Shown piece by piece: positions 1 through 64,000 of a stretch of DNA of 64,000 bases. The notes beneath the pieces were generated by a model that searched no databases, was not told where the DNA came from, and was given only the letters and a program-made list of their open reading frames with translations. The stretch's first letter is position 1. Each line of letters begins with the position of its first letter. Made by a program: the position numbers and the translations under genes. The stretch covers positions 372,001 to 436,000 of the forward strand of contig JBLDXI010000055.1 in assembly GCA_047495785.1 (NCBI GenBank), in the 5' to 3' direction. The DNA comes from Lepidodermella squamata (Eukaryota > Animalia > Gastrotricha).

Positions 1-231
1 TTAACGTTGTGTCCGTTGACCGTCGTTTTCGACTTTTTCTCTGTTGGTATGATATAACAGTACCCATTGTTGTTCTGCTCCAACGAGTAGCAAATTGTAA
101 GGAAACGCGTTGCTATTTCCGGCTAGAATTAGAGACATCAGTCAAAGATAATAAAGAAAATCGTTCAGAAGTTCATATCATAAATTGAGTCTTTTTCAAT
201 ATAGTTTTTATGATTTTAAATTTTATGTTTT

Positions 232-1409
232 ATGGACGACTCTGAATATGAGGAATCTATTGAGGACCAAAGTAGCGATGAGGAGGGTGTAGAATCTCTC
301 GCCTGCCCGCACCCAGGTTGCGACCGAGTGCTATCTCGGCCTGATCGATTACGCAACCACCTTAAACTTCATTCCGGCGAGAAGCCGTTCGTTTGTGACA
401 AGGAAGGCTGTTCGTCGTCCTACCTCACAGAGCGGGCTTTAAAGCGGCACCAAAAGGAGAAACATGAAAACGAAATTGAGATGGACGCATTCGGGAATTT
501 TATACCAAAGATTCCGAAGCTATTTGCTTGTTCCTATGACGGCTGCTCAGCAACCTATGCTCATGAACAGAGTGTTGCTCGACATATTCGTTTAGCTCAT
601 CTCCGACCTCCTAAATACACTCCAGTTTGTTTTCAGGGCAATTTTTCATTTTTAATTTACTGTATCTTTTTTTACAGTGTACAGTTTGTGGCCAAAAATT
701 TAAGAAGCAAAGCAAGCTAAAAGAACACATGTACTTGCATACCGGCGAAAAAGCTTTCCCGTAAGTTTTTTTTTAATGCAGGAAGGAAACCATAAAATGA
801 CTCGATCCATGTGAAGATGTGAGCATCCTGGCTGCGACAAAGCGTTTTCGAGGCTAAGTCATCGGAAGTTGCATCAAAAAACGCACGAGGGATATAAGTG
901 CAGCGAGTGCGATGCGAGGCTCAACTCCTGGTCAGACCTCGTGGCTCACAAGAAAGAAACTCATTCGAAGAAAAAAAGTTCGAGAAAATATGAAAATATT
1001 TGATTTTTAAGTTGGATTTTTGTTGTTTCTTTTTTCAGATCGAGAGAAAGTCTTCTCTTGTAGTGAACCTGGCTGCGATCGATCCTATACGAGAGCTAAA
1101 TACTTGAATCAGCACATTGCTCGATTCCACAAAGGCGAACGTGAGACGTGTCCGAAATGCGAGCGGTTGTTTTCAACGAAGCAAAAATTAGCGATGCATG
1201 TCTCGAAATATCACGAGGGCGATAATCCGCCGCCTCTGCCGCCGTTACGCCAGCGCCCTAGCAAAAAACCACGCCCGGCCAAGTTGACGCCTGAAGAAAA
1301 ACTCCAACGGACCCATGAGCGGCTCGCTTTACGGCTGAGTGGCGTTCGCAAAGCGCCTGATCAGGAAGTGCTTGTCGAGCCTTCAAGTCAAGTTCGCGAA
1401 GTGCAATAA
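232..1409 (+). CDS. GTF3A: Transcription factor IIIA (C2H2 zinc-finger protein); 4 exons approx. 232-624, 678-760, 818-977, 1039-1409
   Basis: Spliced product has 8 C2H2 fingers, several CxxxGC type. TFIIIA hallmarks: HEGYKC...NSWSDLVAHKKETH (finger 5/6 junction), REKVFSCSEPGCDRSYT, and C-terminal LALRLSG resembling the SLASxLSG motif. GT-AG introns keep frame. Confidence 0.85.
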
Positions 1410-1608
1410 TAATAAAACGCGAGAAAGAGAGAGAGAGGAAAGTCATTACCGCGTGTTGTTGTTGTTTTGTTTTTCATGCTATTTTTTTCGCTGTAAATAA
1501 TCGATCGACTTTTGACAATTGTTACTTGCCGTTTAAAGTTTTAGACTTATATTGTTATTTTATTTGCTTGTTTACGCGCCGAAAATCGTTCGCGCGGACT
1601 AATACGAC

Positions 1609-2880
1609 ATGAATTTGAAGGAATCGAAAGATAAATTGGCGACGGCGCTTGGTGATGACATGAAAACGTGAGTGCGTTGCCGTTGTTGTCCGTAGTATAA
1701 TAACGCCTTTGCCTCGCGCGCACTCCCTAATGGCAGCTGCTGCGTGAAATAATGAGAAAATCAATCAATTTTGATTGTTATTTTTTTGAATTGTTGTTTC
1801 ATCTTGAATTTTCCCAGCTATTTGGAGTATCTGAAGCTGTGGTTTCGCCAGAAAGTTACCCGCGATGAGTTTGAATCAAGGACGCGCCGTCTTTTGAAGC
1901 ACCAACATTTGCGTATGTTAATATATTTCCGGGAAAAAAACGAGAAAAAATTGAAGATATATTCTTAGTACGACTTCACAATGAGTTCATACTGGACTTG
2001 CTCGCTGAATGCCAGAGTTTTGCTGTTGCGAAACCGCTGACAGCCAGCGTTTCACATAGCATCGCTTCTTCCTCTGCATCTACATCGTCATTTTCAGTAC
2101 AGAAGAAGAGAAAAATTGCGAATGAAAATCCAGTGAGTTGACGCAAAAATAATCCAAGTCTTTAAAAACTGAATTTTTCCGAAGGTTGGCTACCAGAGCG
2201 AACCATCGTTGAGCGAAACGTTGTCCAGGGTCGAATCGGATTCCAGTGCTCAAAATCAGGCAAATCGTCCTAGAAAATTCCCGAATTATTGCTCAAATGA
2301 TCTGTTGTTGCCTGATATTTCGCTTGTGGCCGGACGCGCTAAAATTACAGCCTGGTTGCATGGCCTCTCCGACGGCGTTTCGGACGATGCCTGCGAAATG
2401 ATGGTGCAGGCTTGTGATAATTTCCTCAAGCGAATCGTAACAGCTTCGATTATGTCCAGTGGCGCTTCGATTCATCGACGTTTAGGAGCCAATGGGCCGG
2501 GAGCTGCCCCATTCGGCCGGCCGGTCACCCTTCAATCGCACTCACCTTGGCCGGAGAAAATTTTCGACGCAATTTACCCAGAATTGTAAGTATTGAGGTC
2601 AATAAAAATTTCATTTTTTTTTCATAATATTTTCAGAAACCATAACAATTACTCGACGGAAAATAGCAGATCTCTTCTATCAGCTGTGAGTTATCGCGAG
2701 GTTGTAGAAGCTCAGGAGGCGCATTTGCTGGCGTTTTCAACTGGGCCGGATCGGCAGGACGTGTTGACCCTGCAGCGGATCAAACAAACACTACATCTCT
2801 CTTACCTTGATCTTCAATTGCCGAACATTTTTCGTTCTCGTTGCTTGATTCGCGCGAATGGTGCAATGATTTCTGATTAA
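1609..2880 (+). CDS. TADA1: Transcriptional adapter 1 (SAGA subunit Ada1), about 5 exons
   Basis: MNLKESKDKLATALGDDMKT/YLEYLKLWFRQKVTRDEFESRTRRLL...LHNEFILDLLAECQ matches the Ada1 N-terminus; LLPDISLVAGRAKITAWLHGL...FLKRIV matches the histone-fold region. Confidence 0.9.
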
Positions 2881-4881
2881 TTTGCGATTTTTTTGTAATT
2901 TTTTTGTTACACGGCGAATAAAAGACGTTGGATGTGTAATATCAAAATTCGCTTTATTTTTTTAAATAATTTTTTACACATTCACTGTGACCTCAAAATT
3001 AAGTGTAGGACGCGATTTTAAATAATCAATCAGTAATAATAATTTACGGATTATTCAATAGAGATGCGACGAGTCAAAGCAGTCGACGATCAAAGAATAG
3101 CGCTATGAATTTCTTATTTGATAAATAGCATGACGAAATCTTTAGTGGCTATTCTTCCTGTATACGTAATTTTTTTTAAGAATGTTGCTACTCCGGGTAG
3201 AGAACGCGGGCATTCATCAATGGTTACAAATGGTTCAGTCGCCGAGTGGGTAGAAATTCGTTTTCTTCCAAGAATAAACAAAGATTGAAACACAAAACAA
3301 ATAGCCATGAAAAAGACATCGAAATCATGATTGAAGAGCTGAGAATCAGAGAATCGCTTTGGTTCCTCTAATCCAGGATGTGTGGTGGCTTTGCCTGAAG
3401 TTTTATTGAAAATCGTAGAATGAAGCGATAATTTCTCGTTCATAATTATCATGAAGGCATTGACTTTCTTTTTATAGTTGAGATTCGCTTTCAATCAAAT
3501 ATCATCGATTTGCAGCCAGAGATACGACATGGTTCGATAATTCTTTGTACAAGCAATTGTTTCAGGTTCATCATCTATGTTTTTACAGCCTACACGCAGG
3601 TAATGTCTCCGGTGGTGAGAAAAAGCTATAAATATAGCCTGTTTCGATGAGATGCGATTTTTAGAGCGAAAATGACACAATATAACAGGAAAACAATAGA
3701 AAATAAACCACCACCATCAAAGAATTTCGCCCATCATTTGTATTTTACAGAGCTCAAAATAGATTTTTCTTTTCAATTATTATTTACAAGATCGTTTCGA
3801 AAATTGGCTCAAGTTCGATGTCAGGGTTTATCATATCAACAAAGCGTCTTGTCGTCAAAGTTCCAGAGATGAAAGGGCCCTCCCGCAGAAGAGAACAAAG
3901 CACAGCAGGCGCGGTGGATGAATCGACGTAAAAATAGAATATTTTCCATCATCCAAACGCGCTGTTTGTTTCGCCGGTTAAGCGAATGATATATTGAATA
4001 AGATCGATTAACACTTGAGAATATGTTACCGCAGGTTACACGCAGCTATGTATAGATAGCAATACTTCGTTATAACAAAAGTAGATCTCTCTACAATAGC
4101 ACATTGTTGATGTCAATTTTATACAAAGAATAGTAATATTTCTTCTAAATAATTTATAATAATAAAAAGACCACCCTTCTCCTCGTCGCAAACATTCTTA
4201 ATCACAGGGAGCGCAATTAATTTAAAGATATTATTATTGTAATTTTTTTCGGTTATACAATATTACACCTTCGAATAATTACGGCGAGAAAAAGTAATAC
4301 CTCTCAAATTTCACGGCGTCAGGAGGAATCGTGTGGTTGTTTTTTTAATCAATAGAATGAGGAGAGTAATCATTGAAATTTGCAGTTAATTATAGCTAAT
4401 GAAGCGCTGCTAAAGAGGTATGTATGTATTTTAGTCAAGATTGTCGTGATGTATGTATCAAAGGATGTGCGATGTAAAAACTTGAGAGCAATTCGTTATG
4501 CAATCTCGGTTGAAAGCGGCTGCTGAAAGCTGTCATCTCATACCGCTACAAAAAACGTAGCAAATAATATAACGGCGGCCGACAGCTGACGGCAATTTTT
4601 CACCTATAGGGGAAAATCATAGGCGCAAGCTTTTCCGATAAAACAGTTATAAGACCGAGGAAGACTTGCTTCAAGCTATAGATAATAAAACTATTAGTAT
4701 TAATTGAACCGAAAATCTGCTACGGCATGATGGGAAATTTCAAAAGTTCGCAAGGTTTTGGCAGTGGGGAATCGCAAGTGCGCCTATAATAATAATATAA
4801 AATGAATCAGTAATATGGCAGTTATCTAAACTTGTGCAGAAGGATTGAGATTCGAGTCAAGGGTAATAAAATCATGTCATA

Positions 4882-7472
4882 TTAGCAGAAAAAATGCGCC
4901 GCAATAGCGAAGATTAAAATTGGCGCGTTTTGAAGCACGATAGCTGAGGCTTGGATGAAGAAGGCAACAAAGCCGCCGGCTGACGGGAATGAAGGCATCG
5001 CAATGGGTGACCGAGCGATCAGCAGCGACGACGCTCCGCCGCGTTGTGGCCCGTTCGAAGAGGTGCGAGCGTAGTTGTAACACGTTATCGTCACAGTTGG
5101 CTTCGCACCGCTCGGCGGCTTCGGGGCTGGAGTCTGCGGCTGCTCCTGAGGCGCCTCGTTTTCTTCGTCGGCATCTAAAATAATCGATATAAATAAGCAC
5201 TCAAATTATGGGGTGAAACTCACAATCGCCACCAGCGCCGCCACCGCCGTTACTTGGCTCGGGAGTTGGTTCCTGGGTGGTAGCCTCCTGTTGCTCCTCA
5301 GGCTCGGGTTCAGCAGCATCTGGCTCGTTGTTAGTCTCGGGTGCTTCTGTTGCCGGCTCCTCGGTAGCCTCAGCGCCACCATCCCCTCCTTCATCCCCTC
5401 CTCCACCGCCACCTTCAGATTCCCCGGGCGACTCCGAGCCCGCCTCGTTCGTCGTCTCAGTCTCGGCGGTCGGCTCAACCTCCCCACCGCCGTCACCACC
5501 CTCAGCATTAGCACCGTCATCGGCGTTGTTCTCGCCATCAGCCTCGGCCGGTGAATCACCCTCGCCGTTGTCGTCGCCTTCGACATTCTCCTCGTCGCCA
5601 GCCTCAGCAGCGTCTTCGTCGTCACCCTGGCGCCGCTTTCGAATCAACGCCCTGCGCCGGCGACTACTCCGCCGCCGACGCCGGTGCCGCCTCATGTGGA
5701 ACGACTCGCCATCCGGCCGATACGTTGTTTCAATCGCGAACCAAACGCGTCGCATATAAAACTCGCGTTCAGCCGGCGTTCCGTTGAACAAGCATTCGCT
5801 GGACAAACGAAGTTCAAGACTCGTCCCGCCCGACTCCTGGTACTCCAACCCATCGCCGCCAGCAGCCGTCGATTTGCGGCACAGCGCCGGTATGCACGGG
5901 TCGTTCGACTTCTCGAACGAATTCTCCGTACATTCGTCGTTGTACATGGTCAACACGCGTTGGTTGATGACGTTTCTAAAGCCGCTGGTCTTCGAATTCC
6001 ACGACCTAACGTGGTACGCCACTAGGGTGACATTGACGAGAGGCGACGACGAGCGGAGAATGCACTCGCAGCTGGTCTGCGATGGCGTATCCTCGCGCTG
6101 GTAGTTGGGTGACCACAACCACGTCGTCGTTGTTTCGCCCGTCTCCTTAACGGGCACGTCGATCTTGGTGGCATTCTTCGCGCTGGTCGGGCACATTTCG
6201 TTCGGCAAGCCGCTTGGCGACGGATTCGCCGTGCACATGTAGCCGAGCTCGAGCACAACTGGCACCTTCATCTGCTTGTCCGCGTCATGAAAGACATCGC
6301 CTGCTTCTGGAATAGCTTTAAACGTCTCGGAAAACTGGCGAGCGTTGATGTTCTTGCTGTCGGTCGACAAGCAATACGTTTGGGCTGTAGAAATTACAAT
6401 AAATATTGGAAAATTAGGAATGGTTTAAAATTTACCCTGGCAATTTTTCATGAGCATGTCAGACACGTTGTCTTGCGGATCGACGGCAACGGGCAGACTG
6501 CCGAGCGATGCCATGGCAATTTCGCCGGTTGTCTTGTTGAGCTCGCGCGTCCAGAGGCACGAGCGCGGTCCGAAGCCGCTCCACGCCTTCTGGTCGCTGA
6601 TCAAGTGCGCGCGCAGTTCAACGATGCGAATGATCGGCCCGCGGGTTATCTTGGCCTGGCTGTCAGCCGACGTCGCCATAACCTCGCCGTTGCCGGTTCG
6701 CAGCGTCATCGACTGGCCCATGCACGTCACGTTGATGGTGGCGTTGCCGCCCGAAGTCGGGCACATGAGCCAGTACTGGCGGCGGATTTGATTCGACACG
6801 TCTTGTCCAGTGACAGAAGTAACCAGGTCAAACGGTCCTGAACGAATCAATCAATTAATCAATGAAAAACGTAATTGCTCTCAACTCACCGAATGAAATT
6901 AGAAAAATTGCTAAAATACAAGCGGACAGCAGTGGTAGAGGGCGATTATGATGATGATGTGAATAAAAATTAAGGTGGCAGCGTGGCTTCGATAGGTCTT
7001 TGCATGGCAGAGACGATGCTGAATTTAAGGAACTTGACGATGACGACGACGAACTTGACGACCAGTAAGGCCGAGTGCGTATTGTTGTTACTTGATGATG
7101 GCGGGAAGATAGTCGAAGAGCCGCACCGCCGCCATCCGGGGGCGGCGATGAAGCGGCGGCGAGGAGCGATGAACCGGGACGGGTGATGATGGTTTTTTCG
7201 GACGACGACGACGACGACGACGACGACAATGACGGTGACAATGACGAAGTTGGCCGGTGCCGTTGGCGCTGTGAAAAAGGCACGGCTTGTTGTTCTTGTT
7301 CTTGTTGTTGAGTCGGCGGTGCGGAAGAGTGTAACGGCGGTGTTCGATCGTTGAGCTGTTGCTGCAGTAAAACACTGGCGTTAAACGGCGGGTCCGGCTC
7401 AGTCACCGGTTCGTGGTCTTTGCGCCGAATCAGGCGCGTTTTACTGCTACTGCAGCTGTTGCTCGGCGCCAT
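4882..7472 (-). CDS. Cell-surface protein with divergent CUB-like Cys domain, polybasic/acidic linker and hydrophobic (GPI-like or TM) tail; exons approx. 7472-6890, 6837-6437, 6386-5224, 5174-4882
   Basis: Four GC-rich exons join in frame. Hydrophobic LLSACILAIFLISFG segment; WSPNYQ...SCECIL...VNVTLV resembles a CUB start; hydrophobic C-terminus. A near-identical paralog at 17527-19084 preserves the frame. Confidence 0.75.
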
Positions 7473-7499
7473 TCTTCAACGCACAAGCACCGTAGTAGT

Positions 7500-10400
7500 A
7501 GTGAAATATCGAACCTGAGTAACCAGAAAAACTAAATGTCCTCACACGGCAGTATATGCGCCCATCGAGCTTCGAAAATCACGCGGAAAAATTCGATGCG
7601 GCGCCGATAAAAAATTTCAATTAATCACATAAAGTTATCTATATATAGAAAAAAAGAGATAAATAACCGATTTCAATCTTGATCGGTGCAGTAAATAAAA
7701 CTGGTAAATAATGCACTTGAAGATTTTGTGTAAAGATGCGCGAGAAATGATATAAATACTTTTGTCATCGTGATGATCATCAATTATCATTCTGGCGATG
7801 CGTGCATAATGAGGCGCGGCCAGAAACAAAGTAAGACGAAAAAATCTGGCTGGCGCCGAGCCGCATCAGTGCACGGCGGGAAAAACTACGCGGCGCGGGA
7901 TTTGCGCGCTTTTCGGCCCGAGTGCGCTCATCGCTCATCGCTCGCATATATGCGCGCGCGCACACGCCTTTTTTCGTCTTTTACCGACAAACGCGAGAGC
8001 GAGCGGCGACAAAACGAGATATTTCACGCAGGACATTTGGCAAATGAAGCGAGGCGGCTAAGTAATAATAGTAATAATAATCTAACTATTTCGCCGGCCA
8101 GCTTCTGCCGCCTAGTATAGCCGTAATATAATGCGTATAATATCTATGAGATATAAGGTCAATAAGCTTCGACGAGTTTTTGGCGACGGCAACGGGCGCG
8201 GCGGTACCCGTGTTGTTGTTCTCACTTTTACAGGCAACAGTATAATGCAATATATTTCGCCGGCGATGATGATGATGATAATGATGAAAATGGCTGCTGG
8301 CCGGCAGCTACATGACAGATAAATATGGTAACTGACTGGCCGTGACTGCAACGGCGACGGCGGCGACGACCGAATGCTGAGCTTCTGATTTTGCTCCTAA
8401 ATAATAATAATAATAATAATAATATCTGCGCACTGCTGGCTGTTATACAGGCGCCGATGACGGCCGTGTAGATTCGATTCGATGTGTTGAGAGCAGAGCG
8501 AGCAATATTATATTAAGCAGCAGCAGCAGCGAAAGGAAAGACAAAGAACACTGAGTGTGTGTCGCAAATGTAAAAATAAAAATAAATGTATTTTTGCCTA
8601 CTATTCACTATAAAATATATGTATGTATATGTGTGTGGGGCGAGCGGGAGGGAGTGAGGCAAATAGTACATACACTATATATATGCTACAACACACCGTG
8701 CGACGACGATATGTCGATATTTTTGCGTTGCCGAATTCAGTCAGGCGAGTTCGCCGAGTAAGTGTGCTTGGCGCGCACAAAATGCATCAGCGCGCCAGCG
8801 ATGGCCGGCGCTCGCAAAAAAATCGATCACGGCCGACCGTCCGACCGACCGGCTGACTGGCTATTCGAGCCGCCGTGTGCTATGTGTGTGTGCGCGCGCG
8901 CGCAAATCGCCGCACGACGACCGCGTGCGACTACTTACTCGGCACGGCGGCGATCGGCGGCCTTTTTAATATGACGAGCAGTGTTGAAACAAAGGCAAGA
9001 TACATGCAGAACACGATGACGCCGAGGCACGGCGAAGAAGAGGGAGTAAGTGAGTGTGCGCGAGAGGGACTCGCCGCAGCAGTGTTTAAGTACTGCATAA
9101 AACGTAGCAAGATCGAATAAATCGAACGGCGAAAATAGTAAGACGCGTTGTACCGCACTGGCGACCTGCGTGTACTTGTTGCTCCGATATATCGAACATG
9201 TGATCACAGAAGCGCTGCTGATCGCCACACACAAACTAAGACATACAGGAAGCTTAGCGCGCGTAATAATAATAATACTAACATCTTAACGTTATTATTA
9301 TTATCGGCAAAAAATAATATTAATAATAATGAAGAGCAAGAAGATCGCTTTCATTCTGACGGGGCGCGTCATTGTGACTTCGATTTATGTGTGTCCTTGG
9401 CCCGCACCTAGAATAATCTAATCTTTCGTTTTAGCGAGATGAAATCTACACACGGGGCCTGCTGCTATATAGACTCATGATGATGACGATGATAATGATG
9501 ATGATGTGAAAATCGAAAATTATTATTATTATTATTATGACACGTCACGCCCGGCCAGCGGACGGGAGTCGCGATTTTATAAGGTGTGCGATGGCAGCAG
9601 CAGAGCGCAGGTTATTATTACAATCAAGCGTCAAACTCGTTGCCGCTGTTTACCGTGTTGTTTATTGTTGTCTCGTGTTGTTTGCGGCGGCGGTGGGCGG
9701 GCGGGCGAGCGCGCGATGATAAAAATTATTATACTTACTTATTATATTATAATAATTAAAAATATTAACAACGTCAAAAATACGAGACGGCCCCGCTACA
9801 GCTTACTTCCTCTTCTAGTGTTTGAAACGCCAAATAATAATAGTAGTCGGAATAAATAATAGTAATCAACGTAAGCGCTTGCTAAATGCACATCCTTTAA
9901 AAACGACAAAACACTTTTTCGCCAGTCGACGAAAAGAAAGGATAAACAAAGTAGAGGCTGCTGGCCCTGTTAAACTTTGAAAGTTCCGGCAGATGACCGA
10001 ATCAATCGCGCCCACATTTTCGCGATTGTTATGCAGAGTGAGAGAAAGATGAGTCGCGCCCCAACTGACAAGTGGGGCTTTTTAAGGTGACCACTGTGGT
10101 CCTGTTAATCCGCAGCCGTCGGGACGACGCGCGCCGCTAATTGACGCGCCTATATTTGTTAATTGCGTCGTGTTAAATAACCGCAGCAAGCAAAGTGCGA
10201 TGATGGTAATCGCTTGAAAATTTGAATAATGCAAGCGCAGCCATCTGCCGAAGCCCTAAAATCTGGAGTTGGCAGTGAATGAAGTGATGAGTATTGAATT
10301 TCACTGCTGCTACTGTAAAAACAAACACAAGTTTTTCTGGTCGCGCAATGTTCACCGAAGCGCATCGCTCGCTCACGCAGCCAGAAAATTGTCGAATCGG

Positions 10401-13400
10401 AAAAATAAATAAACAAATAATAATAATACACATCTCTATCATACGATCGCGTCGAGTTGGATTAAAACAGAAATCAAATAAAAATTCGTGTCGATGATAA
10501 AGTTTTTCAAGAAATATGCAGAAATTTAATATATAATAAGTTAGTATATAAAGTTGATCAATTGTTGTTTGTTGCCAGTTGTTGCCGTTTGTTGTTGACT
10601 GGGCAACGGCGATGAAGATGACAATCAATCAAGGAGGCAAATCATAGACGGGCCAGTGAAAATATGATGATAATGATAAGTTGATGATAATGATGTGATT
10701 TCGCTCAGCATCATCTTCATCGTCGAGTTTTATAGGCCGCTATAAACATTGTCTCATATATATATAAGAATATTGCTACAGAGATCGGAACCGAGATTTT
10801 GACAAGCAGCGCTATATGCGTGGCTATGTTAATGATGAGATCTATAAGGCAAGAAACCAGCGCAAACAAACAAAACGCTGAACATGGCGGCAAAATTTCA
10901 TCCTCAGCCGGCGCCTGCTCTAGCAGACAAAAGCGCAGATGAGACTATAGCAACGTTATTGCTTTCTCATTCAAGGGAATATATCAATATATAGCATTAA
11001 GGCGGATAGTTGTGCATTAGGACACGCAGAAAATATTCGATATATTATATGGTGAATTGTAATTATTGATATTAAAGCGACGCTATCCTGCGCCCAAACG
11101 CATCCCTGCGCGAAACGCTTAGCTCAAGATCTTGAAATATCGCGATTTTTATTCGTCCCAGTAAGAGCGATTACTAAGATTATTGAAGTCGTATCTAAAA
11201 CGTTTAATCAACTAACGGATACAATTTATTAATTATTATCTTACATTTCCACGGAACACAATGCGAAAAAAATCAAGGGAAGTGAATCAATCGAATTGAC
11301 GATGGTCGATGTCGGCGAGAGAGAACGGGAAGACGAAAAAAAACGCGAAGGCGTATGGCTAGCTACACAGGATTTAGTTTACTTTCAATCCTATATGCCA
11401 TTATTGTTGTGCGAAAGCGAAAACAATCACCAGATTTGCGCACTGACTCTATTTTCCTATTTTTTTATCTCCAAGCAACAGTATATAATAAGGGAGAGAG
11501 AGCATTTCAAATTAAAAAAAATGTATAGACCGCCATGCGCATTTACGAAAAATCGAATTTGAAAGGAAGATGAACAAAATCAGCACGGTATATTTTTTGC
11601 CGTTTAACGAAGAGATATATGGGACAATGGCGTATAATAAAAGACATGCAGAGGGCAAAGGCTGCGGAAGCGCGTCTCTATCGCCGGTTTCTATAAATGT
11701 GAATTATATATTCAATGGATATATTTTTTCGCCCGCGCTGTATCGTTGATAGCCGGGTTCGTTTCCGAATTCTTATAATATTAATATAATACAAAATAGT
11801 AATATTGGTGGTATTATATGTATAGTATAGGAAACATTTGACTCTCGAAAAAATATATATGGCAGCGAGTGCTGATCGATTTTTAATTCTGCGTGTTTCA
11901 AAATCAAATCAAATATTATAAAATGTATCGCGGCTGCGAAAATGAAGTAAAGCCCATACATATACGTGGTGGATATGAGAAGAAAAAAAAATAACGCCGC
12001 CTCGCGATCACAAATTTGCCATCGTCAGGAGATTTCGCATATTCAAAAATGAAAATGCACATTAATATAATGATAATACAATGTATGTGAGCCGGCGAGG
12101 CTGACCGAACCGGCCGAGCGAGAACGAACTTGAAACTGAAAATAATACATTTCAATATGGAGATGCGCGCATTCGGCTATATCGCTCTCACTAGTAATAA
12201 TAGTAATACAGCACGTGTACGGCAAGGGGATATATGAAACGAAAAAATACGAGGCGACAGCGAATATTGTTAGTATTATCGCAAAATGAAGATTTTTTCG
12301 ATCGGTCTCTGTTAAAAACAATAATAATATTCGCAGCGCTACCTAATAGTAATGATAAATTGACGCCGTGCTCGATCGATTGAAAAAACGAAGCCGTATA
12401 ACGTTTTTCGCGCTCAGTGCATCGCGGCGACAGTCCGTAATACAGTATCGCTTTTGCTGCTGAAAGGTACCGCGTGCTGGCGCGGGCGAGCGCGCGCTCA
12501 GTATAGTATTTAAAATATTCAGCGATCGACGGCCAACGACTTATTGGCGCAAAATTTGCGTATTTGAGCGCGTGCGCGCATACGAGGCGCGCTCTGTTTT
12601 TGCGCGCTCATTTTTGAGCGTGCGCATATAATACAGCGACAAAAAGGCGAATTACATTCGCGCGGCGCGCGGTGCGACGAAATCATTATAAAATTCATAT
12701 ATTATCAAGTCACCAAGGCTGTGGCTGATTGATTGATTGGATTTTCAGCCGCGAAAGACATAATAGAAGAATTAACATTAGGATGGAATGTTAATATTAG
12801 CAGCGCTGAAAGAAGCAACGCGAAATTTTCCGATTACTTTTTCCATGTTGCGAGTAATTGAAAAAATTGAGTGTACACATAATATACGCCAGGCCTGTAC
12901 CGCGCCTGAAATAAATCGTAATAATATTAAATAAAGCGATAATCGCCGCGCAACTTGCATGGCGGGACACAAAAAAACGCATTATTTTCGACATGCGCCG
13001 GCTATTCGGCCTGTAAGACATACATATAATTCCGGGGCGAATAGCGGCCGGTCGAGAGTCTAATAAAAATTGTCGAGCGCATCCGGCGCCAAGCGGTAAG
13101 GACACATTTTTCCGCACCGCTGACCGGTCGTGAAAAGCGATTACATTGTCGTGTAATATAAAGAAGCAGAAATAATTCGAATTTTGTACTTGCTATTGTT
13201 GTGTTTTTTCCGAGGCGCGTAAACTCTTCACTATAGAGCCGCCATGCCACCCGTTATAGCGACAACAAACAAATAAAAAAAAATTATTTCGGAAGCGGCG
13301 TAATATTCGGAACAAGAACTGTTGTGCATGCAATTATTACTACTTTTTCATTATATTGCGGAATATTATTGACTTCTCTTTTCTCGCAACGATACCGAGA

Positions 13401-15900
13401 ACAATGGACGGCCGATGACCGAAATTCATTACATCAAGGCGTGAGAGGCGAGTTAAGTGTATGCTAATCTAAGTACAACTTATCGAGAGTCGCTCGGTGT
13501 GAAAGAGAAGTTTTTTCGTTTGTTTTGGGTACGATCGGGCGATTTTGGGCATTAATAAACTGGTCATCATAAAAAGTGCGCGTGACCTAAGTCGCATCGG
13601 CGTGCGCGTTGGAGCGTAACGAATTTGCTTATGTGAATTCATTTTAAATAGCAGAATAGGTATCTGTATAAACTCATTTCGAACAACATCAAATTTGTCA
13701 AAAGCGGCCCATAAACAAGACATGACATTAAAGGAATTATTCAAGCGGAAAAATATTATGCTTTTCACTGGTGCTAAAATCGGCTGAATGAATGGTATGA
13801 TTATAATGAGCTTGAAATTGATGCAACTGGAAAATAAGTAAACAGTTTTGGGCGGTGAAAGCTTATTCTTGGTTTTTATTAGGCTGGAACATATTATCGC
13901 ATGCTTGACAAATGTTAATCAGTCGTTATGGCTAGTAATGCAGCAGTAAGTTTACCTGCTATGTATGTGTAGGAATATGACGGTGGATGACAAGAGGTGT
14001 ATGATAGATCAAGGCTCTGGGGCGACAACGGTGCCGTGATGTATGCTTTTATTTATTAGAGTAACACAAAGCGACAAGCGCATCGATCGACCGCCACATA
14101 TTGATAATAATGTTTACGCCCGAGCTAGCATGCGAAAATGAAGCACACAGGAAGGAGCCCAGGTATGACAAAAAATATTCGCCATGTATGTCTGTGTATG
14201 CTCATTTCTATACCTAATGCGAATTTGCGCGCACAATAGTAATAGCAATAATCAACGTTTATATGCACAGCGTATTTCCGAACACGCGAAACGCTGACAA
14301 TAAAGAAGCGATTTTCCCACTCACTATATAACGATCGCTCGATTACAAGTAGTAATGTAATTCTAGGCACTTGTATGTAGAGGTAAAATATTCAAAAATG
14401 CGCCCTACAGCGTCATAGACAGACAACAAGAGCTCGCAAAAAGGTAATCATGCTTTGCCGCGCCTATAATATATTAATCAGAATTATCGAAGTTAAGGGA
14501 AAAGCGAGAACAAGTGGCCAGCATAGCAATTACTTGCGGACTCAGTTTGGAAAAAATGGGGTCAAAATCGATGCGCGACTGAATAGATATATCCATGCTT
14601 ATTTTTCGCCGGAAATTTCTCCAAGAATGATAGTATTAAGGTGGCTGGAGTGGTTGCCAGCTGTTATCTCAATGTTGCTGTTATTTCGAAGCGGAAATTT
14701 ACGCTTTCAAAACAGGGTTTGCCCATCATCATCATGTTAACAACGGCTATGGTTACTTGGTTGCCGGAGCATACGGCGACCAAAAATGCCTTGGCACCCC
14801 TGTGTTGTTGCAGCAGTGTTATTATTACTATCGCATGTGCGATACGGGGCGGCGCTCCTCCAACACAACTAGGTATTTGTTTTATTGAATAAAATATATT
14901 ATTCGCTATATTGGCAGAAAATACTATTACAACATGTTGTAGTAGTAGTAGTAAAGTTGATGTAATATTATATCTGCCTCTTGAGCGCGAATTTCTTCTC
15001 ACATTTGGTCCCGCGCGCTCGCGCGAGAAAATGCGTTTTTTTTATTATTTCTTATGATAATATTTTCGCATTGTTGCAGGCGCGGGCCGCGAGATGCGCG
15101 CCTTGGATGCAGCTTTTGCGATACTTTTGCACTGCGTACTTGTTCGCAAGTGAAACATAATCCAGCAATAATTGGCAGCGTTTACTAATGATAATGAAGC
15201 AGACGAGGAGAACTACCTATGAATTAAAAGCAGATTCGCAAAACGTGATGTTTTTGAAGAAATTAAACGATGACTAGGGAAATCGAATAGAAAAATTGAG
15301 ACCCACGTACCTGTGCCAAAAAGAATAAGGCAACGAGTGCGCAATTTCAAGATTGTTTCGTATCTAACTTGAACCTAATATACAACAGTCAAAAAATAGT
15401 CAAATGCAATGTTGCCGGTATCATTTGTTATTTTTTGGTTTTCCAGGGGAACTGCCCGCTGGCGAAATGTGAGTTGTAAATAACGCCAAAATAACAATAA
15501 CATCTTCCGCCTTATATATTAATTTCCAGCGTGTTTTTGGTAAATATACTGTGAAAGTGAGCGCTGAGAGAGAAGGAAAAAACTTTGTTATATACAGCTG
15601 CGACGGTGGAGCCGATGAAGCGTGCGGTTTAATAACACACAGGCGGCGGGAGTAAAAAGTGTAATTATACCTTGTTGCAAGCGAAGCGTATCGAAAGTCA
15701 ATTTATCTGTGTTGCACTTGAACGCAACACAGAGCGTGTCGATCGAGGAGGCGCAGTTTTTTGTTGATTCAAGACTGCGCGGGGCTCTCGTTCGCTGATA
15801 TACCGACGAGAGTCTGTTTTTAAGGCGGATGAGAGGGTGCCGAAACTAGATTCATGCTTGGTGCAAATGCACGGATCTTCATATCAGTAGCTGCAGGCTA
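7500..15900. promoter_or_regulatory. About 8 kb non-coding region (upstream regulatory DNA or long 5'-UTR intron of the 4882-7472 gene)
   Basis: No credible ORF; rich in (AAT)n, (GAT)n and CGCG tracts. Candidate minus-strand acceptor near 7518 and donor CAG|GTACGT near 15310. Confidence 0.45.
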
Positions 15901-16130
15901 ATAACCGGGAAGTGATACTCAATATAATAGAAAAGTTTGTTCTGAATTGATAAACAACCGAGCAGAGCAATCTGATTCAACTCTAAAACAAATAAAGTGA
16001 CTAAAAACATTGTAAACATAACTTTATTCGAATAGGCTTGTAAAAATGTGAAGAACTAAAATTGGCGACTGCTTTATTGTCATGATACTACAAAAAATGA
16101 GTCTGTTTTCACTTAGCGCAACTGTCGATG

Positions 16131-16240
16131 GGTAAATACAAAATTTCGATAAAAAACTCGGTGATCGTCTGACGCCCGGTATTTACTTTTTTCGTTAACT
16201 CGGTAAGAACTCACCTCAGTGAAGTACAGTGATCACTAAA
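16131..16240. repeat. Dispersed repeat family, related copies at approx. 19088-19135, 20221-20345 and 20387-20450
   Basis: GGTAAATACAAAATTTCGATAAAAAACTCG is identical at 16131 and 20221; the CTGACGCC..GGT.TTTACTTTTT motif recurs. Confidence 0.7.
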
Positions 16241-16795
16241 ATAAATAATTAAGGTAAGGGGCAAGGTTACTTAAATATGCATAAAAATTTCGGTTTTTTT
16301 TAAATAACTTGTCTTTCCATAACCACGAGGTTCTCCGGGCTCATATTTTGACCATCAACAGTCAATACCCATGTGGGTAATCTCACGAAATCTCACGAGC
16401 TAATTCCTCACCATTAGCGAACCATTGTTGGCCAAAGTAAAAAAATGGAAAAATTGAAAACCTCTCGACGGTGCCGTAAATTTGCACAAAACCTTCACTT
16501 CTGAACCTAAACTACATACTCGCTCAATTTGGTCGATTTCGAGCTACCAGTTGAGGTATAGTACTTTTTATTTATTTATATATTTCAATGTCTTGCAATT
16601 ATCGCTTGAGCGATCGAAGCAAATTGTATCAAAGTTGTGTGTTTCAACTTTGAAACACGCTGAAGAACGTGGTCAAAAGAATCAAATTTAATAGACCGCA
16701 AATGAGCAAGTCCTCTAGAAAAACGTTGAAAATTTCGACTGAAAAACATTACCTGCTCGATTGTTCGAAGAGATGAAATTATCTTGCGTCATTAA

Positions 16796-17176
16796 CCCTT
16801 AGACGCTGAAGACGTGTACACGCGTTAATTCCGGAGAAAATTCACCGTGGTCGGAGGATTTGGGCTATCGAACCCATTGTTGCGTCATAAATTATGATAA
16901 ATCAATAGCAAGAAACAAGCACTCCCCGAAAATCCAAATTTTCAAAGCCATTCCGACCAGGTCGAAAATAGTGAGAAAAATTTTAAATTACTTGTTAACA
17001 CGTCATAGCAACGGCAACCCAGGTAAATTTCTTCTGAAAAAGAGGTTCGGCTTTCAATCTAAGGCTAAGTGTAAGACTTTCTGCCGACTCAGAATTTGAT
17101 TTTAGCCTCTTCTTGATTTTCTGGGATTTTCTGAAAGGTGCTCGAGTTAACACATCATTGCGCCGGCGGCTAAGGG
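16796..17176. mobile_element. Non-autonomous piggyBac-type MITE (381 bp)
   Basis: TTAA|CCCTTAGACGC ... GCGGCTAAGGG|TTAA: TTAA TSD, CCC/GGG termini, imperfect short TIR, no ORF. Confidence 0.8.
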
Positions 17177-17526
17177 TTAAGAAACAGATGCAGCATAACC
17201 GCGACGAGAAAAAGAAAAACAACTAACGTTTACGGGTTTACAATGGAAACCGTGCAGAGGGTGTGGTAAGGTCATTTTTTACATAAATAGAAAATCATGT
17301 ATTAGTGGATCGCACGACAAAATTGGTTCATCCCGCAGTCATAGCGACGATAAATTGACCAATCAGCGTGCGAGTAAAAGATCAACTAACCGCACTTGAA
17401 ACACAATGATAATTATTTTTATTAAACCCTGAAAATTTAATTTTTTACCAAAGGGAAATTATTCAGAATATTGAAGCATGCAAACGTGTCACTTTGTGTG
17501 GCGGGATTCAAGCTTCGGCGTCCTAG

Positions 17527-19084
17527 CTACTTCCCATGGTTCGAAGAGGTACGTGCGTAGTTGTAACACGTTATCGTCACAGTTGGCTTCCCACCACTAG
17601 GCGGCTTCGGGGCTGGAGTCTGCGGCTGCTCCGGGGTGGTTGCCTCCTGTTGCTCCTCGGGCTCGGGTTCAGCAGCGTCAGGCTCGTTGTTAGTCTCGGG
17701 TGATTCTGTTGCCAGCTCTTCGGTAGCCTCAGCGCCGCCGTCCCCTCCTTCATCCCCTCCTCCACCGCCGCCTTCAGATTCCCGATACGTTGTTTCAATC
17801 GCGAACCAAACGCGTCGCATATAAAACACGCGTTCAGCCCACGTTCCGTTGAACAAGCATTCGCTGAACAGCCGAACTTCAAGACTCGTGCCGCCCGACT
17901 CCTGGTACTTCAGCCCATCGCCGCCAGCCGTCGATTTGCGGCATAGCGCCGGTATGCACGGGTCTTTCGATTTCTCGAACAAATTCTCCGTACACTCGTC
18001 GTTGTACATGGTTAACACGCGTTGATTGATGACATTTCTAAAGCCGCTGGTCTTCGAATTCCACGACCTAACGTGGTACGCCACTAGGGTGACATTGACG
18101 AGTGGCGACGACGAGCGGAGAATGCACTCACAGCTGGTCTGCGATGGCGTATCCTCGCGCTGGTAGTTGGGTGACCACAACCACGTCGTCGTTGTTTCGC
18201 CCGTCTCCTTCACGGGTACGTCGATCTTGGTGGCGTTCTTCGCGCTGGTCGGGCACATTTCGTTCGGCAAGCCGCTTGGCGACGGATTCGCCATGCACAT
18301 ATAGCCGAGCTCGAGCACAACTGGCACCTTAATCCGCTTGTCCGCGTCATGAAAGACATCGCCTGCTTCTGGAATAGCTTTAAACGTCTCGGAAAACTGG
18401 CGAGCGTTGATGCGCCTGCTGTCGGTCGACAAGCAATACATTTGGGCTGTAGAAATTACAATAAATATTGGACAATTATAGGAAAACGTTGAAATTTACC
18501 CTGGCAATTTTTCAAGAACATGTCAGACACGTTGTCTTGCGGATCGACGGCAACGGGCAGACTGCCGAGCGATGCCATGGCAATTTCGCCGGTTGCCTTG
18601 TTGAGCTCGCGCGAGAGGCACGAGCGCGGTTCGAAGCCGCTCCACGCGTTCTGATCGCTGATCAAGTGCGCGCGCAGTTCAACGATGCGAATCATCGGCC
18701 CGCGGGTTATCTTGGCCTGGCTGTCAGCCGACGTCGCCATAACCTCGCTGTTGCCGGTTCGCAGCGTCATCGACTGGCCCATGCACGTCACGTTGATGGT
18801 GGCGTTGCCGCCCGAAGTCGGGCACATGAGCCAGTACTGGCGGCGGATTTGATTCGACACGTCTTGTCCAGTGACAGAAGTAACCAGGTCAAACGGTCCT
18901 GATACGAAAAAATTAATAAATATGATAAAAACGCAATTACGCCTAACTCACCGATTGAAATTAGAAAAATTGCTAAAATACAAGCGGACAGCAGTGGTAG
19001 AGGGCGATTATTATTATGATGACGATGTGAATAAATATTCAGGTGACAGCGTAGCTTCGATAGGTCTTTGCATGGTCTTTGCAT
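17527..19084 (-). CDS. Partial duplicate of the 4882-7472 gene, 3 exons; predicted secreted CUB-like protein without linker or anchor
   Basis: Very high identity to 5050-7007, with introns 1 and 2 retained. ATG at 19084, all indels in frame, ends NHGK-stop. Confidence 0.7.
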
Positions 19085-19780
19085 TTTAGTAAATACCGGT
19101 AAATACCGGTAAGTCGGTTAAAAAACTGACGCCTAATAGTTATTAATTTTCGTTTAATATTGCTTTTCGATCTTGGCTACAAGGTTTTGAGACCAGGACA
19201 TACATGGTCTGAGAAGCTAAAACCTGACGTCAACCTTCATGTGCCATCTTTTATGCCGAGCTGACGCCCATAATATTGAATCTTGTTTTCAAGGAGACCA
19301 AATATGTATAAGCAACTGTCTAACGCATCAAAAAATAATCAACAGCACGCCCTATTACTAAAAATGCTATTACTAAGAATGATGTTGAAAGGGGTTGTCA
19401 GAGGCCATTTTTCAGTACTACGGCTGGCAACAATTTTGACCACTGCCCACTGAGTTTTCATCACCTGTGCAATCTTTTGTGTTCAAAACGCGTAAAATTA
19501 TTTACTTAACCAACTGAATATCAATGGAAATGAAAATACTTCGTAAAAATATAGGTGAACCCAGTAAAAAAAGTATTTTTTACCCACCAGCCAGAAGTTT
19601 TGTCCGAAAGTGGACTAGCAATTTGAAAATAGTCAACTTGAGATTGAAATTTCGATTTTTTCAACTTGAAATTTCATAGGTTTCTGATTATTTTTTTATC
19701 CAACAAAAATACCACCGTGTCCGCCATAGTCTCATTGACCGCTGTTTAAAAATGACGACGCTATTAAAATTCAATCAAAC

Positions 19781-20179
19781 CGGCCGAATTCGTCCTATCC
19801 GCCCAGATTTATACAGGCGAAGTGCGTGATTTTTGTGCTGCAAAAACTGTCGCGAGGAAAAACTGGAAAAGCTGAATTCAGATGAATGCTGAGCCTCTAC
19901 AAATTTTTTAAACTAACTTTTTCAAGTGATACAAGTGGGGAGAATCTTAGGGACATTCATGAGAGTAATTTAGAATCTGAAATTCCAAAGCTGAAGGCAC
20001 CTGACACAGAAAAATCGCCTGAAATCAGATAGGACGATTTCGGCCAGTTTTCGTAAAGCCTTAACATTGATAGATAAAGATAAACCGATTTTAAAATCGT
20101 GATAAAGGCCATCGAAAACCCCTAGAACTGCCGTCAAAATTTTTTTCTCCCGCAGACAAATAATTCCGCCATGAAAGGG
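19781..20179. mobile_element. Degenerate non-autonomous DNA transposon remnant
   Basis: Inverted pair GGCCGAATTCGTCCTATC..CAGGCGA (19781-19820) and TCGCCTG..GATAGGACGATTTCGGCC (20015-20045); piggyBac-like end GAAAGGG|TTAA at 20179. Matching left end not clearly found. Confidence 0.45.
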
Positions 20180-20489
20180 TTAACTATTCGCTAGAAAAAT
20201 TAAGTATGTTTATTTAAGTCGGTAAATACAAAATTTCGATAAAAAACTCGATGGTTATCTGTTGCCTGGCGCCTGGTATTTACTCATTCGGTAACTCGCT
20301 GAAAACTGGGCACTCGGTTATCACCTTAGTAAAGTAATCACCTCAAGAATTTAGTCTGTTTGCACAAAAGGTTGAAAAGGTTGAATAGTCGGTTAAAAAC
20401 TGACGCCTGGTTTTTACTTTTTCGTTGACTCACTTTTCACCTCAGTAAACAAGTTATGATGTTTAACTTGACCGCTTTTGGCTGGTTTA

Positions 20490-23400
20490 TCAATGACGTA
20501 GGTGCGTTTCGGGTTTCGGGCGTTTCCCCAATTTCCAGCTCTTACTCATCGTTCTAATTGACCTGAATGTTGCCTTGTTCCGCTGAAAATCTCCAACAAT
20601 CTCCGTCATATCTGCGTCCTCGGGCTGGACAGTTTTCCGAGCGAATGTCACCTTCACAGCCGGGTAGAACCAAAAGGAAGCCGTAGTAATCGAGTAAAGC
20701 AGCATGCCTATAGCTAACAAAGTTATTTGCAAGTTATATCGGCCGGATAAAACGAATGTGATCATTAAAAAGCCAGCGAAAATAGTTAAAGCATTCGCAA
20801 TGGCAACTCGGCACATCGTAGCATCCAGTTTGAACTCGTCACCGATAACTGATTTTCCTAATTGATATGCGAATAAAGAGCCGGTGAGCAATAGGAGGCC
20901 TTGAGATGAAACGAACGCCGATAGCCAGTAAATTTCGAAGTTTGACGAGCAATGTGAGGTCGTCTCTTTGTAAAATGAGTCGCTGAAATCGTCGAACATA
21001 ACACTAGACGTTACGGTTGTAATTTGGAAATCTTGAGTAGGCCCTAACAACCAAGCTAATAGTAACACTCCAGTAAGGAAAACAAAGAGCGTTGAAAACT
21101 TCAGCGTCCTTTTGTCGATGCGACGCCATTCGACGTCAGCTACAAAATGCTGGGAAATCCGAGGTGCTACATGCTGCTTCGCTCTTCGAACCATTGTTCT
21201 CTCGTTAAAAGCCGTGGCGTTATCGTTCACTGTTTTTCCTACTCCATCCGATCTGAATTTTGACGCACTATGAAACGGCAGATTTGCCAGGAGCCAAATC
21301 CTTAGAAATAAGACGCTATTGACCAAGGAAAGACCAACAACTGGCAACACAGCTCGAACAAAGCAATAAGTTTCGGTAACATTTGCGTAAGCAAATGCCT
21401 CCAACAGAATAGCCCCGGAATTCAAGGTAAATAACCCAAGAAAAAAGTAGAAATTCACAGCGACTCTTGCAGGACTAACATTGCCATCTTCGGATCGCGA
21501 GACGATGGAGATTGACGCAATTGAAATTTCAAACAGCGTTACAGCAATGCCAATCGACGTAATCGTCGACATTTCAGACATCGAATATCTGTAAAATCGA
21601 TTCTCGACGTTGGAGAGATCTTTCGGAGGTTTGCCAGATTTAGTCAGCCAAATTGGTTGCTTGTAAATTTCGAGGCTGTACAAACTTAAATTATACAAAG
21701 AGTTCGGGTCAGGTTGTTCTTTCCACGGGATTTTGCATAGTCGGTTGATGGTCCCGTTCGACCACTGCATTATCCACATGTCTTCTGAAGCTAGCTCGAA
21801 TCTTTCAGAGTACTTGATGCGACCGATTCGGATGCCAACAAAATCCAAGGTGGTGGCACTCTCGTTGAAAACCGACGCGACAAAACGAGGCTAAATAAAA
21901 TATAAAAATAAGTACTGGGTCTATACTTAAAACGCGATTTTTGATATTCGCACTTAAATGGCTTTCCGGTGAAGTAATATTCGGAATTGATAACATTTGC
22001 CGGCAAATTCAGCAGTCTTTCCCTATTTTCATAAAGTTCGATCTAAGGTTCTGGACCTTTTAGGTTTCCTGAGCTTTCCAACCCTAATTTCTTGTGTTTT
22101 GCAGGCAATCTGAGGTAATCTCAGCTTGTTGGATGAGATACGATCCTTACTCAGTTTTAAAAGCAGAATAGTACGAATATAAAAAACGAGTACGAATATC
22201 CACTGCGATTAATTATTGGGTCAAAGATGTTGGAATATTCAAATGCGTTATAAAACGTAAATAGGTCAAATTACCATTTTTGGAAAACAAGACCAATTAG
22301 CCTCGAAACCTAAAAATCCAATTGAGTAATGCAGTGCAGATCATGTCTAATATGTCTAACGGGTCAGAAATACGATCCGCTTATGACAAAATAAGGATTT
22401 TCGTTGAATCCGTCTTTTTTGAAATTTAATTTTCTAAAAACTGGAACGCAACTAATACCTGCTGCCTGAAATCTCGAAGCGACATGTTGTGTCTGGCGTT
22501 TAGAATCCGCTCGCCTTTGTCGAGGGTAACTACAGTCGCCATAATAGAATCGTGACAGAGATGTCGCTGGTCGAAATCTGGCGGTATCGTGTAATTCAGC
22601 CTACGCTTCATTTCATTTTCGAACCAGTCCAGCCCGTAACCAAGTGACGTATTAAACAGCCCGGTAGCGCCGGTATTAGTCGGCGGAATCCCGGCCCAAT
22701 AAGTTATCTTCATCTGCTCATAAATCATCGATCGGCTACAACCAGTAGGTAGCGCCAGGTCAGGGCTATCTGCGGTGAAATAGCAGAAAATTTGAGGCAA
22801 AAACACGTAATGAGGGGCTCGCATTCCGGCCAGGTATGAATTGCAGAGAAATCGAACGCACATCGCAACTTGCAGATAGATCAACGCAAAAACCCGCGCT
22901 CCACTTGCCTTAGCCGCTAAAACTTGATCAAGGGTAACATCATCTTCGTTATGATAATGAAGAACTTCGATTCCGTTATCAGCAGCTTTTGAACTCAGCG
23001 TTTTCGCCATCATGTATTCGTTAACATTCAATGAATACGTGAAGATGGCAAGTTGGCGCCAATTGCCGACTTTTTGCATGAATAACATGATAGCAATCAC
23101 ACTGTATTCTCCAGGCATTTGAACTCGGAATAAGTTCGGTAGGACCTTTCGATTCACCAGGTAAGGCCCGGCACAAAACTGCGAGAAATGAGAGATGCTA
23201 AGACTTTTTGCGACGACGTTGACAAATTGACACGTGATGCTTGGACCGCTGACGACAGGCGACAAGTAGCCGGTTACATTTTGCTCGGTCACGTAATCTC
23301 GACCGTAAATATAGGGATCCAAATAACGAATGAGGGCTAAGGATGCGCGTTGGGCGTTCCTAGCCTCGTCCTGAACGTTCAGGGTCACGTGATAATTTGG

Positions 23401-23604
23401 TAGTACATCGCTGTTTTGGTTCAATCGATCGACTACGATTTCCATGGCAGTTTTACAGGCTTTGCCGTTAGCTGGCTCTTTCCCTGTCAGCGGAACCATC
23501 GCCAAGATGGAAAGTTCCATCGGTTTTCGGTCTCTACAGAACGCCAGAGGAAGCACTACAACCAGAATCAAGCACAAGATGAAAACTCGCTGAATCATAT
23601 TCAT
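20490..23604 (-). CDS. Class C GPCR, GABA-B receptor-like (Venus flytrap + 7TM); exons 23604-22459 and 21890-20490
   Basis: Signal peptide; MEIVVDRLNQNSDVLPNYHVTL and PNLFRV flytrap motifs; no Cys-rich linker; 7 hydrophobic segments with ECL2 HCSS...WL. Splicing gives DFRQQ|PRFVASVFNESA, collinear with the paralog at 58488. Confidence 0.85.
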
Positions 23605-24287
23605 TTGATTTGGAAAATGAAACTTCTAAGTAAATAGAACGAAGAACTTGTCTCTGACGCAACACCCTAAACTTTAAAATAATTTTTTAATAATGTGAGT
23701 ATAAAACTAGACGGCACCTCGCTACTCAGTATAATTAAGCGTGGATTCTGCTGTCGTACATGTCGGAGAAGATCACACGGTGAGGGAGTTAATGCCATGA
23801 AGGCATGAGGGTGCGTTAATCTAGGGAGGTTGGAGCAAAGTTGAAGCTGATTTATAAAAGTTGACTATAAGGCTCAGTCGGAGATCGATCGGTATTTTCG
23901 GGAAAATGCCGGGTTTCTCGGCAGTACCGCTCGATTTTATGTACTTCCTGCTGTTTTTTTGACCAAATAATGACTGCATTTCGACGCTATATTGCTGATC
24001 CAACTTGGGTTCAAAGCATAAATTTCATCATTTCATAGAAAGTCGGAAGTCAGCCATTGACGATAAAGGCGCGCGTAATGCCCAATAGGTGACAGATTTA
24101 GCTAATCACCATAAATTTTTACACGAAATTCGAAAACTAATTAATCAGTGCCATTTGGAGCTTTATTTGAACGATTATTGTTGAAATAGAGTACTGTTTA
24201 TGGTTATAAAACGATTCTAGAATAACTGGAATAAGGAACTTGAAGTTAGGTTGCTTTAGATCGAAGCGGTCACTTTGTTTTAGTTTA

Positions 24288-25563
24288 TCAAATTTCCGAC
24301 TCTTTGACTTCCAAATCTTTAACCGTACTAACCGATTCATTGTCACTTGCCACGGTGCTTTCATCGTCATCCTTATACTGATGTCCGTTCTGAAGTGAAG
24401 CGAGTGAAGCATCATCGCCCCCGCTCTTCATGGTGGAATACGTCTGCATCGTCGAGCGGCTCGTCACGGACTCATCGTTGGGCAGGGAAACAATGCTGTG
24501 AGGAACTGCAATCGATGAGCTAGGCATATCATCGTCCTTGCCGTAATCGTTCGGATCGTAGGGCGCGTTGTTGTTCAGCTCATTCCTCAGCGCCTCTCTT
24601 GACAGGGTGACAACACTTGGCTGGGTATTAATAAAGCCGAATATATTATTTCGAAATTAAAAATGTAATTATTACCTGTTCCGCGGTTTTCAAATTAGCT
24701 AATTCTTCAGGGTTTTTCTCGATCGTTTCCTCAACGGTTTCGATAATTTCAACTCGCGGCTCTGATGGTTCCTCAACAGCAGTAGTCGGCTCAGCTGATT
24801 CAGGCGATTTCTTGTTAAACTTGGACCAGGCGAAAATGCCAGCAGTAATTGCTATTCCAATCATGATGGTCGCCTCAATAGTAGCCGTGAGTGCCATAGC
24901 CGATGGTGTGTTAGCATTTGTATTATCTTCATAAACAAAGTCCGCAAATGTCTCTTCTTCTGAAACTGCTGGTAGGCCCATGAAAAATGCGGAAATCACG
25001 TGGCAAACGTGGACAAAGAGCTTGAACAGTACCAATGCAAGTGGATAGCTAGGCATTTTGCCGAAATCCAGCCCAAAAGTCGGCCCTCCCGGCATAAAGC
25101 AAATAGTCGAGACCATCCAAAAGCTGTGAATAATTAGGGACATCAAACCGATCGGCTTTGTTGCGTTCAGTATCTCGTTACCAACCAGTGACGGTAAGAT
25201 GATGAAAATAGCGGCTATTATTGGCAAATCCATGTTCTTTTTCAGTTTTTCATCACGCGAGTCAGTGGACCTTGCTGCGATGCCGAAAATGTTGCGATGA
25301 GGGAAAACAGCATGTCGCGTGTAGGCTGATAGACCGAGCCAAAAGGCTGAGATTGCAACTCGCAATGTGAAGTTGACCCACCAAGCGTCGACAAAGGCGA
25401 AGCTGATAACACAGAGTAGGCCGAAAGCCACCTCGAGGCTAAATTTGATGCTCTTGTCGCGTAAACTAGGGACGTTGTTCCTTTTGAAATCAGCAAGTTC
25501 TTTTTCCAATACTCGCTCAAGAGCTCGGCCGTAGACGTAAGCTAAAACTTCGCGTTTGCTCAT
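24288..25563 (-). CDS. Uncharacterised multi-pass membrane protein with acidic/Ser-rich tail; exons 25563-24676 and 24620-24288
   Basis: 305-aa ORF with about 6 hydrophobic segments; a phase-0 55-bp intron joins the 24288-24527 ORF in frame. Confidence 0.7.
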
Positions 25564-25681
25564 CCCGAAAGAACAATGCGCTACAAACAGCTTTCAACAA
25601 TTTACGAATGAAAATAAAAAACAAAACGCGATCATTTAAGGTGGATATTTTATTATGAACAGTCATTTTCACGAAAGAAAT

Positions 25682-27505
25682 CTATGGCTTCCCAAGTTGA
25701 GCCGATCGAAGGTATTTCGCTACTTGTTTGTAGCCAGCAGCTTTAACAGCTTTAACAGCCTCAAGTCTAGCGCCACGGCGACGATAGCCCTTGAATTTTT
25801 CGATCAAAAGCTTCACCACTTCGAGGTTGCCAAGTTTAGCCGCATTCATCAAAAGCGATTCACCGTCTTGATTTTTGAAGCTTTTGACCAGCTTGGGGTC
25901 TCTGGACAAGATTGCGTCAACAATGTTAACCTGGCTTTTCTTCACAGACCAGTCCAATACAACCTCCGCAAGATCATTTTTGAAGACGTCATCAATTTGC
26001 TCAAATATTTTTCTCCAGAGAATTTTCAGAAATTCACATGGTCTCATATATTTATCGTTATAGTCATCGTAAGGTATATCTTCCATCTGTTCATACGCTC
26101 GTTCGATGAACGCTTCAATAGTAGACTCGCCTCTGTAATCTGTGTGAAAGAGATTCGCGCCTCGTTTGATCAAGTAGTCCGCAATGTCCCATTCTTTGTG
26201 GTAAGCACTTGACATGAGAGGCGACATGCCCCAAGCTTCTTCCATTTCCAGCATGTCCGGATAATTATCGATAAAATATTGAACCATTTTGAGTTCTGAA
26301 CTTTCTATTGCGAGGTGAATAGTTTGTTTTCGGTATTCGCTGAACGAACTCACTGGACAGATTGCACTCAAATCCACACCGCGTTCTTCTACCAGGTATC
26401 TTACGATTTCAACCTGGCCGTTGTAGGTCGCATGATGAAGAGCTGTGCCGATCAGGCTATTACTGGCTCGGTAGTGCCTCACCAGGTATTCTTTGCAATC
26501 AGAAGGCAACAGATCACTCTCAAAATAAGACTTTACGGCGTTCAAATCGCCGTTATCAACAGCGTTGTAGAACCGCATTTTCTCAGTTGGGATGAAATCT
26601 GCGGCAGGTTTGAACGGTCCATTAGCGAATTCACTCTCGATAGAATTTTCAAGCCATCTCAACTGCAATTTAAAGAATAATTTTAAGAATATATTCAACA
26701 AATTCAATATAATTTAGTCTAACCTTTTCATCAAGTTCTATGATGGTGAAGTAAATATTGCAGGTGTATTCAAGGTTCGACTGAGATACATAAGCTAATT
26801 GGCTGACCAAAAATGAAACATCACAGCTAGAAATGTCTGATTCGCAAAATTTCGGCGGTGTTCTTGAAATGACTGAGTTACGCCTCTCCTCAAGCTATAT
26901 TAGAAAAATTAAAAATAATATAATTTCAAATAGCTTCTTAATCTTACATTATTAGCGAACCACATCGCCTGAAGCCGGATTTCTTCAGCGTGAACCACGG
27001 CGCAAACATCGCAGAATTGTTGGCTACAATGCGAACAAGTTGTCCATTTCTCCAACAGAGCAAAATGCACACATTGTGTTACCAAGCGCCTATGAACGCT
27101 ATGCAGGTTACAAGGCTTCAAACTCCGAGTTATGATTTGCCGCAGATGGTAATCGACAGGCAGTTGGTCGTTGCACCCTTTTACCATCGCGTTGTACTCG
27201 AAGCATTCCATGCATTTTACAAAATTTACGGGTTTACCGTGAATCATTTCTGTCCGCGTATGAAAGGCTCTCACCTTGATACACATCTCGCAGGCTTGGT
27301 GACCGCAAAATGGCAAAACCTTTGGGTTGTTCAAGATGCCATTGCAATCGGGACATTGCAGGAGCTTGTAAAAGCACAACAGAGCAATATAAGGGCTGCG
27401 AGCAAATTAAATTCATACCGTGAAAGAGCGATAGTCATCAATATCTTCTTTGTATTCGAGGGGGTAGGAAAACTTATATGACTCGAGCTTCTTTGTCAAA
27501 GTCAT
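25682..27505 (-). CDS. RING + B-box-like + helical + ankyrin-repeat protein (TRIM-like E3 ligase), copy A, 4 exons
   Basis: CPDC..NPKVLPFCGHQACEMC..CMEC RING, LPVDYHLRQI post-RING motif, CSHCSQQFCDVCAVVH. Phase-0 introns link through exon LEERRNSV..ELDEK to an ankyrin exon (GTALHHATYNGQVEIVRYLV). Confidence 0.8.
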
Positions 27506-28057
27506 TTCCTCCAACATAAACATAGTCAAATATTTCTATATGGCAGTATAAATCAAGATTCCTACAGAAGAAAGGTTTCAAGTTATTAAAAGATTATTTA
27601 GTTCCTTCAAAATCACGTTGTATAGGCATATCAGCTATTTTCATCACTTGCTACCTTTAAAACAACTGTAAAAACGAAAACTAAAACCGACTGCATAGGT
27701 AAATCGGAATTTTAAATGGAAAAAAATCAATAAATTCGCCCACGACTGCAACTTGCCCAAGGTCCAGGCATCAAAGGCAATTGTTAGTTTTCCGTTTTCA
27801 ATATAAATTCCTGTTAAATAATATTCTACTAAGTAGTTCAAAATTCGACAATAAACTCCAGATTTTAGAAAAATTGAGATTGCCAATGAAGAAAATATTG
27901 TTTTGTTTCTCAATTTTCCGCACGATTATTTACGGCAGGTGTCAGATTCTGAAGGCACGCGACAAAGTTTCATAAGCTTCATTTAAGCTTCGCCATTTTT
28001 CTTTGAATTAAGACAATTTTAAAATCACCAGGCATTTTAGAGTAAAATTTACCGTAC

Positions 28058-28421
28058 CGTGGTGTGGGGTAACTTGGCCGGAAATATGGTTTTTTGAACC
28101 TCTTACGTCTCCTTTAAATTTTACTTGTTTCGCTTTAAATTTTATACCAAAAAAATCTCCGTTAAATTCTCAATCGATTGGTCAAAACCCGGTCGACGAC
28201 CGATAAAATCAATCGATTCTGTGGAGGTTGAAGTGATCTTGACCAAGTGGGGTAACTTGGCCGGAGCGTGGGGTAACTTGGCCGCATGGCTATTTCACTT
28301 GGCGATGAACCATCTGACAGAAACTAGGGCGATGATTCATCACGCCCTCTCATGTCTAGGCCTCATTTTAGTGCGCATTTCGCACGTTAAAAATCGGCCA
28401 AGTTACCCCACAAAATGCAGG
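28058..28421. mobile_element. pogo/Tc1-type MITE with GGGGTAACTTGGCCG terminal and internal repeats; extra end-like copy near 28728-28742
   Basis: TA|CCGTGGTGTGGGGTAACTTGGCCG ... CGGCCAAGTTACCCCACAAAATGCAGG|TA; motif repeated twice at 28248-28285. Confidence 0.65.
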
Positions 28422-28897
28422 TAATTACCGCTCGCGATTGCGACATCAGTTTTCCGAGTTCAAGGTGTCATTTGAAAGATATCACCGAGAGGAATCTTTC
28501 TGTGAAATCGGCGTCTTCCTCCGATCCCAGAATTCCTTATTATAAATGCTCAAAATCTCAGCGCCTAAAATGAATGAGTTGGTACTGACCTTCCTTGTCA
28601 TTGAAAAAACGATTTTCGAATTAGGTAAAAAGGGAGTTGTAGCTCAGGTGGCAAGGAATGTTCCTATGAAAAAAATTTCGTGAAAAAGGTTTTTCTCGAT
28701 GTGATATCGACCAGAAGGCGACTTTTACGGCCAAGTTACCCCCTGGCGAAGCTACCCTTTCGTTCGTTATTATAGCATTTTATTTTGTCAATTATTACCA
28801 GCCTAATAGGTAAATTTTAAATCGAAGCATTATTCGCTTCACGTAGAGTGTCTCGATGCAGTTTTTTAACTAAATCGATCATTTCCATGTAAACAAG

Positions 28898-30723
28898 TTA
28901 AGCTTTCCCAAGTTGAGCCGATCGAAGGCATTTTGCTACTTTTTTGTGGCCAGCAGCTTTAGCAGCGTCTACAGCCTCAAGTCTAGCGCCACGACGATGA
29001 TGGGCCTTGAATTTTTCGGTCAAGAGCTTTACCAGTTCGATGTTGCCAAGTTTAGCCGCATTTGTCAAAAGCGATTCGCCCTGTTTATTTTTGAAGCTTT
29101 TGACCAGACTGGGGTCTCTCGACAAGATGGCGTCGGTAACTCTGATCTGGTTCTTTTTTACAGACCAATCCAAAACAACCTTCTCAAGTTGATGTATGAA
29201 AATGTTGTCAATTTGCTCGATTATCAGTCTCCATAGGATGTTCAAAAAGTCAGAAGCTCTCATGAATTCAACATCACTGTCCTCGAGGCTTTCATCTTCT
29301 ATCGATGAATACCCCAGTTCGAAGAATTCTCCAATGAGGGAGTCGCCTCCTTTATCTTTGTGGTACAGGTTGGCACCTCGTTTGATCAAGTAGTCCGCAA
29401 TGTCCCATTCGCGGTTGTAGGCGCATGACATGAGAGGCGACCAGCCGAAACTTTCCTCCAATTCCAGCATTTCCGGATAGTTATCGAGGAAATATTCAAC
29501 CATTTTGAGTTGCGATTCTTCGATTGCAATGTGTATTGCCAGTTTCCGGGCATCGTTTAGCGAACTCCGGGGACAAATTGCATTCAAATCCACACCACGT
29601 TCCTCTGCCAGGTATCTTACAATTTCAACCTGGCCGCTGTAGGTCGCATGATGAAGAGCTGTGCCGATCAGGCTATTACTGGCTCGGTAATGCCTCACAA
29701 GGTACTCTTTGCAATCAGTTGGCAACAGATCGCTCTCAAAGTAAGACTTCAGGGTGCTTAAGTCGCCGTTGTCAACTGCGTTGTAGAACCGCATTTGCTC
29801 AGTTGGGATGAAGTCTGGGACGTGTTTGAACGGTTTGACGAATTCATTTTCGATGGAATTTTCAAGCCATCTCAACTGAAATTAATAATGGATGTTCAAT
29901 AAATTCAATACAATTCCGGCTCACCTTTTCATCGAGTTCTATGATGGTGAGGTAGATTTTACAGGTGTATTCAAGATTCGACTGTGATGCATAAGCTAAT
30001 TGGCTGACTAATAATGAGATATCACAGCTAGAAATTCCAGAAATGTCAGATTCGCAAAACTTGGGAGGTATTGTTGTAATTCGGCGGATTGCTGAGTTAC
30101 GCCTCTCCTCGAGCTATATTAAAATTTTTCGAAATAATATAATTTTAAATGCCTTCTTAAAACCTTACATTAAAAGCGAACCACAGCGTCTGCAACCGGA
30201 TTTCTTCGGCGTGATACGCGGCGCAAACATCGCAAAATTTTTGGGAGCAATGAGAACAAGTTAACGAATTCTCTACCAAAGCGTGATGTATGCATTGTGT
30301 CGTCAAGCTTCTCTGTAGGAGGCGCGCTCTGCTAGGCTTCAGGCTGCGTGTGATGAGTTGTCGCAGATGATAATCAACAGGCAATTCTTCATCTCGTGTC
30401 ATCGCGCAGTACTCTTTGCATTGAGAGCAAAGAAAGTACCTGACAAGTTTCCCATGTATCATCTCTTTGGGCGAGTGGAAGAACCTTGACTCGATACAGG
30501 ATTCACAGGCTTGGTGACCACAGGTTGGCAAAATCTTTGGATTGTTCAAGACACCTTTGCATTCGGGACATTGCAAGAGCTTTTAATACAAAGTAATATA
30601 AGGCCTGCGAATAAAAATATCATGGCATCTCCTTACCGTGAAGGAACGATAATCGTCGATATCTTCCTCGTAATCGATTGGGTATGCAAATTTATATGAC
30701 TTCAGTCTCTTTACAACAGCCAT
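28898..30723 (-). CDS. RING + B-box-like + ankyrin protein, copy B (tandem paralog of copy A)
   Basis: Same 4-exon structure; start MAVVKRLKSYKFAYPIDYEEDIDDYRSFT; CPEC..CGHQACESC..CSQC; ankyrin ORF 28898-29875. Confidence 0.8.
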
Positions 30724-31263
30724 CTAACGTTATTAATGGTAAAAAAGGAATTCCTCGTATTGCAAAGCAGCCTCAAATAAATGGCAGGGTGGGTCGAGCG
30801 TTAGAAAAAATAAATGGCATGGCTTTTATAATTCTGGCAGAACGGTGATACGAATTCCAAGCAGTGTACAAGCATTTCAGAATCGCAGCTTTAACACTTT
30901 AACTGCCCAAATTACGGCAAAAGTACCGTTGCGGTCGTAACTTAGTAACGGTATTTCGTATCGACACTAAGTTTCGTTATTTCCTACCGAAACATTTTGT
31001 CGTAAAATAATTCCGTTAATTTATTTCGGCACTGTCGGCATTTAGTAACGGAACAAGCTAAAAAAACAACTCGCTTTTACTTGCTATTACCAACGTTATC
31101 AGAAATTGGCTCGGAATTATTGCCTTACTCTAAATGGCGTCACTTACATAGGAAACAGTTCTATATTTCCGAGTTAGGAGCAACAGTTCTCAATAGATTA
31201 CGCAACTACGGCGACAATTTCAATGGAGAATAGTTTTTGAATGATGTTGATTTTTAAATCGTT

Positions 31264-32390
31264 TCAATGGCTGCTCGGCTCACTTTTGACCCTTTTCCGA
31301 GTATTCACCGATGAGCGCGCAGCCGCTGCTGATCGTCGATGGTCAAGGGTTGCTTGGATGGCCGAATCAATCAGGTGATACAACTTGAACGATCCCTGAT
31401 AACGAGCAGCACCCCGAGCAGCCACCGCAAGCCGCATTTCTTCCGGGCACTGGGCCACAGAAACAAAGTTAGTGCCACTAAATCATCACATTTGTAGAAA
31501 TTACAAGATTTTTCTTCTTTTATAAAAGTAACCTTTCTTTGCAAATCCATATAAGCAGCGCTTTTGCATAATCGGCGATTTTGTCATGCGTACTAAATAT
31601 TAGCTCCTCCGTCTTGGCGTCAATTTCTACTTCTTTGCCATAAATCACGCCGAGTTTTATAGGTGGCTTGGGATTTTTCGGCTCGGGCTTCGGAGCTAGT
31701 GCAATAAGCGACGAATCACCACTTGAAATCGAAATAGTTGGAGACGCGGGCGCCGGATGCTTTCGAGCGATTGCCTCAGTGTGACGGACCTCATACCAGA
31801 CAATTTTATTGACGTGCCATTGCATCTTTTCGACCACATCGCTCAGAATCGTGATGATTTGGAACTGCGCTTGGAACTGACCGGGGCATATTTCCGCAAC
31901 CGATTTCGTAAGTGCCAGTTCGATTCGCTCTGCGCCATTAGCACTAAACAGGATGTAATCTGGGACTGGAGCTTGCTCGAACTCAGCTCGCGTGCCAGCC
32001 CTGGATAGATTTGCGGACGATTTTGCTCGACTCGTAGAGGGCTCATCGACTTCGAGTAAATCCGGATCGATTTGAAAGTCGGGGAAATCAGAAGCTGGTG
32101 GCGTAGCTCTCCTGCCTGCAGGTGCTTTCTGCGCAGTAGTTCGTTTACTTGAATTTTTGGTAGGAGTGTCTTGACGTGTCTTCTTCTCAGGAGTTTCTTT
32201 CCGCGTTGCTTTAGCAGAAGCTTCCTTTGCCTGTCGATTTTTTGTTCGACCTTTCGGCTCCGATTGCTTTGTTGCCGCCGCTTGGGCTCGCGATCGAGTT
32301 TCCGGGAGAGATTTGCGGGAACTGCCAATGGCACCATTTTCTTCTTCCTCGACGTCGTCCGCATCCTCGTTCTCGTCGTCATCGTCGTCG

Positions 32391-32422
<32 letters not shown>

Positions 32423-32930
32423 AGTCTCGTCCTCATCGGCCTCGGACACGCTTTCCATTTCCCCGGCTGGTATTGTCTTCCCGTATATGTCCTCTGCTGA
32501 AACTGACTACGATAAATGAATTAGCCATGGGCTATGGTTGCAGATCAAGATAGCTTACCTTGTTGGACTCGTCGCCGCTTTGGCCGCGGTTTTCGGACTC
32601 CATCGCTGCGCAGCAACGCCGGAAATCTTCGTTGTGAGAACCGTCATCTTTCAAGATCGATGGCCTTTCCTCCGTTAGGCGAACCAATCTAGTAGCGGCA
32701 AAGATGGTCTTGTCGAGGAATCCGTAGACAACAATCAATTTTCTTTTCTCAAAGTGATGGAAATTAGATCGATAAAATTGGTCGGGAATATCTTTGCTGT
32801 TTTTGAACGTAGCTGCGGGGTAATAAGAGCGTGTATGCAAGGTCCAGTTGGCGAAGCCTATTTGAGCAAACTTCGTTGGATCGGGGTGATAGTGATCCAA
32901 AGACACACTTTTGTCTTTGTGAAGTTTCAT
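31264..32930 (-). CDS. Transposon-borne second gene: PWWP-like N-terminus, poly-E/D tract, basic linker, BEN-like C-terminus; exons 32930-32559, 32506-31533, 31477-31264
   Basis: Three ORFs join in frame through 52-bp and 55-bp GT-AG introns (about 520 aa, no stops). Domain labels come from my pattern recognition only. Confidence 0.75.
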
Positions 32931-33120
32931 TTCAAAAAATAAATCTTATTCAAGCAATAAATTTCCGAAGAAATGGTTTCTCATGCTCATTTACTGAAAC
33001 GCAGCCTCAATTTATCGGAGCGCTGAGTTTTTCTCATCTCTAATTGATATCAATTCTACTCTCAACTCCCATTCATATAAGTTTTAAATTGGGCAGATCT
33101 TTTTGTTTGTTATCTTTCTA

Positions 33121-34411
33121 ATGGCTCCGGTTTGGCGTAATATAGGCCAGTCATTTCGGCCACGGCGATTTCCCTTCCGACCGACGCCACAATCTCCTGT
33201 AATACCCAACCCTTTCCAGCTCTTCTTGAAAATGGTCGACGCTAATAGACTGTTTCGGGATATTGCGTCGTGGACGAATGCTCATGCATCCGCAAATCGT
33301 TTCATATTCATGAGACCCACTTCGAGTAAGCCATCTCTCTATTCTTTAAATTTATCAAAATCATGATCATCTGGGAATAGGAAGGGCTCGGTGGCGACCA
33401 ACTAGCGCTCATGAAATTGCTGGATTTTTCGGTATCATCATGGATATGGGTTTCGAACATGGTTCGACAATCGAAGACTACTGGTCTACTCGGCGTCGTC
33501 GCCCTCGATTCATGTCGAGAAATCGATTTCAACTTCTACAGTCAACTGTCCGATTTTCTGAACCCAGGAGGGCGTTGATGAACGCGGGCGTAAATCGCCT
33601 AGCTTCAATTCAAGATTTGATTAATCGATTGAATCGGAGATTTCTTATGCTACGATCTGCCCCGCGTTGCTTGGTAATTGATGAATCTCTAATGAATTAT
33701 CGAGGAAAAGTTGTTTTTCGGCAATTCAACAAGTCAAAGCGCCACAAGTATGGAATCAAAATTTACAGGCTTTGCGATCCAACGGGCTACTGTTATCGTT
33801 TCGAAATATACACTGGAAAATCGAATAAGCGAAATGTAACAGCCAGGCTTTGCATGCGCCTTATGCGTCACCACCTCGACCGGGGTCATATCTTATTCAC
33901 TGACAACTATTTTACGTCCTATTTGCTTTCCCGAAAGCTATGGAAACGAAGCACACATCTTGTTGGGACCTTGCGTAAAAACAGAAACGGCAACCCTCAG
34001 GAACTCTTGCAGCGACGCATCGAACGCGGCGATCTGGCTGCTGCGACTGATGATCTCGGAACTTTGATTTTTCGGTTCTTTGATCGACGGGAAGTCATGT
34101 TTCTCTCAAATTTCCACCAAAATAAAAAATCCTTGGACCATTCGAAGCGTACAGGGCATCCCAGATTACTTCCAAAAGCGTTGATTGACTACAATCTCTG
34201 CAAATGCGGCATCGATAAACAAGACCAGATGGCTTCTTACCACTCGGCATTGCGGAAGTCGCGACGGTGGGAATTCAAAGTTGCCGTAGAACTGCTGCTG
34301 AACAGCGCTGTGGTCAACACGTGGTGTCTTTTGCGAAAAATGCCAGGTACAATGGATATTTCCATCAGAGATGTGAGAAAGCAGATCATCGAAGGGCTAA
34401 CTCGGCCCTAG
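33121..34411 (+). CDS. piggyBac DDD transposase (PGBD4-like); exons 33121-33325 and 33381-34411
   Basis: Spliced RWRPTSAHEIAGFFGIIMDMG, then MSRNRF, VIDESL, KRHKYGIK, FTDNYFTS, VGTLRKNR, YN..KCGIDKQDQ. All three catalytic Asp present. Confidence 0.95.
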
Positions 34412-35124
34412 TATCAATACCATTTATTCAAAAACCCAGCGTTGCGTGTCCCAAATGCTCAGCCAGGCTAATTTTTCTTGCTCTTGACATTTTCTTGTGG
34501 ATTTCGAATAAAAATAACGGTATTGTATGTAGAAAGTACCGGTAATTTTTAACGACACAAAATTCCGGTTGAAAATAACGAAACTTATGCCGATACGAAA
34601 TACCGTTACTAAGTTACGACCGCAACGGTACTTTTGCCGTAATTTGGGCAGTTAAAGTGTTAAAACTTAAAATTGACTTTAATCTTGCCTTACAAAAGGC
34701 ATCAGTTGGCACAAGGCACGTGCCAGCCACACATTTTTTACGCAAAAGTTCAGGATTGAATCCTCAGCTATTTTGTATTGTTATTTTCGGAATTCTTAAA
34801 AAATCCTAGAAAATCAGAAAAATCATCCAAGATCGCTACAAGTATCAGAATATAGACCTCAACTTAACCTATTTGGACCATGCAAAAGCTGGTTCAATAT
34901 CGGTCTAATTAATAATAAATAATTGCTTTAAATTAGAACACCAAAATAATTGTTTCATTATTTGATTACCTTATACTACTTACACCCCTTTCCAGCAAAA
35001 AAGTTCATCTGATTTGGCAGACAATTTATTTTTCCGATTTTACGTGTCAATTTCCGCCTCGGTATACATGCGATCGAATGAATCGAATAATAAGACCAAT
35101 CATCAATACTCAGTTCATCAATAC

Positions 35125-37205
35125 TCAGGTATTACTCGCTTCACGTAGAGTGTCTCGAAGCAGTTTTTTAACTAATTTGCTATTAGCAGAGAGCGTAATT
35201 GCCGTCGCGCCATTCTTCGCCTTGACCGATATACCACTCGGCAGACCAGCTCGTCGAGCCGCTGTCAACAACAACCGAACCATATCGTCGTCGCCGTTCT
35301 TCGCAGCGTACATCAAAGCAGTCATGCCGCTGTCGTCGCGCAGGCTCAGATCGGCGCCATGGTCGATCAGAATTTCAGCCGTTTGTAAATGCCGATGTTC
35401 AGCTGCGGTGATCAGCGGAGATTTCAGCGAGTTGTCGCACTCATTAACCCCAGTGCCGTATTCCATCAGCAGTTGCGCAATATCAGCAGCCCCGTTTTCG
35501 GCCGCTTTGATCAGTGGTGTGCGGCCTTTCATGACAGTTTTCATGCTGACATCAGCGCCGTATTCCAACATAACTCGAACAAATTCGATCATGTAAGACG
35601 CGCTCGATGCGTATGTTAATGGTGTCATTCCGTTGCTGCAATGAAAATTGATATCAGCGCCTCGTTTTAGTAGCACCAGCAAATTCCCAACGGTTCTTTT
35701 GTTATCAGCCGATCCAAGTAGCAGCATCAGCGGCTCAGAAAGATATCCGGTACACTGTAGAGACATTCATAGTAAAATAGGGAGAAGAATCGAACTTCTC
35801 ACTCACCCTTGCAATAGATTTAGACACCCTTCGAGGTTTAGGGGTTGGTGCCGTAGAGGTTGCGACTGTACAGTATAGAATGGCTTCCATAGTACGATCA
35901 ACAATCTTAAGTAAATTTAAACATTTGAAAATTTAAATATTCTCAAATAGCTCCTTTACCTCCGTTCTGTCCTCCGTTTGTACCACGGCTGAGTCATTCT
36001 GGAGTGGGAACTTTGGTCAACAAAAATTTACCATACGATGAATAAGTACAATTACATTTATATTCTCTATTGCTGCTTTCTCTGTAATTTCGGCCGCGGA
36101 CTCGTTTTGCGCACAGCCAGGCTAATATTAGAATAATTGACATTTCGATTTCTTGAAATGCTATTTTTACCTCGTTCAATGAGTTGACATTATATGGGGA
36201 AATACGTTCCTATAAAAAATGAATGAAAATTACTTTAATTTAATTAGGTCATCATACCCTGGCGAGTGAGGCCAAATGCGCTTCCAATTCGGCGATTTTC
36301 GAAAGACTCTTCTCAAGCTCCTAGGATAGAGATCAAAATTATACATTTTTTTCAGCAGAACTTTTTCAAGAACCTTGGACTTGCATTCCAGATCTTTTTG
36401 TAGTTCCGTTTCCCGAATCATAACTTTGTTAAGTTCCTGTAATCCAGGCAAGTTAGGAATTAAATTAGATTCGAAGCTCGAGAAAATAGGTACCTTCAAA
36501 GCATCTTCCAATTGATCCTGTAACAGCATATTTGACTTCCTGGCTTCTTGAAGCGCCCATGAGTTTATTTCTAAGTCTTCTTCCAAGCCCTGCGGATGAA
36601 GAAGTTTAAGGCATTACAGCAAAACTTCACGACAATATTGTTACTTCAATTCGATCGCCTAGTCGTTTTTCTACTTCTTCGAGTTCCTGCAACATAGTCA
36701 AATCACGCAGTTATACGAAAAATGTGTGAAAAACAGCAGATAGTAAGAAGAACATTCTACTAAACTGCTTCGAAATGATTTTTTAGTGTATATCAGAGCT
36801 GTGAAAGAGCGAAATATGCAGCGTGTTAGTTGCACAGATGTGTGAAAACTTGTAATAAGCTATGGGGTTTGCAATTTTACCGGCTATAATTTTACCTGGT
36901 ATTTTTCGCCAAGCTTCGCTTGCAGGCGCATATAAGCCCTACCCATATTGGCGCCTTTAGTCGGCGTCTTTAACACTCAATAACACTGATAATAAGGCTT
37001 CTCAGATATTGAAAAAACTCATATCTTACCGGTTCTTCGCTGAATAGATATGGTTCAGAGAAGCCACGCTGGCAGCTTTCTTGTTGCGATTTCGGTAGGG
37101 AATTGGTTGACTGGTCAAAATAATACATTTAAATGAGAAATTAATTCAATTAGAATAACTCACCCCGGTGAGCCTGGCGCTCGCCCCGGCAGCACCACCA
37201 GTCAT
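35125..37205 (-). CDS. Coiled-coil + ankyrin-repeat protein (array gene A), many short 5' exons
   Basis: Terminal ankyrin exon (GMTPLTYA, GRTPLIKA, GMTALMYA); upstream short GT-AG exons encode helical segments. Start position uncertain. Confidence 0.7.
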
Positions 37206-38241
37206 CGATTGGACGACCTCTAGTAAGCTAAACATCTCTAATAATTCAAACTATAATAAACTGCGTTAAGGATAGCGAGTAAATGTGGGAGTATGGAAAA
37301 GTTGTTTTTCAACTTCATATGATTGCTCAGCTGTTGATGACTCACTCGTACATATAGGGCCGCTTCATAGAATTTATCTCCATGAAAATTAAGGTGCTAT
37401 TTTTTGATATTGCATTTTTTTATGTGCGGAGAATCATTTCGGACTAAAAAATACTCCAGATTGCGCTAATGTGAATCTGCGACCATATTCCGCAATAAAC
37501 GGAGATATACCCTATTAACTGGGATAGGGCATTTTTATTATACCGAAAGTATGCCTCCAGGGCGTTTTATTTACATAAAATCAATCAATAAACAAATCGA
37601 TAGCTAGAGATATCGCCTGTACTTGGGCGTTACTTATACCAACACTATCATAGTGAGCCTTGTACACATTCTAAAAAGCGCCGTTACAAATGATCTAGCC
37701 TGTGGGCTTAACACGTTATATCAGTCATGAAATTTAATGGGAGTGAATGATGAACTTCCCTCGCGGCTATGTTTGAAATCTGGGCCGGCATTGAAATGAT
37801 GTGCGCTGTGCTGCCAAAAGAGACCCACGTAAACACAAATCGAATTGGCACGGGGCGTATATTGTTTTCGAACTTATTGAATTCGCAGTGCATGGGGTTG
37901 CAAAACAGCGGGCAAAATAACTCCGATGGCGAGTTCGTATATATGTTTGAAGCAAACGTACTAGAAATTGGCTAATTGTATTTCCGGATACAATAGAGTT
38001 TAAAATCCCCAAAGATTCCTGACTTATCCTGCCGCTATAAGAGCTTGATTTCGGTAATCAGAGCACCGAAATTGCTAAGAAGAAACACCTTCAAGACGTC
38101 GCATTCGCGTTAGTCTTTGAACCAGTTCTACGTCAGAAAGTTACTCTCCTTAAGGAAGAGAAATGAAATGTTTTATTATTAATATCGTTTCAGAATTCAA
38201 CAACAACAAAATCCAGACTTATGTCATGAACAGGGATTTGA

Positions 38242-40161
38242 TTATTTGCGCATTTCCAAGAGCGTGAGTTTTCCAATCGCAGGGCTCGCATTAGCAGCCG
38301 CCTGTGAGTTGACCTCGCCGGCAATACCAGTTTTAAAATCAACCCGGCCAGTTGACAGTAAAAGACGAATGATGTCCTCTTGCCCAGTCACAGAAGCAAA
38401 AAATAAAGGAGTGACAGTCCGCTCTCGGCCGTAATCTTTAACAGTTGGATTTTTCCAGTTTGTAATATCTTTAACCTTTGCCACTGCGTTCACATCAGCC
38501 CCATGGTCAACCAGCCACTCTGCAAGTTTGACATCCGCTTTTTGAATTGCCCAAAATAACGCAGTCATGCCGTTCCGATCAGCGATGTCGATAGGTATAT
38601 CGCGGCTGAAAAGGTAATGGACGATTTCATGGGACGAGTTATTGGTCTTGATAACGTGAATGACCAGTGGAGATCCGTCGGACAGCGTCACGTTGCTGTC
38701 AGCTCCGCCTTCAACTAAAGTCTTCACTATACTGGGGTCACATCCCTCCTGTACTGACCGAACAATTGGCAGTTCCTCAGGCTCTGTCGCAAAATTGAGA
38801 TCTGCATTGCGCTGGATTAATTCGAAAATGCGATCAGGAAGTTTTCTGAAGCGGCTGCCATCTATCTCCTCCTTCAGTTCTTGCGTCAAATATCCAGGAA
38901 ACTTGATGATTAAAATAAGTTAGAAAATTGAAACAATTGTATATTCACTTACGCGTGGTCGGCGAGCTTTCGAACAATGAAGGTTACTGCCTCCAGTCAT
39001 TTGGGAGATTTTCAATTGCTGCAATTCCTAAATATATGAAGTAACTCAGTTCCTCCAATTATAATTTAAGAATAATACTTCTTACAGATTGCAGTTTTTC
39101 CAATGATGCTTTGGTTTCGCTTTCCAGATTAGCGTAGGCAGATTTATATTTGTCGGCTTTCTTTGAAACAAAACAAACGAACCAGTCAGCTTGAGTTGGT
39201 ATAATGAGTCATACCGACTGGGCCATCAGAAGCTCCTTCTTAGTTACCAATAATTCTTGCTCAAGTTGTTTGTTTCGAGCTTCAAGGTCACTTAGCTGCT
39301 TCTTATTTTAAAAACTTCGAAATAAAAATGACTTGGAGTTTTTTTCAAATTTACATACCGTTAGTCCAGCAGATGATGCTTGAACCCCAACATCACGTGC
39401 TTGGGGAAGCTTCTGAGATGCTTGAACACCAACATCGCGAACTTGGGGAAGCTTCTCGCTAAGCTGGCTATTTATAATTTCCTACACAATCGACCAAAGT
39501 TCTAAATTGGCTGAATAATCATCACAGACGAACCTTGATAGAAGAAAGGACTTGGCCATGAAGCTGTTGGAAAAGAATAGCCCTTTCTTCTGAAAATTTA
39601 GCTTCGAACATTTGGAGAAGTGAGTCATAGATGCGCTTTTCGGATTCCTATATTGAATAATTCACTTTCATTTTTTGGCTGATACGTGATGGCTAGCCTT
39701 GGCTTACCTGTAGAACATCTTCAGTTGGCGTGAAAAGGTTAGGACGCGCCAGTTCCTGTCGTAAAAATCGTGAATAATAGACGTAGTTTGGGCACGTGAA
39801 TGGTTCATTATTGTTGCAAACCTGTTCTTTTTCCAGTAATTTGGCTTCGAGCTCAGCTTTCGATTTTTGAAGAACCTCCAGTTCCTAAATTAATCGATAA
39901 ACGCACATAAGGGAGGCGGGGTGTACTTTCATACATATATTCTCTCTATTTTTAAGGCCAATTTTTCAGCGACGGACTGAATATGATGAATATAATGTTT
40001 ACCTCTTCAGCTCTTCCCAATTTTTCCTCTAGCACAAGCCATCGATGACTTTCGCTCTCCTAAGAACCGATATTGGCGATAAAAAGTTACAGAAAAAGTT
40101 ACAATTACAGAAATTATACCGATTTCCCCGAGTCACTCAATTGGCTTAAAAATTGAAACAT
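38242..40161 (-). CDS. Coiled-coil + ankyrin-repeat protein (array gene B)
   Basis: MFQFLSQLSDSGKS/ESESHRWLVLEEKLGRAEE short exons; ankyrin exon with NGMTALFWAI and TPLFFAS. Confidence 0.75.
39378..39458 (-). repeat. 42-bp coding tandem duplication (KLPQxRDVGVQAS twice)
   Basis: TGCTTGAAC.CCAACATC.CG..CTTGGGGAAGCTTCT occurs twice. Confidence 0.85.
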
Positions 40162-40462
40162 ATCAATTCAAAAATGAAATTTTGAAGCAGAAAGGTTCTG
40201 CGATTTGTAATGAAAAAGTGTTTATCCGATGACTTGGCTGTTAACTATTTACCTGGGGCAACATGTGTTACATTGAGACAGGCACATTACATTTTAGCGA
40301 TACTTTTATTCTGTTTTAAAAGGTGTTGCACTCGACAAACTTTGAATTATTTTTAGAATAGATTTGAGCTGCTGAGGGCTCTGAGGCATTTACTTATACG
40401 ATAGACCAAGAAGGAGAAAAGATTGAGATTGAGAAATAATGGTTTTCAGCAATTACTCTGAT

Positions 40463-42006
40463 TTATTGCTTTGATTTTATCGCCGATGTGATAATTTTAG
40501 AAATCAAACTGTCTGCTTTATTTAATTTCGCTGCAGCCAGGTTGGCTTCTGATGACCGTCCGTGACTCGTGAAATCGACTTTCCCGGTAGATAACAGCAA
40601 CATAACTATATTCTCATGACCAGCTTCCGATGCCAAATACAAAGGAGTAGCCGTTGTTCTGACGGAAGATGAATAGACATTGACATCTGCACCGTTGTCA
40701 ACCAGCCATTCGCATTCCATTCGATATTCCCATTTTTAGCCGCCCACCACAACGCAGTTGCCCCTGATCTGTCTCGAGTTTCAATTGACAGTCCGAGGCT
40801 GAACAAGAATTTGATGATTGCATTGTCAGCCGAGCCACATTTTACACTTTGAACAACCAACGGCGTTCCATCAGAGAGGGCTTTATTGAAGTCAGCACCA
40901 TTCTCAATAAAAAATTTGATAATTTCAACTGAATCGCATCCTGACTCGATCGCACGTCGTAGTGGGAACATATCTGGTTCAGTCTCGTAGTTCACATCGG
41001 CTCGTCGTTCTATCAAAGCTGTGAGTGTCCATGGAATCTCAGATGATTTGCCAAGGTTGTAACTCCACCAACGTGCATATGACATTAGTTCCTTGAGGTC
41101 CTTTGAAAGATAACCTTCATACTAGAAATAAATGTTGGAAATAGAAATTAAATTATAACATCATCTGCAGAGGCTCACTCGAGGGATCCAACTTGTCGAT
41201 TTCTTCCCTTTATCTTTGCCATCTGCTCCACTTTCAGGGTCGGAATCCTGATGAAACGTGAAACAATGAACAGATATATCAAGACATTTAGAAAGTCGTT
41301 AATACCTGAAGAGGCGCCGTTTGGACTTCAGCATTAACTAGCATTCGAGTGGTCACTAGTTGAGTGTTCGCCAACTTGTCCAGCAACCGTTTTTCCACGC
41401 TCTATCGATTCTCCATTGAAGACAATTCGCATTTTCATCAAGCTACTTCTTACCTCAATCTTTTCATCAACTGATAGTCGGATTTCCACCAACTTGTTCT
41501 CGAAATGAGCATCTGACAATGATTGAGTAGCCTTATCCACAGAGTCCTGGAAATGTATCAAACCAATCAAATCAATCAAACCAATCGTAACCTCCTTGAG
41601 CTTGATTTAAAATCTCACCTGCCCAACTTCAATTGGAGTAAACAAATCATGACGCGAACTACCCTGAAGTCAATTTCATATTCGCAATGATATGGATTTT
41701 GCGTTCACGTCAAGTCAACTTTACTTGATTTTCACTCAATTTGTGCTCCAGCGAAGCCTTGGCGTTTTGGAGAGCAAGAATCTCCTATACCGAAGAATTG
41801 ATGTGATTTTTAGGCTAGTAACTCGATTATTTTTCGATTACCTTCTTAGCCTTTTGAAGCTCCGATTCCAAAATGAAGACCCGTGCCTTTATCAATTCAT
41901 CTTCCTCCTGTTCAATAAAAACCATAATTATCAAAAATGTGTAATTAAAAGGAAGCCTTACCGAAATTTCCGAGAATTCCGACTTGGGATTAAACAGATG
42001 AAGCAT
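40463..42006 (-). pseudogene. Coiled-coil + ankyrin gene C with a frameshift near 40710-40722
   Basis: Ankyrin coding sequence is split over two frames at GAATGGAATGCGAATGG, where paralogs read KFAEWLVD. Could be an assembly error. Confidence 0.65.
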
Positions 42007-42116
42007 CTATAACTGCGACAGCTTAATAACAGTCTAAGGAGAGTAAAAAATTCGCAAAATAATCAACAAAAGAGTAAGTATTTCACATCCATTGTCCATT
42101 TAGTGTTCGACAATGA

Positions 42117-43809
42117 CTACTTCGCTGCAGATTTCAAAGCGGCAGAGACAAGATTTCCCGCTGTATTCTTCACGAAAGTAGCGGCCGCTGAGTTGAGCAT
42201 ACCTGCTTTCCCGCTTGCAAAATCGACCTTGCCAGTGGAGAGCAGCAAACGAACAATGTCAACTTGGTCACGATCAGCAGCCAATTTCAGTGGAGTTAAT
42301 TCAGATGAGCCATTGGGCAAACGCCCTAAAACATTAACATTAGCGCCTCTGTCAACAAGCCATTCAGCAAATTTGATATCATTTTTGTGAACTGCCCACA
42401 GTAACGCTGTTAGTCCGCTTCTATCGGCTGAATCAATCGATACTCCAAGGTTAAACAAGTAATCGATGATATCTCGTCTGCAGTCGTTCTTTATAACATG
42501 AATGACCAAAGGAGTCCCATCAGACAGAGTGACATTTGGATTGGCCCCGTGATCAATCAGAGCGGCAAGAACTTTGGTCGAGCAGCCATTCTTCACAGCA
42601 AGCACGAAAGGAAGATCGTCGTTACTTCCGAAATTGACATCGGCATTTCGTGACAGCAGGTCTAACACTGATGACAATGTGTTATTTAAGTGATAAGCTG
42701 ACCTGCTCGTAGACACTGCTTGAACCAACTTCTCAGTCAAATATCCTGGGTACTACGCGGAAACATAGCGGGAATTTTATTTCAAGCTCAAAAATGATTA
42801 CTCTTGGCTTCGCAATTTTCGAAGAACTCGGCGGATTATTGTTCTTCGCATTAGATTGTTTCAAGGAATCTATCTCCTGGGAGCAAAAATATCAAAATTC
42901 CTAGAATTTAAAAATGTGGAACAATGGTTAGGAAACTTACTGCTGTGAGTTTGGCTACTGTTTCCTTTGTCTTCATCTCCAGGTCTTTGTAGGCAGCTTT
43001 GAGAGTTTCATTTTCATCCTACAGAAAAGTAATGTATAATTCAAAGAATGGCCTCGACCTTTTAAACCTTCCATCGCATCGTTTGTACGCACGAGTTGAC
43101 CATCGGACGTCGGGTATTTCCTAACTTTTCGCCCAATTGAGCTTCAACAATGCTCTGTCCCAATATACAAATTTATCACGCTTTAAAATTTATGGAGGAA
43201 GGATTACCTTCGTTTTCAGTAAAAGTTGATCTTGCAATTGTTGAGCCAATCCTGATTTTTCCTCGGCGAATTTGTTTTCAATAATTTGCAGCAGCGATTC
43301 GAAAAGGCGTTTTTCCATATCCTATACAATATCAATAGCAACGTTTTCCACGAAATCATTAGACTTTTCTAGTCACCGGCGAGCCTTCTTCGGTTGGGGT
43401 GAACAGGTTTGGCCGGAGAAATTCCTTTATTCAATGAGGAGCTATCCATAAACACGTAAGTTTATGAATATCCTTATACCAAACCTGTTCTCTCTCCGAA
43501 AGTCTGGCTTCAAGTACGGCCTTAGCTTGGCGTAGAGTTTGATTTTCCTAGATATAGAGAAATTAGAAAAAGTGGTTACATTTACCGTGGCAAATTCCGA
43601 AATTTTTGTCAAGCTAATACAAAAAAATATGAGATATACCTCCTCAGATCTGCGCAGTTCATTTTCCAAAAATACGAGCCGATTTTTCTGAGTTTCCTCC
43701 TCTTCCTGAAAAAGAAGGCTGATGATCTAGCGATATCTAGCGATGGGTAAACTTCAAATCAAACCGTAGGCACCTCGTAATCAGATCTTCTGCTAAAAAA
43801 GTGCAGCAT
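42117..43809 (-). CDS. Coiled-coil + ankyrin-repeat protein (array gene D), 9 exons
   Basis: All exons traced in frame from MLHFFSRRSDYEVPT to LVSAALKSAAK; eight phase-0 introns. Confidence 0.8.
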
Positions 43810-43994
43810 ATTTTCAGGGAATATTCCAAAAATCGCTGACAGCTTGAAATAAAAATACACGTGAAATATAATCTAGAATTAAGAACAGAATTTCTATTGG
43901 ACACGTGACTTATCTTTCCCATCTTTCCAAATAATCAACAAAAGAGAGTTAGTATTTCACATCCATTGTCCATTCAGTGTTCGATAATGACTGA

Positions 43995-45720
43995 CTACTT
44001 AGCTGCAGATTTCATAGCGGCAGAGACAAGATTTCCCGCTGTATTCTTCGCGAGAGCTGTTGCAGAGTTAAGCGAGCCCGCTATCCCATTTTCAAAATCA
44101 ACTCTGCCGGTTGAGAGCAGCAAACGAACCATATTCCTTAGATCGCGATCAACAGCTAGCTTAAGTGGAGTATACTCAAAGGTTGACCACGAGCCGTTGC
44201 GATCGGGAAGGCGCCCCACTGTGTTAACGTTAGCGCCTCGATCAACTAGCCATTCTGCAAATTTGATATCATCTTTGTTGACTGCCCACATTAATGCAGT
44301 TACTCCATTCCGATCGGCCGAATCAATAGATATTCCACGGCTGAACAAGTAGTAGATAACTTCATGCCGAGGGTCGTTGCTTTTTACGGCATGAATGACC
44401 AACGGAGTTCCGTCAGACAGAGTAATGTTTGGATTTGCCCCGTGATCGACCAGGGCAGCAAAAACTACTTCCGAGCATCGATTTTTCACAGCATGAACAA
44501 TTGGAAGATCGTCGACAGCAGGTCCGTAATTTAAATCAGGATTCCGTGATAACAGATCCTTCAATGCCCATGGTACATTCATGCCCCCACAGTGGTTGCA
44601 CAAAGCTTTCCGCAGCTCCTCAGTCAAATACCCTGGGTACTGAGCATACATTTTAAGGAAGCTTATATTTCCAACTCAAAGTTATTACCCTAGGTTTCGA
44701 AATGTTTGCGGGGTCAGGGAGCTTGCTGTTGGATTTTTCCAAGGATTCTATCTTCTGAAATTATTTAAATGCGACATTTAAAAACGTTGTCATTTGAATA
44801 AAAATGTCGGGCACTCTTCACTTACTGCTTCAAGTTGTTCAACTGTTTCCTTCATTTTCAGCTCCAGCTGGCTGTAAGCAACTTTGCTTTCATGCAGCTC
44901 TTCTTTGAGATTTCTGCTTTCGTCCTAAGAAAATATTCGAATGATTTTCGAAAGTTGATAGCTATAATTATGGCACCTGTGTTTCCGTTGTTTGTACGGC
45001 TGAATCTACCATTGATTTTCGGGAATTTCTCATCCTTTCGTTCAGCTGGGCTTCGAGGCTCTGCAAGAAAATCATAGATTTTGCTGCCAAATCGATACAT
45101 TCGGACAAAGGCTCACCTGAGTTTTCTGGACAATGTGATCCTGAAGCTGAGCCAGCGCCGCCTTTTCATCAGCGAATTTTATCTCAATGATTTTCAGCAG
45201 TGAATCAAAAAGGCGCTTTTCCAAGTCCTAAAATAACAATAATAAACTTCATTTATAAATCGAAATTTGGCTCGGCATTGTCACCGGTGAGATTTCTTCC
45301 GTCGGGGTGAACAGACTTGGTCGAACGTATTCCTTCATTCAAGGCAGATATGGATAAGGATAGCTTATATCTTAGTAACAAACCTGTTCTTTCTCCGCAA
45401 GTCTTGCTTCGAGGGCAGCTTTAGCTTGGCGAAGACTTAGTATTTCCTAGTACGAAATAGTTGAACCCTATTATCAGCTAGCTAATTCGATAATTTTCAA
45501 GGCAATTTTTGGGAAAATCCTTCGAATCCTTGGAAAGGAATCATTACGCAAATAAAATACCTCTTCAGCCCTCTGCAATTGATTTTCCAGAAATACGAGG
45601 CGATTTTTCTGAGTTTCCTCCTCCTCCTGAGACAAGAAATTATTTTGAGCCTTGAAATTTCTGAAAAATTCAAACCGTAGGCTCCACGTAATCAGATCTA
45701 GTGCTAAAAAAGTGCAGCAT
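43995..45720 (-). CDS. Coiled-coil + ankyrin-repeat protein (array gene E), closest paralog of D
   Basis: MLHFFSTRSDYVEPT start and same exon series; 5' and 3' flanks shared with D. Confidence 0.8.
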
Positions 45721-46059
45721 TTTTACGGAATTTTCCGAAATCACTGACAGCTTAGAGATAAAATGGACGTGAAATATAATCTAGAATTATGAACAAAAAT
45801 TTTACGGAACGCGTGCCCTTCCTTATTTCCAGCATCATCTTGTGTCTCATGGAATCTCATAGTGCAAAGTTCATTCAGTGAGCCGCAATAAAAAAGACGT
45901 ATTTTTCGAAAAGCGCCGAATTTATTTACATCGATATATAGCGAGGCAGAAGTATAGAGCAAAAATGCTCACCGCATCAAAAATCTCCGAAATTGTGGTT
46001 AAAATTTGTCGAGGTATGGCTATCGTCATGCAAATACTATGCCGGTTAAAATGAAGGGG

Positions 46060-46350
46060 TTAGAAAAATGTAATTCGAATGCTGCGACCGGTTTGAAGCA
46101 CAGCCATGACGGTCAACTTCTCATGTGACGCCATATCGAGCGAAATATCCTGATAGCCCAGCGGCATCCAGCCGTGCTTGCGGTAGAAGAATTCATGGCA
46201 TCCATCGAGAAGGCCAAATCGGTACAAAGTGCAGTCGCTGTAGTCGTTCGTCAATCGGTTGACGATCTGCTTGACGCGAACTAGGCCATCTCCACCTAAA
46301 TCCCGATCATCCTCTTCGTAATTAACTCTGCATCGGTAGTGGTAAACCAT
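46060..46350 (-). CDS. Intronless 96-aa hypothetical protein
   Basis: AAAATGG start context, GC-rich coding-like island, globular composition. Confidence 0.5.
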   Translation of the reverse strand: MVYHYRCRVNYEEDDRDLGGDGLVRVKQIVNRLTNDYSDCTLYRFGLLDGCHEFFYRKHGWMPLGYQDISLDMASHEKLTVMAVLQTGRSIRITFF

Positions 46351-46728
46351 TTTTCAGAACACGGCGTGAAAAAAACGAGAAATTTCTGAATTTGCTTAAA
46401 AAACCGTTTGCACTGGCAGAGAGTCAAAATACGTGCCTCGTTTCGTGTATAGTACTTTGAAGCGACAGAAAAAAACGACGTAAAACGTATTATACATACG
46501 TGTATTGCGTTAATATATTATAGATCCTATACGAGTACTTACCTATAGAGAGCGCAAAAAATTGATGTCGCATCAGAATGCTATACAGGCTGCGCGCATT
46601 CGTAGTAAAAGCAAAAACTATAAAGGTGGATGCCACGCATTTTTTGCAGCCGCTAAATTACGCGACTCGGTCATATCCACCTTGATTTTTATTTATTTCT
46701 GAACTCGTGAATCAAACAGTTTGATAGT

Positions 46729-48255
46729 TCAATGCTTTCGATTGAGCAACTCCCGAATATCAACATTCGCAGCTAATGCCATCGCATCTCGGCCTTCGTC
46801 ATCGTTGATATCAACATCAGCACCTTGTTTCAACAGCAATTCGACAAAGCCAACCCGGCTTAAATATGCAGCCATCATCAACGGCGACCAGTTTTTCCCG
46901 ATTTCAATCGACCTGTTTTCATCGGCATTGAAGAAAGAAAACCTGTCCGATGAAAAATGGTTCACGTCAGCGCCTTTTTCTATCAACATCCTCGCGACAT
47001 TTATATCGCCGTTTTTAACCGCAAAGAATAACGGTGTCCAGCTGGCTTCTGAACAATCGTTGACAAGGGCTCCGGCCTTCAGAAGTAGCTTGACAATTTC
47101 GACGTGATCGCGCTGTATCGCAGAAATAAGCGCTGACCAACCCGAATGGTCTTTTGGGTTAACATCAGCCCCAACGCTCAGAAGAAGTCGAACGATCTCT
47201 TGCTGGCCGTGGAATGCTGCTGTGATTAATGCCGTTGAGCCATAGACGTTGGTCAAATTGGCATCAGCCCTACGTTCGAGCAGTAGTTTCACCACGTCAA
47301 CTTGACCATATTTGCTATAAAAACGAGATTCAAAAAATCGAATTTAATATTGATAAAAAAAGCCCGTACCACGCATAAATAAGAGGAGTAAAAGCGTAGA
47401 TGTTTCGATTGTTGATATCGGCACCATGGTCCAAGAGAAGTGAAGCTATCGAAGCGTGACCATTCTTCGCGGCGCAAATCAAAGCTGTAGATCCGGTGTT
47501 GTCCCTGTATATAAATCAATGATTACAATCAAAACCATTAAAATTATTTTTACCTGTGATCAACTTCAGCTCCTTTTTCTAACAAGGCAGCTACTGCTTC
47601 ATAATGGCCACCAGTTGCGGCTAAAATCAACGCAGATGACCCGGAATCGTCGTCAGTAAAATTCACGTCGGCATCAAATTTAGTGATGAGTGATAGAATT
47701 AAAGCAGGCTCGCCGTTTCGAGCCGCGTTCAAAAGGTCATGACCCACTTGATCTTTTGCCTTCAAAGAATTGATACAGAAAATTCACAAGGAAATGACAT
47801 GAAATTCGGTTATACCTCAGATGGCAATTTTTCACTGGCAGATGATGTTCTCGGAGCTTCACTGCCATGTGGTTCGCATTCGCTATGAAGACGGTGACGG
47901 TCGATATTGGATGGCCGATTAACCGGACTTTTGGCTTGTTTAATTTCAAGCGCAATCGATAATTCCTTCGGAAAAAATATGACTGAAATAACGGTTTTCG
48001 ATAACAATTTATTTCTAACCTCAGTTTTCTTTAATAGTTCTGACTCTAGCTGTCTCTGCTTGTGCATAGATTCTTCCAATTCCTGGAAAATTCCCGGTTT
48101 TGGGAAAAATCAATCAAATTGTACGACATAGTGATAATAACCTGCCGATTTTTCAATAGAGCTGATTGAAGCCGTTTATTCTCCTCCTCCAGAAGCTTCA
48201 GCCTCGAAGCATTCTTATCCGTGGAAAAGGTAATATTTTCACATCTTGGCAGCAT
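46729..48255 (-). CDS. Short coiled-coil + long ankyrin-repeat protein (gene F), multi-exon
   Basis: LKLLEEENKRLQSALL exon, then repeats DDDSGSSALILAA, GSTALITAA, GWSALISAI, WTPLFFAV, WSPLMMAA. Confidence 0.8.
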
Positions 48256-48656
48256 TTTCTTAATCAGGAAAGTGGACGAGCATTCAAATTGAGCAATAAA
48301 CATGACCAGTGTGTAATAATAAGTCTTGCAATGCGATTATTGCACGTTCATTCATGATTTCGGTCATTTCCTACGTGTGCTATTTATAAAATCGCGCGTG
48401 CCTATTCGAGCCACACATTCGAATTTTAATAGTTATACCGGGGTATCAGTTAACAAGTGTTCCATGAATGGGTATTTATGTTCTGTGGCCGGTGCTGTGA
48501 GGGCATTGCGGTAAATAAGACCCAGCTCATAACAAAAGCAGATGTTGACTTCGACGCCCACGCTTGGGTTAGCCGACGATAAGATATCAAGAACACAGCA
48601 AATAAACAGAGACATTTCTAGCACGACCACAAATCGTTGCATGAATTAAGAATTCC

Positions 48657-50219
48657 ATGGAAAACGTTTATTTAGCAAATTTTCTCATTTTATTCGCACT
48701 AAAATTAGCAGTGATCAGAGCACAGTACAGCGAAGAAATAGCGGCGATTGGTGACCAAAATGCCGCCGACGTTTGCTTCTATACAACATCGGGCAGCTGT
48801 TGCTTTTTTGACGCGGCGAGGCGCCGCTCGAAATGCTTCGACAAGGAGCCGCCATTCGATTATCTACCGCCACCGTTCGACGTCGATCTCCCAAAGTATT
48901 TTCTGGTCAGCATTGCTAATGATAGCAGCATTGTTGATCGTCAAATCAACCATATTGACGAGCTCGACGCTTCACTTTACACCGAAGTCGTTCTCCTCAT
49001 CCATGGTCTGTGGGGTAGCCGAGAAGGATGCAGACCTTGGGCTGATCCGCTTCTTCACGGCATTATTACTAGAAAGGTTATAACTACATTTATTTTCGAA
49101 AAAAATTTGGATTTTCGATTTTTACGCCAAGAAACACGCGGCCGTCGTTTTTGTTGATTGGGAACGTGGGTCGCGGCTGCGAAAGCGGAATGTCTATTCC
49201 CAGGCCGCGTCTAATGCTCGAATAACCGGCGTAATGGTGGCGCATTTTCTCACGCCGAGAAATCGCCTCAAAAAAGTGGGCGAAATGTATGACCACCGGT
49301 GGTGCGTCGGCTTTTCGCTGGGCGCTCACGTTTGTGCCTTCGTCGGCAAGGAGCTGAAATCACTCAAAGAACCGATGCTGACTGGAATCGTAGGCCTCGA
49401 CGCAGCTGGTCCTTGCTTTCACAAAAATGATGCACGAACGCGATTGAGTAAAGTCGCGAAAAATCTCAAAATTTGAATTTCATTTCACTCATGCCACAGG
49501 TAAAAAAGATGCGGAATTTGTGATTGTTCTCCACACTAGCTGGTTTGGGCTTAGGGCTGATCTCGGCCATGTTGATTTCTATATTAACGGCGGATATTAC
49601 CAACCGGGTTGCTCAAAAGTTGGCGCGCTAACCACATCGGCTGGAATTAAAATTCAATCGAAAATGTGCAAGGACGAGGATGTTACGAACGGTGAATTTC
49701 AATTTAAAACCCGCCAATCTTTAAATCGAAAATGTAACAGAAATATTATCGGCAAATGGCGATAAGGATGAGATAATCGATTTAGGTCAACACCGTTTGA
49801 GGAGACGATTGCACCGCCGTGCTTTGTACGAATTGATGGCTTGTTCCCACGATCGAGCAACGGCCGTGTTTGCCGATGGCCTCAGCGACGAGTGTTACTT
49901 ACGGTCGAAAGCACCGGGCAAAATACTCTCGAAAATAACCCCTGGGGTGCGCCTTAACTCAACTGAAGCTATATCGGCCGCTCAAAATTTAACGGGTCAA
50001 ATTTGGCTGGGTTACAGGTCACTCGATGTCAATTTCACGCGATCGCTTCTTCACCTGCAGAAATTTTACGAGAATAAACGCCAATTCCACGGAAAAACTG
50101 GCGCCGAGGCACCCTACTGCCTGTATCTCGAGCCATCTTCGATTATGAATTCCGCGAACCTAATTAATCCTTTCAAGTTCGAGTCAATTATTTTGCTATT
50201 ATTTTTCCTGTTTTTCTAA
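48657..50219 (+). CDS. Pancreatic-lipase-family lipase/phospholipase A1, 4 exons
   Basis: Signal peptide; LLIHG, VDW, YSQAASN, GFSLGAH (Ser), GLDAAGPCF (Asp), [22 protein letters not shown] (His); hydrophobic C-terminus. Confidence 0.92.
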
Positions 50220-51112
50220 TGAAATTTTTCAGCTGATTTAATAAACCTATAAAAATGGAGAATTCGGCGCTCTCAACTCTCTAGTAACTCTAAACCACTG
50301 TCTGAAATGAAAAAATAATGTCCAGCTATTCGGGAGTTTTTATTGCATATCGCAAATATTCATGATTATTGCGAGAAATTCCCGAAAAGCGCGCGCTCAC
50401 AAGACGCGCATAATACGTATAATATTGACCTGAGTACTACGCGCGCGCGCGCCCGGCCTGTGCGCCACCACATACGCTGATGTCGCTTTGGTCCACCGTC
50501 CTTCGTCACTCCATCAAGTCTAAAAGTAGCTCACTCTTATACTTATACTGTAGCCATATATAGAGTTGATGATACTATAAGCTATAAGCTTTAAGGTAAA
50601 CAGCTAGTAAGCCTTGTCGATATTTGATTTAGTATTTCACTACCTGTTTCTGAATAAACTGTGAACAGAGAGCAAGCGGGATGCGGATCGCGCGGGCACC
50701 ACGCTGGGCACTGATTACGCGAGGTGGCAAAATTGGTGTGATTTTTCAAGTGACACTTCGCACTTGAAATTTGACGAAACTCAGCTCATCTCTATATCTG
50801 TATATTAATCACTTTATTATTTTAATGCATAATACGCATGACTGACTGAATTTTTCAAACATAAAATCACTAAATCAATCACTGGAAAATCGATTGATCG
50901 ACAGGGAAATTTAACGGTTCTCGTGATAGGTGAGAACTCCAGCTGAGCACGAAAATGGTATATAAAGACCCTAATTTCAGGCTGATTTCTCACTTTTACA
51001 ATTGAGAACGGAACTCTGCCCGATTTTACACCCAATATAGCGCTCCTTTCATAAAAGTCTGTTCTGCAATTCAAACTCGCAGTTTTATGTAATAAAACTT
51101 TTGTAAAATTGC

Positions 51113-51931
51113 TTAAATATCTGCTCCATGTTTGATCAACAAATCGACAATAGGGATGTTACCCCTGGAGGCCGCGGCCATCAAGGGTGTCCAATTATTG
51201 CGGGTGTCTCGACTCTTTGAATCAGCTCGATGGCCGTCGACCAGAAACTCGACAATATCGAAATGCCCGTTATAAGCCGCTCGATTCAGCGCTGTTTCAT
51301 TATAAGCGTTTTTCGCCTCAAGAAACAGCGCTTTGTCGACCTGAAGCAGGTACGCGACAACGCCGAGATGGCCGTTTTCGGAAGCAAGGTGAATCGCCAT
51401 GGATCTGGAGTGATCGCTGCGCCGCGAGGTGAGATTTACTTTCATTTCTTCAACTAAAAACTGAACGATATCGGCGTGCCCATGAGCAGCGGCTTGCAAC
51501 AACGGCGTTGCTTCGAAATCATCAGCATCCTTGTGATCTGCAAACCGCTGCACAAATATTTCGGAAGAATTTTTCGAGGAATCACAGCATTGCTCCTCTG
51601 CTGTTTTTAAGGTGGATTTTAGTGCTTGCAAGTCACCGTTTTCAGCCGATTCGTGAAGTTTTTTCGCGAGGTGCTGATACTGAAATAGGCAAATTTAATT
51701 AAATTTAATTTTCTGCGCTTAAATTACCAATTTCCGCCTGCGCTCGGCAATTCGATGTTTCAAGAGTTGAGCTTGCATTCTCATCATTTGAGAATTAGGA
51801 TTTACCAGCGATAGAGAGTCGTCACCACGATTGCTTTGATTTAAGGAATTATTCAGATTTGCCATGTTTAAACTGGACCAGTAGCAATCGACGGGAAAAT
51901 ATTGCAGGTCAAATGAGACCGGATTCGCCAT
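51113..51931 (-). CDS. Ankyrin-repeat protein (gene H), 2 exons
   Basis: TPLLQAAAHGH, AIHLASENGH, TALNRAAYNGH, WTPLMAAASRGN; intron near 51679-51727. Start may instead be 51865. Confidence 0.75.
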
Positions 51932-52592
51932 TTAATTTACCTCTTATGAAAAAATTCATATAAAATGCATTGCCTATATGTGATATAAGTGAACGTTGTC
52001 GACGCTGGCAGAAACTCGTTTTATAGGTGAGTAGGGGAAAATTATACCATGTTTCAGCCGCGTAGTTTTTACTTTCTTGCTGATTACTATTATCTACAAC
52101 GGGCAAGTACATGTGAACGTTTTTTGCCAGCTCTACGCGCGGCATGAATGCCCGAAATGGGTGTTTACCTGTACTCTGGCTCGTTGACAAAGGATTGATA
52201 CAAACAGCTATAGTCGACTGAAAAATTGACTCGTGACAAATAATAAGATGAACCCGCCTGATCACACGAGAAAGATTTGAAATTTAATCCTACGTTAGCA
52301 AAAAATGGGGGAGTTATACAATTTATTCAGGTAAATATAAGGCGGCCATTCATATTGGGAATTGCGAAGTTATAAATGAATGGCTACAACCGGATACAAT
52401 CGTATCAGTCCGAATTGCATCAGAAACCGCAATGACTCATATTAAGGCGTGCCACATCGACGAGCCCTAATAAATTGGGAAAATTATTATTAGCAAATTT
52501 TATTTACGAATTTTGTTCCAGATTTTACGTGATTGAAAGCATCAGTATTGAGGTAAAACGCTGCTGTTGTTTGTAGACCCTGTTATACCAAA

Positions 52593-53136
52593 ATGTCATC
52601 AACATTTTCCGATAACAGCCCTACAACTGAAACCTGTTCGCCGGCAGCTGTGAATAATGCATTGGATCACGTTGGCCGAGCTTGGTACCGTGATCGATTC
52701 ATCGTCATGGCGATATCTTTGATCGGCGCCCTCTTCACTGGCCTGGTAGGCGCTGTCGAAATAATCAACAAGTCAGTTCGCAACGAATCTCTCAACAAAG
52801 TGCTGTCTTTCTCCATCTGCCTCGCTGTTGGTGTCTTAATTGCTATCATTTTTAGCGCTATGATTTTTCGTTTATCCGCTCAAATGAGTTGCAGGCGTCT
52901 AAATTCCAAGTTCGTTCATAATTTTTCAAATTTAACCTGAACATTTTTATGCGAAATTAATTTTTAGAAAAAATGTGGACCAAGATGACGATTGCCGAGC
53001 TGATGCGAACATTTTCCGAATCGACATTCCTCTCGTTCATCACTCCCAAACGACAGCCGGCATCGAAGTTCGGAATTCGACGATCGAAATGCCGCAAGGA
53101 GGAGCTCTGAGACGGGCGGTATCTGCCCCGTTGTAG
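52593..53136 (+). CDS. Small two-TM hypothetical protein, probably 2 exons
   Basis: AAAATG start, two hydrophobic helices, TTTTTAG acceptor near 52967, open frame to TAG at 53136 followed by AATAAA. Donor not fixed. Confidence 0.5.
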
Positions 53137-53547
53137 AAATAAAAAGCATAATTTCAGAGGGGAAGAGTAAAAGAAAAGGAGTTGATAACAATCCGCATCG
53201 GTCTATAAATTTTGGCAGCTATTTTGCTCAACGTTTCCACTTTTCATTATTAGTTTGCTCAATCGTAAATCTACTGACAAAACTGGTTTCATTCCCATTG
53301 CCATTAAGTTGAATGAATAAACAAACAGATGGCATGTGATGTTCATCTTCCAGATATAATTTGCGGCCGTGATATAATTTTTTCTTATAGATTTCTTACA
53401 TAAATAATTTTGTGGTCTCGAATCTCCGGAACTTCGCGGACTCTGTGAAGACTGAAGGCTTCGGTAGCTATTTCTTGCTAATTCTTGCTGTATAATTTAA
53501 TTTCTCATATTTTTAGGATTAGGTTACCTTTTGTGTAATTATTATCA

Positions 53548-54104
53548 ATGGAGCAGATAAAGCGCCTGAACAAATTTCTGGACGAATTCTGCCATATTTG
53601 GCAAAACGATCCGGTCATTGGCCTTTTAGTGAAGTGGTTTTCAGGAGCCATGGGCCTCCAGATGGCTTGGCTAAGCGCTAAAGATGCTCTCAATGCATTT
53701 ATCGCCGGTTTTCAATGTTTCTTTCTTGTCCTTGGTGTATTTCGCATGGGATCTCAATTCATTTTAATTAACGAAGAATCAAGGTAATGACTACTTTTCA
53801 CTTTTTACGCCAGCAAAAATACTTTCCGTATTTGTTCCAATACCCCGGGCTACTAACATTTTCTTTTTCGTGAATTGTTCATTTTTTTGTTTTCAAACAG
53901 ACTTGCTCGCTCAACCATGGGCTATTATTAGGGTTGGGCGATTAAGTATTAGCGACTGGGCTACTAGTGGAACAAATACGGTAACTACGATTAACACAAA
54001 CTGATCTATTTTATTTTGAAACATATTTTGATGCTGATAGCTCACAAGTCCTTACCCAGGGCACTGGTAACCGGCAATTGCCTACCAACATGGCAAATGC
54101 TTAA
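53548..54104 (+). CDS. Small hydrophobic hypothetical protein or gene fragment
   Basis: 79-aa ORF ending at donor AAG|GTAATG; possible last exon from 54041; possible upstream exon ending near 53463. Confidence 0.3.
53826..53981. mobile_element. Tc1/pogo-type MITE (156 bp)
   Basis: 14-bp perfect TIR CCGTATTTGTTCCA / TGGAACAAATACGG, TA on the right side, internal GGGCTA repeats. Confidence 0.75.
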
Positions 54105-54493
54105 CTTGGAGGTTTGCGGGAAGACACCTAAGACCCTAGATTGGGTGGACGCCTGTCACTGATCGATTATTAGTGAATACATTCAAAATCTCAAAATCTC
54201 TCATGATGTAAATAATTTCAACCTCACGTTCGACGTCATAATGTTTTACCGGTTCTTCTTATTCATGACTTTTACTTGCAAGACTGCTGAAATTTCAAAA
54301 ACCCGAGTTAATCTATGTATTATAATGTATATAATGTATTATAATACCTCTTTCCATTCTGATGCATTCTTTTCCCCTGTACCTGTATCCGGGATCATGT
54401 ATAGCTGACCAAGCCTCATTTATTCCATACTTAATCGTTCATTTATACAATAAAAACACATTGTACAGTGTACAGTTAGACAAGGAGTTGGGA

Positions 54494-55637
54494 TTATGTT
54501 GGTCGGAATCCCATGATCCCAGAAGCTGATGAGCACGTCAGAACCGAACAAGCTTGCCACTTTCGAAGAACTGCAAAATATTTGGACAATTTCACCAAAC
54601 TGGTCTGCAGTAATATGAAAACTAACTTATGTGATACTCCAGAATCGAATATTTCGAATCTGGACAGCAATTATTCGCGAAGTAAGACTTCTTCATCGAA
54701 GTCTCAACCACTTCGACGCCGTGTTGAGGCTGAAGATGTTTCAACAGCCGTTCCTCGGCATCTTTATGAAGTGAATAGTCGATTTGCTTTGAATTCAGCG
54801 TGAAACTGCCGAACTTGAACGTACAATTCTTAATTTGAAATAATTCTATAATTAAATGTTTAAAAATTTGCTGTAAAAATGTCACCAGCTTTCCGACGAG
54901 GTCAGGATCGTAGCAAGTTGTTTCGAGAGTAACTTTGGGGCTCCAAATTGCAGTACCATTCCACGAGACGACAACGTCAAAAGCATCCATCTCACTCTTC
55001 TCATGGGCCATGCTTGCTCCGACGCTTTATTGATAAAAAAAAACTTAACTTTGCTATAGGAGAGAAATTTCGACTCACTCAAGCCAATTGATAAAATCCG
55101 GTCTCCTGATGAAACATGAACTCAATGCCTGGGGTTACCTATGATCATCTTACCATATACGAATCGCCGGAAGAGCGATGTATTTTATGCCGTCAAACGA
55201 ATCAGGCTCCCACGTCAGGAACTGGTCTATCCATCGCTTGAAGAATTACAATAGGTTCAATTGAATAATTTCCGCGACGCAAAGCTTCTTTACCAGCTCT
55301 AGCCATGCGGCAAATTTCGCGGAAATTGCCTCGAGATACAGGACACTCTGAAGGGCGAAACTTGCTTCAACCTTGATAGCTTCGCGACTTGAAAATTAAA
55401 AAATTATTAGGAATAAAAAGTTCGATAACCATGCTCAAACCTGTTTCTGACCGGCCGACCTTGTATGCCCAAGTTACTGTACGTAGTCAGCAGAAGTTTG
55501 GCAAGATCCTTCTCCGGCGCGATTGAATCTAAGGGGGTAAATTAAGCACTAGTTATGCTTATTTAGGCGGCTTAACTACCTGCGCGAGAGTTGGAAATCA
55601 AGCACAAGATTAGCACAAAAATGAGCATCATCATCAT
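54494..55637 (-). CDS. Secreted Cys-loop ligand-binding-domain-only protein (acetylcholine-binding-protein-like), about 7 exons
   Basis: Signal peptide MMMMLIFVLILCLIS; GRPV; WIDQFLTWEPDSFDGI; VSWNGTAIWSP; TTC..NCTFKFGS; loop C YFANNCCPDSKY; EYHIILRK then stop with no TM helices. Confidence 0.75.
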
Positions 55638-56076
55638 TTTGCACCCAGTTATCGACACGCAGAGATATACAGTTATTATTCACGGCTGCCAGCTGAAAAT
55701 GTCTCCACTTCAAACAAACATAAATACATCCAGCATTTGTTTGTCGCTCAGAAGTGATTAATTTTGCGGCCGCACTGCTATTGTTCAATCAAATGAGATT
55801 ATTTATCTATAACCCGCAAAAAAATCGGTCGATATGAGAGGCGCGAAATGAGAACAGAGACTTCTCGATTGTGTGTTTTGTCCTTTGTCACCGATATATC
55901 GATATATTTTATTAACGAAAAATATAGGCTGCGCGACTTGAATGGCGGGCACTTTATTATCAAAACAAAATGAACATGGGTGTTGTGAAAATAAAACGTA
56001 AAAATTTCACCGAAAAATCACGAAAAATTGTTTGAGGTATTATATAACTAGCGTCAATTTGACTATAAAAGCGGCC

Positions 56077-57453
56077 TCAGAATAGACTTCGCATCTCATC
56101 ACTGGCGGCCAAATCGATAGCTGATTTGCCATCATCATTTTTCAGTGATTTATCCGCGCCCATTAGTAGTAGCAACTTGGCGAAAATTCCATAATTCAAA
56201 TACGATGCCATCATAAGTGGCGTCCAGCTGGCGCCGATGACCATCGAAGTCTTGGCCGTCGCGACAAAGTAAGCAAATCGCTGTGTTGACTTGACATTCG
56301 GATAAGCCCCGTGATCGAGGAGTATCTCCCCGGTTGCCACATCGTTATTCTTCACGGCGAAGAACAACGCCGTCCAGCCGCATTCAGCCTTAATTTCAAC
56401 GTTGGCGCCGTGTTGTAGTAGCAATTTAACAATATCGCGATAGCCGCGGTGAATAGCGGCGATCAGAGCTGTCCAGCCTGACCCGTCTTGATGGTCAATA
56501 TGTGCGCCATTTTCCAACAAAAGTTGGACAATTTTCGTTTTGCCGTGATATGCAGCCGACGTTAAAGCTGTCACACCGTGGAAATTTACCAAATTCACCA
56601 AAGCGCCACGTTCCAGCAGAAACTTGGCTGTTTCCGTCTGGCCATATTTGCTAGGGGTGAATCAATTTTAAAACATATCTTAACAATTCAACTTGAATTC
56701 ACCTAGCGCAAATCAGTGGCGTCAAAGAGTAGATATTTCGGTGGTTAACATCTGCGCCGTTGTCGATAAGAATTCGAGCAATTTCGCGGTGGCCGAATTT
56801 GCTCGCGTGAATCAGCGCTGTTGATCGCGAGAAATCAATGTGATCAACATTGGCGCCGTGGTTCAACAAAATTCCAACGAGTTCGATATAGCCAGCTTTC
56901 GTAGCATAAATCAAAGCTGTCGAGCCGGAATCGTCGTCAAATTCAATGTCATCTTTATCGGCCACATTCAACAGCTCGATAACTGCGCTCACGTCGTTGC
57001 TTTGAACAGCCGATAACAAGCGCTTGCCAACACCTTTACCAGCCTAGTGAGTCAACGAATTAGTAACGATTTGGATTCTCTACAAATCACATACTTCCGA
57101 TTGGTTGTGTTCATCGAACAGGACGTTATTAAGTTCCTGTTAATATGATAGAAATTCGTGAAAATATATTTTTTCAGATTTTTTAGTTCGAACCTGATTT
57201 CGCTTTGTAAGAGCCGCTTCTAAATGGTCTTGAATATGTTGCGAAATTTCCAAATCCTGATGTAATTATTGGAGGTTAATTTCTTGATTTTCGCAAATTA
57301 TATGGCTTAATTAACCTCAACAGCTTGATGCAGCTCGAGTCGGAGCCGGTTGTTTTCGGCCATCAAATCAACGCTTAGCTTACGCGTTCGTGGAACTTGG
57401 GTGCTATCAAGACTCATTCTACGTTCGTCAGATGGTGGAATAGTTGATTGCAT
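56077..57453 (-). CDS. Short coiled-coil + long ankyrin-repeat protein (gene G), paralog of gene F
   Basis: DDDSGSTALIYA, GWTALIAAI, WTALFFAVKN, WTPLMMASYL; shares an intron position (before KYGQ) and an RF.YF/RFSFF insert with F. Confidence 0.8.
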
Positions 57454-57884
57454 TTTTCTCAAATTATTATGAATTTTGCTTCAAAAGTTTTACATTTAAA
57501 TTGAAAATCTTTGACAATAAAACAATGGATATGCTAAGCCGAGCAGACAAACGAGTTTATATAGACAAGGTCACATGACGCTTCAGCCGCTGAAATAAAC
57601 ACACGTGCGGTCTGGCGCGCATTTATATGGCGAAAATAATAATAAAAAATGCGCACACACCGCATAAATAGCCGCGTTTGCCGTCACGTGATGTCTGCGC
57701 ACCGAAAGCCGCATCGCATACACACATAAAAAAGCGCATTACAAATAGTGCTTGCGCATATTCCTTAAAAAGGGTAAGAAAAACAAGAATAATTGGAATA
57801 ATTATCCGATGCTTATGATGGCGTTGTAGACTCTAAAAATTCATCATTGGAAAATAATAGTATTTTGAGTTTCGAAATTATATA

Positions 57885-58056
57885 CCGTGAATGCCGATTT
57901 ACATGGCAGGACCGAAATATAGGCCATGGCTAGACCCCTCCTAGGAATTGAAACCTTGTTTTGCATTGATATTGACCAGGCAAGCAATTCACTGATTTTT
58001 CAGCAAATGCCCTTCAAAAAAATGGAAGACAGTGCCCGATCATTCGGCATTTACGG
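57885..58056. mobile_element. Tc1/pogo-type MITE (172 bp)
   Basis: TA|CCGTGAATGCCGA ... TCGGCATTTACGG|TA. Confidence 0.75.
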
Positions 58057-58487
58057 TATTATTAAAACGGCATATAAACTCACATTATAGGCGCTTATTT
58101 CCTAATCTGTTTTTGAGTTCAGGATAAGTAAAAGCAAACTTGGTCTGAGCATATATTTATGGTACTTTTACGAGTTGCATTTCTCAGCCTTGGGGTCTCC
58201 TTTTTTTGTTTTTAGCTGGAAATGATGTGCAAGGCACAGAATGAATTCGCTAAGTAGGTATTTTCCATTTTTGCCCTAAAAAGACTAAGATCAAAATAAT
58301 GACCCTACATCCCACTCCGTTATGACTTTACAACCTCTGTTGTCTTGCCAAAAACCTTGATTAGCAGAGGGCAAGCTAATTAGCATCCGCATCGGAATCG
58401 TAATTAGTTATATCTCGAAGGTGAAAGAATCCCCGCGCTTTCTTCACCTCTCATGATGTTGTAAGATTCATCCTGAATCGCAGAAAA

Positions 58488-60950
58488 ATGTTCAAAGTAT
58501 TAATGGCTTTATCAAATTGTCTACTATGTTGTTGCGTGGCGATGACGGATAATTATACAACTAAACGCCACAGCCTTTCTTTGCTTGCAATGGTGCCTTT
58601 GACAGGAAAAGAGCCGGCAGATGGAAAGGCCTGTTCGACGGCTATGGGTATAGTAATAGATAAATTGCGAAATAACTCTGTATTACTGCCTGATTACGTC
58701 GTTCAGCTGACAATCAAAGACGAAGGAAGAAATGCGATAAAAGCTTCATCGGCCCTGGTTGATTTTTTAGATCCGATACTGACGAGCGGATCTTCGTCCG
58801 CGATTTACCGCTCTCCTGTTGTTGTAGGACCCAGCATAACTTGCCAATATGTCAATGCCGTAGCCAAGGAGTTACGAATCACCGAATTCTCACAATTCTG
58901 CGCAGGGCCTTACTTGGTAAATCGTCGCATTCTGCCGAATCTTTACCGAATTCAAATGCCAGGGGAATACAGTATAATTCCGATCTTACTTATCATGAAA
59001 AATATCGGAAATTGGCGTCAAATGGCTGTTTTCACTTACTCCTTGAATGTTAACGAGTATACTATGGCGAAAACGTTGAACGAAAAAGCTGCTGAAAATG
59101 GAATTGAAGTGTTGTATTACCATAACGAAGATGATTTGCGGCTGGATAACGTTTTAGCTGCAAAAGCTAGTGGGGCACGAATTTTCGCGCTAATTTTTCT
59201 CCAAGTGGCCATGTGCGTTCAATTTCTGTGCAATTCTTTCTTAGCCGGAATGCGGGCTCCTCACTACGTTTTCCTTGCCCAAATTTTCTGCTTCTTCACG
59301 GCCGATAGCCCTGATCTGAAGTTACCAAATGGTTGCACTCGTGAGATGGTTTACGAACAGATGAAAATTACGTTTTGGTCGGGCGTTATGCCGACAAATA
59401 CCAGAACTAGGGCAGCTATTAACACGACTCTAGGCTACGATTTGAACTGGTTTGAAGCTGAAATGCGTCGGAGACTTGCGGGCAACCTTCCTGCCGATTT
59501 CGACCAGCGGCATTTATGCCACGATACCATAACAGCTGCTATGGTCACCCTGGACAAAGGCGAGCGAATTTTAAAAGAACGGCATAATTCATCCATCAGA
59601 GATTTTGCTTCAAATCCTCGCTTAGTTGCCTCGGCAATGAACGAAAGCGCGAACTCCTTAGATTTTGTTGGGATCAGATTCGGGAGAATCAAATACTCAG
59701 ATCGCTTTGAACTGGCCGAAGAAGACATGTGGGTGATGCAATGGTCGCCAGAAAGAACAAAACTGTTGTATCGCGTTCCATGGAAGTATCTATCAGACCA
59801 AAATGCGATGTACAACCTTAGCAATTACTATCTCAGTGAAATTGAGCCGCCTAAGTGGTTGACGTTATCTGGAAGTCCTCCGCGGGATCTTTCAGCAATC
59901 AGCCTTCGCTATGATTACATCCCGTTATCAGCTGTAATCTCTATAGCCGCGTTTGCTTTCGGGATTATTTCGTTCAATGCATGTGCAGTTTTTATTGCAG
60001 AGAAAAAAGACAAGTTAGCGAAAGGCAGACGATACTCAAATATTTTCTTTGTGATGGGCTCTACATTTCTCTCCCTGGGTTCGGCGTATTTTGTGGTCGT
60101 GCCTCATGTAGATTCGAATGACGTCAGTTATTGTCAGTTCCGAGTCATCCTGCCTATAATGGGATCGAACTTGATGCTTTTTGTAAATTTTGGTCGCTTA
60201 CTGGCGTTGACCGGAATTCTGAAAAAATTTCGGTTGCCAGTCCCTGCGGCTGCGTCGAGAGCTTCCACAGAAAGCTTTGGAAGACCTTCTGCTGAAATTA
60301 ATTTAAACCTTTTGACCGATCGGGATTGGAGCTTTGTTGATAACAAAGCTATGAAGTTATCTGTATGTTCAGCTTTATTGGTCGTTTTGTTGTTAGCAAG
60401 CTGGGTCTTAGGCCCGTCCGCTGATTTCAGGCTGGACATGGATTCAACCCCTGTTGCTTTTGACGAAATCAACGACACATTTTACGTCATTAGTGTTGTT
60501 CACTGCTCATCGGAATATCAAATCGTTTGGCTGGGCTTCTTCTTGTCTCTTCAAGTTTTTATCATGCTAGTTGGTTGCTGCTTGGCGTACGAAGCTTCGA
60601 AATTCAAAATCGGCACGTTTTACCTGCAGGAAATCAACATTTGTCGAATGCTTCAGCTTACGAGTCTTACGATTTATTCTGCCGCGATACTTGCTATTCT
60701 TATCTTCTCCAGTAGACCGAACTTGTGGGCGATTGCTGTATCAGGAAGCATGCTTCTACAATCACTGTCGGCATCTATTGTTTGGTTCTATCCCCTCCTA
60801 TTCAGCAGTAAATCTGCTATTGGGTACAACGCATTGCCACGCTACACACTACATAGTACTATGACGATGCGAACATCGGGGCCCGCAATGATCGCCAGGA
60901 AATCATCCAACGTTAGGCCGAGGATGCTTTTCACAAGTTATGATCTATGA
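58488..60950 (+). CDS. Intronless class C GPCR, GABA-B receptor-like, 820 aa
   Basis: Single ORF with signal peptide, flytrap domain and 7TM; long identical blocks shared with 20490-23604 (LAMVPLTGKEPA, FSQFCAGPYLVNR, DFDQRHLCHD). Confidence 0.9.
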   Translation: MFKVLMALSNCLLCCCVAMTDNYTTKRHSLSLLAMVPLTGKEPADGKACSTAMGIVIDKLRNNSVLLPDYVVQLTIKDEGRNAIKASSALVDFLDPILTSGSSSAIYRSPVVVGPSITCQYVNAVAKELRITEFSQFCAGPYLVNRRILPNLYRIQMPGEYSIIPILLIMKNIGNWRQMAVFTYSLNVNEYTMAKTLNEKAAENGIEVLYYHNEDDLRLDNVLAAKASGARIFALIFLQVAMCVQFLCNSFLAGMRAPHYVFLAQIFCFFTADSPDLKLPNGCTREMVYEQMKITFWSGVMPTNTRTRAAINTTLGYDLNWFEAEMRRRLAGNLPADFDQRHLCHDTITAAMVTLDKGERILKERHNSSIRDFASNPRLVASAMNESANSLDFVGIRFGRIKYSDRFELAEEDMWVMQWSPERTKLLYRVPWKYLSDQNAMYNLSNYYLSEIEPPKWLTLSGSPPRDLSAISLRYDYIPLSAVISIAAFAFGIISFNACAVFIAEKKDKLAKGRRYSNIFFVMGSTFLSLGSAYFVVVPHVDSNDVSYCQFRVILPIMGSNLMLFVNFGRLLALTGILKKFRLPVPAAASRASTESFGRPSAEINLNLLTDRDWSFVDNKAMKLSVCSALLVVLLLASWVLGPSADFRLDMDSTPVAFDEINDTFYVISVVHCSSEYQIVWLGFFLSLQVFIMLVGCCLAYEASKFKIGTFYLQEINICRMLQLTSLTIYSAAILAILIFSSRPNLWAIAVSGSMLLQSLSASIVWFYPLLFSSKSAIGYNALPRYTLHSTMTMRTSGPAMIARKSSNVRPRMLFTSYDL

Positions 60951-61620
60951 TAGTCCCATCGCGGTAATCGCGGCTAATCGATTGAGATGCAGAAACAGTT
61001 TTATTACCGGCTATAAGTAGTGATGGTATTAACGCTAGCTTATCAATTGAATTCGAATTCACGTCCTATGCGAAGTAAAATGTATTTTCATGCGGCCAGC
61101 TCTGAACTTGGGAGAACTTTTTCCACTAACAGGTTGTACCACTGGGATAACAGGTGCCATACACGTTGGTGCCAATCACTTTCATGCAGCACTTGACGTT
61201 TTCGAAAACAAAGTTATAACCCAATGAAATGAAAACATTGTTCATTTTACCCTCTGGTTCGTGCTGCAGCAGATAGCAGTTGCTTTGCCGCTGACAACTG
61301 ACGTGCATGATACATAATGTTGAGGACATGCGCCCTCGACAGCTGTCGGCATCAGCGCAATCATGGCAATGGCAACGAAAAGATAAATCGAGGAACGCAT
61401 AGCTAGCAGGAATTTTCGCTTTAATTATCGTTTTGAATACCGAATTATTGGGTTAGGCAGAGCTTAAATAGAGTCATTCATGCGCTTCCTGGCAATAGGC
61501 GGGAAAGTGTAGATAATTTGCACGTCGTTTCATAATTGAGAGCGATTAACCGTGGGAAGTGTTCATATTTTTTCCTGAAAGCAATGCCCTTTCCACTTGA
61601 GGAAGTCAGGGTTATCAGCC
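60868..61620 (+). repeat. About 750-bp direct duplication, second copy at approx. 62978-63771
   Basis: TGCGAACATCGGG.CCCGCAATGATCGCCA.GAAATCATCCAACG... is collinear, with divergence increasing 3'. Confidence 0.9.
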
Positions 61621-62007
61621 GTTACATTATTTATGGAAACACCAATTCCTTGGGAGCGCACAGATTGCGTTCCGTAAAAATATATATTATGGTAAATCAA
61701 ATTACCGAAGTGCGAAATGTGGCCTTTTGAATCTGCTCAGGAAATCGTGACTGCGAGGGAGCTTGTTGCGTGCAACATGGTAGTGCGGGCATATTAACCC
61801 TGAGGCGTAGCCAGGATTTATTTTTGGGGGGTGTTAATTTTTTTCGCTGCGGCCTCGAAAATTTCGGGGTCGAAAAAACACTTTAAAAGCCCATTTGCGA
61901 GAGAAGCGAGCTTTAGCTGACGCTTTTTCGGGCATTTTCAAGCTGATAATAGCCTTAGAATGCGTTAAAAGTTGCATGCTTCACAGGAAATATGTTACTG
62001 GAGACTT

Positions 62008-62512
62008 TCAGGATTTCTTTGGGGGGTGTTTAATATTAATTTTCTTCAACTGCCTTTTCATGCAGTCTGAGTAGCGCAGTTTGGGACGGCCCTGGGGTCT
62101 TTGCCACGAATCGTCTGGGGGGTCCCAATACCTAACCTGTTTCAATAGCGATTCCGAGTCTCTGCGCTCTACGTGTCCGTACCATCTTAATTGATTCCTA
62201 GCGACCTTTGTTGATAATTTTTGCGTATTACATTTTTTACTAATTGTTTCATTTCGGACCCTATCAGCCAGCCTAATTCCAGTAATGTTCCTGAGCCATT
62301 TCATCTGGCAGACATCTAGCCTTCTTTCTTCTTCACGAGTCATTGCCCATCCTTCGGACCCGAACATCACGGTTGGTACGATCACGCCGTCTAGGCATTT
62401 CATTTTGGCCTCGATTTTTAAGCTCGTATTGCTGAAAATATATTTTTTCATAGCTCCGAATTATTTATTAGCCTTTTCTATTCGATTTCTAATATCAGCA
62501 TTGCAACTACCA
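62008..62512 (-). mobile_element. Truncated non-LTR retrotransposon (RTE-like) fragment, region C-terminal of the RT core
   Basis: DIRNRIEKANK*FG, PTVMFGSEGW, WLRNITGI..DRVRNE.I, LRWYGHVERR, RPQGRPKLRYSD; contains an in-frame stop. Confidence 0.85.
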
Positions 62513-62533
62513 AGCTCAAACTTCAATAAAAAA

Positions 62534-62971
62534 AACGAACCGGAATTGAACAAGCTTCAGCCGGAGCTCCAGTCTTGCAGGTTATAACGGTACATTCCAG
62601 CTTGATCAAGTCACCGCGAGAAAGGAACCCAAAAACAGGGAACGAAAAGATATAGGCGTCATTCGAGTTGTTGACATAGCGTTGAGTTGAGACGTGTTCA
62701 CTTGGTTGCGGGAGGTCGTTCCTTCGAACGATCGGGGGCCTGGTAACTAGCTCAGGTTCATTCACGCCGAAATCGCAGGCGTCTTTCTAATGAAATGAAT
62801 CAAGATTCTCTTGAAGGAAACTTAAGAAAATTAACAAAAGAACGAACCGGAATTGAGCAAGCTTCAGCCGGAGCTCCAGTCTTGCAGGTTGTAAAACGGT
62901 ACATTCCAGCTTGATCAAGTCACCGCGAGATAGGAACCCAAAAACAGGGAACGAAAAGACATAGTCGTCAT
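62534..62971. repeat. About 130-bp direct repeat (62534-62663 and 62841-62971)
   Basis: AACGAACCGGAATTGA.CAAGCTTCAGCCGGAGCTCC...GGGAACGAAAAGA occurs twice. Confidence 0.85.
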
Positions 62972-64000
62972 TTGTGCTGCGAACATCGGGACCCGCAATG
63001 ATCGCCACGAAATCATCCAACGTTAGGCCGAGAATGCTTTTCACAAGTTATGATCTATGATAGTCCCATCGCGGTAATCGCGGCTAACCGATTGAAATGC
63101 AGAAACAGTTTTATTGCCGGCTATAGTGATGGTATATTAACGCAAGCTTATCAATCGAATTCGAATTCACATTCTATGCTCGCAAAGCGAAGTAAAATGT
63201 AAAACTGGTTACTGTATTTTCATGCGGCCAGCTCTGAACTTGGGAGAACTTTCTTCACTAACAGGTTGTATCCTTGGAATAACAGTTGCCATACACGTCG
63301 ATGCCAAACATTTTCAGGCAGCACTTTATGTTTTCGAAAGTTATAACCCAATAAAATGAATAAGTCGTTCATTTTACCCTCTGTTTCGTGCTGCAGCAAG
63401 TAGTAGTTATTTTGCCGTTGATGACTGAGCTGCATGGTGTATAGAGTTGAGGGCATGCACCCTCAACAGCTGCCGGCATCAGCGCGATCATGGCAATGGC
63501 AACGAAAAGATAAATCGAGGAATGCATAGCTAGCAGGAAGTTTTGCTTTAATTATCGTTTAAAAATACCGAATTATTAGATTGGCAGGACTTAAATAGAG
63601 TCAGCCATTCCGCTTCCGGAGAAGAACTAGGCCTTAGAATTCCTGGAAAATTGTGGGAATTGGTAGATAACTCGCACGCCTTTTCACAATTGAGAGCGAT
63701 TAACCATGTGAATTGCGCATATCGGAGTTGTTACCAGGAAAAAATATCTGAGAAATTGGATGTTATCAGCAGAGGTAGATTTTTAAGTTCGTTCGGTTTC
63801 TATATCGGGAGCTTGAGAAAGTCGTCGTGACGTCGACATTACAAGCTCGCGAAAACAACTCACGTTTTACTGAAATGCCTAATGCCTTTCACCTACTCAG
63901 GAAATAGCCCCGCGTGGAACATAATATATGGAACGTGAAGATTAAAACCAATGAAATAGTAGAGTATCAAACCCTGACTTATTATGCCAGGAAGTCACTG

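What the first reader, a model, noticed from the sequence alone, without database searches (positions are those of the whole stretch)
30895..34659. Candidate two-component piggyBac: transposase lacking its Cys-rich domain paired head-to-head with a PWWP-like/acidic/BEN-like gene
Seen: inside TTAA-flanked perfect TIRs lie two intact spliced genes pointing apart, ATGs 190 bp apart (32930 and 33121). The transposase keeps its DDD triad but stops at EGLTRP without a Cys-rich tail. Known: canonical piggyBac encodes one protein whose C-terminal Cys-rich domain binds the TIRs, whereas PIF/Harbinger elements use a separate DNA-binding partner. Inference: the second protein may supply TIR binding and chromatin reading in trans (targeting or anti-silencing), giving a Harbinger-like design in the piggyBac superfamily. 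I am not aware of this combination being described, but cannot search.
Basis: partly seen in the sequence, partly recalled or inferred. Interest (0 to 1): 0.92.

Follow-up and report, generated by a model that had tools for sequence, protein, structure and literature searches.

The report
Two-gene piggyBac transposon lacking zinc finger
This is a real, recently active piggyBac-type jumping gene whose cutting enzyme has lost its usual zinc-finger DNA grip and which always travels with a second, otherwise unknown gene, kept intact in three old branches of the family, so the second gene is probably a helper for jumping.

Summary
Window 30895-34659 is a 3,765-bp element with TTAA on both sides and 69-nt perfect inverted ends. 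It holds two intact spliced genes whose ATGs point apart, 190 bp from each other.

Gene 1 is a 411-aa piggyBac transposase. It keeps the DDD triad but stops about 100 residues short of its relatives, with no Cys-rich domain (CRD).

Gene 2 (G2, 519 aa, three exons) has no sequence relatives in 1.84 billion proteins.

The key new result is that the same head-to-head pair sits inside TTAA/TIR elements of three subfamilies of this genome. Their transposases are 46-75% identical. G2 is 28-48% identical, with silent sites saturated and the two shared G2 introns at the same positions and phase. All transposases, and a 68% relative from another public sample, end at the same CRD-less position and form one clade among CRD-bearing relatives.

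So G2 is an integral, selected gene of the element, not a one-off capture. Its function is not shown:
- The N-terminal domain folds confidently into an SH3-like barrel whose nearest solved structures are all PWWP domains, at weak scores.
- "BEN-like" found no support.
- The TIR-binding role is untested.

No usable RNA data and no complex prediction were obtained. The scan's first readers noted the same architecture on another contig (s1-379678).

The parts
30891..30894 (.). Left TTAA target-site duplication
   Evidence: Read directly. All copies at other loci have TTAA next to the same tip with unrelated flanks.
30895..30963 (+). Left terminal inverted repeat. It is perfect for 69 nt, and imperfect repeat similarity runs on to about 31022.
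   Evidence: The tip CACTTTAA(C/G)TGCC is shared by all three subfamilies.
30895..31154 (.). Left subterminal region with repeated AACGGTA motifs
   Evidence: AACGGTA or its complement occurs 5 times in the two 260-nt ends and 0 times in the 3,245-nt interior.
31264..31477 (-). G2 exon 3: the end of the C-terminal conserved domain, a basic tail and the stop codon
   Evidence: Frame and splice sites. Homologous exon with the same intron phase in subfamily 3.
31533..32506 (-). G2 exon 2: acidic run, basic region, conserved middle domain and the start of the C-terminal domain
   Evidence: Charge profile. Conserved at 39-45% in subfamily 2.
32559..32930 (-). G2 exon 1: N-terminal SH3-like/PWWP-like barrel domain
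   Evidence: AF2 model with pLDDT 83.7. Nearest solved folds are PWWP domains, Z 3.6-4.8 and Foldseek E 0.1-1. 46-48% identical in subfamily 2 and 28% in subfamily 3.
32931..33120 (.). 190-bp intergenic region between the two divergent ATGs; presumed bidirectional promoter (inferred)
   Evidence: Position only. One decayed copy (C31) has an unrelated ~880-bp TIR element inserted here.
33121..33325 (+). Transposase exon 1 (68 codons plus 1 base)
   Evidence: 56% identical in subfamily 2.
33381..34411 (+). Transposase exon 2: DDE_Tnp_1_7 core with the DDD triad, ending without a CRD
   Evidence: Pfam 3e-64. Aligned to the solved piggyBat transposase, with piggyBac matching the same core. Relatives at <=41% identity carry Cys-rich tails beyond this end point. 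No PF13842 match.
34400..34659 (.). Right subterminal region with AACGGTA-type repeats
34591..34659 (-). Right terminal inverted repeat (69 nt perfect)
34660..34663 (.). Right TTAA target-site duplication

Best explanation
The element is an autonomous-looking, recently mobile member of a distinct piggyBac clade.

Shown:
- The transposase of this clade lost the C-terminal Cys-rich domain once, at the base of the clade.
- The element encodes a second, clade-specific protein (G2), transcribed divergently from the same short intergenic region.
- G2 has been co-inherited with the transposase and kept under purifying selection through a divergence that saturated silent sites.

Inferred:
- G2 is an accessory factor of transposition that acts in trans. 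It may couple the very basic, CRD-less transposase to its substrate or target.
- G2's layout is an N-terminal SH3/PWWP-like barrel, a long acidic run, a Lys/Arg-rich region (a possible NLS or unspecific DNA contact), and two conserved C-terminal domains that could contact the transposase. This resembles a chromatin or DNA tether such as LEDGF/p75, or the RAG2 partner of RAG1.
- It resembles a classical sequence-specific TIR binder less well.
- In design, the system would work like the two-protein PIF/Harbinger, CACTA or ProtoRAG transposons.
For: The element is real and mobile:
- It has TTAA flanks and 69-nt perfect TIRs.
- Five or more copies at 95-99% identity lie at different loci with different flanks.
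- Both genes are intact in the window copy and in the C67/C44 copy.
- The 17-nt TTAA+tip motif has 139 exact matches genome-wide, against 0 for the reversed control. They include many ~512-bp MITE-like pairs.

The pairing is conserved:
- Subfamily 2 (C3, C64; transposase 56-75% identical, G2 38-48%) has the same head-to-head order inside TIR elements with 4-bp duplications.
- Subfamily 3 (C15; transposase 46-48%, G2 28-35%) has the same arrangement.
- The two G2 introns shared by subfamilies 1 and 3 keep their position and phase.

Selection:
- Between subfamilies dS is saturated (>2 or undefined), while G2 dN is 0.5-0.7, giving w of about 0.2-0.3 or less.
- Subfamily 2 against an old fragment gives w = 0.21.

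CRD loss is ancestral and single:
- All three subfamilies and P0001 (68% identical, another public sample) stop within one residue of each other.
- They form one clade, SH-aLRT 99, among CRD-bearing relatives.

G2 occurs only in elements:
- Every G2 homologue in the genome lies in a full element copy or is a broken or partial fragment, several beside matching element ends.

Background from papers:
- The CRD is essential for canonical piggyBac cleavage, joining and transposition (PMC5861402).
- The canonical NLS lies in the C-terminal 94 residues (cited in PMC3902484).
- A lineage that lost this tail and still spreads therefore needs a substitute.

Subterminal repeat motifs differ between subfamilies (AACGGTA, TTCGAAA, AGACTTG), and G2 evolves faster than the transposase.
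Against: - No function of G2 was shown.
- No DNA-binding family was recognised by Pfam, by PDB profiles, by 1.84 billion representative proteins or by Atlas features.
- G2's middle and C-terminal conserved domains are mildly acidic, pI 5.9 and 5.8. That is unusual for a sequence-specific DNA binder.
- The two subfamily-2 copies, at different loci, share a deletion of the C-terminal domain core yet keep an apparently intact transposase. An intact G2 is therefore not needed in cis. It could still be supplied in trans, but no intact subfamily-2 G2 was found.
- The only full subfamily-3 copy has a 1-nt frameshift in a C5/A4 homopolymer in G2 exon 1.
- Differences among the young subfamily-1 copies are too few to show selection.
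- No transcript evidence was obtained.
- The complex prediction gave no answer.
Confidence: 0.5

Rival explanations
1. G2 is an element-encoded regulator rather than part of the transposition machinery. It could be an anti-silencing factor, like VANC of Arabidopsis VANDAL elements (from my own knowledge), or a self-limiting repressor that acts on the element's chromatin or promoter.
For: - G2 has a chromatin-reader-like N-terminal barrel and a long acidic run, as in histone-binding proteins.
- G2 evolves faster than the transposase, in parallel with subfamily-specific subterminal repeats.
- Copies with a damaged G2 still spread.
Against: - It does not explain how a CRD-less transposase recognises its ends.
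- No evidence on methylation, silencing or expression was available.
- The fold match is weak.
Confidence: 0.22
2. The transposase is self-sufficient, or is helped by factors encoded elsewhere. The long TIRs could be bound by its own dimerisation/DNA-binding domains. Alternatively a CRD could be supplied in trans by the stand-alone piggyBac-type zinc-finger genes of this genome or by other piggyBac families. G2 would then be dispensable for mobility.
For: - Subfamily-2 copies with a deleted G2 domain lie at two loci.
- MITEs with the same tips carry no genes.
- PF13842 matches exist elsewhere in the genome, for example three on C42:2512362-2521677.
- Earlier scan notes report arrays of stand-alone CRD genes (s1-374066, s1-373937).
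Against: - Non-autonomous copies are normally moved in trans, so damaged copies say little.
- G2 has been kept open and constrained for a long time, which a useless gene would not be.
- None of the more distant (<=40% identical) piggyBac transposase matches listed has the exact CACTTTAA tip within 10 kb among the 100 of 139 places that one search lists.
Confidence: 0.15
3. G2 is a passenger: a host gene captured once and carried along with no role for the element.
For: - Other piggyBac elements of this genome are reported to carry orphan cargo genes (scan notes s1-384304, s1-404867, s1-373936).
- G2 has no recognisable family.
Against: - The pair has the same position and orientation in three subfamilies whose transposases are only 46-75% identical, and G2's shared introns match between subfamilies 1 and 3.
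- w is about 0.2-0.3 with saturated dS.
- No host copy was found outside element remnants.
- The gain of G2 coincides on the tree with loss of the CRD.
Confidence: 0.06

Closest known systems
Canonical piggyBac / piggyBat elements (piggyBac superfamily)
   Same: - TTAA target duplication and terminal inverted repeats.
- A DDE_Tnp_1_7 core with the DDD triad, alignable to the solved piggyBat transposase (9c0f), with piggyBac (6x67) matching the same core.
   Different: - There is no Cys-rich domain, and the protein ends inside or at the end of the second DNA-binding/dimerisation region.
- The N-terminus is short (411 aa against 578-594).
- The TIRs are long (69 nt perfect, about 130 nt imperfect).
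- The tip is CAC... rather than the canonical CCC...GGG (the canonical tip is from my own knowledge).
- A second conserved gene is present. Surveys describe single-ORF elements (PMC10813416), and large-scale mining requires a CRD (PMC13461360), so this clade would be filtered out.
PIF/Harbinger transposons (transposase plus Myb-like partner)
   Same: - The design is two separately encoded proteins inside one TIR element.
- In Harbinger the partner is needed for DNA binding, recruitment and nuclear import of the transposase (my own knowledge: Sinzelle et al. 2008).
   Different: - It is a different transposase superfamily, with a different target duplication.
- G2 has no Myb/SANT/trihelix domain.
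- A requirement for G2 is not shown.
ProtoRAG / RAG1-RAG2 (Transib-derived)
   Same: - A DDE transposase is paired, inside TIRs, with a partner that has a chromatin-reader module and an acidic region. RAG2 has a PHD finger reading H3K4me3 and an acidic hinge (my own knowledge).
   Different: - The protein families are unrelated.
- The RAG genes are arranged convergently.
- G2's reader function is only a weak fold inference.
LEDGF/p75 (PSIP1), the host tether of lentiviral integrase
   Same: The domain order is similar: an N-terminal PWWP-type barrel, charged/NLS regions, then a C-terminal protein-binding domain (my own knowledge).
   Different: - LEDGF is a host protein with a bona fide PWWP domain.
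- G2 is element-encoded, has no sequence similarity to it, and no binding was shown.
PiggyMac/PgmL complexes of Paramecium
   Same: A piggyBac-type catalytic subunit depends on separately encoded partner proteins. The Pgm CRD binds the histone H3 tail rather than DNA (PMC8086355, PMC6143343).
   Different: - Those are domesticated host genes, and the partners are themselves piggyBac-derived and keep CRDs.
- Here the system is a mobile element with an unrelated partner.

Membership tests
piggyBac superfamily | TTAA target-site duplication flanking terminal inverted repeats | tested here: met
   Copies at five or more loci all have TTAA plus the same tip. The subfamily-3 copy has TTAT on both sides.
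piggyBac superfamily | DDE_Tnp_1_7 transposase core with the DDD triad | tested here: met
   Pfam 3e-64, profile positions 31-349 of 349. The three D residues align with those of the piggyBat transposase.
piggyBac superfamily | C-terminal Cys-rich (PHD-like) domain in the transposase | tested here: not met
   The protein stops at ...EGLTRP. There is no PF13842 match in any frame of any copy. Relatives at <=41% identity carry the tail.
piggyBac superfamily | Single transposase ORF as the only gene | tested here: not met
   A second conserved gene is present in three subfamilies.
PIF/Harbinger-type two-component transposon | DDE_Tnp_4-type transposase, a Myb/SANT-like partner and a 3-bp target duplication | tested here: not met
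   The transposase is DDE_Tnp_1_7. G2 has no Myb/SANT match. The duplication is 4 bp. The resemblance is in design only.
PWWP domain (PF00855) | Match to the sequence profile | tested here: not met
   Nothing in a Pfam scan of exon 1 except Tudor_3 at E 0.014, below its cut-off. A six-frame PF00855 search of the genome finds true PWWP genes but no G2 copy. A PDB profile search finds none.
PWWP domain (PF00855) | Five-stranded barrel followed by helices, superposable on solved PWWP domains | tested here: inconclusive
   The model has pLDDT 83.7. The top 11 of 48,161 chains are all PWWP, but with Z only 3.6-4.8. Foldseek E is 0.1-1. Atlas gives generic SH3-like barrels with TM <0.5.
PWWP domain (PF00855) | Aromatic cage binding methyl-lysine | not tested
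   From sequence alone: Y36 (start of strand 2) and Y70/F72 (strand 3 and just after it) are kept in all subfamilies, Y37 only in subfamilies 1 and 2, and W29 is not kept. No structural or binding test was run.
BEN domain (PF10523) | Match to the sequence profile | tested here: not met
   No match for exon 2, exon 3 or the uninterrupted homologue L036 at E<=10. A six-frame genome search hits no G2 copy. PDB profile search: none.
BEN domain (PF10523) | BEN fold | tested here: inconclusive
   The only model that could be made, of the homologue L036 (C-terminal region uninterrupted by the intron), failed with pLDDT 34. The window's own domain is split by an intron and could not be submitted whole.

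The most novel reading that the evidence does not exclude
This is the first piggyBac lineage organised as an obligate two-component transposon. After loss of the CRD, and with it the canonical NLS region, end recognition, nuclear import and/or target choice passed to a separately encoded, fast-evolving partner with a chromatin-reader-like barrel. This would be a convergent reinvention of the Harbinger or RAG1-RAG2 design within piggyBac.
Probability: 0.35. Interest if true: 0.8.

Novelty: new variant of a known kind. Interest (0 to 1): 0.62.

Why it matters
piggyBac is a workhorse of genome engineering. It is thought to need only one protein, whose Cys-rich domain is essential.

A natural, recently mobile clade lacks that domain and has kept a private partner gene for a long time. 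This points to a different way of recognising ends or choosing targets, and it offers a separable module that could be engineered for targeting.

It also shows a blind spot. Current mining pipelines demand a CRD and a single ORF, so they would discard such elements.

Finally, it adds an independent case to the recurrent evolution of transposase-plus-partner systems (Harbinger, CACTA, ProtoRAG).

Tried and rejected
Searches for G2 relatives, all blank:
- The search for homologous proteins on the G2 C-terminal half: nothing.
- HMM of the N-terminal domain against 1.84 billion representative proteins: 0 hits.
- Metagenome contig scan: nothing.
- Atlas feature searches: nothing usable.
- PDB profile searches: nothing.

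Domain tests:
- Pfam BEN and PWWP profiles do not hit G2.
- The second structure job, on the homologue L036 whose C-terminal region is not split by the intron, failed with pLDDT 34. The BEN question therefore stays open structurally and negative by sequence.
- The window's own spliced C-terminal domain has no reference and was not typed in, so that step was left out.

Expression:
- Two run searches found no run on record as RNA.
- Laying X1 and X2 on the element gave only DNA-like full coverage (X2) and tiny low-depth contigs without splice joints (X1). This says nothing on transcription or splicing.

Binding:
- Complex prediction with the transposase core against the three G2 pieces gave 'no answer'. 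It is not evidence either way.

Other:
- dN/dS among the 98-99% identical copies had too few changes and scattered from 0.1 to 3.8.
- An empty-site allele of the window insertion was not found in the assembly.
- The organism was not identified. A host GPCR query gave one unnamed hit, and the accession of the run holding P0001 appears in no paper.

Rejected idea: a hidden CRD exon downstream of the transposase stop. No PF13842 signal lies in any frame, and the stop is at the same place in all lineages.
Full report
**Observation**

- TTAA sits at 30891-30894 and 34660-34663.
- The inverted repeat found by the repeat tool spans 30887-30966 and 34588-34667, 80 nt at 98%.
- Counted from the element's first and last base (30895 and 34659), the two ends are identical for 69 nt. 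They stay similar for about 130 nt.

Two genes lie between the ends.
- **Transposase.** It is encoded by 33121-33325 and 33381-34411 on the + strand, with a 55-nt GT/AG intron, and gives 411 aa. Its second exon matches Pfam DDE_Tnp_1_7 at 3e-64 over profile positions 31-349 of 349. It aligns with the solved piggyBat transposase (9c0f, residues 143-459) and matches piggyBac (6x67, residues 166-485) over the same core. All three catalytic aspartates are in place in the piggyBat alignment.
- **G2.** The second gene lies on the - strand in three exons: 32930-32559, 32506-31533 and 31477-31264. All splice sites are GT/AG, and the product is 519 aa.
- The two ATGs are 190 bp apart.

**The missing Cys-rich domain**

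- The transposase ends at ...EGLTRP, 23 residues after the end of its alignment with piggyBat residue 459 of 578.
- Its closest named relatives are insect PGBD4-like proteins at 41% identity or less. They continue for some 60-110 more residues and end in the usual Cys-rich tail.
- The last 60 residues here hold one Cys.
- A six-frame search of the whole genome with PF13842 (zf-Tnp_2) at E<=10 finds matches elsewhere, but none in any copy of this element or its sister subfamilies.

**Copies and mobility**

The genome has 121 Mb in 151 contigs. Copies of the element at 95-99% identity are:

| Place | State |
|---|---|
| Window copy (C55) | Full length |
| C67 and C44 | Same flanks, so probably one locus assembled twice; lack 72 bp of the left end |
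| C73 | Two arms joined head to head with mirror-image flanks, 1 kb from the contig end; probably a fold-back in the assembly |
| C31 | Interrupted in the intergenic region by an unrelated ~880-bp TIR element; decayed |
| C102, C29, C40 | Fragments |

- Independent loci have unrelated flanks, and each has TTAA next to the same tip.
- Both genes are intact in the window copy and in C67/C44. In C31 both are broken.
- The 17-nt motif TTAA+CACTTTAA(C/G)TGCC occurs 139 times exactly in the genome, against 0 for the reversed control. Many occurrences are inward-facing pairs about 512 bp apart.
- These short elements share only the ~24-28-nt tip, plus a repeat motif like that of subfamily 3. They look like MITEs moved by this clade.
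- Among the 100 of 139 places that one search lists, no exact tip lies within 10 kb of any of the more distant (<=40% identical) piggyBac transposase matches.

**The decisive result: the pair is conserved**

Searching the genome with G2's domains found homologues next to diverged transposases.
- **Subfamily 2** has two copies, 97% identical to each other (C3 = L032:2237-5858; C64 = L031:744-4322). They have their own 60-74-nt TIRs, TTAA flanks and different surroundings. The transposase is 56-75% identical. G2 is 38-48% identical, in the same divergent position.
- **Subfamily 3** has one full copy (C15 = L035:2435-6378) with 107-nt TIRs and TTAT on both sides. The transposase is 46-48% identical and G2 is 28-35% identical, again head to head.
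- The two G2 introns shared by subfamilies 1 and 3 are at the same places and in the same phase. One precedes the ..IYGK motif. The other splits the C-terminal domain after two bases of a codon.
- All three transposases stop within one residue of each other (..GLTRP..GLTRL..GLLKP). So does P0001, a 68%-identical protein from a Logan contig of another public run.
- In a quick maximum-likelihood tree of 55 proteins these four form one clade (SH-aLRT 99) on a long stem among relatives, most of which carry a recognisable CRD motif. CRD loss is therefore single and ancestral to the clade.
- Between subfamilies silent sites are saturated (dS >2 or not computable), while G2 has dN 0.5-0.7. This gives w of about 0.2-0.3 as an upper estimate. 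Subfamily 2 against an older fragment gives w = 0.21 at dS 0.58.
- All other G2-like sequences in the genome (C34, C4, C75, C15:1.67 Mb) are broken or partial fragments. Several lie next to matching element ends. No TIR-free host copy was seen.

G2 is not a one-off capture, and full copies in three lineages carry it.

**What G2 is**

By sequence it is an orphan.
- Pfam gives nothing significant.
- A profile of the N-terminal domain finds 0 of 1.84 billion representative proteins.
- The word-based search, a metagenome contig scan, Atlas feature searches and PDB profile searches all found nothing.

By structure, the N-terminal 124 residues fold with confidence (pLDDT 83.7, pTM 0.77) into a five-stranded barrel with a helical insert and a long C-terminal helix.
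- An exhaustive structural comparison with 48,161 solved chains puts PWWP domains in the first 11 places. The scores are low: Z 3.6-4.8, with 77-96 residues aligned.
- Foldseek lists mainly PWWP and Tudor domains, at E 0.1-1.
- The Atlas gives generic SH3-like barrels with TM below 0.5.
- I read this as a divergent SH3/Royal-family barrel, most like PWWP. It does not show reader function.

The rest of G2:

| Residues | Feature |
|---|---|
| 125-180 | Acidic run, 34 of 56 residues D or E |
| 181-262 | Lys/Arg-rich stretch, pI 11.7 |
| ~301-385 | Conserved middle domain, pI 5.9 |
| ~419-495 | Conserved C-terminal domain, pI 5.8 |
| 496-519 | Basic tail |

The 'BEN-like' label has no support. The BEN profile misses every piece and every copy, and the one model I could make of that region failed at pLDDT 34. 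The window's own C-terminal domain is split by an intron, so it had no reference and could not be submitted whole.

**How it most likely works**

Shown: a CRD-less piggyBac clade has stayed mobile and has kept a partner gene under constraint.

From the literature:
- The CRD is essential for cleavage, joining and transposition of canonical piggyBac (PMC5861402).
- The canonical nuclear localisation signal lies in the C-terminal 94 residues (cited in PMC3902484).
- In Paramecium, PiggyMac's CRD binds histone H3 rather than DNA, and the enzyme works with separately encoded partners (PMC8086355, PMC6143343).

Inferred:
- G2 replaces some of what the lost tail did. Candidates are recruitment of the very basic transposase (pI 11.3) to the ends or to chromatin, and perhaps nuclear import.
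- Its domain order resembles a tether (reader-like barrel, charged linkers, C-terminal interaction domains) more than a classical sequence-specific DNA binder.
- Each subfamily has its own subterminal repeat (AACGGTA, TTCGAAA, AGACTTG; 5-6 times in the ends and 0-1 times inside), and G2 evolves faster than the transposase. This fits co-evolution of a recognition factor with its sites, but fits the transposase's own DNA-binding regions equally well.

Cautions:
- The two subfamily-2 copies share a deletion of the C-terminal domain core of G2 but keep an apparently intact transposase.
- The single full subfamily-3 copy has a 1-nt frameshift in a homopolymer in G2 exon 1. This could be a real mutation or a long-read assembly error.
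- Damaged copies can be moved in trans, so these do not refute a role for G2. They do show that G2 is not needed in cis.
- There are no RNA data, and the complex prediction gave no verdict.

**Comparison with known systems and novelty**

- By ends, target site and catalytic core the element belongs to the piggyBac superfamily. It fails two features usually treated as part of the definition: the CRD and the single ORF.
- In design it works like PIF/Harbinger, CACTA or ProtoRAG, but it belongs to none of them.
- In the open literature I could search, no piggyBac with a conserved second gene or a naturally CRD-less mobile clade turned up.
- One survey states that the elements it detected contain single ORFs (PMC10813416).
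- The largest mining study requires a CRD and reports only terminal fusion domains (PMC13461360).
- Repbase could not be checked.
- I therefore rate it a new variant of a known kind.
- The scan's first readers flagged the same architecture on another contig of this genome (s1-379678). Other notes report piggyBac elements with orphan cargo and arrays of stand-alone CRD genes in this animal. Those notes make the trans-CRD rival worth testing.

Noticed in passing
G000 genome-wide; e.g. L039:1501-2013, L043:1501-2013, L062:1501-2012: A family of ~512-bp MITE-like elements has TTAA flanks and the same CACTTTAAC tip. The 17-nt TTAA+tip motif has 139 exact matches in the genome against 0 for the reversed control. 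The MITEs share only the ~24-28-nt tip and a subfamily-3-like repeat with the gene-bearing elements.
   Followed up: partly
L024 (G000:C73:516887-524433): Two copies of the element are joined head to head with mirror-image flanks, 1 kb from the contig end. This is probably a fold-back assembly artefact rather than a real palindrome.
   Followed up: partly
L022 (C67) and L023 (C44): The two contigs carry the same insertion with the same flanks, probably haplotigs or a duplicated assembly region. This copy lacks the outer 72 bp of the left TIR although both genes are intact.
   Followed up: partly
L025:2031-2908 (C31 copy); also L035:7401-8057: An unrelated ~880-bp element with 21-nt TIRs starting CACAGTAAAAAA is nested in the 190-bp intergenic region of a decayed copy. 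It recurs beside the subfamily-3 element.
   Followed up: partly
L027:497-4345 (G000:C36:433552-437400): A 3.8-kb non-autonomous derivative has 108-nt TIRs like subfamily 1 and TTAA flanks, but neither gene. Its interior holds an ORF that I judge by eye (no profile search) to look like the tail of a non-LTR retrotransposon protein.
   Followed up: partly
L035:2435-6378 (G000:C15:1112434-1116377): The subfamily-3 copy is flanked by TTAT on both sides instead of TTAA, a non-canonical 4-bp duplication. Its transposase, like that of subfamily 2, has an extra intron just before the second catalytic Asp motif that subfamily 1 lacks.
   Followed up: partly
L038 (Logan contig of SRR19603261) and run X3 (organism C): A 68%-identical CRD-less transposase (P0001) lies on a 1.5-kb contig of another public run. 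It branches inside this genome's clade, as sister to subfamilies 1+2. A run labelled as a third organism holds 24% of the sampled words of the window's transposase exon. Whether this reflects relatives or horizontal transfer is unknown.
   Followed up: no
G000:C42:2512362-2521677 and other places listed: Matches to the piggyBac zinc-finger profile (PF13842) lie outside these elements. Three of them fall within 10 kb on C42. This fits earlier scan notes on stand-alone CRD genes.
   Followed up: no
window 22429-23604, 25685-26707, 28901-29875, 58488-60947: Neighbouring long ORFs encode ANF_receptor-type ligand-binding regions (class-C GPCR-like) and ankyrin-repeat proteins. The element lies between host genes, not inside a recognised exon.
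   Followed up: no
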